From NCBI GenBank assembly GCA_963769935.1, contig CAVYNY010000028.1, forward strand, positions 1-64,000: DNA of 64,000 nt, given 5' to 3'. Of this stretch, positions 1 through 64,000 are shown one piece after another. The notes under the pieces are model-generated. The model was not told where the DNA came from. It did not search any database and was given only the letters and a program-made list of their open reading frames with translations. The position numbers were made by a program, and so were the translations under genes. The stretch comes from an uncultured delta proteobacterium (GTDB lineage: Bacteria > Desulfobacterota > Desulfobacteria > Desulfobacterales > JAFDCJ01). Each line of letters opens with the position of its first letter. Position 1 is the stretch's first letter.

Positions 1-117
1 CTGCGAAATTTTTTAGCAGTGCCTGAATGAAATACAATTTGGCTCTTCATTCGGCTTTAATCTTAAGTTACTGTATTTTCAGGTTGTAGCTAATTTTTTT
101 AGATTTTACCTTTTACC

Positions 118-133
118 TGGCACGTGCTTTGCT
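118..133 (+). promoter_or_regulatory. sigma-54 (-24/-12) promoter
   Basis: TGGCAC-GTGCT-TTGCT matches TGGCAC-N5-TTGCW, 36 nt before the ATG at 170; an imperfect palindrome CTGCGAAA-TTT-TTTAGCAG at 1-19 is a candidate activator site. Confidence 0.8.
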
Positions 134-169
134 AAAATAAATTATTATTAGGAAAAGGAGAAAAAAGCC

Positions 170-922
170 ATGTTGATCATATCCCGGCTGAGTAACCTAT
201 TTTTGAAAGAATCACCGGATGTTGACAAAGATCCGATACTTCCCGTTGCCGCCCAAATCAAAGCCTGGCGAAAATCCATCCGGCAGATGAGCTGGCCTAT
301 CGGTGAGGATGAATTGGATAACTTGGCAGCATGGCCGCCGCCGGCATTGACGGATGAGGAGCGGAATCAGGGATTAGTGGGAACGGCAATATTTTACGGG
401 TTCGGCGTGAACGGTTCGGATCGCTCCGATGCAGTGCTCTCCGGCAAACTGGCCTGGGAATACGCCTGCCGAAGCAGAAAAGGAAAAACCTGGCAGTGTG
501 AGTACATTGATTTCAACAAATCGGATGATATCCGTCTGCGCCCCGATGCGCCCCCCCGGCCGAAAGGATTTTACTTTGCAAAAATTCAGCTTGGCGCACG
601 GTTTCAGAGGATGACCGTAAACCAGCTGCGCAGGACCTTGGGCGATGGCACGGGACTCGGGCCGGAAGGTTTTCAGCTGCTGGGGATCACCCACCCCCAT
701 CTTGCCGACTGGATGAATGAAAGAAAGACGCCCTTTATGGCCCTGGCCGACTATGACGTGGCGCCGCACGGTTTCAACGACTTCTTCGATGCGCCGCAAC
801 TGTTTTGCAGCAACCGGGTCCTGGGCCTGGGCATCGGCAACGTGGACCGCAATTATCCGCTTTTTGCAATTCCAACTTTGCGGCTGGATAGCGGTGGTAT
901 CGTCCGCAAGAAAGATTTTTAA
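170..922 (+). CDS. hypothetical protein (250 aa)
   Basis: Long ORF with an AAGGAG RBS downstream of a sigma-54 promoter; no family recognised. Confidence 0.7.
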   Translation: MLIISRLSNLFLKESPDVDKDPILPVAAQIKAWRKSIRQMSWPIGEDELDNLAAWPPPALTDEERNQGLVGTAIFYGFGVNGSDRSDAVLSGKLAWEYACRSRKGKTWQCEYIDFNKSDDIRLRPDAPPRPKGFYFAKIQLGARFQRMTVNQLRRTLGDGTGLGPEGFQLLGITHPHLADWMNERKTPFMALADYDVAPHGFNDFFDAPQLFCSNRVLGLGIGNVDRNYPLFAIPTLRLDSGGIVRKKDF

Positions 923-973
923 AATTTTTTAGTTTGACATCCATTTTTTGTTTTTATACACTACCAAATCAGT

Positions 974-1414
974 ATGAATCTGAAGATACCCATATCCAAC
1001 GTCTTCTTGCGGAAAGCATTTTGCATCACTTTCGTGCTGCTTTTCAGCCTCAATTTCTTTGCCGGTGCTGCTCTGGCCAAAAGTTGTGATGGTGGTTTTG
1101 GCTGTTTGAGCTGCGAGGAAGCAGTCCATCATCGTCATCTGCCGGCAATGGATAAGGGCACGGCGCCGCCCGGCTGCCAGCCGTTGGAACAAGAAGACGC
1201 GTGCAGCTTTGAAATCGGGCCGGATACGGATAATTTTCATGGCATTATTCCGACTGTCAGAACCGACCAAAATGAGATCGGCGGCAGTTTGGGTGCGATA
1301 GCTGCTGATGAAAGCCCCGCCTCAAGCGCCGGAAAGTTTTTACCGCAAACCCTTTATTCCGATACCCAACCTACCACACCGATTTATTTAATCATCCAAT
1401 CTCTGCTCTGCTGA
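974..1414 (+). CDS. exported Cys/His-rich small protein, possibly metal-binding
   Basis: Signal peptide ending ALA, then C-x5-CxxC, HHRH, further Cys, and a C-terminal PIYLIIQSLLC. Confidence 0.6.
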   Translation: MNLKIPISNVFLRKAFCITFVLLFSLNFFAGAALAKSCDGGFGCLSCEEAVHHRHLPAMDKGTAPPGCQPLEQEDACSFEIGPDTDNFHGIIPTVRTDQNEIGGSLGAIAADESPASSAGKFLPQTLYSDTQPTTPIYLIIQSLLC

Positions 1415-1631
1415 AGCATTTCTAATAATCCTGTAATGATTTTCTCCCTTTTTTAAAGAGAACCGGATACTTGTTATCCACTATAATTGTTCGCCTGGAT
1501 AGTTTGTACCCAGCTATCTGACCTAAAGCGGGATAAATCAGTTGCACAGGATCGTCGACAACATCGTTTGACAAAAAATAAATCTTTATATTTCAGATTA
1601 TTAGGATGTAATTCCAAGTCGCGGCGGCAAA

Positions 1632-1647
1632 TGGCACGGAGATTGCT
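1632..1647 (+). promoter_or_regulatory. sigma-54 (-24/-12) promoter of the copper/heme cluster
   Basis: TGGCAC-GGAGA-TTGCT; AT-rich IHF-like stretch at ~1580-1603. Confidence 0.8.
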
Positions 1648-1765
1648 CTAATCGATGACACGAATCCGGCATCTGCAAATTTACAATAGCGTACATCAAG
1701 CAATCGTTAAGATAAATCTACTCGTTTCTAAAATGCATAGTGAAATCATTACCCAATAAGGAGGC

Positions 1766-2137
1766 ATGATCATGACCAAACTAAGCAAATCATTGGCAAT
1801 GGTAATTGCAGTTTTAACCCTGGCGGCGGCAGCTAATTTTGTTGCCCTGGACATCGCGCAGGCATGCGGCTGGGGGCAGGGGCAGGCCGGCGGCGGGGAC
1901 TACGTGCCCCAGAGGCGTGATCAAGGCGGATTCCTGGCGAGCAAAGGAGACGTTTCTGAATCCCAGGCCCGGGATATCGTCACCAATTATGTTAAAAAGC
2001 TAAATCCCAACCTTGAAATCGGTGAAGTTAAGGATAACGGCGGCTTCTATGAAGTCCAAATTGTTGACCAGGGCCAACAAGTTGTCCAGCTGCTGGGCGT
2101 GGATAAGCGCTCCGGCCGGCTGATTCTGTTGAATTGA
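1766..2137 (+). CDS. exported PepSY-like domain protein
   Basis: Signal peptide and a PepSY-like pattern (SESQARDIV...FYEVQIV...VDKRSG); strong AAGGAGG RBS. Confidence 0.7.
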   Translation: MIMTKLSKSLAMVIAVLTLAAAANFVALDIAQACGWGQGQAGGGDYVPQRRDQGGFLASKGDVSESQARDIVTNYVKKLNPNLEIGEVKDNGGFYEVQIVDQGQQVVQLLGVDKRSGRLILLN

Positions 2138-2156
2138 TGCGTCCGAGGAGTTACCC

Positions 2157-2630
2157 ATGCAAAAACCGAAATTAAAACCGGATCTCTTCTTTCTTGTTTT
2201 GATCATCTCTATTTTAGTGGGTTTGCCGCTTGGCATCTCTTTCTACGATCGACATACATTCGCGGCTGAAGTGCCGCCGCATGCCCGGCAGTTCATTCTG
2301 ACCGGGAATGCGGAAAGGGGCTGGTTGATCGGTGAGGTGCCGGCTTACAGCGCCATTTCCTTCTGGAAGCGGAAAGGACAGCCGATGGATAAACCCGTTA
2401 TCACGGTATCCAAGGGCGATCTGGTCGTCTTAAAACTTACCAGCAGCGATGTCGTGCACGGCTTCAGCCTGAAAGATTTCGGAATCTATTTAACGGAGGG
2501 CATCCTGCCGGGTAAGACAGTCTATGTAAAATTTACAGCGGACAAGGTCGGCACGTTTACCTTCTCGTGCAATGCAATTTGCGGTGACTCCCACCAGAAC
2601 ATGCAGGGCCTGTTGGTGGTCAAGGCCTGA
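2157..2630 (+). CDS. membrane-anchored cupredoxin with CuA motif (COX2-like periplasmic domain)
   Basis: One N-terminal TM helix; DVVHGF...CNAICGDSHQNM fits H...CxxxCxxxHxxM. Confidence 0.85.
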   Translation: MQKPKLKPDLFFLVLIISILVGLPLGISFYDRHTFAAEVPPHARQFILTGNAERGWLIGEVPAYSAISFWKRKGQPMDKPVITVSKGDLVVLKLTSSDVVHGFSLKDFGIYLTEGILPGKTVYVKFTADKVGTFTFSCNAICGDSHQNMQGLLVVKA

Positions 2631-2650
2631 AATTATTGTTGAGAAAGGTT

Positions 2651-4348
2651 ATGAATAAGATTGCAGAAAAGCGTTTAATACTAGGGATTATGGTCTGTGT
2701 GGTCTTTCTGGCCGCCGGCTATTTTGTGGCAACCGGCACCGCCGGGAGTGCGGCGGAAAACCGAAATGGAACGATGATTCAGGGGCGCGTGGCGTCCACC
2801 TATGGGCCGGTGGAGAATGCACGAGTAAGGATCGCCGGCGCAGAGACGTATACCCTGACCGACCGGGAAGGACGCTATACGATCATCTCCGCCTACCCGC
2901 CGGGCACCCAGCTGTTGGTGACGGCGGGCAAGGAGGGCTGGTTCAACAACGGCCAGGTCGCCGGCCGTTCCAACCGCATGCCGGATATTTTACTGAATCC
3001 GGTCTATCTGGATGACCGGCCCGATTACCGGTTTATTTCTCCGATAACATGTTCCCGCTGCCATGTGAAGCTGACCCGTTACTATGATCAATCCAAAATG
3101 GCCCACACCACCTCCAATCCGAAAGTGCTGGACATGTATTACGGAACCGATGCGCTGCTGCGCGGGGGCATCGGTCCCGGATATCGGCTGGATAATCCGC
3201 AAAGCGACGGCAACTGCACCGCCTGCCATGCCCCGTCGATAGCCGGTAGCGTTCCCTTGTCGCAAGATTTGAACAACGTGCTGCGCTCACCGCTGACCGA
3301 ATGGGACGGCATCAGCTGTGACTACTGCCACAAGGTTCGAAAAGTTGTTAAAGATAAATCAAAACCCAGCGGGCATGCGGCAGTTCTCGAAAGGCAATCA
3401 TCGGCCCGGGGAAACTCAATCCTCGAGTTCGGCCCCTACGATGACGTGGTGGTACCGCCGATGGCCGCATCCTATAATCCACTGTTTGACAAAGGCGAGT
3501 TTTGTTCGATCTGCCACAGTCATTCTAAAAAATTGGATAACAACAAAACCTGGGACCCCGGCAGCGTGTATTCCGATGCAGAATGGACCGGTTTTGGATT
3601 GGACGGCAACGCATATCTTCCCATTCAGACGACCTATCAGGAATGGGAGCAGTGGCAGAATCAACTCCCGGCCGATGATGCCGACAAAGGCAAGAAATGC
3701 CAGGACTGCCACATGAGCTGGCGCAAAGAAATGCTGCCCTACGATAACTATGTTGTCGACGGCCAGGCGCGCCAGATGTGGGGTACCTATCGATCACCGA
3801 CGAACATTCACCCCCATCAATTTGACGGCGGCACCGAAACCCAGCTAAAAACGGCCTTGTCCCTGGAGCTGGAAGGGAAAACCGCGGATAAGACTCTCAC
3901 CATCAATGTCTACATTACCAATACCAACGGCGGGCACTGGGTGCCCACCGGCGAGACCATGCGCAGCGTGATGCTGCTGCTCAAGGTCACCGATTCCAAC
4001 GGCAAGCCGCTGGAATTGAAAAAAGGCGGCCGGCTGCCCGACTGGGCCGGGATCGGCGAGGTTGAAAAAGGAAACTATGCCGGTCTGCCGGGCGCCGCTT
4101 TTGCCAGGGTGCTCGGCGATGATAAAGGGAATCTTCAGGTTCCCTTCTGGCAGGCCACGCAGGTTGTTTCCGATACCCGCATCCGGCCCAAGACGACGGT
4201 AACTCTCAAATTCGAGTATACCCTGCAAAATCCTGAAGATGAGCCGACGGCTGAAGCCCGTCTTATCTATCGGCCGGTGATCAGGCCCTGGGCGAAGATG
4301 AAAAACTGGCTTGCCGAAGATATATTAATTACCAGCCGTGTCTGGTAG
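2651..4348 (+). CDS. pentaheme cytochrome c with N-terminal carboxypeptidase-regulatory-like domain
   Basis: Signal/anchor; five CxxCH (CSRCH, CTACH, CDYCH, CSICH, CQDCH); GHWVPTG motif; start moved from TTG 2636 to ATG 2651 after GAGAAAGG. Confidence 0.9.
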   Translation: MNKIAEKRLILGIMVCVVFLAAGYFVATGTAGSAAENRNGTMIQGRVASTYGPVENARVRIAGAETYTLTDREGRYTIISAYPPGTQLLVTAGKEGWFNNGQVAGRSNRMPDILLNPVYLDDRPDYRFISPITCSRCHVKLTRYYDQSKMAHTTSNPKVLDMYYGTDALLRGGIGPGYRLDNPQSDGNCTACHAPSIAGSVPLSQDLNNVLRSPLTEWDGISCDYCHKVRKVVKDKSKPSGHAAVLERQSSARGNSILEFGPYDDVVVPPMAASYNPLFDKGEFCSICHSHSKKLDNNKTWDPGSVYSDAEWTGFGLDGNAYLPIQTTYQEWEQWQNQLPADDADKGKKCQDCHMSWRKEMLPYDNYVVDGQARQMWGTYRSPTNIHPHQFDGGTETQLKTALSLELEGKTADKTLTINVYITNTNGGHWVPTGETMRSVMLLLKVTDSNGKPLELKKGGRLPDWAGIGEVEKGNYAGLPGAAFARVLGDDKGNLQVPFWQATQVVSDTRIRPKTTVTLKFEYTLQNPEDEPTAEARLIYRPVIRPWAKMKNWLAEDILITSRVW

Positions 4349-4366
4349 TATACGGAGGAAATTGAA

Positions 4367-5041
4367 TTGCGAACGTCAGCGACCGTTATTTTTTCACTTG
4401 TAGTATTTGTCCTGCTTGGTTTCATCACCTTGCCGCTAAATGCTTTTGCCGGCAAGATTAAAGGTACCGTTGAAGTGCAGGGTTTGCGCACCCCGGAAAA
4501 TGTTGTGGTGTATCTAACCAAAATGCCCCCGAAAGATGTCGATCTTTCCAAAGCCAGATTTGCCATGGATCAGCGCAATTTGGAATTTGTGCCGCACGTG
4601 CTGGTGGTTCCGGTAGGGGCATCGATCGTATTTCCCAACGACGACCAGGTGGCACATAATGTCTTCTCCATGTCCCGCGCCAAATCTTTTAACCTGGGAA
4701 GTTATAATCCGGGCGAGAGCCGAACGGTGGTCTTCGATAAGACGGGTATCGTCGAACTGCGGTGTGATGTTCATGCTGAAATGGCCGCCTATATTCTGGT
4801 AATGGAAAACCCCTATTTTGCGGTAACAGACAAAAACGGCCATTTTCAGATTCCGGATGAAAGTTATCTCAAACAGGCAGGACTGGAAGGTCCGGCAGAT
4901 CTTGCCCCTGGAAATTATACTGTTAAAACCTGGCACGAAAAACTTAAAACCGAGAAGATTTCCGTCGTTGTTCCTGAAAGTGGGGATGTGACCGTTGAAC
5001 TCAAACTCAAAAGAGGCACACCGGGAGCTTTGTATAAATGA
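4367..5041 (+). CDS. exported cupredoxin-domain protein (type-1 copper motif)
   Basis: Signal peptide ending AFA; HNVF...CDVHAEM; C-terminal beta-sandwich (PGNYTVKTWHE). Confidence 0.8.
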   Translation: MRTSATVIFSLVVFVLLGFITLPLNAFAGKIKGTVEVQGLRTPENVVVYLTKMPPKDVDLSKARFAMDQRNLEFVPHVLVVPVGASIVFPNDDQVAHNVFSMSRAKSFNLGSYNPGESRTVVFDKTGIVELRCDVHAEMAAYILVMENPYFAVTDKNGHFQIPDESYLKQAGLEGPADLAPGNYTVKTWHEKLKTEKISVVVPESGDVTVELKLKRGTPGALYK

Positions 5042-5050
5042 GCAGGAAAG

Positions 5051-5130
5051 AGGTTCAAGGTTCAGAGTTCAAAGGTTCAGGGTTGATTGAAAATTTCAAC
5101 CCTGGAAACCGAGAACGGTGAACCTTGAAC
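5051..5130. repeat. inverted arms of degenerate heptamer repeats (RGGTTCA / TGAACC)
   Basis: aggttcaaggttcagagttcaaaggttcagggtt followed by aaccctggaaaccgagaacggtgaaccttgaac. Confidence 0.7.
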
Positions 5131-5189
5131 ATGGGTTTGCATAAACTATCCGATCAAAATGAAATTAAACCAGCTAAAATTTATTTGCT

Positions 5190-5927
5190 ATGCCTGATAT
5201 CTCTTTATACATGACGTTTGCGGCGGGATTGATTTCTTTTCTCTCCCCCTGCGTACTGCCGCTGGTGCCCGGCTACCTATCCTTTATTTCCGGCGTCTCG
5301 TTGGCCGAAATCAGAGAAAAAGAGGAGAGCCGGACTTTACTGAATAAAGACAAAGGCGCCATCCTGCTGAATTCGGCCTGTTTTGTCCTGGGATTTTCGA
5401 TCGTATTCATTGTATTGGGTGCTTCCGCCACGTGGCTCGGCGCTTTGCTTTCTTCCAGGATATCACTGCTTTCGAAAATAGCCGGCCTGGCGATTATATT
5501 TTTCGGAATTTACAAAATGGGGCTGATCCGCACGCGCTTTTTTTACAAAGAAGCGCGGTTTGATGTCAAAAACAGGAAATTCGGATATGCCGGGGCCCTG
5601 GTCATCGGCGCGGCGTTCGCCTTCGGCTGGACGCCCTGCATCGGCCCCATCCTGGCGGGGGTTCTGACTTACGCCGGTACCCTGGAAAAAGTAAACCAGG
5701 GAATTTTACTTCTTCTGGTTTATTCCCTGGGGCTGGGGCTGCCGTTTTTGCTGACGGCTGTAGCCATCAACCATTTCCTGCGATTTTTCGGCCGGATGAA
5801 AAAGTACTTGCGCTTGCTCGAAGTGACCAGCGGTGCCGTCATGGTCATCCTGGGTTTGCTTATTTTTACCAACAAACTAATTCTAATACCCGGTTATTTT
5901 ACTTTTTTAAATAAATTTGCCTTGTGA
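5190..5927 (+). CDS. ccdA: cytochrome c biogenesis protein CcdA
   Basis: SFLSPCVLPLVP and FGWTPCIGPIL motifs; about six TM helices. Confidence 0.92.
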   Translation: MPDISLYMTFAAGLISFLSPCVLPLVPGYLSFISGVSLAEIREKEESRTLLNKDKGAILLNSACFVLGFSIVFIVLGASATWLGALLSSRISLLSKIAGLAIIFFGIYKMGLIRTRFFYKEARFDVKNRKFGYAGALVIGAAFAFGWTPCIGPILAGVLTYAGTLEKVNQGILLLLVYSLGLGLPFLLTAVAINHFLRFFGRMKKYLRLLEVTSGAVMVILGLLIFTNKLILIPGYFTFLNKFAL

Positions 5928-5961
5928 GCTATAATTTATATAGGACAAAAACCGCGCACCA

Positions 5962-6576
5962 ATGAAAAAACTTTTTACTATCCGAGCCGCATTATTTTCG
6001 GTGGTGTTTATTCTCCTTGGATTGGCGGTCATGCCTGTGTTTGATGCCGCTTTCGCGGCAGGTTCCGCTAGTCCGGAGTCGGCGCAATTATTTCGCGATA
6101 TGCTCATTATCCAAGTTCCTCAGGCCGGCGACCCGGTTGAGATCAGGCTTAATGATGCAGACGGCAGAGCGGTCAGCCTTTCCGATCTCAGAGGCAAAAT
6201 TGTCTTCCTCAACTTCTGGACCACCTGGTGCCCCACCTGTCGCATCGAAATGCCTTCCATGGAAAAATTGCATCAGAAGTTTAAGGACGGCGATTTTGCC
6301 ATGGTAACGATCAACCTGCAGGAGTCCGCTGCCCGGGTAAAAGAATTTTTCAAAGAATTTAAGCTGACGTTCACTGCGTTGCTGGATACCGGCGGACAGG
6401 CGGGGATCATGTTCGGCATCAACCAGATTCCCACCACGTATATACTGGATAAAAAAGGGCGCATCATCGGCAAGGCGCTGGGGCCCCGGGAGTGGGACAG
6501 CCAAAAATCTACGGCCCTGTTTGAGCACTTGACGAACCGGCAGGCAACAACTTCAACCGCCGACCCGCCGGATTGA
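5962..6576 (+). CDS. TlpA/ResA-family thiol-disulfide oxidoreductase
   Basis: N-terminal anchor; LNFWTTWCPTCRIEMP; IPTTYILD. Confidence 0.92.
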   Translation: MKKLFTIRAALFSVVFILLGLAVMPVFDAAFAAGSASPESAQLFRDMLIIQVPQAGDPVEIRLNDADGRAVSLSDLRGKIVFLNFWTTWCPTCRIEMPSMEKLHQKFKDGDFAMVTINLQESAARVKEFFKEFKLTFTALLDTGGQAGIMFGINQIPTTYILDKKGRIIGKALGPREWDSQKSTALFEHLTNRQATTSTADPPD

Positions 6577-6606
6577 CTGCGACCTCCTGAACTCAACTGA
6601 CGAATC

Positions 6607-8538
6607 GTGAATATGAAGAAAAGAAAATTCTGGTTTCTAATCGGCCTGGCTTTTTTGCCGGCGGTACTTATCCCCCTGGCAGTTCAACTCTTGCCGGCCG
6701 AAACAAAGACGCATACAATTTTACTGGAGGCCAAAAAATATGGCTATTCCCCGTCAAGGATCATTGTCAACCAGGGGGATACCATCCTTTTAAAGCCCGC
6801 TTCCCTTGACGTCACCCACGGATTTCTCCTGGACGGATATCCGGTGGAGTTTATTATGCGCAAAGGGGCGACCTTGCTCAAATATACCTGGAAAGACGAT
6901 GACGGCCATCTTAAAAGTGACTGGGACCGGGTTTCTGAAGTTGAATTCACCGCCGATAAGGCCGGCAAATTCACCTTCCGGTGTACGCAAACCTGCGGCA
7001 ACCTGCATCCCTTTATGACCGGGGAATTGATCGTAAAACCCAATACTCCCTACTACCTGTTCATTTCCCTGTCCATCTGGCTGGTGTTCAGCCTGCTGCT
7101 TTACGCGCGCTCGGATTCCGGCGACTGCTTCTCAGGCTTCAAGCGCGTCAACCTGCTGGAAAAAATCCCGGGTCTCAAAAGAATCCTCAAGCTGCGCAGT
7201 TTCCAGTTTCTGGTGATTCTGCCGAATTTCATCGTATTTTATCTGTTCATTCTCAGCAGTCTGTGGGGCAGTCCGGTGGGCAATCGCAACATCGCGATTA
7301 TCTTTGTCTGGATTTTGTGGTGGTTTGTTTTAAAAGCCATCATCGTGCCGTTGGGCGGCCGCTTATGGTGCATGGTCTGCCCGCTGCCGGCGCCGGCCGA
7401 ATGGCTCAGCCGCCGCAGCTTTACAGCCGTCCGCTACCTTCAGAAACCGTTTAAAAAATTGCACCATCGGTTTACGGGCCTGCAAAAGGACTGGCCGAAA
7501 CTGATGGACAATATCTGGCTGCAGAATTTCCTTTTCCTGACGCTGATTTCCTTCGGCATGATCCTGATCACCCGCCCGATTGCCACGGCATTGATGTTTC
7601 TGACAATCCTTTTCATTAGCCTGGTCCTGGCCCTGATTTACCGGCGCCGGGTCTTTTGCCAGTACCTGTGTCCGGTCGGCGGGTTTCTGGGCAGCTATTC
7701 CATGGCCTCGATGACGGAGATGCGCGCCGTCGATCGCAATATCTGCCGCCAACACAAGGAGAAGTCGTGCTTCAGCGGCGGGCCGAACGGCTGGGCCTGT
7801 CCCTGGAAGCAGTATATCGGCACGATGAACCGCAACAACTCCTGCGGCTTGTGTACCGAGTGCCTCAAGAGCTGCCCCAAGGATAATATCGGATTATTCC
7901 TGCGCCCTTTTGGATCGGACAGGACGCCCAGGGGTTATGATGAGATGTTCAATTTTATGATCATGCTCGTGGTCGCCATTGCGTTCAGTATTACCATGGG
8001 CGGACCATGGGGCATCATCAAGGATGCGGCCAACGTCACCGAAAGCAGGGCCATCGGTCCGTTCCTCATTTATATTGCATCCATCTGGGGCTCGGCACTG
8101 CTGCTGTTTCCGGGGCTGTTTGCGCTGGCGACGCTGGCCTCCAAGCGCCTGGCCGGCATTCAGCTGCCTCACCGCAGCCTGATGCTGCGCTTGTCCTATA
8201 TGCTGGTTCCGATCGGCATTTTTGCCTGGATCGCTTTCAGCCTGCCCATGCTCATGGTGAATTACAGCTACATCCTGGTGGTTTTGTCCGATCCCCTGGG
8301 CTTGGGCTGGAACCTGCTGGGCACGGCGAATTATTCATTCAGGCCATTTCTGCCGGAATGGATACCCGTGATCCAGGGGGTTATATTGCTGGCCGGCGTG
8401 TATTTCAGCTTCAGCCGCGGGTATCTGGCGATCAAAGATATACTTCCGGATTCGGGTGCGCGTTTAAAAGCTATGCTGGCCCCTGCCATTTTTCTTTTGG
8501 CGGTGGTCAATATTTTTTTAAGACTCTATATGGGATAA
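6607..8538 (+). CDS. fusion of a CuA cupredoxin domain and a NapH/NosH-like 4Fe-4S polytopic membrane protein
   Basis: DVTHGF...CTQTCGNLHPFM (CuA); WCMVCP, FCQYLCP, CGLCTECLKSCP; many TM helices. Confidence 0.85.
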   Translation: MNMKKRKFWFLIGLAFLPAVLIPLAVQLLPAETKTHTILLEAKKYGYSPSRIIVNQGDTILLKPASLDVTHGFLLDGYPVEFIMRKGATLLKYTWKDDDGHLKSDWDRVSEVEFTADKAGKFTFRCTQTCGNLHPFMTGELIVKPNTPYYLFISLSIWLVFSLLLYARSDSGDCFSGFKRVNLLEKIPGLKRILKLRSFQFLVILPNFIVFYLFILSSLWGSPVGNRNIAIIFVWILWWFVLKAIIVPLGGRLWCMVCPLPAPAEWLSRRSFTAVRYLQKPFKKLHHRFTGLQKDWPKLMDNIWLQNFLFLTLISFGMILITRPIATALMFLTILFISLVLALIYRRRVFCQYLCPVGGFLGSYSMASMTEMRAVDRNICRQHKEKSCFSGGPNGWACPWKQYIGTMNRNNSCGLCTECLKSCPKDNIGLFLRPFGSDRTPRGYDEMFNFMIMLVVAIAFSITMGGPWGIIKDAANVTESRAIGPFLIYIASIWGSALLLFPGLFALATLASKRLAGIQLPHRSLMLRLSYMLVPIGIFAWIAFSLPMLMVNYSYILVVLSDPLGLGWNLLGTANYSFRPFLPEWIPVIQGVILLAGVYFSFSRGYLAIKDILPDSGARLKAMLAPAIFLLAVVNIFLRLYMG

Positions 8539-8705
8539 GGATGGGCACAATATTTTGAACGACGAAATATTTAAAAAAAAATCACTGCCGCATTCAGGGC
8601 GAACGGGAATGGCCTCCGAAATCTTTCTCCAGCAGGTCGGTGACCCGGCAGCAGGCAAAACGCGCAGACCAAGACCAAAACAATCCGCAGCTTCATGGGG
8701 TTTCC

Positions 8706-9104
8706 TCATGCCGTAAAATGCAGGAACACGTTGGTATCCTGACCATCGAGTTCCGGTCTGTTTTCCATCCAATTTAAAATCTTGCAGCCGTCGGCCTCAC
8801 CGGAAGGCGCCGAGCAGCTTATATAAGGCATTATTGGGTCGCCGGCAATTGATTTGTAATATAGCATGCGGGCACGATCCTTGGGAAATTCACCCAGCTC
8901 CAGTAAATGAACCAAGTAAATGAAACAATCCCCTTCGAATAAGTCACTGTTTTGCCTGAACCCCATAATTCGCTCTTTAAATTTATCAAGAGCGCTTTTT
9001 TCGTCTTCGGCTTCAATGACCAAATTGAATTCGCCATGTCGACGCTCCGCCTCTGTGGTTTTCTGCTGGTTGGTAGCATGCAGGAATTTACCGATATAAA
9101 TCAT
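8706..9104 (-). CDS. hypothetical protein
   Basis: 132-aa ORF with an AAGGA RBS; no family recognised. Confidence 0.7.
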   Translation of the reverse strand: MIYIGKFLHATNQQKTTEAERRHGEFNLVIEAEDEKSALDKFKERIMGFRQNSDLFEGDCFIYLVHLLELGEFPKDRARMLYYKSIAGDPIMPYISCSAPSGEADGCKILNWMENRPELDGQDTNVFLHFTA

Positions 9105-9224
9105 GACTTATCCTTTCTCCTTTAACCTATCACTTTATGTCCGACACTTTGCACCTTTTTCCTTTGCCCCTCGCTGTAGACCATAAACTCTATACCCTCT
9201 ACCTTCGCCCCATATCTCTCGCCT

Positions 9225-9815
9225 TCAATCTGACGGCAGTCCGGGGTTCTTTAACAGGGGAGGCACGATATCCAGGTTTTGCAATTTGTCTATGAGTAAA
9301 TTCAAATCGTCAATAAAAGACAGACAATCGGCATATTTTTGAATACGATCCGATGATTTGGCGGCCAGCCTCTCAGCCGCCTGCCGGTGGTTGAATTTCA
9401 GGTGGATATAAACCCCTGCAGCCTGGATTAAGCCTTTCAATGCCTGGCGCTCAGCGCCGGATGTCTGCTGCCATAGGTGTTCCAGATGGTCATGGACTTC
9501 AAAGAAAAGCCCGTGATTCCAGATGACCAGCATCTGGATTTTAGCATCCTTGATTCCTTGGGCACTAATTTTTTCAAAAACCTGAGCATAGCGTTCCAAA
9601 CGGTCTTTAATATAGCCAGCATATACATCGTCAAGATTTCCTGCAAGCCATTTCTGGGCGATGTTCTGATATTCGGATTTGTCCAACGCCAGCAATGCAT
9701 CCACAAATGCTTCCGAAAGCGTATTGCGGATGTCCCGGGCTAATCTATTGTTAAATGGATCGAAGACAGCCATGGAAGATTGGTGCTTGTGGGTCGAGGC
9801 AGGCTTCTTTTTCAT
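9225..9815 (-). CDS. DUF309 domain protein
   Basis: WNHGLFFEVHDHLEHLW...LKGLIQAAGVYIH. Confidence 0.8.
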   Translation of the reverse strand: MKKKPASTHKHQSSMAVFDPFNNRLARDIRNTLSEAFVDALLALDKSEYQNIAQKWLAGNLDDVYAGYIKDRLERYAQVFEKISAQGIKDAKIQMLVIWNHGLFFEVHDHLEHLWQQTSGAERQALKGLIQAAGVYIHLKFNHRQAAERLAAKSSDRIQKYADCLSFIDDLNLLIDKLQNLDIVPPLLKNPGLPSD

Positions 9816-9908
9816 ACATGCGCATTAAGCTGACGATTGCGGACCAGGCACACAGATTAAAAACCATATATCCGCCTTTTAGGGGATACAAACCATTCTG
9901 ATCCGGAA

Positions 9909-10403
9909 TTATTGCCATTCTTGTAAAATTTGATTTACCTGTTTGCCGTCGGCGGCTTTCCCGAAATGTTTCATAATTGTCCCCATCGCCTGCATTTTAT
10001 TTTTGAATTGAGAAAAATCGATATTGGCTTTAATCCAGGACTCAATTTCTTCCCGCGTCACCGCCTTGGGCAGGTAGGATTGCAGAATTTCCAGGTATTC
10101 GGATGTCGCCTGCTTTTTCGCCTCCAGGACGATTTGCTCCGATTTCACCAGCCCGTTGATGATGCCGAGGATATCATCGTCGGTAATTTCTTCCGGCTTT
10201 TTCAGGCGGAAGGATTTTTTGCCGCTTTCCAGGGTCAGGGGAACCGTCAGCTTGGGAAACTCGGACATGATCTGACGCATCGTGTTTCGAACCTCCGGCT
10301 CGTTTTTCAGCATGGCCTGTTTGAGATCCTGTCGAATCTTTGCCAGCAAAGAGAGCGGCATCTGGGGATTCCAGCCGTATCCCTGCTCAGTTCTTGTTGT
10401 CAT
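9909..10403 (-). CDS. GatB/YqeY domain protein
   Basis: IRQDLKQAM...ILQSYLPK...MGTIMKHF...ADGK; GGAGG RBS. Confidence 0.85.
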   Translation of the reverse strand: MTTRTEQGYGWNPQMPLSLLAKIRQDLKQAMLKNEPEVRNTMRQIMSEFPKLTVPLTLESGKKSFRLKKPEEITDDDILGIINGLVKSEQIVLEAKKQATSEYLEILQSYLPKAVTREEIESWIKANIDFSQFKNKMQAMGTIMKHFGKAADGKQVNQILQEWQ

Positions 10404-10463
10404 ATTAACCTCCTATGTGGTTGCGCAAGCTGACTCAATCTGAGGCCGCCATTTTGCGGAATC

Positions 10464-10928
10464 TTAAATGAACTTCGGCGGTAGGGGCGGATCCATCGCG
10501 AGCCCTTTGCCGGGCAGCAGCATCAGGGTCGATGTCCCATGGGCCAGAATTTTGCCGTTTTCATCGGCGACTTGGGCTTCGGCATACCCGAGCGTTTTGC
10601 CGAGTTTTATTTGGCGGCCCCGGGCAATGAGTTTGCCGGACGCTGCCGGCGCCAGATAGTTTAACTTCAGATCGACAGTGGTGGCGCCCGCATTCGGATC
10701 GTCGATGTCATAGAATATGGCCCAAAAAGCCGCCGCATCGACAATGGAAGCAAAAACACCGCCGTGGACCATTCCGAAGGGCTGCAAGTGTTTATGAGCC
10801 AGATCGATTTCCAACACGCTGAAGCCGATGCCGACTTCTTTGATCTGCATCGACAGCAACTCGAAATAGGGACATCGGTTTACCATCTGATTGATGCGTT
10901 CGATGTATACGGGATTGACTTGCTTCAT
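10464..10928 (-). CDS. PaaI-family thioesterase
   Basis: VHGGVFASIVDAA and TVDLKLNYLAP; start set at ATG 10928. Confidence 0.9.
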   Translation of the reverse strand: MKQVNPVYIERINQMVNRCPYFELLSMQIKEVGIGFSVLEIDLAHKHLQPFGMVHGGVFASIVDAAAFWAIFYDIDDPNAGATTVDLKLNYLAPAASGKLIARGRQIKLGKTLGYAEAQVADENGKILAHGTSTLMLLPGKGLAMDPPLPPKFI

Positions 10929-10944
10929 GAATAGCCCCGTCGTC

Positions 10945-11205
10945 TTAAGCAAAAAAATTCGGCGACTGCCAGTGGGTCACCGCGGGTAGAATCAGGTCGG
11001 TGACGTCTCGCAGGATATCTTCGAATGCTTCACTGCTTTGCGGCGGGCGCGCAGGCAGGGCTGCCCGTATCTGCCCCGGTTCAACCCGGGACAACACCGG
11101 CAAGGATTCTATTTGCTCATAGTAGTCGGCAATCCAATCCACCACCGCACGCCCGCAGCGCCTGAAATCATCGGCACTCATATGATAGTTTTTTGTTGCG
11201 GACAT
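10945..11205 (-). pseudogene. N-terminal fragment of an aromatic-L-amino-acid decarboxylase (PLP group II)
   Basis: FRRCGRAVVDWIADY...PVLSRVEPG...VTHWQSPNFFA then stop; 86 aa of a normally much longer enzyme. Confidence 0.85.
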
Positions 11206-11714
11206 GGTTTCCCACTTTCCTCCTGCCGGCGCATTCGCGCGACATGTTCGTATATATAAAAATGGTACGGTTCAAGGCCGTCAAAAAAGCCGGATTCTAT
11301 AATCTCAAAGTCGGCTTCCGAAAATTCGGGGAAATACGTATCGCCACGGATTTCTCTTGGTATCAGCGTTAAATAGATCCGGTCGGCCATAGCGATCGCC
11401 TCGTGGTACAGATGGCCGCCTCCGATGATAAAAGCCTCGCTTTCATGGTCGGAACAGGCTTGAATGGCGCTGTCAAGATCATGCACGACGGTACAGCCCG
11501 GGGCCAGGTAATTGGATTGGCGGGTTACCACGATGTTGGTTCTACCCGGCAGCGGGCGGCCTATCGACTCATAGGTTTTCCGGCCCATAATCATGGTATG
11601 CCCCATGGTAATCTTTTTAAACAATTTTTGTTCACCCGGAATTTTCCAGGGAATACCACCCTTTCTACCGATAACTCGATTGGACGCCATGGCAGCGATT
11701 AGAGAAATGATCAT
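11178..11714 (-). CDS. folA: dihydrofolate reductase
   Basis: IAAMASNRVIG, IPW, MGRKTYESIGRPLPGR, IIGGG, GDTYFP. Confidence 0.95.
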   Translation of the reverse strand: MIISLIAAMASNRVIGRKGGIPWKIPGEQKLFKKITMGHTMIMGRKTYESIGRPLPGRTNIVVTRQSNYLAPGCTVVHDLDSAIQACSDHESEAFIIGGGHLYHEAIAMADRIYLTLIPREIRGDTYFPEFSEADFEIIESGFFDGLEPYHFYIYEHVARMRRQEESGKPCPQQKTII

Positions 11715-11726
11715 GTTTGCCTTCCT

Positions 11727-12039
11727 TTACAAATCCAATTCCAGATCGAAATCAAGGGAGTTCGCATACTGCAGAAACAGTTCACGGGCCATTTTTTTCA
11801 CGGTCTCAACCGCGCGGCGGGCGCCGTCCTGCGGAGTATCGCAAGCAATTCCCATGGCGGCGGCAATCCCGGCATATTTATCGATGCAATAAGCCGGTCG
11901 CTTCAATGCCCTTATCGGCCACAACTAAAACCTTCGGCGCTTTGAGTTCGTCGAGAGCAGCTGCCAGTTTTCGGCAGGCACCGATTCCGTACTCGATTTT
12001 CATCGGGAGTTCAAAACAAAAACTATCGGAAAAATTCAT
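11727..12039 (-). pseudogene. internally deleted iron-containing alcohol dehydrogenase
   Basis: Hand translation of 12039-11878 gives MNFSDSFCFELPMKIEYGIGA...KVLVVADKGIEATGLLHR*; a second frame continues KYAGIAAAMG...AVETVKKMAREL, like the Fe-ADH C-terminal region. Confidence 0.7.
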
Positions 12040-12147
12040 CGGGGAGTTCTCCTGACCATCAGACCGGCGGCCTGAAATTATTTGCTAAATCAGACAATAG
12101 CTTATATGCTAAAAATAAAGTTATGGCAAAGGAAATCGAACCGTCGC

Positions 12148-13113
12148 ATGAACAAGGATAGCAGGTTAAACCTGCCGGTTGATATGAAAATTTCAAGGGA
12201 AGCATATGTCCGCAGGGTAACCTGGATCGGTCTTATAATAAATATATTACTCTCAGGCCTTAAGTTTGCTGCCGGCTATTTCGGTCATAGCCAGGCGGTA
12301 ATCGCCGATGCCATCCACAGCCTCACGGACACTACTACCGATCTGGCCGTCATCGCCGGTTCTCACTACTGGTCCCGGCCGCCGGATGATCGTCACCCGT
12401 ACGGACATCGGCGTCTGGAAACCGTCATAACCGTCTTTATCGGGCTGATGCTGGCCGCAGCCGGCATCGGCATCGGGTGGGAGGCCATTTCGACCCTGCA
12501 CCAAAAGCAGGAGTCACCGCCGGGCTGGATAGCTTTGGGTGCCGCCCTGGTCTCGATTCTGGCTAAGGAAGCCCTCTACCGTTGGACGGCGACCGCCGGC
12601 AAGAGAATCAGGAGCCAGGCCATGGCCGCCAATGCCTGGCATCACCGCAGCGATGCGATCAGCTCTGTGCCGGTTCTGGTTACGGTCGGCGCTGCATTTA
12701 TTTTCCCTACCTGGTCTTTCCTGGATCATGTCGGTGCGGTGGTCGTCTCTATTTTTATTTTGCATGCGGCGCTGAAAATTATTTGGCCTGCTATCGGTGA
12801 ACTTGTCGACACCGGAGCACCCGCAGAAATTCAAAAAAAAATTATCGAAATTTCCTGCAGTCACCGGGGAGTGCTGCAAATCCATAAAGTCAGAACCCGC
12901 TATATCAGTTCCAGCATTCAGGTTGATATGCATATCGTCGTAGACGGTTCAATCACCGTTCGTGACGGCCATGCCATCGCCGATGAAGTGGAAAGCCATA
13001 TTATGGCCGAAATTCCGGAAGTCCTGGATGTTGTGATTCATGTCGACCCGCTGGATGCTGCCCGAATAAAGGATGAAGAGACACCGGATGAGGCCGGTGC
13101 CGCCTGTCCCTAA
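12148..13113 (+). CDS. cation diffusion facilitator (FieF-like) transporter
   Basis: ADAIHSLTD, HPYGHRRLE, HHRSD, VDMHI, VVIHVDP; start uncertain (12148 or 12184). Confidence 0.92.
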   Translation: MNKDSRLNLPVDMKISREAYVRRVTWIGLIINILLSGLKFAAGYFGHSQAVIADAIHSLTDTTTDLAVIAGSHYWSRPPDDRHPYGHRRLETVITVFIGLMLAAAGIGIGWEAISTLHQKQESPPGWIALGAALVSILAKEALYRWTATAGKRIRSQAMAANAWHHRSDAISSVPVLVTVGAAFIFPTWSFLDHVGAVVVSIFILHAALKIIWPAIGELVDTGAPAEIQKKIIEISCSHRGVLQIHKVRTRYISSSIQVDMHIVVDGSITVRDGHAIADEVESHIMAEIPEVLDVVIHVDPLDAARIKDEETPDEAGAACP

Positions 13114-13171
13114 GGGAGCTTGAATCGCTTTTCAGTTGCCAATCTACTGGAATAATAATATCATATAAACC

Positions 13172-14398
13172 ATGCCGGTATTTGAATACACAGCTTTGAA
13201 TGCCAAGGGAAAAACCACTTCCGGCATCATCGATGCGGAGGGTTCGGTGGCAGCCCGTCAGAAGCTTCGGGCATCGGGAATTTTTCCGATATCTATCAAA
13301 GAATCGTATGAAGCCGCCCCCAAAAAAGCGTCCAAAAGCTTTAACCTCTCACGCCGGTTCAGCCGGGTAAGACCGATCGAAGTTGCGATGATGACCCGTC
13401 AACTGGCAACACTGCTGGGTGCCGGTTTCCCGCTGGTTTCAGCGCTTGATGCCCTGGCACCCCAGACCAAGTCCCATGCTTTTAAGAAGATCCTGACCCA
13501 GATCAAAGACTCAATTGTGGAAGGCAACAGCTTCGCCCAGGCCCTTTCAAAATATCCGACAACCTTTTCCTCACTCTACGTCAACATGGTACGCGCCGGC
13601 GAAACGTCCGGCACCCTCGAAATCGTGTTGGATCGCCTGGCGGATATCACTGAAAAGCAGCAGGCCCTGATGACCCGGATTCAGACGGCTCTGGCATATC
13701 CGATGTTTATGCTGGTGTTCGGCACGATCGTATTGTTTATACTATTAGTTTACATCGTTCCCACCTTCACTTCAATTTTCGCCGATATGCACCAGACCCT
13801 TCCGACACCGACCCGGCTGCTGATCTTTTTGGGTGATTTTTTCAAATCCTACTGGTGGCTTATTTTCATTATCATCGGCCTGATAGGGTTCCTTTTGAAT
13901 CGAGCCAAAAAAACTGAAAAAGGTCGCTTCGTGTTCGATAAGATAGTGTTGGCGATACCGGTCACCGGCAATGCCGCCAAGAAACTGGCTGTTGCCCGTT
14001 TTGCCCGTACTCTGGGGTCACTGCTGGAAAACGGCGTATCCATGTTGGTAGCCCTTGATATCGTAAAAAATATTGCCGGCAATATCTTGATTTCAGAGGC
14101 CATCGAAACAGCGGCCATCGAGGTCGGCAAAGGCCAGGGACTGGGAGCAGCCATGTCCAGCAGAGACATTTTCCCTCAATTATCCATTCAGATGATCCAG
14201 GTGGGAGAACAAAGCGGTGAACTGGAAAAGATGCTCACCAAGATTGCCGACGTATTTGAAAACGAGGTGGAGACCAGCATCTTACGTCTCACATCATATT
14301 TGGAACCGGTCATGATTCTGGTGATGGGACTATGCGTGCTGTTTATTGTGCTATCGATTACCTTACCGATTTTCGAAATGAACCAGCTGGTTCGCTAA
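13172..14398 (+). CDS. gspF: type II secretion inner-membrane protein F
   Basis: TRQLATLLGAG, RAGETSG, VGEQSGEL, LEP; two T2SSF repeats. Confidence 0.95.
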   Translation: MPVFEYTALNAKGKTTSGIIDAEGSVAARQKLRASGIFPISIKESYEAAPKKASKSFNLSRRFSRVRPIEVAMMTRQLATLLGAGFPLVSALDALAPQTKSHAFKKILTQIKDSIVEGNSFAQALSKYPTTFSSLYVNMVRAGETSGTLEIVLDRLADITEKQQALMTRIQTALAYPMFMLVFGTIVLFILLVYIVPTFTSIFADMHQTLPTPTRLLIFLGDFFKSYWWLIFIIIGLIGFLLNRAKKTEKGRFVFDKIVLAIPVTGNAAKKLAVARFARTLGSLLENGVSMLVALDIVKNIAGNILISEAIETAAIEVGKGQGLGAAMSSRDIFPQLSIQMIQVGEQSGELEKMLTKIADVFENEVETSILRLTSYLEPVMILVMGLCVLFIVLSITLPIFEMNQLVR

Positions 14399-14400
14399 AG

Positions 14401-14590
14401 GAATTGAATATCGGCGATTGAATATTGAATATTTAGGGGATTCAGGCTTTAATAGCACCAGTGCTTGCTGTAAATTTACGGCGTCGCAACAGGGGCCGAT
14501 TTTTCACATTCCTCAAATCAAACTGGATTTTTGGAAATAACATGATAGAATTCCTTAAATACTTAATATTCAATTTTCAATTTTCAATTC
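14401..14590. repeat. ~190-bp element with ~43-bp imperfect terminal inverted repeats built of ATTGAAW units
   Basis: 14401-14443 pairs with 14548-14590; the same arm family recurs at 24375-24578. Confidence 0.7.
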
Positions 14591-14611
14591 ATTGAGGGAG
14601 GGACCGGATTC

Positions 14612-15061
14612 ATGTTGTCAAAATTAAAAATCGACAGCCGGGGTTTTACACTGATTGAATTAATGGTTGTCATTATTATACTGGGCATCCTCGCCATGTG
14701 GGTTGCCCCCAAAATTATGAGTCGGCCGGAGCAGGCCAGACAGGTTAAAGCCCAATTGGATATTCAAAACATTGAAACTGCCTTAAAATTGTATAAACTT
14801 GACAACGGCATGTATCCCAGCACCGAACAGGGTCTGCAGGCACTGGTTGAAAAACCTGAAACGGGGAACGTCCCCAAAAAATGGAAAGAAGGCGGCTATA
14901 TCGAAAAAGGCCGGGTTCCCAAGGACCCCTGGGGCAATGAGTTCGTTTACCTTTCGCCCGGTCTTCAGGGAGATTTTGACATTATTTCCTATGGAGCTGA
15001 CGGCGTGCCCGGTGGTGAGAACGAAAATAAGGATATCAATAACTGGGAAATTGACCAATGA
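14612..15061 (+). CDS. gspG: major pseudopilin
   Basis: [41 protein letters not shown]. Confidence 0.97.
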
Positions 15062-15305
15062 ATTGTCAGTTGATCGTTGTAAGTTGTAAGCTGGCTGCGA
15101 CGTGAAAATAGGTTCAGCCGAAAAGAGCCCGCCATGATCCGCCAAACAGGGAGATCGATTCTTTTCTGAAACCCAGTTCAGATTTGCCCCGTATGAAAGA
15201 ATTTTCAGTTCGGCACGGTGGCCGTTTTGGCAAGTGTAGAAAAAGTTGCAGGTAAAACGGCCAGCATATCTATCGATCCGCCTGCCCTTTTGGGGTTAAA
15301 CTATC

Positions 15306-15872
15306 ATGATATCTAAGGCAACGACAACGAACCCGGATCCTAACCATAGATCCGCCTCCGGCGGAACAACCCACTCCGGACAAGCCGCCGGCTTCACCCT
15401 GATCGAGCTGATCGTTGTCCTGGCGCTGATGGGCTTGATGCTCTTTTTTTCCCTGCCCCGGCTGCAAAATAATCCTTTCCTCGATGACAGCAAAAAAAGC
15501 TCCCGCTGGCTGATCGGCAAAATTCAATCGCTTAAGGAAAGCGCCATTCGGGATCAAAAAGTCTACATCTTGCATTTTGATCTGGATAGCGGACGGGTCT
15601 GGGAAACCAATGAATCGATGTCCCAGGAGGAAATTGAGAGCGCCGTTTTAAACAGTTATGCATTGCCCGACGATTTGCGAATCATCGATATCGAGTATCC
15701 GACCAAAGGTAAAATTTATTCCGGTCAGGCGGCAATAACCTTTTACAAGCCAGGGTATACCGATAAAGCGCTGGTTCATCTGCAGGAAGGCGATACGTAT
15801 CTGAGCTTTTTGATAGAGCCGTTTCTTCCCAATGTTCAATTTTTTGAAAAATATGCAGGTTTTGATGACTGA
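15306..15872 (+). CDS. gspH: minor pseudopilin H
   Basis: G|FTLIEL prepilin site; operon position. Confidence 0.8.
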   Translation: MISKATTTNPDPNHRSASGGTTHSGQAAGFTLIELIVVLALMGLMLFFSLPRLQNNPFLDDSKKSSRWLIGKIQSLKESAIRDQKVYILHFDLDSGRVWETNESMSQEEIESAVLNSYALPDDLRIIDIEYPTKGKIYSGQAAITFYKPGYTDKALVHLQEGDTYLSFLIEPFLPNVQFFEKYAGFDD

Positions 15873-16284
15873 AACCAGTATCCAGCATTCAGAATCCAGT
15901 ATCCGGAATCTAGCACCTGGTTTCACGCTGCTTGAGGTTCTGATCGCCATGGCCATTATGGCAATCGTCCTGGTCGGCGTGTACAGAATGCAATCCCAAA
16001 CCCTTACCATGACTGCCGCGTCCCGATTTTATACCGAGGCTCCCCTGCTGGCTCAAGACAAACTGTCACAGCTGGAGGCGAATCCGTCGGATTTAATTCC
16101 CGGAGATTCAGGCGACTTCGGTGAACAGTTTCCCGGCTACAGTTGGAAAGTCTCAACTGAGGGGGTGTCCTCGGAAATCTTGGGGGAAGCCGCCGGCGAC
16201 TTGAAAAGAGTCGATTTAACGGTCTCCCTTAACGGAAATGAATATGAATACAGTGTCCGGACATATCTGTTTGTGGGGGAATAG
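15865..16284 (+). CDS. gspI: minor pseudopilin I
   Basis: G|FTLLEVLIA; start set at ATG 15865 overlapping the gspH stop. Confidence 0.85.
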   Translation: MTETSIQHSESSIRNLAPGFTLLEVLIAMAIMAIVLVGVYRMQSQTLTMTAASRFYTEAPLLAQDKLSQLEANPSDLIPGDSGDFGEQFPGYSWKVSTEGVSSEILGEAAGDLKRVDLTVSLNGNEYEYSVRTYLFVGE

Positions 16285-16319
16285 AATTGAATGCGGAATG
16301 AGGAAGGCGGAAAAGGAGA

Positions 16320-16393
16320 AGGTGAGAGGGTGAGAAGAGGGTGAGAAGATCAGAAGATCAGAAGGTGAGAAGTTGGGAAGTTGGGAAGTTGGG
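16320..16393 (+). repeat. degenerate 8-mer tandem repeat (GGGAAGTT/GAGAAGGT)
   Basis: ggtgagaa...gttgggaagttgggaagttggg; related tract at 46012-46054. Confidence 0.75.
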
Positions 16394-16398
16394 AAAAT

Positions 16399-17184
16399 AT
16401 GATTAATCTGCTTAAAATATCGCGTACACGATGTGGGGCATCAAGTGTTAAGTATCCAGGATCCAGGATCCAGCACCCAGCATCCCGCACCCAGCATCCC
16501 GCACCCAGCATCCAGGATCCAGCATCCGGTTTCACTCTGATGGAAATTCTGCTGGCATTTTTGATTCTGGCAATCGTGATAACCGCCATCATGGGCTCCT
16601 TTAATGCGGTGTTTTCAACGACGGACACCCTGAAAAACAGCGGGCAATACTATGAAATGGCAAAAAATTGTCTGAACCGCATGACGGGCGACCTGGATGG
16701 ATTTTTCGTTACCCAGCCCCCGTTATACAAAAAACGAGGATTCGATGATCCGCCCGATCTCTATCGCATTGTGGGCGGCAACTCCGAAGTTAATGGCACA
16801 GGATTTGCAAACCTAAGATTTACAAGTAGTGCCCATATCCCTCTGGATAGCGTAAACAGAGCCGGCATTGCCGAAATTGTATATTATGTCCAGGCCAAAA
16901 ATGACGGTCAGCTGGTGCTGAAACGGGCGGACCATTTATATCCTTATCCGAAATTTGAAGAGAGCAGTGGAGATCCGGTGCTTTGTCAAGATGTCAAATC
17001 CTTGGCATTCAAGTATTACAATGCCGAGGGCGAGGCATCAGAGGTTTGGGATTCCGACTCAGAGGAAAATGGCTATGCAACTCCGACTGCCGTCGGAATT
17101 CAATTGGAAATCGGCACTGAATCCAAATCTTACACGTTTGAAACAACCGTACGATTGGCAGTTTACCGCAAAAAGTTGGAATGA
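16399..17184 (+). CDS. gspJ: minor pseudopilin J
   Basis: G|FTLMEILLA after a repeat-derived leader; operon position. Confidence 0.85.
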   Translation: MINLLKISRTRCGASSVKYPGSRIQHPASRTQHPAPSIQDPASGFTLMEILLAFLILAIVITAIMGSFNAVFSTTDTLKNSGQYYEMAKNCLNRMTGDLDGFFVTQPPLYKKRGFDDPPDLYRIVGGNSEVNGTGFANLRFTSSAHIPLDSVNRAGIAEIVYYVQAKNDGQLVLKRADHLYPYPKFEESSGDPVLCQDVKSLAFKYYNAEGEASEVWDSDSEENGYATPTAVGIQLEIGTESKSYTFETTVRLAVYRKKLE

Positions 17185-17196
17185 TTAGGCCCCGGG

Positions 17197-18270
17197 ATGT
17201 TGCTGAAAATAACTCAAAATAACCGCGGCATTGCGCTGCTGATCACAATCTCGGTGACCACAATTTTGATCGCCGCCGCATTGGAATATAACCGCCGTGC
17301 ACGTTTTGCAGTCGTTTCGGCCGCTGCAGCGCGGGATCGGGTGACGCTTTCGTATATGGCATCATCCGGCGTACATGCGGCCATGGCCTTGCTGGTAAAA
17401 GACAAATCAGAATCCAATATTGATACCTTGCAGGAGGACTGGGCCAATCCGGAGAAAATCGACGAATTGCTTGGGGCGATTCCATTTGACAATGGCAAGC
17501 TTTCAGTTACCATTACGGATGAACTGAGCAAAATTCAGGTCAATGCGCTGGTCAGCTTCCCGGACAGCCGCCAGTTCAACGAGGCCCAAATCATGCTGTG
17601 GGATCGATTCCTGAGGTATATCGGAAGTGAAGACGACCTTAAAGATGACAGCGACCCCGTGGCAATCGTAAACTCGGTAAAAGACTGGCTGGACAGTGGC
17701 GATGATGACGCGACCACCGGGCTGAGCGGGGCCGAAACCAGCTATTATGAGGGTCTGGAGCCGCCGTATAAGAGCCGCAATGGCCCGATTCTGGATCTAA
17801 ACGACCTTTTACTGATCAAAGGCATTACCCCCAAGCTTTTTAATGGCAGCGAGCAGACACCGGGAATGGCAGACTGCATGACCGTTTACGGGATGGATAA
17901 GGGCGCCGGCACCTCTTTTACCTGGCCGGGACGTATTAACATCAACACGGCCGATGTACCGGTAGTAGCCGCTCTGCTGGGACTGGAAAATAAGGAGATG
18001 GCCCAGGCTTTGAGTGAATTGCGCCAGGAAGTGACGGCCGACAAAGATAATCATGACTTTTCAAATCCACAGTGGTATAAAGAGATACCGGGCTTCGGTG
18101 ACGTCACCGTCAATGCGAACCTGATTACGACATCCAGCGATGTGTTTCGCGTGAAATCAGAAGCCGCCATCAATGAAACCAAAACGTCCGTGACCGCTGT
18201 CGTTCAACGAGTTCAAAGTCCCGAATCCCACAAATGGATATGTCAAGTTTTAAGTTGGAGTACGGAGTAA
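17197..18270 (+). CDS. gspK: minor pseudopilin K
   Basis: RG|IALLITI, DELSKIQVNAL, DWLDSGDD, RININTA. Confidence 0.92.
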   Translation: MLLKITQNNRGIALLITISVTTILIAAALEYNRRARFAVVSAAAARDRVTLSYMASSGVHAAMALLVKDKSESNIDTLQEDWANPEKIDELLGAIPFDNGKLSVTITDELSKIQVNALVSFPDSRQFNEAQIMLWDRFLRYIGSEDDLKDDSDPVAIVNSVKDWLDSGDDDATTGLSGAETSYYEGLEPPYKSRNGPILDLNDLLLIKGITPKLFNGSEQTPGMADCMTVYGMDKGAGTSFTWPGRININTADVPVVAALLGLENKEMAQALSELRQEVTADKDNHDFSNPQWYKEIPGFGDVTVNANLITTSSDVFRVKSEAAINETKTSVTAVVQRVQSPESHKWICQVLSWSTE

Positions 18271-18315
18271 CTTATAATTGAAGATTGAAGAAAGTCTCGG
18301 AATTTATATAACTAA

Positions 18316-19767
18316 ATGAGCAGAAAAGTACTTGGAATTGATATAAAAAAAGACTCCGTTTCCGCCGTGCTGGTGAAAACCAGCTTGCGTGAAAACCGGA
18401 TCGATGCCCATGCGTACATCCCCCTGCCGGATTCGGCTGAGAATGAAAGCAATTTCAAAACGGCCCTGCCTGCGCTTTGGAATGAGGTTGATCCCGCCGG
18501 CTGCGACTGTGTGGTCTCCATTTCCGCCGATCATTTCTCCTACCGGATTTTACAGGTTCCCTTCAAGGACGCCAAAAAAATCCGGATGGTTCTGCCGTTC
18601 GAGCTGGAGCCCACCGTCCCTTACCCGGTGGATGATCTGGTGCTTGATTTTGTCGATCTACAATCCGCCTGCCAAAGCGATCAAAGCGAGATCATTGCCG
18701 TCGCAATTCCAAGATCGGAACTTTCTCCGTACATCGAATCGCTGGCCGAATTTAAAATAGACCCCGAAATGATAACCATCAGTGGGTTGCCGGCAGCGAT
18801 GTGTCTGGCCAAACAGGGTGATCCGGGCGAAGACCAGCTGTTTTTGGAGATCAGCAATGGGTCCAGCAGCCTGTTTATCATCCGCAATGGCCAGCTGCAA
18901 CTGATCCGATCGTTTCCGAATCCGGCGGCCGCAGACAACCGGGCCGGGATACTGGGTGCCTTCGTCCGACGCACTCTGGCCGCCTATGATGAATTCTGCC
19001 AGACCGAGTTTCAGCCGCGGGATATGGTAGTAACCGGTGCCGGTTTGGATGGTGCCGCCTTCGAAAGCGATGTCTCCGGGGTTTTAAATTTACCGGTCAA
19101 ACGATTAAATTTCGCCGACCGGCTGAACCTCCCCATCAGCAGTGAAAATCTCAAACCCTGGAACCCGGCTCTGATGGACAATGCCCTGGCCCTGACGTTG
19201 ATGGAGATCGAAGGGATAAAAGGACTGAATTTTCATAAGGGTCAATTCGCCGCCAAAAAATTCATTCTGAAAAATAAGAAAGCTGTGATCAGAAGTGGGA
19301 TACTCGCGGCCGCAGTATTGGTATTGTTTCTTTTCGCTGCAATTTCAGAATATTACACGCTAAACCGACAGCTGGGCCGCGTCGACCAGCAAATAACCGC
19401 TATTTTCCAGGAAACGTTTCCGGAGGTAAAGCGGATTGTCGATCCGTATCAGCAAATGCAGGTGAAGCTGCAGGAAGTCAAAAAAAATGCCGTGGTACAA
19501 ACTGCGACGGCGCCTCACATCCGCAGTATCGATATTTTAGACAGTATCAGCAAAAGCATTCCGGAGAGCATTACGGTTGATATAACCCGGATGGTTATCG
19601 CGCCGGACACGGTGCTGATCTCGGGCAACACCGACACCTTCAAATCGGTGGATGATATTAAAAACAGGCTGGAGCAGATTGAATATTTCAAAAAAGTTAC
19701 CATCACCTCCTCCAATACCGACCGGTCCGGCAAAGAGATTCGTTTTCAGTTGAAAGTGGAGTTATAA
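18316..19767 (+). CDS. gspL: type II secretion protein L (PilM/PilN-like)
   Basis: VLGIDI actin-like N-terminus, one TM helix, PilN-like C-terminus. Confidence 0.85.
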   Translation: MSRKVLGIDIKKDSVSAVLVKTSLRENRIDAHAYIPLPDSAENESNFKTALPALWNEVDPAGCDCVVSISADHFSYRILQVPFKDAKKIRMVLPFELEPTVPYPVDDLVLDFVDLQSACQSDQSEIIAVAIPRSELSPYIESLAEFKIDPEMITISGLPAAMCLAKQGDPGEDQLFLEISNGSSSLFIIRNGQLQLIRSFPNPAAADNRAGILGAFVRRTLAAYDEFCQTEFQPRDMVVTGAGLDGAAFESDVSGVLNLPVKRLNFADRLNLPISSENLKPWNPALMDNALALTLMEIEGIKGLNFHKGQFAAKKFILKNKKAVIRSGILAAAVLVLFLFAAISEYYTLNRQLGRVDQQITAIFQETFPEVKRIVDPYQQMQVKLQEVKKNAVVQTATAPHIRSIDILDSISKSIPESITVDITRMVIAPDTVLISGNTDTFKSVDDIKNRLEQIEYFKKVTITSSNTDRSGKEIRFQLKVEL

Positions 19768-19768
19768 A

Positions 19769-20311
19769 ATGACGCTTCTGACAAAATTTAATAAACTCAA
19801 CAAGCGCGAGCGGTATGCAATCATGGCGGCCACCGGGGTCATCAGCATTTTTTTGATTGCCCAATTTATTATCGGACCTCTTTTAGGCCGCACGGAAAAA
19901 AAGAAAAACATGCTGCAGGCCAAAGCCGTTATGGTGGAGCAAATGCGGCAAATGCAAGCCGAATATGAGTCTTTGACGCAAAAAGCGAATATATCCGAGT
20001 CCCGTTTTCGCAATCGGCAAAAGGAATTTACCTTATTCTCGTTTCTGGATCGGTTGGCCGGAGAGGCCGGCATCAAAGACCGCATCAGCTACATGAAACC
20101 ATCTAAAAAGATTGATAAAAATAGTCCCTACAAAATTTCCAGCGTCGAAATGAAGCTTGAGGCAATCACCCTGGAACAATTGACAAATTATTTATATGGT
20201 GTTGAAACTTCCGAAAATATGGTGGACGTCGAAAAAATTTCGATTTCAAAAAAGGACGAAAAGGAAGGACTTCTTACAGCCATTCTGCAGGTGGAGACAA
20301 TTGAAATTTAG
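19769..20311 (+). CDS. gspM: type II secretion protein M
   Basis: LNKRER plus TM, coiled coil, LEQLTNYLY. Confidence 0.85.
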   Translation: MTLLTKFNKLNKRERYAIMAATGVISIFLIAQFIIGPLLGRTEKKKNMLQAKAVMVEQMRQMQAEYESLTQKANISESRFRNRQKEFTLFSFLDRLAGEAGIKDRISYMKPSKKIDKNSPYKISSVEMKLEAITLEQLTNYLYGVETSENMVDVEKISISKKDEKEGLLTAILQVETIEI

Positions 20312-20443
20312 GATTCAGGCTAAGGGATAAAGGCTAAAGGTGGTTGCTGGATACGCGATAATAAGCAGGAATCTTCCTCTTTGATAAATGAATTAACATC
20401 CGTAATTTTAGGCATTTTAGTGCATTTTAGGCATTTTTTTTAA

Positions 20444-21313
20444 ATGAAACCGTCGAAAAAGACATTACTATACACCGCCTACATCATCGGCGTTACCATT
20501 TTTTTTCTGTGGTATCTTTTTCCGTCCGATACACTGAAAGCATATCTGGCCTACCGGTTGACTCAGGGAAGATCCGATGTTACCGTCACAATTGACAGGC
20601 TGAAACCGATTTTACCGCCGGGTATCAAGCTGCTGGATGTCGTCATTGCCCGGCAGAGCAAGACGTTGATCCATCTGGCAAGTCTGAACGTAATGCCCGA
20701 GCTGCGCTCATTGCTCAGCGACAAAACTGTAATAAATTTCAAGAGCCGGGTTTATCAGGGCAGTCTCAGCGGCCGCGTGGAATTGGGCAATGGCCGTCAG
20801 GGAAATGCGATAAAAATCGACGGCAATATTGCAGGCATTCAGGTGCAACAAATATCCGTTTTAAAGCAACTGTCGGAGCATGAAATCTCGGGCGTCCTGG
20901 ACGGAACTTTCATCTATGCTGATACGAGGCCGAATCGGTCGCTATCGGGCAACCTGGCCCTGACAAACTGCCGGATAATGTTGGCCACACCCGTATTCAG
21001 CCAAAAATCTTTTGAATTCAAGAACATTGAAGCCGACTTGACAATGCAGGACAACACGCTGGTCATCAAACAACTCAACGCCAAGGGCAACCAACTGGAC
21101 CTTCACCTGGCCGGCAATGTTGGATTCAATGGGACCGATCCTGCCGAAAACAAGCTGGATCTGACGGGTACCGTAACGCCGCATCATGTATTTCTGGCTA
21201 AAATCGGAAATGATATTCCGGTTGACCTGCTGCGCAACAAGAAGGCCGGCAGCACAGCAATCTCTTTCCGGGTTGACGGAACCATGGATGAACCCGGTTT
21301 TTCGCTGGAATAA
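20444..21313 (+). CDS. gspN: type II secretion protein N
   Basis: N-terminal TM ending YLFP, beta-rich body, C-terminal GTMDEP; operon position. Confidence 0.8.
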   Translation: MKPSKKTLLYTAYIIGVTIFFLWYLFPSDTLKAYLAYRLTQGRSDVTVTIDRLKPILPPGIKLLDVVIARQSKTLIHLASLNVMPELRSLLSDKTVINFKSRVYQGSLSGRVELGNGRQGNAIKIDGNIAGIQVQQISVLKQLSEHEISGVLDGTFIYADTRPNRSLSGNLALTNCRIMLATPVFSQKSFEFKNIEADLTMQDNTLVIKQLNAKGNQLDLHLAGNVGFNGTDPAENKLDLTGTVTPHHVFLAKIGNDIPVDLLRNKKAGSTAISFRVDGTMDEPGFSLE

Positions 21314-21406
21314 CCCGCCCTGAAAACAGCCCATTCGGGGTTGTATAGGGCCCTTTAAAAAATTAAAGTTTTATAATGCTTTGACTCCGTTTTATTCGGA
21401 TCCATT

Positions 21407-22300
21407 ATGATTAATCGCTATTTTACAATTGCCAACTTTTTGCTCGTCACAGCGGGAATCTACCTCTGCGTGAGCACGTTTTATACGTTTTTAACAGCAC
21501 GCCTGGATTATGGCATCGCTTCCCGGCTCCCATCCAGCCAGACATCATCGATGCCGGTCGCGTTTTCCAAACCGCCGTTATCCGAATATAAACCAATCAC
21601 CACCCGTAATATTTTCAACTCGAGTACCGGCCAAATCGCCTCTGGTCCGGCAGCCGAGAACGTGGATATCGATAAGCTGAAACAGACCGACTTGAAGTTG
21701 AAGCTTTGGGGTACTGTAACCGGGCAGGACGAACGGGCGTATGCGGTGATCGAAGATACCAAGACCAGAGAACAAAATCTGTACCGGGCCGGGGATTCCA
21801 TCCAAAATGCGGTCGTTAAATTGATTTTGCGGGAAAAAGTGGTTTTGCGGGTCAATGATCAGGACGAAATCCTGGCCATGGAAGAAGTCAGCGAAAGCAA
21901 AAGCGGCCCGGGAGCGGCGGTACGCAGGGACCTCTCCGCGCTGGGTACGGCACCGCCCAAACTGCCGGTTTCGAGCTATCCGCGCAAAATCAGGCTGCAG
22001 GGTGAGCAGATTCAACAGGCAATGGGAAATCTGGGGCAGCTGATGGAACAGGCGCAGCTGAGACCGCATATCGAAAACGGTCAGCCTGACGGCATTTCCA
22101 TAACCGGCATCAAGCCTAACGCCATATTTAGAAAGATGAGGTTGAGAAACGGTGATGTCATAACCGGTGTCAACGGCAATGGAATCGAATCCGTGGAAGA
22201 TGCCGTCAAAGCTGTCGAGCAGTTATCGTCGGGATCGAATATCCAGCTTCAGATTAAACGCCGCGGACGCGAGCAAACCCTTGACTATACCATAGAATAG
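21407..22300 (+). CDS. gspC: type II secretion protein C with PDZ domain
   Basis: TM, LKLWGTV HR domain, LRNGDVITGVNG PDZ. Confidence 0.9.
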   Translation: MINRYFTIANFLLVTAGIYLCVSTFYTFLTARLDYGIASRLPSSQTSSMPVAFSKPPLSEYKPITTRNIFNSSTGQIASGPAAENVDIDKLKQTDLKLKLWGTVTGQDERAYAVIEDTKTREQNLYRAGDSIQNAVVKLILREKVVLRVNDQDEILAMEEVSESKSGPGAAVRRDLSALGTAPPKLPVSSYPRKIRLQGEQIQQAMGNLGQLMEQAQLRPHIENGQPDGISITGIKPNAIFRKMRLRNGDVITGVNGNGIESVEDAVKAVEQLSSGSNIQLQIKRRGREQTLDYTIE

Positions 22301-22316
22301 CAAAGGCTATATTTTT

Positions 22317-24371
22317 ATGTCTGCTTCTTTTTCGATTTTCAGAACTCCTCTGAAACTTGCCAACGTGCCGGCTAAATATATCCTGGTGCCGCTGGTTACG
22401 CTGTTAATGGTGGCGCTGACGGCCAACTTGAGCCCGGCCCAGACCACCGCCAAATCCGATTCCGGCGCTCAACCGGGCTCTGCCAAGAATTCGGAGCAAT
22501 ATGTTTCGATTGATTTTAACAACGTCGATATCAATGTGTTTATCAAATTCATGAGCGAGCTGACCGGAACCAACTTCGTGGTTGATCAACGGGTTAGAGG
22601 CAAGGTTACAATCATATCCCCTTCGAAAATTTCTTTGAACGAGGCCTATAAGGTATTCGAATCGGTGCTGGAGGTCCACGGCTACACCACCGTAAAGGCC
22701 GGCGAAGTGGTAAAAATTATTCCTGCACCGGACGCGCGCTCAAAAAATATTGAAACCAAACTGAAAGAGGAAGCTTCGAGTCCTGAAGATAAAATCGTCA
22801 CCCAGCTGATTCCCTTACAGTTTGCCGACCCGGTTGAAATCAAGCGCCTGTTTACACCGATGGTTTCCAAAAGCAGCGTGATCCTGGCTTACTCACCGAC
22901 CAATACCCTGATCATCACGGATGTGTATTCAAACATCAAGCGCCTGTTGAAAATTCTTAAAGAAATCGATGTTACCGGCATCGGCCAGTTGATATCCGTG
23001 ATTCCGCTGGAGTATGCCGAAGCAACCAAGCTGGTCAATCTGTTGAGTACGGTTTTCAAGCCGGCGCGTAAAAAAGGCAAAGGGGCCGAGGAACCCGACA
23101 TTACCATGGTGGCCGATGAGAGAACCAATACCATCGTATTGCTGGCCAGCGAGATCGACAGCCAGAGAATCAAAAAACTGATTGCCATGGTAGACAAGGA
23201 AACGCCGCGCGGCAAGGGCAAGATTCAGGTTTATTATTGCAAACATGCCACCGCCGAGGAGCTGGCCAAAGTCCTGCAGGAATTGCCGACCGACCAGGCC
23301 GGCGGCGCTGCCAAAGCCAAGCCCGGCCCGGTGGTGTCCGGCAAAGTCAGAATCTCCGCCGACAAAGCCACCAACAGCCTGATTATCATGGCCGACAAGG
23401 AAGACTATCTGGTGTTGGAAGATGTCATTCAAAAACTCGATATACCCAGATCCATGGTTTACATCGAATCCCTGATCATGGAAGTCGATATGAACACGAG
23501 TCTGAATATCGGAATCGACTGGTCCGTCTTCGGCCAGACCACGATTGACGGCAAGCAAACCTTAATTGGCGGCGGGTTCAGAAACGGTTTTGTCCAGCCG
23601 TCGGAATTGTTGCAAGGCGGTCTGACGGTCGGCTTGCTGTCCGAGCCGATTAGTATCGCCGGAATCGACGTCTCTAATATTTCAGCCATCATCAATGCCG
23701 TTAAAACCGATGATGATTTTCGCATCCTTTCCACACCCCAGATACTGACCACCGACAACGAGGAAGCCAGAATCACGGTGGGTGAAAACCGGCCCTACCA
23801 GACCCGCGCCACCACTGATGTATCCGGCGGTACCTTCGAGTCGTTTGAATACCGGGATGTCGGCAAAATATTGAAGATAACCCCGCACGTCACAGAAGGC
23901 CGTCTGGTCCGCATGCAGATCAGCCTTGAAGTTACCTCTATCGATCAAAGAGCGACCCTCACGACCTCATCGACCCTGCCGGTAACATTAAAACGCACGG
24001 TGGATACCACCGTTATCGTCAAAGACCAGCAGACAGTGGTTATCGGCGGACTGATTGATGATTCGACGACCAAGAGTGAAAATAAAGTCCCGGTTTTGGC
24101 CGACGTCCCGCTGCTGGGCTGGCTGTTTAAAAAGAAGAATGATGAAGACACGAAAACCAACCTTTACATCTTTCTAACCCCCAGGGTAATCAAAAATCCG
24201 GCGGAAGCCTCAGGTATACTCCAGCAGAAGCAAAAGGAGATGAGCACGATTAAGGAAGGTGAGTTTAAATTCAATGAAAAGCAGCCGGGAGAACAGCCAG
24301 CGTCAAAAACGATTCCCGGGCCGATTCAGGAACCTAGCAGCGTGGCGCCCAGAGTGGTCGAACCCCGCTGA
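22317..24371 (+). CDS. gspD: type II secretion secretin
   Basis: IDFNNVDI, N-domain repeats, STPQILTTDNEEA, VPVLADVPLLGWLF. Confidence 0.96.
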   Translation: MSASFSIFRTPLKLANVPAKYILVPLVTLLMVALTANLSPAQTTAKSDSGAQPGSAKNSEQYVSIDFNNVDINVFIKFMSELTGTNFVVDQRVRGKVTIISPSKISLNEAYKVFESVLEVHGYTTVKAGEVVKIIPAPDARSKNIETKLKEEASSPEDKIVTQLIPLQFADPVEIKRLFTPMVSKSSVILAYSPTNTLIITDVYSNIKRLLKILKEIDVTGIGQLISVIPLEYAEATKLVNLLSTVFKPARKKGKGAEEPDITMVADERTNTIVLLASEIDSQRIKKLIAMVDKETPRGKGKIQVYYCKHATAEELAKVLQELPTDQAGGAAKAKPGPVVSGKVRISADKATNSLIIMADKEDYLVLEDVIQKLDIPRSMVYIESLIMEVDMNTSLNIGIDWSVFGQTTIDGKQTLIGGGFRNGFVQPSELLQGGLTVGLLSEPISIAGIDVSNISAIINAVKTDDDFRILSTPQILTTDNEEARITVGENRPYQTRATTDVSGGTFESFEYRDVGKILKITPHVTEGRLVRMQISLEVTSIDQRATLTTSSTLPVTLKRTVDTTVIVKDQQTVVIGGLIDDSTTKSENKVPVLADVPLLGWLFKKKNDEDTKTNLYIFLTPRVIKNPAEASGILQQKQKEMSTIKEGEFKFNEKQPGEQPASKTIPGPIQEPSSVAPRVVEPR

Positions 24372-24374
24372 AAG

Positions 24375-24578
24375 AATGAATATTGAAAAATGAAGATTGA
24401 AAATTTAAGGCATTCTATCATCTTATTTTTCAGGTTTATTCAATCATTGATCTTTCAGCAGTCATAACAACGTTTATAGAGGTCATGACGGTGAATTAGA
24501 GCTGATTCAATTAGGAATCAGGTATCAAAATTAAATCGATAGCATTCAACAATTATTCAATAGTCAATAGTCAATAGA
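24375..24578. repeat. ~200-bp element with ATTGAA/TCAAT heptamer arms
   Basis: Left arm ...attgaaaatttaaggcattctatcat matches the reverse complement of 14542-14590; right arm ttcaatagtcaatagtcaatag. Confidence 0.7.
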
Positions 24579-24585
24579 CATTATC

Positions 24586-26346
24586 ATGGGAACCCATTTA
24601 GCAGAAATCCTTGTCGACAACCACGGCCTCAATGAAGAAGATCTGACCGAAGCCCAGCGCCTCCGGCGGGAAAAAGGCGGGCGCATCGCCGATATTTTAA
24701 TTCAGCAGAAAAACATTTCCGAAACCCAGCTGCTGGAAGCCCTGAGTGTCCAGTACGATCTGCCCTATTGGCCGAAACTGCCGCTGGAAATTTTAGAGTC
24801 CGACTTTACTGAAAAAATACCGATTCAGTTTTTAAAAAAATACTTTATGGTACCGCTGCAGTACGAGAACCCCATAACCGCTGCCGCCTGCGGACTGGTG
24901 CCGCCGAATTCGGCCGAATCCGAGAAGCAGGTGGCGCCGTCCGGATTTGTCCTGGCCGTTAACGACCCGTTAAGCTTCCACGCCCTGGACGACCTGGTGC
25001 GGCTTCTGAAGTTGACCGACTTTAAACTGGTGCTGACCGACCGGGATTCCATCCTATCGGCCATCAATTTGCAATATGATCTACGGCGGGATTCAGCCCA
25101 GCAGCTGGTTCAGGACATGGAAGAAAACGGCAGCGATATCATCCACGAGATAGAAGAGACCGCCGATCTGCTGGACGACACCAGCGAAGCCCCGATTATC
25201 AAACTGGTCAACCACATTATTTCCCAATCCATCAAAGCCCGTGCCAGTGATATTCACATCGAACCCTATCAGCAAAGTTTCACGGTGCGCTATCGGGTCG
25301 ACGGCATCCTGTATGATTTGCTGACCCCGCCTAAATGGATCCAACCGGCCCTGATCTCCAGAATCAAGGTTATGGCTAAAATGAACATTGCGGAAAAGCG
25401 CCTGCCCCAGGATGGACGCTTTGAGGTCAAAGTCGGGGACCAGAACATCGACCTGCGCGTATCCACGATTCCGACCGCCTTCGGGGAGCGCGTGGTGCTC
25501 AGGCTGCTGAACAAATCGGGATCTCTGCTGGAATTAAAGGATATCGGGTTAAGCCCCGCACGGCTGAAACTCATAAAAGAACTGGTGACCTCGCCCAACG
25601 GCATCATCCTGGTTACCGGACCGACCGGCAGCGGCAAAACGACTAGCCTGTATGCTATTTTGCAGTCCATCAACAAAGCGGATATTAACATTATCACGAT
25701 CGAGGACCCCGTTGAATATCAAATAAAAGGGATCAGTCAGATCCAGGTCAATCCCAAAATTGATTTGACCTTTGCCAGAGGGCTGCGATCCATAGTCCGC
25801 CAGGACCCGGATGTGATTCTGGTTGGTGAGATTCGTGACCACGAAACCGCCGAAATCGCCGTTCAATCGGCCCTGACCGGGCATCTGGTGTTTTCCACCC
25901 TCCACACCAATGATTCGGCCAGTGCAATTACCCGCTTGGTGGATATGGGCGTCGAACCCTTTTTGATTTCATCCTCGGTTCTGGCTGTGGTGGCGCAACG
26001 TCTGTTGCGCGTCCTGTGCAGTAATTGCAAAAAGGCCTACAAACCAAGCACGGTATACCTGAACAGCATCGGTCTTTCACCCGCGCATTTCAAAGAAACC
26101 CACATTTATAAAGCCGTTGGGTGTGAGAAATGCATTAACACCGGCTATAGTGGACGCTTGGGAATTTTTGAGATAATGGTGCTGACTGAAAGGTTAAAAG
26201 GCCTGATTCTGGAGACTTTTGATTCAAACAGAATTAAAAGTGAGGCCGTCAAGGAGAAAATGAGGTCACTGCGCCAGGACGGCCTCCAGAAAGTACTAAA
26301 CGGTGTGACGACCATCGAGGAAGTGCTGCGGGTGACGCAGAAATAA
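24586..26346 (+). CDS. gspE: type II secretion ATPase
   Basis: ASDIHIEP, GPTGSGKT, RQDPDVILVGEIRD, tetra-Cys motif. Confidence 0.96.
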   Translation: MGTHLAEILVDNHGLNEEDLTEAQRLRREKGGRIADILIQQKNISETQLLEALSVQYDLPYWPKLPLEILESDFTEKIPIQFLKKYFMVPLQYENPITAAACGLVPPNSAESEKQVAPSGFVLAVNDPLSFHALDDLVRLLKLTDFKLVLTDRDSILSAINLQYDLRRDSAQQLVQDMEENGSDIIHEIEETADLLDDTSEAPIIKLVNHIISQSIKARASDIHIEPYQQSFTVRYRVDGILYDLLTPPKWIQPALISRIKVMAKMNIAEKRLPQDGRFEVKVGDQNIDLRVSTIPTAFGERVVLRLLNKSGSLLELKDIGLSPARLKLIKELVTSPNGIILVTGPTGSGKTTSLYAILQSINKADINIITIEDPVEYQIKGISQIQVNPKIDLTFARGLRSIVRQDPDVILVGEIRDHETAEIAVQSALTGHLVFSTLHTNDSASAITRLVDMGVEPFLISSSVLAVVAQRLLRVLCSNCKKAYKPSTVYLNSIGLSPAHFKETHIYKAVGCEKCINTGYSGRLGIFEIMVLTERLKGLILETFDSNRIKSEAVKEKMRSLRQDGLQKVLNGVTTIEEVLRVTQK

Positions 26347-26446
26347 CGTAGAGGCTGACGCCTCTAAGAGTTCACGAAAGAATTGGTTCACAATTTTAGG
26401 CGTTCGGGCGGCGTATAAAATGTGAAGTTATTTTTGAGTGAGCCCT

Positions 26447-26845
26447 AAGTTCATAGTAGTCATAGTCATAGTCATAGTTCAAAGCTCATAGTTCCATAGT
26501 TCATAGTTCATAGTTAAAAAAAGCTGTTAGAGTCTTTATTGTGAATCCTTTGCATTTTATGCAATCTGCCTTGGCCGCGGATCACCACGAAAACCCGAAA
26601 TTTTGTTCTTTTTAGTTCTCCGCCTCCGGCGGATCCGTTTGAGTTTTCCGCATCTCAATTTGAATTGGTTTCGCTCAATTTAGAAATTCTGCAGTCCGCT
26701 TCAATTTTACGCATCCAATCTATGACTTCTGACCATCAGCTTGTGTCTTCTTCTGTCCTCAGTCTTCTGTCTCCCGTCCTCCTAAACTATGAACTATCAG
26801 CTATCAGCTATGAGCTCTATTTCTGTCCTTTGCCATCTGTCATCA
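26447..26845. repeat. inverted 6/7-mer repeat arms (GTTCATA / CTATGAA-CTATCAG) between convergent genes
   Basis: 26447-26515 versus 26785-26817; 26787-26844 is nearly duplicated at 45091-45148. Confidence 0.75.
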
Positions 26846-28933
26846 GGCGGCTTCCTGAACAGGCACCGGTGATGCTTCCAGCTTCGGGGTGCGCGGCCGC
26901 TGCAGGATATAGATCAGACCGAAGACGGCCATGCCGATCAGATAGGTCCAGTAGCGCTGGCCGTAGGGCAGGCCTATCCAACCCGCGATCAGGCCCGGCC
27001 GCATTAAGTTCAGGGTCACGAACAGAAACAGCGGAATTTCATAGAATCTGTTTTTAGTCACAAACCAGCCCTGGGTGGCAGACGCAAAGGCAAAATTTCC
27101 GAAACACGCCATCCCAAAAATCAACAAGCCCTGAGGCCAGCTGTTGATATTATGCAAAATTAAATCCGAATTGAAAATAAACATAAACGGTAAAATGGCG
27201 GTCCGGATGTCATACATGAATCCCTGCAGGCCGGTCGGAATCGGCGGTGATTTGGCAATGGCCGCCGCCGCATAGGCAGCCAGTCCCACCGGCGGCGTAT
27301 CGTCGGCCAGAATCCCGAAGTAAAAGCAGTACAGATGGGCCGCCATCAGCGGCACCACAAAATCCATGTACGCCCCGACTTCGACAATGACCGGGGCCGT
27401 CAGGGAAGCCATCACGATGTAGGTGGCCGTTGTGGGCAGCCCCATGCCGATAATCAGACTGGCAATGGCCGTAATAATCAGCAGCAGATAAATATTGCCT
27501 CCGGAAAGAACGTCAATGACCTCGGTAATCAGGCCGCCAAGCCCCATGGCCACGACCCCGACGATAATGCCGGCCGCGGCGGTGGCCAGGGCAACCGAGC
27601 ACATGTTGCGGGCCCCGCCGGCCATGGCTGAAAATATTTGGACAATGCTGGTCTTGATGGCCGGAATAATGGGCTCATTTTTTAAATAAGCTTTGACCGG
27701 ATTCTGCAGCAGCATGATGACCGCCATCACCCAGATAGCATTAAACGCAGCCAGCTCCGGCGAGTGGCGCACAATGATCAGCTCATAGAGCAGCATGACA
27801 ATCGGGATCAGAAAATGCGCACCACCGACCAGGGTCCTGAAAAAAAGCGGCAATTCGCTGCGCGGCAACCCTTGCAGTCCCAGCTTGGAGGCTTCGATGT
27901 GGGTGATGTAAAAAAGCGCCGCATAGGAGGCAAAGGCCGGTATGGCAGCCGCTTTGATCACATCGACATAGGGCACATTCACATACTCGGCGATGATGAA
28001 GGCGGCCGCACCCATAATCGGAGGCATCAGCTGTCCGTCGGTGCTGGCGGCCACCTCGATTGCGGCCGCCTTTTTGGCCGGATAGCCCACTTTTTTCATC
28101 AGCGGGATGGTAAATGTTCCGGTGGTGACGATGTTGGCGATGCTCGAGCCCGATACCAGACCCGTCAGCCCGCTGCCCACGACGGCCGCCTTGGCAGGTC
28201 CCCCCTTGAAGCCGCCCAAAATGCTCAAGGCCAGCTGGATAAAGTAGCGGCCGGCTCCGGCCTTTTCCAGCATGGCGCCGAAGAGCACAAACAGAAAAAC
28301 AATGGTGGCGGACACATCCAGCGGAATGCCGTAAATACCCTCGGTGGACATGGTGATCTGGCCCATGAACCGGGACAGGGAAACCCCTTTAAAGGCAATC
28401 ACATCCGGCATGTAGGGCCCGAAGAAAGCGTAAACACAGAAAAAAAACGCTATGACCGACAGGGCCGGGCCGATAACCCGCCGCGCGGCTTCCAGCAGCA
28501 ACACCAGCAGGATCAGTCCGATAACGATATCGCGGGTGATGGGGGCGCCGGCCCGGTGCGTCACTCCGTAATAGTCTACGGCTATGTAAACAGCCGAAAA
28601 ACAGGCAATGACCGCAATCACGAAATCCCAGGGGGGGATGCGATCCTTGATGGAGAGAAATTTAAGTCCCAGCCGGGTCTGCTTGAAAACGGGGTAGTTC
28701 AAATAGACGATCAGCATGGCAAATCCGAGATGAATGGAACGGATAAAGACCGTATCCAGAATCCACCAGCTGGCAATGGAAAGCTGAAAGAAACTCCAGA
28801 TGACACCAATAACCGGTATTACCCATTTGGCAGGTCCGAGCGGCCTTCGAACAACCCCCTCTTCCTCTTCGGCCATCTTCCTGGCGACTTCAAGCCCTCC
28901 ATCTTTTTGCTTTGAATCATGATTATCGGCCAT
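26843..28933 (-). CDS. TRAP transporter fused 4TM/12TM permease
   Basis: GGPAKAAVV, SGSSIANIVTTGTFTIP, MPPIMGAAAF, TPPVGLAAY. Confidence 0.95.
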   Translation of the reverse strand: MADNHDSKQKDGGLEVARKMAEEEEGVVRRPLGPAKWVIPVIGVIWSFFQLSIASWWILDTVFIRSIHLGFAMLIVYLNYPVFKQTRLGLKFLSIKDRIPPWDFVIAVIACFSAVYIAVDYYGVTHRAGAPITRDIVIGLILLVLLLEAARRVIGPALSVIAFFFCVYAFFGPYMPDVIAFKGVSLSRFMGQITMSTEGIYGIPLDVSATIVFLFVLFGAMLEKAGAGRYFIQLALSILGGFKGGPAKAAVVGSGLTGLVSGSSIANIVTTGTFTIPLMKKVGYPAKKAAAIEVAASTDGQLMPPIMGAAAFIIAEYVNVPYVDVIKAAAIPAFASYAALFYITHIEASKLGLQGLPRSELPLFFRTLVGGAHFLIPIVMLLYELIIVRHSPELAAFNAIWVMAVIMLLQNPVKAYLKNEPIIPAIKTSIVQIFSAMAGGARNMCSVALATAAAGIIVGVVAMGLGGLITEVIDVLSGGNIYLLLIITAIASLIIGMGLPTTATYIVMASLTAPVIVEVGAYMDFVVPLMAAHLYCFYFGILADDTPPVGLAAYAAAAIAKSPPIPTGLQGFMYDIRTAILPFMFIFNSDLILHNINSWPQGLLIFGMACFGNFAFASATQGWFVTKNRFYEIPLFLFVTLNLMRPGLIAGWIGLPYGQRYWTYLIGMAVFGLIYILQRPRTPKLEASPVPVQEAA

Positions 28934-29037
28934 TGGTTTTACCTAATTACTCGTTGGGACGGACAACGCATCCGGGGGCATTCGGGCCGGGAGCGGCAGC
29001 AGCCTGAAGCCGCTGCCCCTCTGCCTTTTTTGAACTG

Positions 29038-30033
29038 CTACTTCATCAAACCGACTTCTTTATAATATTTCACGGCCCCCGGATGGAGGGGTGCGGACAA
29101 ACCTTCCAGCATGCTCTCTTTGGTCAGGCCGGTGTAAGCGGGATGAAGCTTTACAAATTCATCAAAGTTGTCGAAGACTTCTTTGACAATGGCGTAGACG
29201 ACCTCATCGGGAACTTTGGCGGAAGTCACAAAGGTGGCTTTCACACCAAAAGTGGGGACATCTTCGGTATTCGCCGCTCCGGGATAAAATTCCGTTACCC
29301 GGGTGACCGCCTTGGCATAATAAGGATATTTTTTAAGCAGACTCTCGATATTGGTGATGGGAATGAACTTCACCTGGCGTTTGCCGGAGGTGGCCTCTTT
29401 ATAGTAGCCGCTGGGATGTCCCACCGTGTAAAAGGCGGCATCTATCCGGCCGTCCTGGATCAGTCCGGGCGCTTCCGGGGCCTTAAGGCTTTCCGCATTA
29501 AAATCTTTTTCCCAGTTCAACCCATTGGCTTCCAGGGCATCGATGGCATTTTGGCGGTAGCCGGACCCGACGTTGCCGATGTTGACCCGTTTGCCCTTGA
29601 GATCCTGGATGCTGTTGATGTCGGCATCCACCGCGGCGATCAGGTCAACCGTTTCCGGGTGGATGGAAAATACCGCCCGCAGGTCCTTCTGGGGGCCTTT
29701 GTCTTTCCAGTCTTCGATTCCCATGACGGCCTGGTACTGGCGATCGGATTGGGCCACCCCGAAATCCAGGTCGCCTGACATAATGGCATTGATGTTGAAC
29801 ACGGATCCGCCGGTGGACTCCACCGTGGCCCGGATGCCGTACTCCTGGCGCTTCTTGTTGACCATCTTGGCAATGGCGCCGCCGGTGGGATAGTAAACAC
29901 CCGTGATCCCGCCCGTTCCGATGGTGACGAACGTGATTTTAGCAGCCTGCGCATTTTGTTCAAAAAACCCTAAACCTGCCAAGAGGGTAAGGCCGAATAC
30001 AATTGCTGTTGCGAAAACGACGAACTTTTTCAT
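29038..30033 (-). CDS. TAXI-family TRAP solute-binding protein
   Basis: IGTGGITGVYYPTG, STGGSVFN, PLHPGAVKYY; start set at ATG 30033 after AAGGAGG. Confidence 0.95.
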   Translation of the reverse strand: MKKFVVFATAIVFGLTLLAGLGFFEQNAQAAKITFVTIGTGGITGVYYPTGGAIAKMVNKKRQEYGIRATVESTGGSVFNINAIMSGDLDFGVAQSDRQYQAVMGIEDWKDKGPQKDLRAVFSIHPETVDLIAAVDADINSIQDLKGKRVNIGNVGSGYRQNAIDALEANGLNWEKDFNAESLKAPEAPGLIQDGRIDAAFYTVGHPSGYYKEATSGKRQVKFIPITNIESLLKKYPYYAKAVTRVTEFYPGAANTEDVPTFGVKATFVTSAKVPDEVVYAIVKEVFDNFDEFVKLHPAYTGLTKESMLEGLSAPLHPGAVKYYKEVGLMK

Positions 30034-30505
30034 TTGATCCTCCTTATGATTGATTGGGTTGAAACATGTGTCCTTGAACATCCTGTGGACTATCAATTTA
30101 TCCCGGATATCACCCCTTTCCGTGCGGATTTAGATATTAATATCGGATTAGAGTTTGAATTGCGTTCAGGATCTTTAACCCTGTATCAAATCGATTGATT
30201 TAATGCAACCCGTTACGGGAAAAAAAACGGTTGGAGGCTGGGAGGCCGGATAATGGATGCCGGAAGCCGGCGTAAAAATAATTAAGTTGATAATTTGATA
30301 AGTAGATTGGACCGGTTAAATCTGCTGCGCTCCTCTTCTACGAAGAATTTAACGGGCTGAAAGTTGATAAGGTTGATTGGATTGTTGATTGCCGGAAATA
30401 TACGGGTTAACGGTTTGAAGTTTAAGATACCATTCGGATGCTTAATAGTTTCAATATTTCAGTATCATACAAGTATACTTGCTGAGGCATCCTGCCCCTG
30501 GCAGG

Positions 30506-31816
30506 CTAACCCAGCACAGAGAAACTGCTGTCACTTACAATGTCACGATTTCGTGAAAAGAAACCCGTATTCAAATTGAAACCTGTATGCTTCAGTACTA
30601 TGGTCACAGGTTCATGGTCGTGATCATGTCCGTTTTCACAGGCTTCGATGATCCGGGACATGATCTGCCCGATGACCGGTCCGTTTTTGTACTGGTTGCC
30701 GCTGGTGCCGATGGCAAGATAAAAACCATCAAGATCGGATTTGTCATAAATCGGAATCCAGTCATCGGACACGTCGTAGAGATCTGCCAATCCTTTCGGA
30801 CGGTTCGGTATGGGCAGGTCGGGGATACGGAGCGCCAGACGGTAAACCTGGGCCCTCCACTGGGTATCGGTGACGTCACGGTTGAAATGGTCCGGGTCAT
30901 CAACCCAATCACGCTTATCACAGTCCGGATCTTCACTGCCCACTAGAATAATGTTCCCGGCTTCGGGTCTGTGGTAGCCTGCCAGGTCCCCGTCTCCTAC
31001 CGTTATCCCCTCATCTTCATAGGAAAACTGTGCAGGAGAAGGAACAAAATGCACTTCGTGCCGGAGCGGTCTTGTTTTTATCTTCATTTTTTTATCAATG
31101 CCGGCAAGTCGGTTAACAATAAAGGAATGGGGTCCGGAGGCATTGACGACCACTGGCGCATTAAATGTCTGCCCGTTTTTTAATGTTATACCGGAAACAT
31201 GGTTAGAATGCTTGCGGATTTCTACCACCTCGGAATTGAACATGAAGGTGGCGCCGTTTAATTCACTCGCCTGCTGGATATTTGCAACCGAAAGCTGGGG
31301 ATCATTAATGTAACCGTTGTTGGGAAAAAACAACACAACCGGATTAATCTTATCCACAGGAGGATTAAAAAAATCGGGGTCATCGGGTCGCTTGGGGGGG
31401 AAAAATGAATCATCTACAAAATGAGGCATGCGCTTGAGTAACTGCTCCGGAGTCCATATTTCGTAAGGGATTTTCAATGCATCATGGTGTTTGATATATT
31501 TGCTCCAGTCAAAATTTTTCTTATTTAAGACAACCGCACCTGTCTGAATAAACCTGGCAAGACTTTTTGAAGTTTTTATGTTGAGATATCCTGCCCAGTT
31601 TTTCCAATAGAAGGAACTCTCATAGGCCACAGCAGTTCCTTCCAGAGTAGAATAATGCGTTCGTATGATGGCGCAGGTGGAGCTGGTGGAACCGTGTCCG
31701 GCAGCCGGCAGTTTGTCGACAACCAATGTCTTGTATCCTTTTTTGGAAAGTTCAAAGGCCGTAGAAGCTCCGGTTATACCGGCGCCAATGATAATCTGAT
31801 CATAGTTTTTCGTCAT
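30506..31816 (-). CDS. FAD-dependent oxidoreductase (DAO / sarcosine oxidase beta family)
   Basis: IIIGAGITG, SSTCAIIR, YDVSDDWIP, GTSGNQYK; start set at ATG 31816. Confidence 0.9.
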   Translation of the reverse strand: MTKNYDQIIIGAGITGASTAFELSKKGYKTLVVDKLPAAGHGSTSSTCAIIRTHYSTLEGTAVAYESSFYWKNWAGYLNIKTSKSLARFIQTGAVVLNKKNFDWSKYIKHHDALKIPYEIWTPEQLLKRMPHFVDDSFFPPKRPDDPDFFNPPVDKINPVVLFFPNNGYINDPQLSVANIQQASELNGATFMFNSEVVEIRKHSNHVSGITLKNGQTFNAPVVVNASGPHSFIVNRLAGIDKKMKIKTRPLRHEVHFVPSPAQFSYEDEGITVGDGDLAGYHRPEAGNIILVGSEDPDCDKRDWVDDPDHFNRDVTDTQWRAQVYRLALRIPDLPIPNRPKGLADLYDVSDDWIPIYDKSDLDGFYLAIGTSGNQYKNGPVIGQIMSRIIEACENGHDHDHEPVTIVLKHTGFNLNTGFFSRNRDIVSDSSFSVLG

Positions 31817-31847
31817 TTTGCCCCCGTCATGTTGCTGAAAAAGCGCA

Positions 31848-32864
31848 TCACCCCAGTTGAAACCCAAATTTCATGGGATCTTCCCTGTGTGATATTAATT
31901 GATTTATTCCTGTAATATAGGCTTGAGATGAAATCCTCGGTATGACTTTGACAAATCCGTTTTCTTCATACGCGTGGACAACTCTTCCCTTGAAAAGAGT
32001 CCCTGTGATGCTTTCATTGATAAAGACCTCATCAATGTCTAATTCACCTCTGGCATAAAGGGCCGCCATCTTGGCGGATGTGCCTGTCCCGCAGGGAGAC
32101 CGGTCCACTTGACCCGCGCCGAATACAACAACATTCTTACAGTGTGCATCCGGATGATCGGGTTCATCATATAGCTCTACAACATCTACTGTTTTAAAGT
32201 AAGACTTTTCCTTAAAGTCAATCCGGATTGTTTCATTAACCGCATCACGAAGTTTCAGACATTGTTTTGATAATCGGGCTGCTTGCTCAGCGACAATAGT
32301 TAAACCAAGTGCTTTTGCCGGGCAAAGAATAAAAAATCCGGCATTAAAAGCAATATCCACCGCTACTTCACCCATTCCGTCTATTTTAACCTGCAAATCC
32401 TTTTGATACAGGAATGCGGGCACGTTTTCAATTTCTACATCAATGACTTGGTCATTCCTAACAGTTGCCCATCCTGTCACCAACCCATCCGGCGTATCTA
32501 AGAGTACCTTTGTCAGTGGTCCTGTTCTTTTGACCATTCCCAATTCGACGGCGGCGGAAATAAGTCCAATAGTACCATGCCCGCACATATACGGGTAAGC
32601 TCTCGGATAGTCTCCCGTGCTTAGAAAAATCACGCCCAGATCTGCATCCGGGTTCACGGGTTCAACCAGCGCGGCCCCAAACATATCATTATGCCCTCTG
32701 GGCTCCCGCAGGATCATGGTGCGGATCTGATCATAATTTTTTTCAAAATAATCGCGTTTTTCAAGCATGGAATTCCCCCGGATCCTTGGCAGTCCACCGA
32801 CAATGATCCGGGTTGGTTCTCCTGCGGTATGGGTATCGATAACACTTATCACTCGATCAATCAT
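31848..32864 (-). CDS. proline racemase / hydroxyproline epimerase family
   Basis: DTHTAGEPTR, EPRGH, MCGH, DRSPCGTG (both catalytic Cys present). Confidence 0.93.
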   Translation of the reverse strand: MIDRVISVIDTHTAGEPTRIIVGGLPRIRGNSMLEKRDYFEKNYDQIRTMILREPRGHNDMFGAALVEPVNPDADLGVIFLSTGDYPRAYPYMCGHGTIGLISAAVELGMVKRTGPLTKVLLDTPDGLVTGWATVRNDQVIDVEIENVPAFLYQKDLQVKIDGMGEVAVDIAFNAGFFILCPAKALGLTIVAEQAARLSKQCLKLRDAVNETIRIDFKEKSYFKTVDVVELYDEPDHPDAHCKNVVVFGAGQVDRSPCGTGTSAKMAALYARGELDIDEVFINESITGTLFKGRVVHAYEENGFVKVIPRISSQAYITGINQLISHREDPMKFGFQLG

Positions 32865-33212
32865 AATCCCTCCAGGGTATATCCCACTGGCCTAACGATG
32901 ATCACCGAATCAGGCCCTGATCCAGAATTTGACATCCGACTGGACCATGGTAAAAACCAATGAAATTTAGGCTGATTAAACGCAGCAAGCAACTACATAG
33001 ATTACATTGCTATCAGAGTAAAGCCTGATCTGGTGATATATTGAAATTATATGCATCACAAACCCGGCAAAAACAAGGAGTTGAGGTTTTCAGGCACGCA
33101 GGGTACAATTCAAAGCCTTGCAAAATGCTGTGGAATGCCATATGCAATGTCCAATGATCCATAGATTATCCTTCCGGACAGATGAATCCCCTGCTGTGAG
33201 ACATCGCCCTTA

Positions 33213-33809
33213 ATGTATGATCGACAAAATGATAAGAAAACGAATGAAGATCTTATGGGCGGGGTCGCAGCTGGGGACAAGCACGCATTTGAAACTTTGG
33301 TAGGCCGCCATCAAAGGCCGGTCCTTAATTTCATTTTTCGCTTCCTGGGAGATGCTGCCGAGGCTGAAGATCTGACCCAGGAGGTATTTTTAAGAGTCTG
33401 GAAATCTGCGGGAACCTATCGGCCTGATGCCAAATTCACGACCTGGTTGTACCGCATCGCCGCAAACCTCTGCATCAATAAGCAGCGGGCTTTACACATC
33501 AAAAAGTGGCTTGCCGGCTCTCAATTTTACAAACCGAACCGGAATTCCGAAGAAATCAATATCCCCGCCGAAGGCGCCGAGCCCACCACCGCCGAAGATC
33601 ACCTCATTATTTCCGAACAAGCGCAACTTCTATTAAATGCACTCAATAATCTGCCCGCCAACCAACGGCTGGCCATTGTTTTAAACATTTATCATGAGAT
33701 GTCCTACCATGAAATTTCAAAAATCATGGATCGTTCCGTCTCCGCTGTTGATTCTTTGCTTATCCGCGCGAAAAAAAATCTTCGAAAAAAATTGACCGGC
33801 AAAAAATAA
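33213..33809 (+). CDS. ECF sigma-70 factor
   Basis: AEDLTQEVFLRVW, FTTWLYRIAANL, region-4 HTH. Confidence 0.95.
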   Translation: MYDRQNDKKTNEDLMGGVAAGDKHAFETLVGRHQRPVLNFIFRFLGDAAEAEDLTQEVFLRVWKSAGTYRPDAKFTTWLYRIAANLCINKQRALHIKKWLAGSQFYKPNRNSEEINIPAEGAEPTTAEDHLIISEQAQLLLNALNNLPANQRLAIVLNIYHEMSYHEISKIMDRSVSAVDSLLIRAKKNLRKKLTGKK

Positions 33810-33892
33810 AAGCGCAGGTTTTGGGAACTTCAACTGTTTAAATAATTTGATTAGAAAGTATTTTCCCATCTTCTTTCAGATCAAGAAGGATT

Positions 33893-34402
33893 GTGATGAA
33901 AACTTGCCAAAGTGTCGGGAAAAAACTGTCGGCCTATCAGGATGGCGAACTCGGGTCGGCTGAAGATAACGCTATCGAAGCCCATCTGCTCACCTGTGAA
34001 GCCTGCCGCAAGAAGCATGCGGCGCTGTTGCGTACCTGTCGAATGCTCAGGAGCCTGCCTGAAATTGAACCTCCCCCCGGACTTTCCCGCCGGATATTGG
34101 ACAAAGCCACAGCAGCGCGGGAACCGTTTTGGGTTCGAACCCGGGGCAATGCTTTCCGATTGTTGCCGGCACCCGCAGCCATGATCGCTCTGGCGGCCGC
34201 CGGTCTTTTGGTCGGGACGATGTTGGGCAATTTCTTGACCGAAACGCGATTTCACCCTTCCCGGACATTTTCGGCTCTTCATTCGGACCAGGCGCTCACA
34301 CTGGCATCGGTTCAGGTTTTTGATGCAACGCCGCCGGGGTCTTTTGCGGAAGGTTATCTGAAACTGGCGGGCCACAACCCGGAGAGAACGCATGAAAAAT
34401 AA
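33893..34402 (+). CDS. zinc-binding (ZAS) anti-sigma factor
   Basis: LSAYQDGEL...HLLTCEAC (HxxxCxxC) plus a TM helix. Confidence 0.9.
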   Translation: MMKTCQSVGKKLSAYQDGELGSAEDNAIEAHLLTCEACRKKHAALLRTCRMLRSLPEIEPPPGLSRRILDKATAAREPFWVRTRGNAFRLLPAPAAMIALAAAGLLVGTMLGNFLTETRFHPSRTFSALHSDQALTLASVQVFDATPPGSFAEGYLKLAGHNPERTHEK

Positions 34403-34874
34403 ATGGATTGCCATGATTTTGGTTTTATCCCTGGCGATGAACGCGGCGGTCCTGGCGGCGGCCGGATACGGCTATTATCACAACCGCAGTCGGCCGACTG
34501 CCGCCGGCGGTCAATCACCTGAAGGGGATCATCATTTTTACGAGATGCTGGGGCTTACACCGGCGCAATTGGAAAAGATGACCCCTATGGCGGCGTCATT
34601 TCATGAACGTCTAAAGAGCCTCCATTCCGGAATGGATAAAAAAAAGGCCGCCATGATAGGCCTTTTAGCCGGTGAAAGTGTGGCGCTAAACCGGATTGAA
34701 GCGTTGCGCAAGGAGATGGCCGCTATTCAGGACGAAATTCAAAAAACGGTAATCGCGCATGTCCTGGATGTTAAAGCGGTCCTGGATCCTGATCAGCAGG
34801 AACGCTTCTTCGACCTGCTGCGCCAAAGCATGACCCGGGAACGCGGCGTGTTCTCCGGAGCAGGAGAAAAGTAA
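34392..34874 (+). CDS. periplasmic heavy-metal sensor (CpxP/Spy/ZraP/CnrX-like)
   Basis: LVLSLAMN anchor, LGLTPAQ and LDPDQQ repeats, His/Met-rich. Confidence 0.8.
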   Translation: MKNKWIAMILVLSLAMNAAVLAAAGYGYYHNRSRPTAAGGQSPEGDHHFYEMLGLTPAQLEKMTPMAASFHERLKSLHSGMDKKKAAMIGLLAGESVALNRIEALRKEMAAIQDEIQKTVIAHVLDVKAVLDPDQQERFFDLLRQSMTRERGVFSGAGEK

Positions 34875-34912
34875 GGCCAAAAGGGTGAATATTAACGAGA
34901 TGGAGGGCTGGA

Positions 34913-36163
34913 ATGAACCTGCGTTACTTGAGAAATGAACTTTATTACCAGAAACGAAGAACTCTGGCGGCCGTCATCGGCCTCTCCATCGGGATTGCGC
35001 TTCTAATTATCCTCAACGCCCTGTCGATGGCTTACCGCCGCGCAGCCCGCGTGCCTCTCCAGGAAATCGGTGCGGATATCGCTGTCCAGCGGTCGGGTGA
35101 TGTCCCGAAAGAACTCACTGGGGTCGTCTTCCCTTGTTCGGCGGTGACGATCCGCGCCGATGAGCTGAAAAGGATCGAGGCCTTGCCGGGGGTGCGCAAA
35201 GCAGGCAAGGCCGTCCTGCTGTGGGTCTTCGATCCCAACCGGGCGTGGATTGTTCTCGGAGTTGAGCAGCAAAATTCCGTCGGCCCTTCCGTTCTTCGCC
35301 ACTCTGTCATCGAAGGACGCTTTCTCAAAGAGGGCAAGCCGGAAGCCCTCGTTGAAGTTTCCTACGCCCGCCAATTCGGCATCAAGGTGGGAGACACCAT
35401 ATCGGTAGCGAAAACGGACTATCCGGTCGTCGGGCTTGTAGATGCATCCCGGGCTGCGAAAATCGCGGTTGCCAATGTCTATCTGCCGCTGTCGGAGGCG
35501 CAACGACTGGCAGCCTCATCGGAGCAGGTGCAGGCGGTCTCGCCGTTCAATCCGGCTGATGTCAACCTGCTCTTCATCAAGGCGGATGAAGAAAAAATAC
35601 CCGAATTATCCTCAGCCCTGCGGACCATGATGGGGAAAAATGCGACCATCGGCACCCCGGATTCCTTCCTGAAGCTTCTTGGCAGCCTGTTTGCCCTCTC
35701 AGATAAGTTTACCCTGGCTGCGTCCCTGATTGCCATCTTTGTCGCCGTCCTGATCGCCTTTAAGACCATGGCCGGCAACATTACCGAGCGGACAAAAGAG
35801 ATCGGGGTCCTCAAGGCCGTCGGCTGGATCAATCGCAACGTCGTAGCGCAGCTGTTGGCTGAATCGGTGGTCGAATGTTTCATGGCAGGGATTCTCGGGC
35901 TGCTCATCGCGCTTGCCGCCGCCTATGGGTTAAGCTTTATGAAAGTCAACATCCCCATTCCGTGGGAAATGAGCCCCGCGCCTCACTTCCTGCCGGGCGG
36001 GGGAGATCAGATCTTCAAGACGCTCAGGCTTCCCGTGCACGTACCGTGGACCTTGGCCGCGTTTGCCATCCTTCTTTCCGTGGTGATAGGAGGCCTCACC
36101 GGGGCGCTGCTGGGGAGAAGCATTTCAAAAATTAAACCTTCGGAGATTTTACGACATGAATAA
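34913..36163 (+). CDS. ABC permease, MacB/FtsX family
   Basis: ERTKEIGVLKAVGW; 4-TM topology. Confidence 0.92.
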   Translation: MNLRYLRNELYYQKRRTLAAVIGLSIGIALLIILNALSMAYRRAARVPLQEIGADIAVQRSGDVPKELTGVVFPCSAVTIRADELKRIEALPGVRKAGKAVLLWVFDPNRAWIVLGVEQQNSVGPSVLRHSVIEGRFLKEGKPEALVEVSYARQFGIKVGDTISVAKTDYPVVGLVDASRAAKIAVANVYLPLSEAQRLAASSEQVQAVSPFNPADVNLLFIKADEEKIPELSSALRTMMGKNATIGTPDSFLKLLGSLFALSDKFTLAASLIAIFVAVLIAFKTMAGNITERTKEIGVLKAVGWINRNVVAQLLAESVVECFMAGILGLLIALAAAYGLSFMKVNIPIPWEMSPAPHFLPGGGDQIFKTLRLPVHVPWTLAAFAILLSVVIGGLTGALLGRSISKIKPSEILRHE

Positions 36164-36824
36164 CGGAACGATTTTAACAGGGACCGGTCTTAAAAAAAAA
36201 TACGGCGATCTTGAAGTGGTCAAGGGAGTTTCCCTCTCCCTTGAAACCGGCGAATTTGCCTGCCTCGTGGGGAAATCCGGCTGCGGCAAGACGACGCTTT
36301 TGTCGCTGCTCTCCGGCCTGGAACGTCCCACGTCCGGCCGTGTAGACCTCGACGGCCAAGACATCACCAGCGCCACAGAAGACGAACTCGCGCTCTTCCG
36401 GAGAGAAAACGTCGGTTTTATCTTCCAATCCTTCAACCTGATCCCGACGCTCTCTGCCTGGGAGAATGTAGCTCTGCCGCTCTTTCCCGTAAAAATCACG
36501 CGTGCTGAAAGGAAGCGGCGGGCAGCCGACCTTCTTGAGAGAATGGAGCTGGGACAGCGGATGGACCATTTGCCCTCGGCTCTTTCGGGAGGAGAAAAGC
36601 AGCGGGTGGCCATTGCCAGAGCGCTGGTGAATCGCCCCAAGATTATCTTTGCCGATGAGCCGACCGGCAACCTCGATTCCGCAACCGAGGACGCCATCAT
36701 GGAAATTTTAAAAAGACTCCACACCCAAGAGAGGGTAGCCATCCTCATGGTCACCCATGAAGTCGAACTGGCAAACAGCGCAGATCGATTGATCCGCATG
36801 CATGACGGGGAGGTTGTATCATGA
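36156..36824 (+). CDS. ABC ATP-binding protein (LolD/MacB-like)
   Basis: GKSGCGKT, LSGGEKQR, ADEPTGNLD. Confidence 0.95.
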   Translation: MNNGTILTGTGLKKKYGDLEVVKGVSLSLETGEFACLVGKSGCGKTTLLSLLSGLERPTSGRVDLDGQDITSATEDELALFRRENVGFIFQSFNLIPTLSAWENVALPLFPVKITRAERKRRAADLLERMELGQRMDHLPSALSGGEKQRVAIARALVNRPKIIFADEPTGNLDSATEDAIMEILKRLHTQERVAILMVTHEVELANSADRLIRMHDGEVVS

Positions 36825-37243
36825 AAAAAATTCATTTGAGTTGCCTATTGGTTCTGGCCGCCGTCTCTCTTTTTTCCGGGGCCGGCGCTGCGCGCGCCTA
36901 CGCCGCAAAAAGTGCCAAGGTCGAGGTGCTCTACATGAACCACGGCCCCCTGAGGGACACGCTCGACCGGATGAGAAGTGTCTTCTCCACTTACGGCGAC
37001 AAGATCAGCGTCGCCTGGTATGATTTTGAGAGCAAGGAGGCGGAGGATTTCAAGGCCCAAAAGGGAATAAACCAGCATGTGCCGCTGGTCATCTGGATCG
37101 ACGGCAACGAGGTCGTAAAGTTGGGCTCAAAGCAGATAAAATTCGTCGGCTTTCCAACCGGCGCAGGACCCATGTTCTTTCAGGGCAAGTGGACCATCGA
37201 CGACCTGAAAGCGGCCCTTGATCAGGCCACCGGCAAAAAGTGA
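36821..37243 (+). CDS. exported protein, possibly thioredoxin-like without CxxC
   Basis: Signal peptide ending AYA; HVPLVIWIDG resembles the cis-Pro loop; ATGA-coupled to the ATPase gene. Confidence 0.6.
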   Translation: MKKIHLSCLLVLAAVSLFSGAGAARAYAAKSAKVEVLYMNHGPLRDTLDRMRSVFSTYGDKISVAWYDFESKEAEDFKAQKGINQHVPLVIWIDGNEVVKLGSKQIKFVGFPTGAGPMFFQGKWTIDDLKAALDQATGKK

Positions 37244-37250
37244 GACTGCC

Positions 37251-38492
37251 ATGGACTATCGCTACGTGCTAAAAGAGCTCCGCCACCACCGAGATCGAAC
37301 GCTTGTCAATGTCGTGGGTATCGCTGTGGGCATTACCCTCTTTGTCTCGATCAATGCCGTATCGACCGCCTATCAGAAAGCAGTGAGCCTGCCCTTCAAA
37401 AATCTCGGGGCCGACCTCGTGGTCCAGCGGCCGGAGAGGCGGACGCCGGGTTCGACGCAGGCCCCTGAATCGATGCGCGGGATACGCCTGCCGTTTTCCA
37501 ACCAGCTTCTCCCGGCGGGAGATCTCCGGAAGCTCGCATCCATCGACGGTGTCGGGGCTATGGCTTCTTCTTTGCTGCTCTGGGAATTTGACCAGGGCGG
37601 GTTCAGGACCATTATGGGCGTTGATCTCTCGCAGCCAAGCCTGGGGCCGGTCAAAGTTAAAGAGTGGCTCAAGGAGGGACGCTTTCCTCAGCAGGAAGGG
37701 GAGGCCGTACTTGAAAAACATTATGCCAAGTTTCATCACGCAGGTATCGGAGCCAAGCTGAAAATCGGAGACCGTAACTTTACCGTGGTGGGGCTTCTGG
37801 AAATCAAGGAAGGGTCCCAGATCGCCTCGGCCAATATCTACCTGCCCCTGGCCGACGCTCAGAAGCTGCTCGGCGATGAGTCCCAGGGGGTTAACGTCGT
37901 GTACCTGCGACTCAAAAATCCCTCGCTGCTGGGCCAAGTGAAGACCCGGATCGCCAAACAACTCGGCGGCGTATCGGTTACCAGCTCCGATTCATTTCTC
38001 GAATTGCTGGGCGGCGTCTCCAAGATCTCGGACCAGTTCTCGCTTCTGACATCGATGATCGCCCTGGGCGGGGCCATATTCCTGATTATCAAGACGATGC
38101 TTGCCAATCTCGTTGCCCGCTCCAGCGAGATCGGCATCTTGAAAGCAGTCGGCTGGACCGAAAAAGACGTGCAGAGGCAGTTGATGGGTGAAGCCCTGCT
38201 CCAGTCGCTTGCCGGGGGCATCTGCGGCCTGATCATGGGATATGGTGTTGCCTACCTGCTGGGGTTTGTCTCGATTCCTGTTTCAACGCCATGGGAGATA
38301 AACCTCCTTCCCGCCCTTGCGAAGAGTGCCGAAAGCGCTGCATCGGCGGCGGTCCGGCTTCCGGTGAGCATCTCTCTGGGTCTCACCACATCTGCTCTGG
38401 CGCTCTCCCTTCTTGCAGGGGCTCTCGCAAGCTATTTCATGGGCAGGCGGACATCCCGCATGAAACCCGTCGACATACTGAGGAGGCTGTGA
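37251..38492 (+). CDS. ABC permease, MacB/FtsX family
   Basis: RSSEIGILKAVGW; paralog of 34913-36163; start set at ATG 37251. Confidence 0.92.
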   Translation: MDYRYVLKELRHHRDRTLVNVVGIAVGITLFVSINAVSTAYQKAVSLPFKNLGADLVVQRPERRTPGSTQAPESMRGIRLPFSNQLLPAGDLRKLASIDGVGAMASSLLLWEFDQGGFRTIMGVDLSQPSLGPVKVKEWLKEGRFPQQEGEAVLEKHYAKFHHAGIGAKLKIGDRNFTVVGLLEIKEGSQIASANIYLPLADAQKLLGDESQGVNVVYLRLKNPSLLGQVKTRIAKQLGGVSVTSSDSFLELLGGVSKISDQFSLLTSMIALGGAIFLIIKTMLANLVARSSEIGILKAVGWTEKDVQRQLMGEALLQSLAGGICGLIMGYGVAYLLGFVSIPVSTPWEINLLPALAKSAESAASAAVRLPVSISLGLTTSALALSLLAGALASYFMGRRTSRMKPVDILRRL

Positions 38493-38865
38493 AAACCGGA
38501 AAGTTGACTTCATAGACTGACGTGCGAATTAGGAAACAGTACACAACGCAACAAGTCTCGCGATGGCGAGCAGGAAGCCCGGGTAGTTTGTATCCAACTG
38601 GATATCGCAGTGAGTAGTTTCTATCCAGAACTTGAGAGTTGGATGCAAGCATCCGCGCTTGCACACTCTCTTATGAATCGGGAGAACTTGCAGTTTCGAA
38701 GATAAGTGAAGAATCGTTCGGTTATCTTATCACCGATTTTCAGATGTGGGGAATGAACAGAGGAATGTGAACCACTGGCTGCTTCGTCCCTTGCAGAGAT
38801 CGGCGTCATGTTTATTTTTGGAGCAAAAAACTTCTGGATATACTTGCAGTTAAGGAGAAAAACAT

Positions 38866-39570
38866 ATGGGTCTAATCGTAGCAGAGAATATCACCAAAGA
38901 TTACCATGTCGGAGAACTCACCGTCCGGGCTCTGAAGGGAGTCAGTTTTAACATCGAGCCGGGTTCCTTTATTTCCTTCGTCGGTCCCTCCGGGAGTGGG
39001 AAAACGACCCTGCTGAATCTCGTCGGCTGTCTCGACAAGCCCTCGGAAGGCCGGCTTCAGGTCGCAGGAATGGATGTATTGAGCTTGGGTAAAACGGAAT
39101 CGGCTGTTTTCAGGGGCAAGAACATTGGCTTTATTTTCCAGGATTTTAACCTGATACCCGTCCTCACGGTTTTTGAAAATGTTGAGTACCCGCTGCTCAT
39201 GGTTCAAAACTCACCGCCTGAAGATAGAAAAAAAAGGGTGATGAATCTCCTGGAAGCCGTGGGGATGAGGGAACAAAAGGATAAGTACCCGGACCAGATA
39301 TCCGGCGGGCAGAAGCAGAGAGTGGCCGTCGCCAGGGCGCTTGTGACGAACCCGAAGCTTGTCCTTGCCGATGAGCCGACAGCCAACCTCGATCACAAGA
39401 CGGCGTACATGGTCATCGAACTGATGAAAAGGATGCGGGACGAATTTAAGACCACCTTCATCTTCTCAACCCATGATCAGAAGATCGTGGGAGAAGCGGA
39501 GATCCTTTATTTGCTGGAAGATGGGGAACTGGTGAGCAAACAGATGAAGGGGGGCGAAGACCATGTATAA
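38866..39570 (+). CDS. ABC ATP-binding protein
   Basis: GPSGSGKT, ISGGQKQR, ADEPTANLD. Confidence 0.95.
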   Translation: MGLIVAENITKDYHVGELTVRALKGVSFNIEPGSFISFVGPSGSGKTTLLNLVGCLDKPSEGRLQVAGMDVLSLGKTESAVFRGKNIGFIFQDFNLIPVLTVFENVEYPLLMVQNSPPEDRKKRVMNLLEAVGMREQKDKYPDQISGGQKQRVAVARALVTNPKLVLADEPTANLDHKTAYMVIELMKRMRDEFKTTFIFSTHDQKIVGEAEILYLLEDGELVSKQMKGGEDHV

Positions 39571-40801
39571 TCTTTTCAAGATAGCGATAAGAAACCTGAG
39601 GCGCTACAGAAGAAGGACCATCCTGACCGCGTCACTCATTGCCATCGGCGTCATATTCGTGCTTGTCTTTGTCTCCGTATCAGGATCTTTCAAGAACATG
39701 ATCATCGGGCAGATAACGGGCTCCATGCTTGGAGATATGGAGATCCACCGGAAAGGTTATGTGGCCTCCATAGACAATCTGCCGTTGACCTTGATGATGA
39801 ACCCGCAACAGGCGAACAAAGCGGAAGAGGCTATCAAAGCGGTCCCGGAGATAGATGCCTTCTCCCCCCGGATAAAGTTTGGAGGGTTGTTCAGCAACTT
39901 TACCGAGACGACCAACATACGGCTCAACGGGGTCTATCCCGACATGGAGATGAAGACTCTGCCTCTTCTTACCTCAAGAATCATTGAGGGTGAAAAGATG
40001 ATTAAGAAAGGCGAGATCATTGTCCCGGAGCTCCTTGCGCGGGGCATGAAGGTCAATGTCGGTGATATGGTCGTTGTCATTGCGACGAATAAAGACGGCT
40101 CCGTGAACGGCAAGCAGCTCAAGGTCGGTGGGATCCTCGAAAGCGCAACCGGGCCTGGGGGACGGGACGGCTATGTACATATTGAAGACGCCATTGAAAT
40201 TCTGAGGATGGAGGAGCAAGAGATAAGTGAGATCGCGTTAAGGATACATGATTTTGACAAGCTCCGCAGCGTTGCCAATAGCCTGAACGGCGATCTGTCA
40301 AAATACGTGAACAAGCAGGGAAAACCGGTCTTTGAGGTGCACACCTGGGAGAAGCTTTCTCCTTTTTACAACATCGCGCGGATGATCGAATTGATGACAC
40401 TCTTCATAAAAGTTATGCTCATCGCCATTGTTCTGATCAGCATCATGAACGTTATGATCATGGCGGTTTACGAGCGCATAAGGGAGATCGGCACCATTGC
40501 CGCCATCGGAACCCTGCCCGGTAAGATCCTCTCCATGTTCGTGATTGAAGGGTTCTCCCTCGGCGTGCTCGGCGCCGTTGTCGGCAACGTCATTGGACTG
40601 GTGATTGTGCACATACTCGACCTTGCCAAGATAACCTTTGATTTCGGCAGACAAACCGGACTTGTGTTATCGCCAACCCTGCAGGTTTCAGATATCCTCG
40701 TTGTTTCGGTCATCGTCATTATCGTTGCCGTCCTGGGAAGCCTCCAGCCGGCGCTCAAGGCATCGAGAATGGAACCGATCACGGCTCTGAGACATGTGTA
40801 G
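39563..40801 (+). CDS. ABC permease, LolC/E-FtsX family
   Basis: AVYERIREIGTIAAIG, C-terminal PITALRHV. Confidence 0.92.
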   Translation: MYNLFKIAIRNLRRYRRRTILTASLIAIGVIFVLVFVSVSGSFKNMIIGQITGSMLGDMEIHRKGYVASIDNLPLTLMMNPQQANKAEEAIKAVPEIDAFSPRIKFGGLFSNFTETTNIRLNGVYPDMEMKTLPLLTSRIIEGEKMIKKGEIIVPELLARGMKVNVGDMVVVIATNKDGSVNGKQLKVGGILESATGPGGRDGYVHIEDAIEILRMEEQEISEIALRIHDFDKLRSVANSLNGDLSKYVNKQGKPVFEVHTWEKLSPFYNIARMIELMTLFIKVMLIAIVLISIMNVMIMAVYERIREIGTIAAIGTLPGKILSMFVIEGFSLGVLGAVVGNVIGLVIVHILDLAKITFDFGRQTGLVLSPTLQVSDILVVSVIVIIVAVLGSLQPALKASRMEPITALRHV

Positions 40802-40907
40802 TAGAGATTTTGAACAAATGGAGTCAGGCCGGGAGGCCTTCCGGAAACCCCCGGCAGCGGTGGAGACTTCTCGATGGGCGACCGCCTTTAAAGGCAGGAG
40901 ATTACAC

Positions 40908-41330
40908 ATGCGACATGCGGTGGGGATAACGGCAGTTTTGGTCCTGTCCGTCGGGTGCGGGAGCAACCCTCTTGTCAAATCGATCACGATAATTGCCGTC
41001 GCTTCCGATGGGAACAACGCCACCTCTTTCATCTGCAATGCCGCCGAACGAAGCCCCTATAACCTTGTCTTCGCCGATACCGGAGAACTGTTGGACGTGC
41101 TCGATAATCCTTACAGCGGCGAGCGAGGCGATGTCGTTCCGGCAGTGCTCGCCCTTCTGGCCCGAGACAGGGTTGACGCTATCGTGGCCGCACGGTTTAG
41201 CCCCGCAATGATTGCGTCGATGAAGGCCCGGGGCATCAGATACGTGCAGTTTGAAGGCGTTGCCAGGGACGCGGTGGACAGGATAGGAGCTCGACCCTCA
41301 AACATTACCAAGTGTAACGAAAGGAGATAA
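40908..41330 (+). CDS. putative lipoprotein with NifX/MTH1175-like domain
   Basis: MRHAVGITAVLVLSVG|C lipobox-like; IAVAS...NPY...VDAIVA...GIR pattern; start uncertain. Confidence 0.6.
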   Translation: MRHAVGITAVLVLSVGCGSNPLVKSITIIAVASDGNNATSFICNAAERSPYNLVFADTGELLDVLDNPYSGERGDVVPAVLALLARDRVDAIVAARFSPAMIASMKARGIRYVQFEGVARDAVDRIGARPSNITKCNERR

Positions 41331-41333
41331 TTG

Positions 41334-42074
41334 ATGAATAGACTCTTGGCTTTCCTGCTCGCATCGTGCATGCTATTCATGGCCCCTCCCCTCTATGCCG
41401 CAGAGGGCACGGAGCTTCTTCGGCAAATTGACAGGAACTTGTTTCCCGAATCATTCGATTCTTATCGCAAGATCATCAATATCGAGTCGAACGGCCGAAC
41501 AAAAGAGTACGTGTATTACACCGCCAAGAAAGGCAAAGACAAAATAGCCGGCCTTTTCCTGCTGCCGGCCAGCGATAGGGGTAGAAGCACGCTAAGACTC
41601 GGGGATAATATGTGGCTCTATGTCCCCAGTGTGGGCAAACCCATCCGCATCACGAGCCTGCAATCCGTGATAGGCGGTGTTTTCAACAACGCGGATATAC
41701 TGGCCCTTGATTACTCGGTGGAATATAACGTGGAGAAGCTTGAAGACCTGGGAAATGAATACCTTCTCTACTGCAAGGCCAAGACTAAAACCGTAGCCTA
41801 TGACAAGCTCAAGATATGGGTTGACAAGTCCAAATTCCTTCCGACAAAGATCGAGTGCCTCACCGAAGCGGAACTGCTCATCAAAACACTTTACTTCAAG
41901 GACATAAAGGACTTCGGGGCCGGCATTGTCAGGCCTTCGATCATCGAGACGGACAGTCCTCTCTACAAGGGATATAAATCCGTTATGATATTCGCAAAGA
42001 TCGTAAAAAGGGAGTTCCCGGACGAGGTCTTCACCCTCACCTTTATGCCGAACATGGAGTCTCTTTTGAAATGA
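41334..42074 (+). CDS. outer-membrane lipoprotein-sorting (LolA-like) protein
   Basis: Signal peptide; FLLPASDRG, MWLYVP, YDKLKIWVD, LIKTL. Confidence 0.85.
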   Translation: MNRLLAFLLASCMLFMAPPLYAAEGTELLRQIDRNLFPESFDSYRKIINIESNGRTKEYVYYTAKKGKDKIAGLFLLPASDRGRSTLRLGDNMWLYVPSVGKPIRITSLQSVIGGVFNNADILALDYSVEYNVEKLEDLGNEYLLYCKAKTKTVAYDKLKIWVDKSKFLPTKIECLTEAELLIKTLYFKDIKDFGAGIVRPSIIETDSPLYKGYKSVMIFAKIVKREFPDEVFTLTFMPNMESLLK

Positions 42075-43447
42075 AACGGCTCTTTCCGGTCTTGCTTCTT
42101 TTCTGCCTTTTGGTGAGAGTGGCTGAGGCAGCGGAAGAATACACTTTCAGCCTTTCGGAGATCGAAAAAAAACCATACCATGTTGGAGGCTATCTTGAAT
42201 TTCGGCCCGTTCTGTTCGGTGTGGACAAAAACGCTTCTTTATCCAAACTTAACCTCTTTGACAAAAATGTGGGGAACCCCTTCTTGGAATATAACGGGAG
42301 ACTCTGGATCGATGCAAATATCCAGAAAGGAATGGCCGGCTTTTATCTCCAGCTGAACACCGACTACCAGCAGTCCGATGTCGTTCCTGCAACCGCTGAG
42401 ATTACACCTTACCAGGCCTACCTTTCCCTCAAGCCGTCATCGTCGTTGACAATGGACATGGGGAAGAAAACTTCAAAGTGGGGTAAGGGCTACGCATGGA
42501 ATCCGGCGGCCTTTGTGGATAGACCCAAGGATCCGGACGACCCGGAGCTTGCCCTCCAAGGCTATGTGATCGCCTCGGCCGATTACATCAGGAGCTTTGC
42601 ATCGGGACCGCTCAAGACGTTCTCTTTTACGCCTGTCATATTGCCCGCATACGGGGACATCGATGACAACCTTATTTCTTTGAACCATAAAAACCCCAGA
42701 ATTGAAGCCGTATTGCCCGTGTACGGGGCCGTCAATGCCGACTTTGGAGAAACCGATCATCTCAATTTTGCCGCCAAGGCCTATTTCCTGCTCTACGATA
42801 CGGATATTGATTTCATGTTTCTTTCCGGAGGAAGCAAATCGCCTCGGTACGGTTTGGATTTCTCGAGAAACATCGGAACGAACCTCGAAGTGCATGGGGA
42901 ATTCGCCTTCATCAGCGACTTCCAAAAGATGCTGATCGATGCGAACGGGAACACGTTCCAGAAGACCTATAACGCGGTGAATTACGTTCTGGGGACACGG
43001 TACCTGAGCACCCTCAACACTACTTACATCTTCGAGTATTATTTCCAGGATACGGGTTATTCAAGTGGGGAGATGTCCGATTATTTTAAATTTATCGATG
43101 AGGGCTACGATATCTTTGTTTCGAGCGGGGATAGAAGGCCTCTATCCAAGGCAGCCGCCGTGACCCAGCAGGGCGGCTATGGGAGGTTCACGCCTGAAAG
43201 ACACTATCTCTATCTCAGGGCCAGTCAATCGGAACCCTTTGATATCCTCTATTTTACTCCTGCGCTCACTTGGATCTACAACCTAAGTGATAGGAGCTTC
43301 TCCCTCACGCCGGAGTTGCTGTACTCGCCGATCACAAACTTGGAGCTGCGGCTTAAAACGGGTTTTCTTGTGGGAACCAAAGACAGTGAATTTGGAGAGA
43401 AACAGAATGACTACCGGATAGAGCTCAGAGTCAGGTACTATTTTTAG
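42071..43447 (+). CDS. putative outer-membrane beta-barrel protein
   Basis: Signal peptide, GKKTSKWGKG...NP motif, C-terminal LRVRYYF beta-signal. Confidence 0.75.
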   Translation: MKRLFPVLLLFCLLVRVAEAAEEYTFSLSEIEKKPYHVGGYLEFRPVLFGVDKNASLSKLNLFDKNVGNPFLEYNGRLWIDANIQKGMAGFYLQLNTDYQQSDVVPATAEITPYQAYLSLKPSSSLTMDMGKKTSKWGKGYAWNPAAFVDRPKDPDDPELALQGYVIASADYIRSFASGPLKTFSFTPVILPAYGDIDDNLISLNHKNPRIEAVLPVYGAVNADFGETDHLNFAAKAYFLLYDTDIDFMFLSGGSKSPRYGLDFSRNIGTNLEVHGEFAFISDFQKMLIDANGNTFQKTYNAVNYVLGTRYLSTLNTTYIFEYYFQDTGYSSGEMSDYFKFIDEGYDIFVSSGDRRPLSKAAAVTQQGGYGRFTPERHYLYLRASQSEPFDILYFTPALTWIYNLSDRSFSLTPELLYSPITNLELRLKTGFLVGTKDSEFGEKQNDYRIELRVRYYF

Positions 43448-43473
43448 CAAAACCAATCAGGTTCTCTACTACC

Positions 43474-44613
43474 CTATAATAGAGCTCTCGCCAACCCCAT
43501 GCAGGCGCCACCAAGCACGAGCCACGTGGAGTTCACCTTGAACCGGAACAGAAGCAACGCAGAAACAAGAGCCATTGCAGCCGCGACAGGATCAATGATG
43601 GAAGATCTGGCCAGTTGCCAGGTCACGGCGGCCATCAAAGCGAGCGAAGCCACATTCACGCCGTCCAGCAGGCCGCTCACCCACTCCGACTTCCGCATGC
43701 GAGGAATCAGCGGATTGGAAATGGCGACAAAAATGAACGAGGGAAGAAAGATGCCAAGAGTCGCCAGAAGCGCCCCCGGTATGCCGCCAAGGATATAACC
43801 GATGAATGTGGCCGTTGTGAATACCGGTCCAGGCGTTACCTGTCCAATGGCGATGGCATCCATCAACTGCTGGTCGGTGAGCCAGCCGAAGCGTACAACC
43901 AAATCGGCCTGGAGGAAAGCCAGCAAAACGTATCCGCTTCCATACAGGACCGAGCCGATCTTGAGAAAAGTAAAAAATAACTTAGGAAGACTAAAGTTAA
44001 CGGCAACCTGCGACCCCATGCCGACCCCACTAATTGGAATAATAAAGGCTCCCAATCCCTGTCTTCTTAAGCGCTTATAGTTCAGGGCTATCATCACTAT
44101 CAATCCACCTGCTGAGAGCAGGATGATTTCATTGATGCCTACAAAATACAGGAGGATAACAATGACCGCGACCGCCGCAGTCAGCGGACCTTTGACAGCT
44201 TTCCGCCCCAAGCTTAAAAGGGCTTGTACGATAATTGCAATGACCACCGGCTTTATCCCGTACAGCAACCACTCGGCTTGCGGTGTGGCGCCAAAGCGTG
44301 CATACACCCATGCCAGCAGCAGAACGATAAACATGGCCGGTACGATGAAACATATTCCACCGATAATCAGCCCAAGCCATCGGGCTCGCAAAAAGCCGAT
44401 ATGAATTGCCATTTCGGTGGAATTCGGCCCGGGGATAAGATTGGTAGCGCCGACCAAATCAAGAAATTCTTGCTCTCCTAACCATTTGCGGCGTTTCACG
44501 GTTTCATCGTGCATCATGGCAATATGGGCTGCGGGACCTCCAAAGGCAGTCACACCCAGCTTAAGGAATAATCTGAGGACTTCGGCTAAATTTCGTGAAT
44601 ACGATGGAATCAC
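43474..44613 (-). CDS. chrA: chromate efflux transporter
   Basis: LGVTAFGGPAAHI, IPGPNS, LYGSGY, VTPGP; start set at GTG 44613 after AGAGGA. Confidence 0.93.
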   Translation of the reverse strand: MIPSYSRNLAEVLRLFLKLGVTAFGGPAAHIAMMHDETVKRRKWLGEQEFLDLVGATNLIPGPNSTEMAIHIGFLRARWLGLIIGGICFIVPAMFIVLLLAWVYARFGATPQAEWLLYGIKPVVIAIIVQALLSLGRKAVKGPLTAAVAVIVILLYFVGINEIILLSAGGLIVMIALNYKRLRRQGLGAFIIPISGVGMGSQVAVNFSLPKLFFTFLKIGSVLYGSGYVLLAFLQADLVVRFGWLTDQQLMDAIAIGQVTPGPVFTTATFIGYILGGIPGALLATLGIFLPSFIFVAISNPLIPRMRKSEWVSGLLDGVNVASLALMAAVTWQLARSSIIDPVAAAMALVSALLLFRFKVNSTWLVLGGACMGLARALL

Positions 44614-44614
44614 T

Positions 44615-44889
44615 TTACGTCCTCTTTGCCCGCGCTGGGGATCGGCGTTGAGTTTTAAAAGTCCCAAGCGCAATTGGACGAAAGCCCAATGACATCGAAC
44701 CATTTGCATGGCGTAATGTCACACCTTGTGTAAGACTCACCAAGCAGAGCTTGCCGCCAGGTATGAGTACCCGTCGAGCCTCGGAGATTGCCTCCCGCAT
44801 GTCTGTCTCCGGCAGGAGGTCAAGCACGTAAGTGGAGACGACGCGATCGACTGAATGATCGGGTAGCGGAAAATGCATGGAACCTTCTG
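44615..44889 (-). pseudogene. 5'-truncated class I SAM methyltransferase fragment
   Basis: PLPDHSVDRVVSTYVLDLL...EARRVLIPGGKL; motif I (GxG) region absent. Confidence 0.75.
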
Positions 44890-45111
44890 ATTGAGATACC
44901 TTAGAGAATTAGCCCTCAATCTTCATTGTCAAGCCTGCCATAGTTCCTAATATTCTGGACTACATAATTATATGAATTCAACTGTTAAATCCAAATCTTC
45001 GAGACGTGGCATTAAAGGATAATTATCCTACTTCTTAAATTCTGAATTCAATATACTCTGTCATCAGTCTTATATCTCACGCCCCCTAGTCTATGAACTT
45101 TGACCTATCAG

Positions 45112-45981
45112 CTATGAGCTCTTTTTCTGTCCTCTGCCTTCTGTCATCTTGTATTTCTCAGCCAGTTCCTCATAATATTTGGCTTCCTCCTCCCGCCCCC
45201 TCTTCCGGCAGCCGGCGGCGTAAACGGCGCATTTTTCCCGCAGGGTTCGGGCGGCCGCGCGGTGCTGCGACTCGGAAAGCCGTCCGTGGTCAATGATTTT
45301 CTTCAGCGATTGTATCCGGTATTTATCAAGCCCGGCCGCCTTCGAAAGCTGGTCTTCGTGCCCGCCCCGCTTTACGGTGAGAGGATCGTCAAGGAGATGG
45401 ACCGGATACCGGCAGCTGACGCGAAGCCACAAATCATAATCTTCGCAGGCCGGCAGGCGCTCGTCGAACAGGCCCACGGTGTCAAACAGCTTTTTTCTGA
45501 TCATGACCGCCGAAGGGCTGACCAGGCACAGGGCAAGCGAAGGCTCAAAAATCATGCCTGAAAATTTATGGTGCCGCTTTTTGGGGTTCACCCGGACCCC
45601 GCTGCGAATCCAGATTTCCTCCGTCTGGCAGATGAGGGCCTCCGGGTTGGCGTTAAAAAATTCGACCTGGCGGGACAATTTTTGCGGCTGCCAGAGGTCG
45701 TCCGAATCCAAAAAAGCAATCAAGGGTGCGCAGGCCTCGGCGATGCCCCGGTTGCGTGCGGCGCTGACACCCCGGTTGTCTTGCGATAAAACGATGATGT
45801 CGTTGTGATAGGCCTCAAGAATCTCCCGGGTATTGTCCGTGGAGCCGTCATCCACCACAATCAGTTCAAAGTCGTCAAAGTCCTGGGCCAGAACGGAAGC
45901 GACGGCCTCTCCGAGAATCCACCCGCGGTTGTATGCGGGGATGATGACGGATACTTTGGGGTTTCCGGTTCTTGTTTTCAT
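45112..45981 (-). CDS. glycosyltransferase family 2
   Basis: VSVIIPAYN, VDDGSTD, FLDSDD, EDYDLWLR; start set at ATG 45981. Confidence 0.95.
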   Translation of the reverse strand: MKTRTGNPKVSVIIPAYNRGWILGEAVASVLAQDFDDFELIVVDDGSTDNTREILEAYHNDIIVLSQDNRGVSAARNRGIAEACAPLIAFLDSDDLWQPQKLSRQVEFFNANPEALICQTEEIWIRSGVRVNPKKRHHKFSGMIFEPSLALCLVSPSAVMIRKKLFDTVGLFDERLPACEDYDLWLRVSCRYPVHLLDDPLTVKRGGHEDQLSKAAGLDKYRIQSLKKIIDHGRLSESQHRAAARTLREKCAVYAAGCRKRGREEEAKYYEELAEKYKMTEGRGQKKSS

Positions 45982-46296
45982 AGCATATAAGCAGGAGAAC
46001 AGAGGCCAAAAGCCGGGAAGTTGAGAAGTTGAGAAGTAGGGAAGTTGGGAGGCTGCGAGCCTAATCCTCGAAGCCTTGTCAGGCATTCCGCGCCGTGCGC
46101 CGGCCATCTTTTTCCTTTATCCTTACAACTATCAACTATCAGCTATGAACTATCAACCGGCGCAACAGCGTCTTCCTGGCGCGATTTCCTTTAACCTTTG
46201 TCCTTTTGCCTTTTGCCTTTCACCTTAAACCATCTAGCGTTGGTAATTTACCCGTTGATATCAACCAATTCGCAATCCCCAATCGCAAATCCGAAA

Positions 46297-49200
46297 TCAG
46301 ACCATCCTTTCAATCTGCTTCAGTTTATCCTGCAACCGCTTGGCGGATATCGGAACGGCGGTCTTCAGCTCCTGGGCGAATACGGACACCTTGTATTCCT
46401 CCAGCAGCCAGAAGTAGTCTTCTACGGCCCGGCGCTTTTCGGCGGTGGCGTTCGGGGTAAGCTCTTTTAGCAGCCGGTTCAATCCATCGGCGAACTTTTG
46501 GATTTCATTGACTTTGGCCTGGTCCTTTTCAAAATCCACCAGAGCGCGCTGGACCCGGATCATTATGGCTTTGACATATCTCTCAAGATGATTGAAGCGG
46601 TCTGCATCATAAAGTTCCACAAAATTTTCCGGAACCAGACGGACCAATTCGTCAACCGCCTCCGCCAAAAAAATTTGAGCCCTTGAATTATTGCGAAGGC
46701 TGCGCTGGAAATCATGAATCCGGCTTCGGGCACTGCGATAGGCGGATAAGACCGGCACTGTGCCGGCGAGCAAGTCTGTGCCGCTTGAGAGAATCTTCGG
46801 GCCGGCTGCTTCCGCCAGGGCGTAAAAGGCATTTTGCGTCCTTATGTTTTGGCGGAACATGCTTCGGATTAATTGCCGGTAAACCATCTTTTCAAATTTC
46901 CCGGCCCCGCCGAAAAAATCCGCCGGAAGGGATAGGTCGGCCGGCAATTTCAGCTGTCGCTTTAAAAATTTCAGGTCCTTTGAAAAATGAATCGTAAAAA
47001 GGGTCTCCACTCCCTCCGGGTGGGCCGCCAGGGCTTTTTCACGCTGCCGGAAAAGACGCAGGTTAACCCGGTTGGGCAGCGCCGGGTCCTTTTCCAGGGC
47101 CGGATAGCCGATCAATTGGGTCCCCTGTTGGCCGGTTTCGCCGATAAAATCGGGCAAGTCCCCAAAATCCCAGCGACTGACGTCAAATTTTTCCCATTTC
47201 CTGCTCAGCGCTGCAAATTCGTCGGATGCCGCCGGTTCTTCCACCGCATGGTACAAAATGGCCGAATCTCTACCGGCACGCACTTCCCGGCCGTCCGGTG
47301 CGGTGATCGAAATTCGCATCCTTAGATAATCAGGCAGGGATTGAACGGACCAGGCGGCAGCCGGGATATCGACGCCGAAGCGTTGATAAATGAAGTTCCC
47401 CAGAGAAGACATCAGCGAGGTTTCCGCCGGCGGCATTTCCCGGCAAATGATTTCGACCGTGTCTTTGACCGGTACCAGTTTTTTGCGATAGGTTTTGGGC
47501 AGCCCTTTTATTAAGGCTTCGATTTTTTCCGGATAAAGTCCGGGCACCAGCCAGTCCATGGCCTCCGGCGGCACGGAAGCGGCCAGGGTCGATGGAATCT
47601 TGACGGTAACGCCGTCGTCCGGGGCTCCCGGTTCAAAGGCATAAGCGCACTGGACCGCATGGCCTGCCAGATCAAGTTTATTCGGGAATTGCGCCAGTTC
47701 CGAAGCCGTGGGATCGTAATGGACCAGATCCTCCCTCTTCAGCCGCAAAAATTGATCATTGCCTTTTTGCTTTAAAAATTTTGCCAGCGTCCGAATATCA
47801 TAAATGTCCGGCAGTCTCTCCCGGTAATAATTGAACAATTCCGCTTCGCTGACCAGCAGGTCCCTGCGGCGCAAACGATTCTCAATATCTTTGATCCCAT
47901 CAATAAGCTCCTGGTTGTGTTTCATGAAGGCATAAGGCTTCTTGACATCGCCGTTTATCAGGGCGCTCCGAATAAAAATACCGGAAGCTTCGGCGGCGTT
48001 CACTGGGCCGTATGGCGCTTTTCTTTCCGGAACAATGATCAACCCGAAAAGGGATACCTGCTCCGAAGCCACCACCTCACCACGGTCTTTCTCCCAATGG
48101 GGATCGAGGTAGGTGTGTTTGCACAGGTCTTTACCCAGATCTTCCAGCCAGGAGCTGTCGATATTGGCCACCGTGCGGGCAAAAACCCTGGAGGTCTCAA
48201 CCACTTCCGCGGCCACAATCCAGTTCCCGGCTTTGTCGAATAACCCGGATCCGGGAAAGATCATCACCTCCCTGCCCCGCGCGGCTCGAAAAATATTTTT
48301 TTCCTTTTTGTGGGCAATGTTGGAAAGAAATCCACTCAGGACCGATTTATGGAGCGCCGCATATCTATCATCTGGAATTCCATCCTCCAATTTCCCGCTC
48401 CCGGCCTCCGGCTTCCGCATACCGCCTTTCGCATTCCATAATCCCTGCTCGGCCAGAACAGCCATTATTTGACTATGGATGTCTCTCCATTCCCGCATGC
48501 GTTTAAAGGATAGAAAGTGCTCCCGGCAGTAGCGCTTCATCTGGTTGCTGCTGTTAACTTTCTGCCAATGGGCATGATATCGATGCCAAAGGTTAAGCAG
48601 CGTCACGAAATCCGAACCCGGAACATCAAAGGTTTTATGCATCCGATCGGCTTCGCGGGTTTTTTCGGCCGGACGCTCTCTGGGGTCCTGAATGCTGAGG
48701 GCGGCGGCGATAATTGCAATCTCCGGAACGCAGCCCTCCTTTACGGCCTCAAGCAGCATGCGTGACAGCCGGGGATCCAGGGGAATCCCGGCCATCATCT
48801 GGCCCTTTTCCGTCAAAACAACCCGGTGACTATATTTTATCCCGGCCGCCGCTTCAGGTCCGGTTCCCGGCGCGCTTTGTTCTATGCGCTCTGCCCTTTG
48901 CGCTTGGCCCTCTGCCGGTTGCCTTGCGCCGTGCGCCTTGAGCCGATGCGTTATGGCTCCCAGTTCAAACAGCAGGTTAAACCCATCCTGGATGCTTTTT
49001 AAATCCGGGCGATCGATGAAGGGAAACTCGGCGATATCCCCGAGTCCCAAAGCAATCATCCGCAAAATAACTTCAGCTAAATTGGCCCGAATAATTTCCG
49101 GTTCTGTAAACTGGGGACGGGCAAGATAATCGTCTTCCGAAAATAGGCGCATGCACACGCCGTTTGCTACCCGGCCGCAGCGGCCCTTGCGCTGGTCGGC

Positions 49201-50391
49201 GCTGCTTTGTGAAACCGGCAATACCGGCAAAGACGTGGTGCGGGAACGCGGCGAATAGCGGGCGATTCTGGCCAGGCCCGAGTCGATGACATATTTAATC
49301 CCGGGGATGGTGATGGAGGTTTCCGCAACATTGGTGGCCACGATGATCTTGCGGTCCGGCAGACGGGCAAATACTCTGTTTTGCTCGTCGGCGGTCAACC
49401 TGGCAAACAACGGCAGCACCCGGATTCCGGCCGGCCGGCCGGCCTGAATTAATTCGCAGGTTTCGCGAATATCCTGTTCGCTGGGCATAAACACCAGGAT
49501 ATCCCCCCCGCGTGTCTGTTTCAAAAGCCTGAGGACAGCCGCCGCCGCCAGTTCAACATGGGTCTGTTCACCGTTGTCCTCCCGGTCAGTATCAGCAGAT
49601 AGATATTTAACTTCGACGGGATACATCCGCCCGGAAACTTCGATGACCGGGGCACCATCAAATACTTTAGAAAATTTTTCCGTGTCGATGGTGGCCGAGG
49701 TGATGATCAGTTTAAGGTCGGATCTTTTTTTCAGCAGGGTCTGTAAGATCCCCAGAATAAAGTCGATGTTCAGACTGCGTTCATGGGCTTCATCGACGAT
49801 GATCGTGTCGTAGGCGCTCAAAGAGTGATCGCTGTGGGTTTCCGCCAGCAGGATGCCGTCGGTCATAAACTTTATGTAACCATCTTTATCAGTTCGATCC
49901 TTGAACCGGATTTTATAACCAACCGCCTTGCCCGGCTCCTGCCCGAGTTCTTCGGCAACCCGGCGGGCAACGGTTGTCGCAGCGATCCGACGCGGCTGCG
50001 TACAGCCGATGACGCCGTCAATTCCCCGGCCGGCAGCCAGGCAGAATTTCGGCAATTGGGTCGACTTGCCGGAACCGGTCTCGCCGGACACAATGACCAC
50101 CTGATGGTCGGCGATGGCCTTGATGATCTCGTCCTTTTTGGCAAATATCGGCAACTCTTCATTGAACCGCAATTCGGGCAAATTTTCCCGGCGCCGGTTT
50201 CTTTTCTGCACGGATGCCAACAGGCGATTTTGCAGCCGATCGAATCTTTGCTCGAAATTTTGTTTTGATTCGGACTTTTTACTAGACTGCCGGAATCGCC
50301 TGATTTCACGATACGCCGCCAACCGATCGACCGCCATGGCCCCGGGCAAAAGGGATTCAATTTTTTTTATAAGATTTTTCTTAATTGCCAT
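46297..50391 (-). CDS. hrpA: ATP-dependent RNA helicase HrpA
   Basis: GETGSGKST, TQPRRIAA, DEAH, SAT, QRKGRCGR, C-terminal EEYKVSVFAQEL. Confidence 0.96.
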   Translation of the reverse strand: MAIKKNLIKKIESLLPGAMAVDRLAAYREIRRFRQSSKKSESKQNFEQRFDRLQNRLLASVQKRNRRRENLPELRFNEELPIFAKKDEIIKAIADHQVVIVSGETGSGKSTQLPKFCLAAGRGIDGVIGCTQPRRIAATTVARRVAEELGQEPGKAVGYKIRFKDRTDKDGYIKFMTDGILLAETHSDHSLSAYDTIIVDEAHERSLNIDFILGILQTLLKKRSDLKLIITSATIDTEKFSKVFDGAPVIEVSGRMYPVEVKYLSADTDREDNGEQTHVELAAAAVLRLLKQTRGGDILVFMPSEQDIRETCELIQAGRPAGIRVLPLFARLTADEQNRVFARLPDRKIIVATNVAETSITIPGIKYVIDSGLARIARYSPRSRTTSLPVLPVSQSSADQRKGRCGRVANGVCMRLFSEDDYLARPQFTEPEIIRANLAEVILRMIALGLGDIAEFPFIDRPDLKSIQDGFNLLFELGAITHRLKAHGARQPAEGQAQRAERIEQSAPGTGPEAAAGIKYSHRVVLTEKGQMMAGIPLDPRLSRMLLEAVKEGCVPEIAIIAAALSIQDPRERPAEKTREADRMHKTFDVPGSDFVTLLNLWHRYHAHWQKVNSSNQMKRYCREHFLSFKRMREWRDIHSQIMAVLAEQGLWNAKGGMRKPEAGSGKLEDGIPDDRYAALHKSVLSGFLSNIAHKKEKNIFRAARGREVMIFPGSGLFDKAGNWIVAAEVVETSRVFARTVANIDSSWLEDLGKDLCKHTYLDPHWEKDRGEVVASEQVSLFGLIIVPERKAPYGPVNAAEASGIFIRSALINGDVKKPYAFMKHNQELIDGIKDIENRLRRRDLLVSEAELFNYYRERLPDIYDIRTLAKFLKQKGNDQFLRLKREDLVHYDPTASELAQFPNKLDLAGHAVQCAYAFEPGAPDDGVTVKIPSTLAASVPPEAMDWLVPGLYPEKIEALIKGLPKTYRKKLVPVKDTVEIICREMPPAETSLMSSLGNFIYQRFGVDIPAAAWSVQSLPDYLRMRISITAPDGREVRAGRDSAILYHAVEEPAASDEFAALSRKWEKFDVSRWDFGDLPDFIGETGQQGTQLIGYPALEKDPALPNRVNLRLFRQREKALAAHPEGVETLFTIHFSKDLKFLKRQLKLPADLSLPADFFGGAGKFEKMVYRQLIRSMFRQNIRTQNAFYALAEAAGPKILSSGTDLLAGTVPVLSAYRSARSRIHDFQRSLRNNSRAQIFLAEAVDELVRLVPENFVELYDADRFNHLERYVKAIMIRVQRALVDFEKDQAKVNEIQKFADGLNRLLKELTPNATAEKRRAVEDYFWLLEEYKVSVFAQELKTAVPISAKRLQDKLKQIERMV

Positions 50392-50493
50392 TGTTCAGCA
50401 GCATTGATAATTCTGAATTTATTCTGATTGAAAATTAAACAATTATAAAATATTAATAATCTATTTAAAGGATTAAAATCAAGTGATCGATCC

Positions 50494-50710
50494 GTTCAGG
50501 GTTCAAAGTTCAGGGTTGAACGGTTTTACTCCGGTATGCCAGGTTCTTTGTATTGATCAAGATTCGGAATATTCTACCTGCCCTTTTGGGTGAGATGGTT
50601 TCATTTGCATAATCAAGACAGAGCTCCTTTGAAATAGATTTTTTTTAATAACCAACCCTGAACGCTGAACCTTGAACCCTGAACCCCAACCCCTGAACCC
50701 AGAACCATTC
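50494..50710. repeat. inverted heptamer arms (GGGTTCA / TGAACCC) in a divergent intergenic region
   Basis: ttcagggttcaaagttcagggttgaacgg versus ccctgaacgctgaaccttgaaccctgaacc; same family as 5051-5130. Confidence 0.75.
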
Positions 50711-50735
50711 AACCTAGTTATAAAAGGAGCACGCC

Positions 50736-52082
50736 ATGAAATTCGTCGTTATTGGAGCAGATGCCGCCGGCATGAGCGCGGCGAGCCGCGCCAAACGCAA
50801 CCGCCCGGAGATGGATGTCACGGTCCTGGAAAAAACCCGGGATGTTTCATACAGCGCCTGAGGGATTCCCTATAATCTGGCGGCGCCGGAGAGAGACATC
50901 GAGGAATTGGTGGTTCGCAGAGCCGAAGTTTTCCGCGAAAAACAAAACATTAATTTGCTGACCGGCCATGGGGTTGAAAACATCGACCCGGGCCGACAGA
51001 CGGTATCCGGGGCAACCGCCGCCGGCAAGCCCTTTGAATTTCCCTATGACCGGCTGCTGATTGCCACGGGCTGCTCGGCTGTCATGCCCGCTGTCCCGGG
51101 CATTGATTTACCGGGCGTGCTGGCCGTCAAAAGCCTCGAGGACGGCCGCCAAATCAAGCATTTGCTAAAAGACAGGCAGCCTAAAAACGCCGTCCTCATC
51201 GGCATGGGCTACATTGCGCTTGAAATGTGCGAAGCACTGGTGCACCTGGGCGTCCAGGTCGATATGGTCAAGCCAGGTCCGCAATTTCTGCCCTGGCTGG
51301 AGCCTACCATGGCCCAGGCCGTTCGGGAGACCCTCGAATCCAGGGGGGTCGGTATATACGCCGGTTACGTGGTTGAGCGCATCGAAACAGCCGGATCCGG
51401 CAAAGGCCTGCAGGTGATCTGTCCCGACTTAACTCTTCACGGGGATCTTGTGATAGTGGCGGTCGGGGTCACCCCCAACAGCCGGATAGCCGAAGCGGCC
51501 GGTCTCAGCTTGAGTGTCGCCCAATCCATCTCTGTGGCACGCAATCTGCGGACATCCGACGAATTGATCTACGCGGCCGGTGATTGCGCCGACGCCTATC
51601 ATGTGGTCACCGGAGAAAAAACCTGGATTCCCCTGGCATTGCGCGCCAACCGGGCCGGCTGGGCGGCGGCGGATAATGTGTGCGGCGAGAAAGCGTCCCT
51701 GGACGGCGTCGCCGGCACCGCCGTGTTTCGCGTACTCGATTTTGAGGTCGCCCGCACCGGTCTGAACCTGCAGGAAGCGCAGGCCGCCGGTTTCGATCCG
51801 GTTGAAAACATGATCACGTCCGGCTCCAAGGCCCATGCCCATCCCGGCAATACCACCATATGGGTCAACATGATCGGTGATAAAAAATCCGGCCGCCTGC
51901 TGGGCGTGCAAATGATCGGCCGGGAAGGGGCGGCCCACCGCATCAACGGTCCGGCCGTGGCACTTCACGCCCGTATGACCGTCGAACAATACAGCCAGAC
52001 GGATCTGGCCTACGCCCCGCCCTTCGGGCCGACGTGGGACCCGACATTAACGGCAGCCAATCAGCTGCTCAAGAACCTGTAA
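50736..52082 (+). CDS. probable selenocysteine-containing CoA-disulfide reductase / NADH oxidase family flavoprotein (448 aa, Sec42)
   Basis: AAGGAG RBS; MKFVVIGADAAGMSAASRAKR...DVSYSA-TGA(50859-50861)-GIPY is in frame with ORF 50907-52082; YAAGDC and LAYAPPF present. Confidence 0.88.
50876..50890 (+). promoter_or_regulatory. candidate bacterial SECIS hairpin
   Basis: TCTGGC-GGC-GCCGGA stem-loop; the G-first loop starts 21 nt after the UGA. Confidence 0.55.
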
Positions 52083-52097
52083 ATTATAGGAGGCGAA

Positions 52098-52514
52098 ATG
52101 AAATCCTTTCGCAAAGAGTTGTGGTTTGAGGTCCCCACCCGGCGGGCCTTTATCAACATCACCCCCCAGGTAAAGGACTGCTTAAGGGAAAGCGGCATTC
52201 GGGAAGGTCTGGTGCTGGTCAATGCCATGCACATCACCGCCTCGGTTTTCATCAACGATGATGAATCGGGCCTGCACCACGACTACGACGTCTGGCTGGA
52301 AAAACTGGCACCCCATGAGCCGGTAAGCCAGTACCGCCATAACGTCGGCGAAGACAACGCCGATGCGCACATGAAGCGGCAGGTCATGGGACGCGAGGTC
52401 GTTGTCGCCGTCACAAATGGCCGGCTTGATTTCGGCACCTGGGAACAGATATTTTACGGCGAATTCGACGGACGCCGCCGCAAACGGGTGCTGGTAAAGA
52501 TTATCGGTGAATAA
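52098..52514 (+). CDS. yjbQ: YjbQ / UPF0047 protein
   Basis: [30 protein letters not shown]. Confidence 0.92.
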
Positions 52515-52535
52515 TTTTCATCTTTGATGGTTAAA

Positions 52536-53114
52536 TTATTGTAGCTCTTCAGAACTTGCTAAGATAATAATTCTTGAAATCCATTTCATGGCTTCGACAT
52601 CGCGGATTTTACCCAGATATCTTTCCGTGGTCGATAAATTCGAATGGCGTAATATGATTTTCGAGATGATCTCTATTGGAACGCCGGAACGGCTTGCATA
52701 TGTCGCTGCATGACGCCTTAGGTCATGGGGTCTGAGATGAATGCCCACGACACTGCCCGCTTTGGCAACCATTTCCCTCGAAGCTTCATAACAAATCGGG
52801 AAAATGCGTTGATGGTGTTGAATACCTTTTTGCCTTATATAGTCTTTCAGCCTGTCCGCGAGCTTCTGGGGGATAAAAACGAATTCCTGATCTATGTGAT
52901 TTTTAATGAAGTTGAAAAATGCCAGCAAATGGGAATAGCGGGTCCGTTTGGTTTGCCGTTTTTTCCCCTCTGTGATTCGATTCAAGAAGGAGAGGGTCAT
53001 TTCCGTGGTGATCTCCTCCAGGTTCTCAGTCCCGAATTCCTCACAGAATTTGGTAAGAACCAGTTTGTATGCCCTGATTGAGTTTTCTTTAGAATGACAC
53101 TTATGATATCCCCA
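52536..53114 (-). pseudogene. internally deleted tyrosine recombinase
   Basis: N-terminal YHKCHSKENSIRAY...HLLAFFNF joined directly to FIPQKL...PHDLRRHAAT...LRHSNLSTTERY; first catalytic Arg region and start codon missing. Confidence 0.8.
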
Positions 53115-53231
53115 TCATGTTAAGAACCCATCGGAAAGGCACCATGTGCTCAGCTTTTCTAATAGAGCAGGATGGAAGATCTCCAAAAAAACAAGGCAGA
53201 TATTATCGATCGGTATACCGGTACAAGATTA

Positions 53232-53453
53232 TTAAAAACGGACGTTTTTTATCCTATAGGTACAATCTCGAGTGGAAATTTCCTTACCCTGAAACATTTC
53301 ACGTAGCGCCGGAGTAATCAGTTCAAAGGTATCCGCTAATTTTATTAGAAATTCCTTTTCAGAAACCCTTTTCCAATCATTTTCAATAAAGTTTCTTATT
53401 TCAAACTCTGGAAATTTGAATATCATTGCCATTGATCTGCCACTAACCGCCAT
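53232..53453 (-). CDS. small hypothetical protein
   Basis: 73-aa ORF with plausible composition only. Confidence 0.45.
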   Translation of the reverse strand: MAVSGRSMAMIFKFPEFEIRNFIENDWKRVSEKEFLIKLADTFELITPALREMFQGKEISTRDCTYRIKNVRF

Positions 53454-54257
53454 TAATAAATTTCGGATCTATATACAATAAAAAGGTAGGTTGCGATTTA
53501 GCCGCTGCAATCAAGCCTTTTGAATAGAGATGCTGAAAATTATTATAGCAAAAATTTGCTAATAATTCAGAGTCTTATAAATTTTAGCCTTTTTTTCATA
53601 TATAGTCCAGATACAGATAAGGATTTTTTAGTCGTTTATTGTTCATAGCTGCCAGCACACCCGCATTGGGCAGCACATATTTAGAAATAAGTTATATTTG
53701 GGAAAATATTCCCAAATATAATTTATGTCAAGAAAAACTAGATTTGCAGGGCGGCCGTAGTTTGATACCTGAAAGCTACAGTTTGGGGGTTGTGTGGCTG
53801 AGAAAGGATGGTCAGAAGCGAGCAACAAAAGTTGACAAAATGCTACAGACCAAAGATAAATATAACTATTTCAAATTGGTACGGTTTAGCAAAAAAAGTT
53901 TACGTTGCTTCGAAAGCAGCGCCCTCCTATGGGATATTATTAAGGAACCGGTGCTTGATTGTTAAGATTACTCCGATGTATGCCCAAATTTGATGATATT
54001 TAAGTGTAATGCAAGTATGCTTGACTGCAATGAAGAACCGCAAAGTCCAGGAATTGCCAAAAAGGGGAAACCCCAATATTTTCGAGTAGACGTGTCCAAT
54101 AGTAACATATTTTCCCTATAACATCCGGAATGGAATGTTATTCAGATAGAAAGACCGTTAAATCTGCAGATTTCACAAGCAAGCAATAATATATTTGGAA
54201 GATTTACAGAAACTACTCAATCACTGGTTATGCGCGAGATAGGATAGGATAGACAAA

Positions 54258-54514
54258 ATGCCGACTATACTTGTAATTTTAGGATGGAGGCTGTTTTTTA
54301 TGCAAATGAAGGCGATGAACCGATTCACGTGCATTGTCGCAAAGGTGACATGGAATGCAAATATTGGTTGAATCGAGAAAGTTTTGACCTTGAAGAAGCT
54401 TTTGCATATAATATGTCACCAAGAGATAAAAGACAGATCCGAAAAATTATTTATGAACATTTTGAATATATTGAGCAGCAATGGGATGAATTTCAACGGA
54501 GACGCCAGCAATGA
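54258..54514 (+). pseudogene. DUF4160 protein with a 1-nt frameshift in a T run
   Basis: MPTILVILGWRLFF from ATG 54258 continues as YANEGDEPIHVHC in the -1 frame at T6 (54294-54299). Confidence 0.8.
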
Positions 54515-54768
54515 AAAAGTTCCATGATATCAGCGATCTTAAATTTGAAGATGGCTTCCTCGTTATCACAATTGATGGGGAAGCGAAACGATTTCAATTA
54601 AAGGAAGTATCGCCCCTACTTGAGAAAGCTTCGGAGGAAGAAAGGAGTAATTTTGAAATTTCTCCTTCAGGCTACGGGATACATTGGCCTCTCTTAGATG
54701 AAGATATTTCCATAGATGGTTTACTAGGAATTGTTCGTGCCCCACAGTGGAAGAGACAGATCGCATGA
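54511..54768 (+). CDS. DUF2442 protein (putative antitoxin partner)
   Basis: SPLLEKAS...GYGIHWPLLDEDISIDGLL; ATGA overlap with DUF4160. Confidence 0.88.
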   Translation: MKKFHDISDLKFEDGFLVITIDGEAKRFQLKEVSPLLEKASEEERSNFEISPSGYGIHWPLLDEDISIDGLLGIVRAPQWKRQIA

Positions 54769-54895
54769 CAAAGGCATGAAGATGGACGGGCCATATTTTG
54801 CGGTTTTGATTAGCATTAGGTGATTTCCGCTATTTAGTCTGCCACATCTTTCGAGCAAGCACCCGCCCGCCACTTATGCCTGGGGGAGGTTCGGG
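54763..54895 (+). other. degenerate integron attC-like site
   Basis: GCATGAC-AAAGG-CATGAAGATGGACGGGC pairs with GCCCGCCACTTATGCC leaving three unpaired bases; the R'' box mirrors GTTATGC at 54227. Confidence 0.6.
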
Positions 54896-55002
54896 CACGG
54901 GTATTGATATATTGATAAGGTTCGAGTCTATTAAAGCATCCGAAAAGACACGGCCGAAATTTTTCAGGTTATATATCCAGCTTCTCGCCCACTTGACCGC
55001 TC

Positions 55003-55215
55003 AACAATAATTATCCTATTCATGAATCCTGGCTGCCTGAAAAATTCAATGATACTGGAAAAATGTTTGGCTCTATGATTTTGGACACGAAATTTCATTT
55101 TAGCCTTAGCATCCTATGTCAGACTTATCAAAGGTTGCCCGGCCGGCTGATATCCTGGGATTTCCACAAGCGATCAAAGGTTTTGACAAGTCAGATTTTT
55201 GTGAGGTATCTCAAT
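55003..55215 (+). repeat. ~213-bp direct repeat, copy A
   Basis: Aligns end to end with 57117-57328 (roughly 80% by eye). Confidence 0.85.
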
Positions 55216-55665
55216 CTGTCTTTTTTTTTACGCTAAGCTTCGACCACAAAATGTTGATGTTCGCGCTATATTATTTTCAATGCTGGCGAAAATTTGTATT
55301 CTTAGCTGGTTTGTTGTATATATTAGCGAACTTAAAGTTCCTTCGCGATTCTCTTACTATAATCTTTCAAATTTAAGAATGCCATCCTGTATTGTTAAAA
55401 ATAGCGAGATTCAACCATAATGCAAGAATGTATGAGCGCTCGGATGTTGATTTACAACCATGTTTTCAACCGTGGAGCGGTTAACGCTCGCGGTCCCGTC
55501 GCGGGGGGGCGGATCAATCTAATCATTGTCAGGCTTCCAATGAGAATCCGTCTTATTAGGTAAAGAGTAAATGCTGCGGGAAGGAAAGTAGAGGGAGTGC
55601 CATCATGGCCAGAGTAAAAGAAATCAATTGATTACGAATTGTGGATTGAAAAAAAATTAGGACTG

Positions 55666-57081
55666 ATGATGCAAGAAAAGAATACACCGGAACTGCCCGG
55701 TCACATTTCCACTCGGACATCTGGTATATTTTCGACTTTCCACCTTCTTGGTTTTATGGGCAGATGGGGCGCCTGGATTGTTCTGTTGGCGTCTCTAATG
55801 ATCACTTTCAACGCCTGGTATTCCGCCAAGGGCGTAGCAACCAAAAGGGCTCAAGCGCGTTTTGATTTTCGGGTCAAGACAATAGAAACAGGGATCTACG
55901 AGCGCCTCCAGGCTTATGAATTTCTGCTCCGAGGGGGGAGCGGTCTTTTTGCGGCTTCCGACGAAGTCACTCGAGAGGATTGGCGGACCTATGTAACAAA
56001 GTTGCAGGTTAATCAATATTATCCTGGAATTCAAGGGGTCGGCTTTTCTAAACGAATTCTTCCTTCTGAAAAGGCGGCTCACCTCCGTCAGATTCGCGGC
56101 GAGGGTTTCCCTAAATACACTATCAAACCTGACGGGGAGCGGCCGGAGTACACCTCGATCATCTTCCTGGAGCCCTTCGATTGGCGAAATCAGCGGGCTT
56201 TTGGCTATGACATGTTTTCCGAACCCACCCGTAAAGAAGCCATGATCCGAGCACGTGACACCGGAATAGCAGCCTTGAGCGGCAAGGTCACCCTGGTCCA
56301 GGAAACGGACGAGGACATACAGGCGGGCTTTCTCATTTACCTGGCGGTTTACCGCAAAGGAGAATCGCTGGAAACCCTGGAACAGAGGCGTAAGGCGTTA
56401 ATGGGATATGTTTACAGCCCTTTTCGTATGAATGATTTCATGAAGGGTATTCTGGTCGAAAAGGAGGGATACGTTAAACTTCAGATTTTTGATGGCGATA
56501 AGCCGCTTAAAGAAACCCTGCTATATCGCAGCGATACCGCGGAAGAATATCACAACTACCCTGAAGGTCGCCATTTTGCCACTAACCAATCCATCCTGGA
56601 ATATGCCGGCCGTCGTTGGCTGTTATCTTTCGCTTCCTCAAAATATTTCGAAGAAAATATCGAGACCGGCTTAACGAACTTCAGCTTATTGCTTGGCATC
56701 ACCATCAGTCTGCTGTTATTTGGCATGGTATTGTCTTTAACCAAGTCGCGTAGCCAAGCCATAGCTCTGGCTAATACGACATTGGACCTGGAAAAGGCTA
56801 ATATAGGATTAAGGAAAGAAATCATGGAGCGCGAGCGGGCGGAGGAACAACGGGATAAGTTAATTGCGGACCTTCAAAAGACACTATCAGAGGTTAAAAC
56901 GTTGCGGGGTTTTCTACCCATTTGCTCAAATTGCAAAAAAATCCGTGATGATAAAGGCTATTGGAATCAGATTGAATCATACATTAGAGATCGCTCTGAA
57001 GCTGAATTCAGTCATGGTATTTGCCCTGAATGCGCAAAAAAACTGTATCCCGATATAGATCTATCTGAAGATGCCGAGTAA
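55666..57081 (+). CDS. CHASE-domain membrane sensor with C-terminal CxxC...CxxC domain and no kinase
   Basis: TM-CHASE (FLEP...NQRAFGYDM...SGKVTLVQE)-TM, coiled coil, LPICSNCKKIRDD...SHGICPEC. Confidence 0.88.
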   Translation: MMQEKNTPELPGHISTRTSGIFSTFHLLGFMGRWGAWIVLLASLMITFNAWYSAKGVATKRAQARFDFRVKTIETGIYERLQAYEFLLRGGSGLFAASDEVTREDWRTYVTKLQVNQYYPGIQGVGFSKRILPSEKAAHLRQIRGEGFPKYTIKPDGERPEYTSIIFLEPFDWRNQRAFGYDMFSEPTRKEAMIRARDTGIAALSGKVTLVQETDEDIQAGFLIYLAVYRKGESLETLEQRRKALMGYVYSPFRMNDFMKGILVEKEGYVKLQIFDGDKPLKETLLYRSDTAEEYHNYPEGRHFATNQSILEYAGRRWLLSFASSKYFEENIETGLTNFSLLLGITISLLLFGMVLSLTKSRSQAIALANTTLDLEKANIGLRKEIMERERAEEQRDKLIADLQKTLSEVKTLRGFLPICSNCKKIRDDKGYWNQIESYIRDRSEAEFSHGICPECAKKLYPDIDLSEDAE

Positions 57082-57116
57082 AGATTTTAGATGAATATTT
57101 CGATAATTTGGAACTT

Positions 57117-57328
57117 AACAATGATTATCCTATTCTTGAATTTTGGCTGGCTGAAATATTGAATGATACTGGAATAATGTTAGACTTTTAGATCCTGGAC
57201 CCGAAATTTCACTTTTATCCTTAACCTCATATGTCAGACTTATCACAGATTTTCCGGCTGGCTGATATCCTGGGAGCTCTACAAACTATTAAAGGTTTGG
57301 CACGTCCAATTTTTATGAGGTTCTCAAT
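57117..57328 (+). repeat. ~212-bp direct repeat, copy B
   Basis: Aligns with 55003-55215. Confidence 0.85.
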
Positions 57329-57639
57329 AATCTGCACCCAGCTAATTTAAACCTAATCAGCAAAATCAAAAAAAAGTTCATATTGCATCATCACATCCAA
57401 CAAAATTACATCCCTTCTTAAATTCACCATCAGGCACGTTATCTAACAAAAATAGAGTCTCAAAAAAGTATATACTTCTTGTGATGAGGGGTCGGAAGGG
57501 CTCAATGATGTGTGGATACGGCTCCCACCGAACAGATAATCACAGGACCGTTTCGGTCGGACATATAAAATTAATTGTAAGTAGTTATCCTGGACCCAAA
57601 TGCTGCTGAATCTCAAGGGCCGCGGTCTTAAAGTGGGAC

Positions 57640-58504
57640 CGCAGTTGGGTTTCAAATGCATTTTGTTCGGTGATATAGGTTAAATGGTAGTAACGTGCTG
57701 TGGTGGTGGGACTGCTGTGGCCGAGTATCCCCTGGATATGACGAAGGCTTAAGCCTTTTTCAAGCAGATGGGTTGCATAACTGTGGCGCAGGGAGTGAAT
57801 CGAGACTTTTTTTTAATGCCACACTGGGCCACCACCGCTTTCATGGCAGCCTGAGCGCCGCCGCGATCCATGTGGGTGGTTGCACTTCGAATGCGCTCGG
57901 GCGAGCCCATGGCATTGGGGAATAACCAGCAGGGGTTGCGATGTTTGCACCACAAAGCGCGCAGTGCCTGATAGGTCAGATCCGGCAATGGGACGAAACG
58001 ATCCTTGTAACCTTTGCCTCGTCGGATATGAACCTGTTTGCGCTGACCGTCGATATCACCCACCTGCAGATTGAGGGTCTCTGACGAGGCGCAAGCCCAT
58101 GGAATAGGTCGCCAACAGAAAAACACGGTATCGCAGCTTGCATGTCGCAGCGATCAATTGTTCAACTTCAGCAACGGTCAGAAATCAGGCAGCGAATGGA
58201 CTTTCGGGGGTTTGACTATATTTACCCACTGCCAGTCTTGTTTAAGGACATGTTTCCAGAAAAACTGCAGACCATTGCGGTCAACTTTAACGGTACTCCA
58301 GGAATGGGATTCCACCAGCTCGGAAAAATATTTTTCCCGTTGTTGCAGGATCAATTGATCGGGGCAACAATCAAAATGTTAGCTGATCCGGCGCACAGCC
58401 CTATCGTAGGCATCGGTGGTTTTTTGACTTTTGCCCTGAAGCTTGAGTAAACGCAAGTGACTCTGATAAAGTTCATTAAATCGAATCGTTTCAACTTGAT
58501 TCAT
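57640..58504 (-). pseudogene. tyrosine recombinase of the type paired with IS91-like transposases; stops and frameshifts
   Basis: MNQVETIRF...LKLQGKSQKT, then [32 protein letters not shown]...[12 protein letters not shown] in different frames. Confidence 0.85.
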
Positions 58505-58579
58505 GGTATACCTCCCTTTGTTTTGATGGTGCCCGGAATTGGGCAACTCTGGGAGTTATACACTATTTATAATTTTTTT

Positions 58580-58606
58580 CCCGCCGCGTAGCGGCTTCGT
58601 CCAACA
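58580..58606. mobile_element. candidate terminus of an IS91-like/integrase element
   Basis: CCCGCCGC-GTA-GCGGCTTCGTCCAACA hairpin upstream of the integrase; resemblance to such element ends is from recall. Confidence 0.45.
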
Positions 58607-58812
58607 AGGAGTTATATTCTGCGCTTGTTCCGCAGTTCGAAAAGGCGGTTGAGGTCAGCAATACATTTTAGAGCTAAATATAGCATCCCATTTTATTATC
58701 TCTAAAGCCCGGCGCGCATGAATGGGATCATCATTCGTAAGTATTCCTTTATTATTAATAAAATGATGCCGTTTAAAATGTCTTAGAAGGCTTCGGCGAA
58801 GACACAATAGCG

Positions 58813-59469
58813 TTATCCGGCAGATCCGGAATTTAGCGGTGAAAATATTTTGTTAATGAAACTTGCGACAGCATTTCCAAGTTTATAGTGATCTTCGGGA
58901 TCAAAATGAAGGCCGTCAAATTGGCTGGATTGAATAAGGGTTGACGTGTCAAGAAAAAAACAGCCATAGGCTGACGCAACGGAGTTGAAGCAGCCTGCAA
59001 TTCTTTTTGATTTTTCGACTCCACCTTCAAAGGTTTCCGCGTACTCTGTAAGCTTACCGAGAGGTGGCGGGACCATTATTAAGATATTAGGAGCTTTGCC
59101 ATCTTTTCCGCTTCGACTTCCCTGGGCATTTCAATAAGGGCGCCTAAACTTTCTCCGATATCATATGGGGTTACAGAGAACCTGGCCTTTAGATCATTGG
59201 TGCCTAACATAATTATCAATAGATCGATTGGAGAATGTGATTCAAGGCATGGTAAAAGATAAGATACTCCCGTTTCTTTTTGTCCCTCCACGCACAGGAT
59301 CATCCCATACAGTTGTTCTGCCGTTTAATCCTTCTTCAATTACATAAAATTCCTGGCCGAGTTTTCTCTGGAGTACCCCAGTCCATCGTTTTTTCTTGTC
59401 AAACCGACCCTTTGTGATTGGATCTCGACCATAAGTGTTTGAATCGCCATAGCAAAGAATAACTTTCAT
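58813..59469 (-). pseudogene. SGNH/GDSL hydrolase split by frameshifts
   Basis: GDSNTYG...EEGLNGRTT, LGTNDLK and DGLHF lie in three consecutive ORF pieces. Confidence 0.88.
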
Positions 59470-59965
59470 AAATTCCTCCCGTTAAGATTAGCCCACCAGT
59501 CGGCTGATTTCTGAAATCCCAATTTTGTATATACACTTTCGAACTTTCGTTATATGGGCCTCCTACCCCTGTTTTTTTGTTTGACACGACATTATTGAGT
59601 TGATAAAGGTGTTAATATGTGCTTACAAGTGAACGTATTTACCACAAACATCAAAAAATTTCCTTTCTTTTTTAAGTATCATGCAAGAATTAACACCTTC
59701 AGAAACGGAGCTCAATGTCGGATAGTCTCAGAAATTCAAAAGATTTCAGACAAACCTCCCGCTTTGCAAACCTGTACGGCCAGGACTATTCTCCGTACTG
59801 CAGGACAGCTGGTTTATTAGTTTGACACTTCATAATATATATGCTGATAGCACTGAAAAAATCCAGAAAAGAAAGGAGGTGATAATAAAGATTTAAATGC
59901 TCTTTCGCGGCCTGCTGTTTGAAATTGAGCTAACATACTTTCAGCTAATTAAAGGAGGGTTTATC

Positions 59966-61007
59966 ATGAAACGTTATTTGACCATTGTGAGCCTTGTCAT
60001 TCTCACGGCCATGCTTCTCCTATCCAGCCCGGCACTTTCTCAAAGCAAGGTGATCGGCGTCTCTCATCTTTGGTTGGCAATGACTGGAATATTTATCTTT
60101 ATAATGGAATCAGCAAAACACTGAATCAATGGGCTACAAGGTTCTTAAGTTCAATGCGCAGGGAGATACTGCCAATCAGGTTGCCGGTATGGAAAACTTT
60201 ATCACCAAAGGGGTAGACGGCGCCATAATCGCCCAGGCAGGCCACGCCTTCAGGGATATCTCCCAAGCTTATGATAAGGCCGGCATTCCTTTAGTGGCAG
60301 TTGACATGGTCTTGCCCGGCCAGGTGGCCCATTTACTGCGACCAACGACTGGGAAGGCGGCGGCAAGATGGCGATGTTCCTCGTGAACTCGATGCGCGGA
60401 GAAGGCAAGGTTCTGATATTAAACCTGCCCAGTTGGGATTCAATTCGGCAACGTGCGGAGGCCGCCCGGCTCGTTCTGAAAGAGTTCCCCGGCATTAGCA
60501 TCGTCGCCGAACATGAGGTTGGTGTGCATGAGCCCATTGAGACCGCCAAAAGCATTACCAAGGCGACAATCCGTGCCAATCCCGATCTGAAGGGTATCAT
60601 CGCCACGTGGGGGTTGCCCGGAATCGGAGCTGCTCAAGCCGTTATGGAATTGGCCCTGCAGGATCAGGTGGCGGTCGCAACTTGTGATTTCGACAGGCCC
60701 CTAGTTCAATTGATCAATGACCCAAAGCCCCGCCGTTTATGGCTTACGGCCAGGACTCGTACACCGTGGGCGTTATTGCAGGCAAATTGATGGATCAGGC
60801 CATCAAGGCCGGTGACATTCAAAAGGCCAAGGCTGCATTGCCTCTGCTCAGCTTGGACCAACGCTTGTTATAGCTAACCGAGGCTTGGAGCAAGTATCGA
60901 CCGTGAAAGTCGGAACCCGAATCAGGCCTGGGACGAACTTTATAGCGACCAGAAAAAGCCCTGGTAAAAAATCGTCGAGACGGGGAAAGGGCTCATCCAC
61001 GATGTGA
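59966..61007 (+). pseudogene. sugar ABC substrate-binding protein (RbsB-like), multiply frameshifted
   Basis: Signal peptide; NAQGDTANQ...GVDGAII, GIPLVAVD and ANPDLKGI in different frames. Confidence 0.8.
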
Positions 61008-61057
61008 CCCGCAAAGCCCCATCCCCGTCTCCATAAAAACCGGAAAAAGCTGACGAA

Positions 61058-62540
61058 ATGAGAGATACGGTTATCAAGACGGTTGGGATATGCAAGAACT
61101 TCTCCAGCGTGACTGCTCTGGACAATTTGAGCTTTGAAATGAATGTGGGGGAAGTCCATGCGCTTCTGGGGGAGAACGGGGCAGGCAAAACGACCTTTGT
61201 GAAAATTCTCACGCGTGAGCTGCAAGAAGACTCTGGTGAGATTTACCTGCGGGATGAGGATGCCCGGGATTATCGGTCCGGCAAATACAGGACAAGGGTC
61301 TGGCCATGGTGCCCAGGCAATCAATCTGGTAGAAATGTTCACCGTGGCTATGAATATCATGCTTGGCATAGAACCGGTTCGGACAAGTTTTTAAAATGGA
61401 AAAATTACACGCCGAGGCCTGGTTCATCTCTCCCAAAATTACGGATCGGCTCGATGTCTGCTGCAAGGTCAGCGAATTGAGTGTCGCGGAAAAACAATCG
61501 GTATCCTTGGCAAGAGCCCTCGCAAGAAACCCGAAAGTCCTTATTCTTGATAAATCTACTGCTTCGCTTGGGGACCGGGTGACACGCGAATTTTCTTCAG
61601 TCCTGAGACAACTGAAAAAAGAGAGGACTTCCATTCTTTACATTTCAGATCGCCTGCAGGAAATTTTCGACCTGGCCGAAAAGGTCTCCGTGCTCGTGAT
61701 GGCAAAAAAGTAGGTACTTACTCGATCTCTGAAACGAACGAGGAAGAGCTGATCGGTCGATGATCGGCCAATCTCTGAAGGCAATGATCCCTAAAATAAA
61801 GGTTCCCATACCCAGGAAATACTGCGTGTCTGAGGATCCATATCAAGAATCGAAATGTAAGGGATGTTCCTTCACGGCAAAATCCGGTGAGATCCTTGGG
61901 ATCGTGGGCACTCTGTAAGCCGGTAAAAGCGAGATCCTGCATTCGATCTTCGGGCTGGAGCCCTTTCTGGCCGGCGAAGTTTTTGTAGATGGAAAAAAAA
62001 TGAATATAACCGAACCGCAGGCGGTGATCAGAATGGTCAGCCCTCATTCCTGAAGAGCGACGTGATGCGCTCGTCATGGAGCATCCATCGTGCGAAACAT
62101 CACTCTGGCGAGTTTGACAGCGTATGTTCGGTAGGGTGCGGGCAATCAGCTGTCTCTCTATTGAGGAATGTATGTGAATGCGGTAGGAAGAGAGCCCTTC
62201 GATAGCAGCTTTCTATGAAAAAAAATCTGTCGGCTCTCTCCAAGCGGTGGTAATTCAGCAGAAAACTGCTCAGATCGTGCTGGCTTAGCACTTTGGCTGA
62301 AGATTGATCCCCTGGATGAACCGAACGAAAGGAAATCTATGTCGGCGCAAGTAGCAAATATATGGACTAATCGGTACTCTGGTTAAGGATGGGGCGGCTG
62401 TCATATATGCCATGAACGAGATAAACGAAGCGTCTGAACTCTGTGATAAGGTGAGAGTGCTGCACCGGTGTCAAGTTGCGCGGAGCTTAAGTGTCCGGAA
62501 ACAAACAGGAAGAGCTTCTACTCCTGATGCTAGGCGGAAA
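61058..62540 (+). pseudogene. sugar ABC ATPase (RbsA-like), degraded
   Basis: VHALLGENGAGKT; LSVAEKQ...LILDKST; second NBD fragments with many indels and stops. Confidence 0.85.
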
Positions 62541-62545
62541 GCGAG

Positions 62546-63506
62546 ATGCATAATAGCAATTGGCGTGAATTCATTTTGACCTGGGGGACCTTTTTGGCTT
62601 TTTGTCTGCTGTTTGTGGTTTTTGCGCTGTAGGCGATTCCCGGATTCGCCAGCTGGAGCAATGCCGAAAACATCTTCAAGCAGACGGCTGTACTCCTGCT
62701 AATGTCCTTCGGGTTGCTTTTGCCCATGATTGCAGGTGAAATCGATATCTCTTTCGGGGCAGTATCGGTATGGCAGGTGCTTTGTTCGCATCTTTGGCAG
62801 TCAACGGACAACCGGTTTTAGGTGCCGTGACGGCAATTGCCGTCTGTACGCTATTCGGCATTGTCAATGGTATTTTTATAGCGATCTTCAAGATGCACTC
62901 ATTTCTGGTGACACTTGCCACAATGTTCATCGGTATGGGGGCCGAGCGGGTTTACACCCACGGCTTTAATATCTGGGTAAAAGATCTGAAGCTGCTTGGC
63001 ATCTTTAACGGGTATGCCATTGGCGTGCCGAACAGCATCCTTATTATTATGATAGCCTTCGCGTTGCTATGGCTATGGGCGTCAAAACCCGCAGCGGAAT
63101 CTACATGCGGGCCGTCGGTGAAAACATTGAGGCGTCCCGCGAAACGGGAATAAATGTGGTTGCGATCAAGATCCTATCGTTTACTTTGGCAGGACTGTTC
63201 TACGGATTGGGGTCCATTTTGAACGTGCTCAGGGTTTCAGGCTCGTTGGCTTATTCCGGGCAGAATTTACTTCTCCCCACTATGGCCGTCTGCTTTATCG
63301 GCGCGACCATGTTTACGGCTCCGAAAAAAAATGTTCCCGGCAATCTGGTGGGGGCCTTTTTTCTGACTTTGATCACAAACGGACTGACCATTTTCGGTGC
63401 TGAATATTATTTTATTCCAATTTCTCACGGAATCCTGCTGCTAACCGCTGTGGTCGTAGCGAACCTCGGCAAAAGCGGGCTTAAAATAGAGCAAGTCAAA
63501 TTTTAG
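62546..63506 (+). pseudogene. sugar ABC permease (RbsC-like), degraded
   Basis: In-frame TAG near 62630; GEIDISFG, SFLVTLA and AVGENIEAS in different frames. Confidence 0.85.
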
Positions 63507-63539
63507 CTCCTATCACAAGCCGGAAGGGAATCTGTATTG

Positions 63540-64000
63540 AGCACTATACAACCGCCCTTAATTTAGGCCCGATCAAAGAGGCTTGGGGCCGAATAGGCAT
63601 TATCACCGTCTTTGTGGTTTTCATCGGCATAATCGCAACCATCGAGCCGCAGTTCCTGTCCCGTGGAAACCTGATGGACATCGTGACTGTGGCCTACATT
63701 TATCTTCTGATTTCCTTTGGTGAAACCTTCGTTATCGGTGCGGGGGAGTTTATTTTTCAGTTGGGCACATAGCGGGGTTTTCCTCAATCGTCAGTTCTCT
63801 GCTGATGAGCAATGCAGGCTTTCCGGTCTGGATAGCCGTTGTTCTGGGAATTTTAACCGGATTGATTCTCGGCATCATTAACGGATTTATTGTCGGCTGG
63901 CTGGGTGTGGATTCCTTTGTCACGACGCTGAGCACGATGTTTTTGATAACAGGGGCAAAATATTGGATGACAGGTGGAATGTCGGTCATGTACCTGCCCG
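63540..64000 (+). pseudogene. second sugar ABC permease, degraded, runs off the window
   Basis: GLILGIINGFIVGWLGVDSFVTTLSTM; upstream part disrupted; start approximate. Confidence 0.7.

Follow-up and report, generated by a model that had tools for sequence, protein, structure and literature searches.

A gene in the window (the whole 64,000-nucleotide stretch of DNA analysed here, from an uncultured delta proteobacterium) raises the question of what a CuA centre does on a NapH-like polyferredoxin membrane protein, and whether the two parts belong to one genuine polypeptide. CuA centres have so far been described almost exclusively in haem-copper oxidases and in nitrous oxide reductase.

The fused protein and its predicted topology

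The gene can start at GTG, giving 643 residues, or at the ATG at 6613, giving 641, the commonest length among close relatives (Table 1). A transmembrane helix is followed by a CuA cupredoxin, a second helix, a four-helix NapH-like module, a two-cluster ferredoxin and five further helices; the helix count combines an AlphaFold2 model (138 sequences; pLDDT 95, pTM 0.94) with hydropathy, and the helix limits were set by hand from the model. Pfam returned Fer4_5 above its cut-off and a weak cupredoxin match, and NCBIfam weakly matched NapH as well as the CuA ends of NosZ and CoxB. In shuffled versions of the protein, CxxxCxxxHxxM and CxxCxxCxxxCP arose in 0 of 20000 cases each. A first-pass annotation, made from the sequence, had read the gene as one chain comprising a CuA domain and a polyferredoxin membrane protein, and that reading holds: there is one open reading frame, all five copper ligands are present, and the 120 best of 912 matches span 97-100% of the query, which marks the fusion as a family and not an accident and rules out a chance fusion or an assembly artefact. 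The fusion is real and conserved.

Table 1. Features of the fusion gene and its operon, in window coordinates
Feature	Position	Strand	Basis, occurrence or remark
Small exported protein, no Pfam match	1766..2137	+	32/34 pentahaem-type loci; likely first operon gene
Second CuA protein, 157 aa, one N-terminal helix	2157..2630	+	Motif in 56/56 family ORFs; constant partner
Pentahaem c cytochrome	2636..4348	+	Five CxxCH in 41/41; relative of T. tepidum c552 (5ZE8)
Type 1-like cupredoxin (HN...CxxHxxM) with carboxypeptidase-regulatory-like domain	4367..5041	+	34/34 pentahaem-type loci
CcdA/DsbD-type membrane thiol reductase	5190..5927	+	21/34 pentahaem-type loci
TlpA/ResA thioredoxin	5962..6576	+	26/34 pentahaem-type loci
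CuA::NapH-like polyferredoxin fusion gene	6607..8538	+	Single intact ORF; 643 aa, 11 predicted membrane helices
TM1, residues 8-28, after KKRK	6628..6690	+	Signal anchor or signal peptide; sequence, model
Periplasmic cupredoxin (predicted), residues 32-145; CuA ligands H71, C126, C130, H134, M137	6700..7041	+	Sequence, alignment, fold match
TM2, residues 149-168, joins CuA to membrane core	7051..7110	+	Model, charge bias
Four-helix NapH/NosR-like module, TM3-6	7201..7674	+	Domain match, alignment, model
Cytoplasmic two-cluster ferredoxin (predicted)	7744..7878	+	Alignment; GltD-like insert site in relatives
C-terminal extension, five membrane helices, conserved D-P-x-G-x-G-W loop	7945..8529	+	Alignment, model

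Lysine and arginine close to the membrane average 25.3 on the inside versus 7.3 on the outside across 51 aligned rows, a positive-inside bias that predicts an outer location for the CuA domain and an inner one for the ferredoxin and the two Cys-Pro motifs, in keeping with the periplasmic placement of CuA first proposed. By ligand set and subunit II-type fold the cupredoxin is of the CuA type, and it would bind a mixed-valence binuclear copper centre. Its ligands align with those of ba3 subunit II, with Q128 at the carbonyl position; its best fold match is an oxidase subunit II of the ba3 type, with which Foldseek agrees (7deg_E, Z 13.6, rmsd 1.5 over 93 residues; 1ehk_B, Z 13.2, rmsd 1.9 over 94), and model pLDDT exceeds 90 across the domain. 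The ligands are also conserved in homologues: every one of 51 close rows has C126, C130, H134 and M137, and H71 is kept in at least 90%, while among diverse relatives covering the domain all five are kept in 83 of 100 rows, the other 17 mostly replacing Met by Glu. Fold and ligands are those of ba3-type oxidase subunit II and NosZ, whereas the setting differs, since here CuA sits on an Fe-S membrane protein in a locus that has neither subunit I nor a CuZ propeller. A branch with the Met-to-Glu change (L145, L149, L152, L160, L164 and L165; P0143, P0147 and P0158) repeatedly adjoins FG-GAP repeat and TPR genes.

The membrane core, with 4+5 helices within residues 199-641 by model and charge bias, carries two cytoplasmic Cys-Pro motifs in its four-helix module, along with an invariant W238 and nearly invariant N228 and W235. 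Both motifs had initially been taken as CxxxCP; this is right for the second (C351-C355-P), whereas the first is CxxCP (C255-C258-P). We infer that the ferredoxin ligand sets are C380/H383/C388/C423 and C413/C416/C419/C398. The irregular motif noticed at the outset (C380-x2-H383-x4-C388-x9-C398-P) is a family trait, with position 383 being His in 91, Cys in 45 and another residue in 2 of 138 rows, so that a damaged motif is ruled out and one cluster would be held by three Cys and one His, or be of the 3Fe-4S type. The membrane part shows no conserved His, which leaves no sign of haem b and speaks against a haem b wire. Profile searches yielded no solved relative of the membrane core, and matches to the cupredoxin domain crowded the fold searches, which barely probed the core; in viral contigs, no relative was found.

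Relation to known proteins and modules

With NapH, NosH and MauN (TIGR02163) the fusion has in common the four-helix module, a pair of Cys-Pro motifs and, C-terminally, a cytoplasmic ferredoxin (a weak match, E 9e-7), but its score of 28.7 bits lies below the cut-off of 213.05, and it opens with CX2CP where those proteins have two CX3CP motifs, and has 11 helices, five of them extra. Its ferredoxin, cytoplasmic by charge bias, pairs one canonical with one irregular cluster (His or Cys at 383), whereas theirs has two canonical 4Fe-4S clusters, and CuA stands in place of the NapG partner, with no napG-like gene among the operon's Pfam and NCBIfam matches. The available text of PMC5449189 places the NapH clusters in the cytoplasm and records a NapH-NapG fusion. 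NosR, to which the layout had been likened, remains a fair analogy: NosR, NapH and RdhC share a four-helix CX3CP module, to whose motifs the available part of the source assigns no function, and NosR, NirI and RdhC, like the fusion, are single chains that place a redox domain on the outside, between the first helices (PMC5928378). That outer domain carries covalent FMN, whereas the fusion has CuA, no FMN-binding match and additional C-terminal helices, and its operon contains neither nosZ nor a reductive dehalogenase. By the membership criteria of those families, the fusion is neither NapH nor NosR.

The same parts occur as three adjacent genes in Methanoperedens (MPEBLZ_02039-02041; HCO II, NapH-like, HCO II), a genomic proposal and not a characterised complex in the available sections of PMC4683180. 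There the nar operon runs NarG-H-J-Orf7-HCO II (1 TM)-NapH (9 TM)-HCO II (1 TM), all highly transcribed; the NapH-like protein has five extra C-terminal helices, nine in total, and no NapG, and a complex with NarGH was proposed by Arshad et al. in 2015 (PMC4683180). The arrangement is restated without biochemistry in PMC5690323 and in the available text of PMC13079737. The likeness extends to the 4+5 core, to a pair of subunit II-like proteins (here the fused CuA and the product of the gene at 2157-2630, the latter found in 48 of 49 loci) and to the presumed role as membrane partner of a periplasmic redox enzyme (PMC4683180, available sections). The two differ in that one CuA is here fused to the membrane protein, with a pentahaem cytochrome and a cupredoxin as partners, and in that the archaeal module is linked to narGH whereas narG was not found in the present host genome. 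We therefore regard the protein as likely a fused form of the Methanoperedens module, by likeness of architecture and not of alignment; no Methanoperedens-named protein is among the matches listed for the fusion.

The claim that the architecture is new among characterised proteins needs narrowing. Its parts are those of the three Methanoperedens genes (PMC4683180, available sections), whereas a literature search that left subscription journals largely outside its reach yielded no paper on the fused form and no biochemical work on the module. What was known before is the split module, noted in print without characterisation; what is added here is the fused variant, together with GltD-like NAD(P)H inserts in distant relatives.

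Operons, host genome and direction of electron flow

The fusion gene is the last of a same-strand run with gaps of 5-148 bases, preceded in order by genes for a small exported protein, the 157-residue CuA protein, the pentahaem cytochrome, the type 1-like cupredoxin, CcdA and TlpA. Contigs from sediment RNA libraries of two studies span the operon at 90-99% identity, which by itself does not show transcription. Upstream lie two unannotated genes (250 and 146 aa; window 170-1414) that have no Pfam match; counting the present locus, they turn up close to the operon in 13 and 6 loci.

Neighbours were compared in the best 79 of 209 genome matches, nearly all titled Desulfobacterota or delta-proteobacteria, and counted in the 49 loci with at least 5 kb of upstream sequence. 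A second CuA gene precedes the fusion in 48 of these 49, and the partner cytochrome is the pentahaem set in 34 and an octahaem protein with a trihaem protein and a cytochrome b in 13, from which the CuA pair and the membrane protein emerge as a constant unit whose cytochrome is swapped. The second operon type (L044:3115-8586 and 12 similar loci) reads octahaem (OcwA-like), trihaem, cytochrome b561, CuA, fusion; the best solved relative of its octahaem protein is 6i5b (E 5.5e-26), which we take to be OcwA. Directly beside the operon, two loci carry paralogues of the membrane core with another, non-cupredoxin periplasmic domain (L032:7112-8953 and L075:2128-4137).

The pentahaem protein is likely a periplasmic acceptor or enzyme. 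It matches 5ZE8 by profile (E 4e-13) and, on a poor model (pLDDT 61), by Foldseek (6.8e-12), and the family of this T. tepidum c552 takes in cable-bacteria pentahaems and Geobacter ExtKL/MccSep (PMC11976967; 10.1101/2025.11.18.688581; available portions of both). Outside the five CxxCH motifs only three His are conserved (H157, H394, H434), along with Met, Lys and Tyr. As many as two of the haems may therefore have no second His ligand, and one of the haems could be catalytic.

The host genome is 96.7% complete, contains dsrA and encodes four haem-copper subunit I proteins, which, by their neighbours, look like caa3, bo3, cbb3 and qNOR. Two A-type oxidase clusters flank a complex I cluster (C35:32458-58786) and cbb3-type genes lie on C26, which suggests that this dsrA-bearing organism truly respires oxygen. 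NarG, NapA, NrfA, NirK and NosZ were not found in this genome, and among these no nitrate, nitrite or N2O reductase thus emerged as partner in the host. The fusion occurs in 10 of 19 genomes of the host genus; across the phylum 30 of 301 genomes have some match, and in only four, host included, does this extend to the N-terminal domain. Genes for subunit I of qNOR length are present in 8 of the 10 genus genomes with the fusion versus 1 of the 9 without it, a hint only, as these are kindred and incomplete genomes.

We think it rather probable that the fusion is the membrane end of an outward electron-supply module for periplasmic redox proteins. This reading is favoured by the ligands, fold and topology, by the constant second CuA gene and by the neighbouring c-type cytochrome, and its direction by the reductases that adjoin relatives and by redox potentials, CuA lying at about +0.24 V. 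Electrons would enter from the quinol pool, a cytoplasmic reductant or both via the two Fe-S clusters, and would pass from the fused CuA to the second CuA protein and on to the pentahaem cytochrome or the type 1 cupredoxin, ending at a high-potential acceptor, in the host most plausibly O2 or NO via haem-copper enzymes, or the pentahaem protein's own substrate. CcdA and TlpA would hold the CuA and haem-attachment cysteines reduced during assembly. With no haem b ligands, transfer from Fe-S to CuA through a bound quinone or the conserved Trp and Cys residues can only be guessed at. A quinol source is drawn from analogy with NapH, and the original description of the protein as quinol-dehydrogenase-like survives as that analogy, set against a score of 28.7 versus 213 bits to the NapH model and the NAD(P)H-reductase inserts in relatives, which also point to a cytoplasmic source (NAD(P)H or ferredoxin). 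Such a source would also fit the octahaem loci, which already carry a cytochrome b that could serve quinol.

Several observations weaken outward supply: there is no conserved membrane His and no evident cofactor across about 30 A, the nearly complete host genome yielded no known terminal reductase partner, the CuA ligands are altered in some diverse relatives, and the T. tepidum relative, which in the available part of its description is low-potential and unclear in function, would fit poorly downstream of CuA (PMC11976967). A low-potential pentahaem protein could instead oxidise a periplasmic substrate, for example a sulfur species, and pass electrons inward via the CuA sites to the quinone pool or the cytoplasm, as the ties of its relatives to sulfur metabolism (PMC11976967; 10.1101/2025.11.18.688581; available portions) and a host that has dsrA and no detected nitrate or N2O reductase would allow. 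We consider such inward flow distinctly improbable: the family alignment shows no conserved Cys beyond the haem motifs, unlike the Sec-bearing MccSep, the neighbours elsewhere are reductases, and the step from CuA to menaquinone or a 4Fe-4S cluster would be uphill.

Distant relatives and the reach of the module

A profile-free search returned 2902 clusters at E 0.001, and relatives are named from Acidobacteriota, Planctomycetota, Armatimonadota, Chloroflexota, Hydrothermarchaeales and Nitrososphaerales, among others. Split forms are spread over many phyla, one of them adjoining nosZ. Of 63 distant metagenome loci, 47 have a CuA-type motif joined to the core or next to it, and in 17 it flanks the core on both sides, 15 of the 17 also showing a haem c motif; the CuA-type motif is absent in 16, several of them on stretches that end early; these CuA counts are motif-based and imperfect in GC-rich DNA. 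In one locus (L118:736-7053) the core and a CuA gene lie immediately upstream of a clade II-type nosZ and nosD. Another (L114:2-11567) has two MauG-type peroxidases, a Rieske protein and an AioA-like molybdoenzyme, followed by a cytochrome c-CuA protein, rubrerythrin, the membrane core and a cupredoxin-SCO1 protein, a gene set that to us resembles the iodate reductase cluster idrABP1P2; in a third (L129) a qNOR gene adjoins the distant member. Neighbours of these kinds, clade II-type nosZ/nosD, a Rieske/molybdopterin enzyme and qNOR, favour outward supply.

Domain scans of 36 relatives, picked for length or odd N-termini, revealed a GltD-like Fer4_20 + Pyr_redox_2 unit in six (P0128, P0134, P0142, P0159, P0170 and P0180), which in the three proteins covered in full splits the irregular ferredoxin motif after its first Cys. 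An NAD(P)H oxidoreductase inserted in the ferredoxin points to a cytoplasmic electron source. One of these proteins, P0142, joins thioredoxin, CuA, membrane core and reductase in a chain of 1248 residues and is a strong candidate, by its domains, for a one-protein conduit from NAD(P)H to the periplasm. Thioredoxin precedes CuA in two of the 36, and in others a NosL, cytochrome c, c554, YHS, HMBD or YtkA domain replaces it. In a midpoint-rooted FastTree tree of 100 cores, from which fragments and rows without the motifs were excluded, five insert-bearing proteins sit in four separate subclades and fused and split forms interleave, which suggests but does not show a repeated origin.

Copper genes recur around the module, which weakens outward supply in favour of a role in copper handling. 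CcoG/RdxA/FixG and FtrD are membrane polyferredoxins that work with copper proteins, CcoG having a CxxxCP/Fe-S layout, and we know of no CuA domain in either. The fusion might, on this model, reduce Cu(II) at its cytoplasmic Cys motifs, as CcoG would, or keep periplasmic copper sites reduced in the manner of NosR, for assembly of the operon's copper proteins. Copper or metal-island genes lie close by in 26 of the 79 loci, genes for P1B ATPase, HMA, SCO1, YtkA and PCYCGC proteins adjoin distant members, relatives bear NosL, YHS, HMBD, YtkA or thioredoxin domains, and CcdA and TlpA belong to the operon. We nonetheless judge a copper-handling or maturation factor rather unlikely. CuA is an electron-transfer site and not a chaperone site; c-type cytochromes are the module's constant companions, whereas CcdA is missing from 13 and TlpA from 8 of the 34 pentahaem loci, and both from nearly all octahaem loci. 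Furthermore, no CcoG/FixG family match was found for the fusion at E 0.01, and, unlike those systems, its operon has no iron permease or cbb3 genes, the host's cbb3-type genes being on another contig. CcoG itself is a cupric reductase (PMC8456105), and FtrD is named in PMC11966278, each as given in the available text.

In other proteins this membrane module is joined to cNMP-binding and sigma-54 AAA domains (L044 and cyanobacterial plasmid matches), which raises the prospect of a redox or copper sensor that reports the state of periplasmic CuA to the cytoplasm and carries no respiratory current. For the fusion this seems very improbable, given that it has no output domain, that the NAD(P)H oxidoreductase units inserted in relatives imply catalysis, and that its gene sits inside operons of electron carriers. 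Returning to outward supply, a far bolder version is conceivable, though we hold it tentatively and rate it on balance doubtful: a widespread transmembrane oxidoreductase family, with a His-ligated Fe-S entry and no haem b, that would wire cytoplasmic NAD(P)H or ferredoxin to periplasmic CuA as a plug-in supply for nitrate, N2O, NO and multihaem reductases across bacteria and archaea, and that in relatives of sulfate reducers would power a new pentahaem/copper reductase.

A CuA site on a NapH-like membrane protein provides, in a single chain, a coloured and EPR-visible outer reporter, which makes testable both the role of the cytoplasmic clusters and Cys-Pro motifs in proteins of the NapH/NosH/NosR type and the path of electrons across the membrane. 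For the membrane partner of the Methanoperedens nitrate reductase, itself unstudied, the fusion may provide a tractable substitute in bacteria, and it draws attention to a putative high-potential chain that has been overlooked in the abundant, uncultured Desulfobacterota of sediments. Among look-alike clusters in the Atlas, Methanobacteriota is the commonest known phylum, which we offer only as a lead towards a sequence link with the Methanoperedens genes. Elsewhere in the window, at 13172-20311, lies an ordinary-looking type II secretion gene run, whose products we take to be GspF-, G-, H-, I-, J-, K-, L- and M-like.
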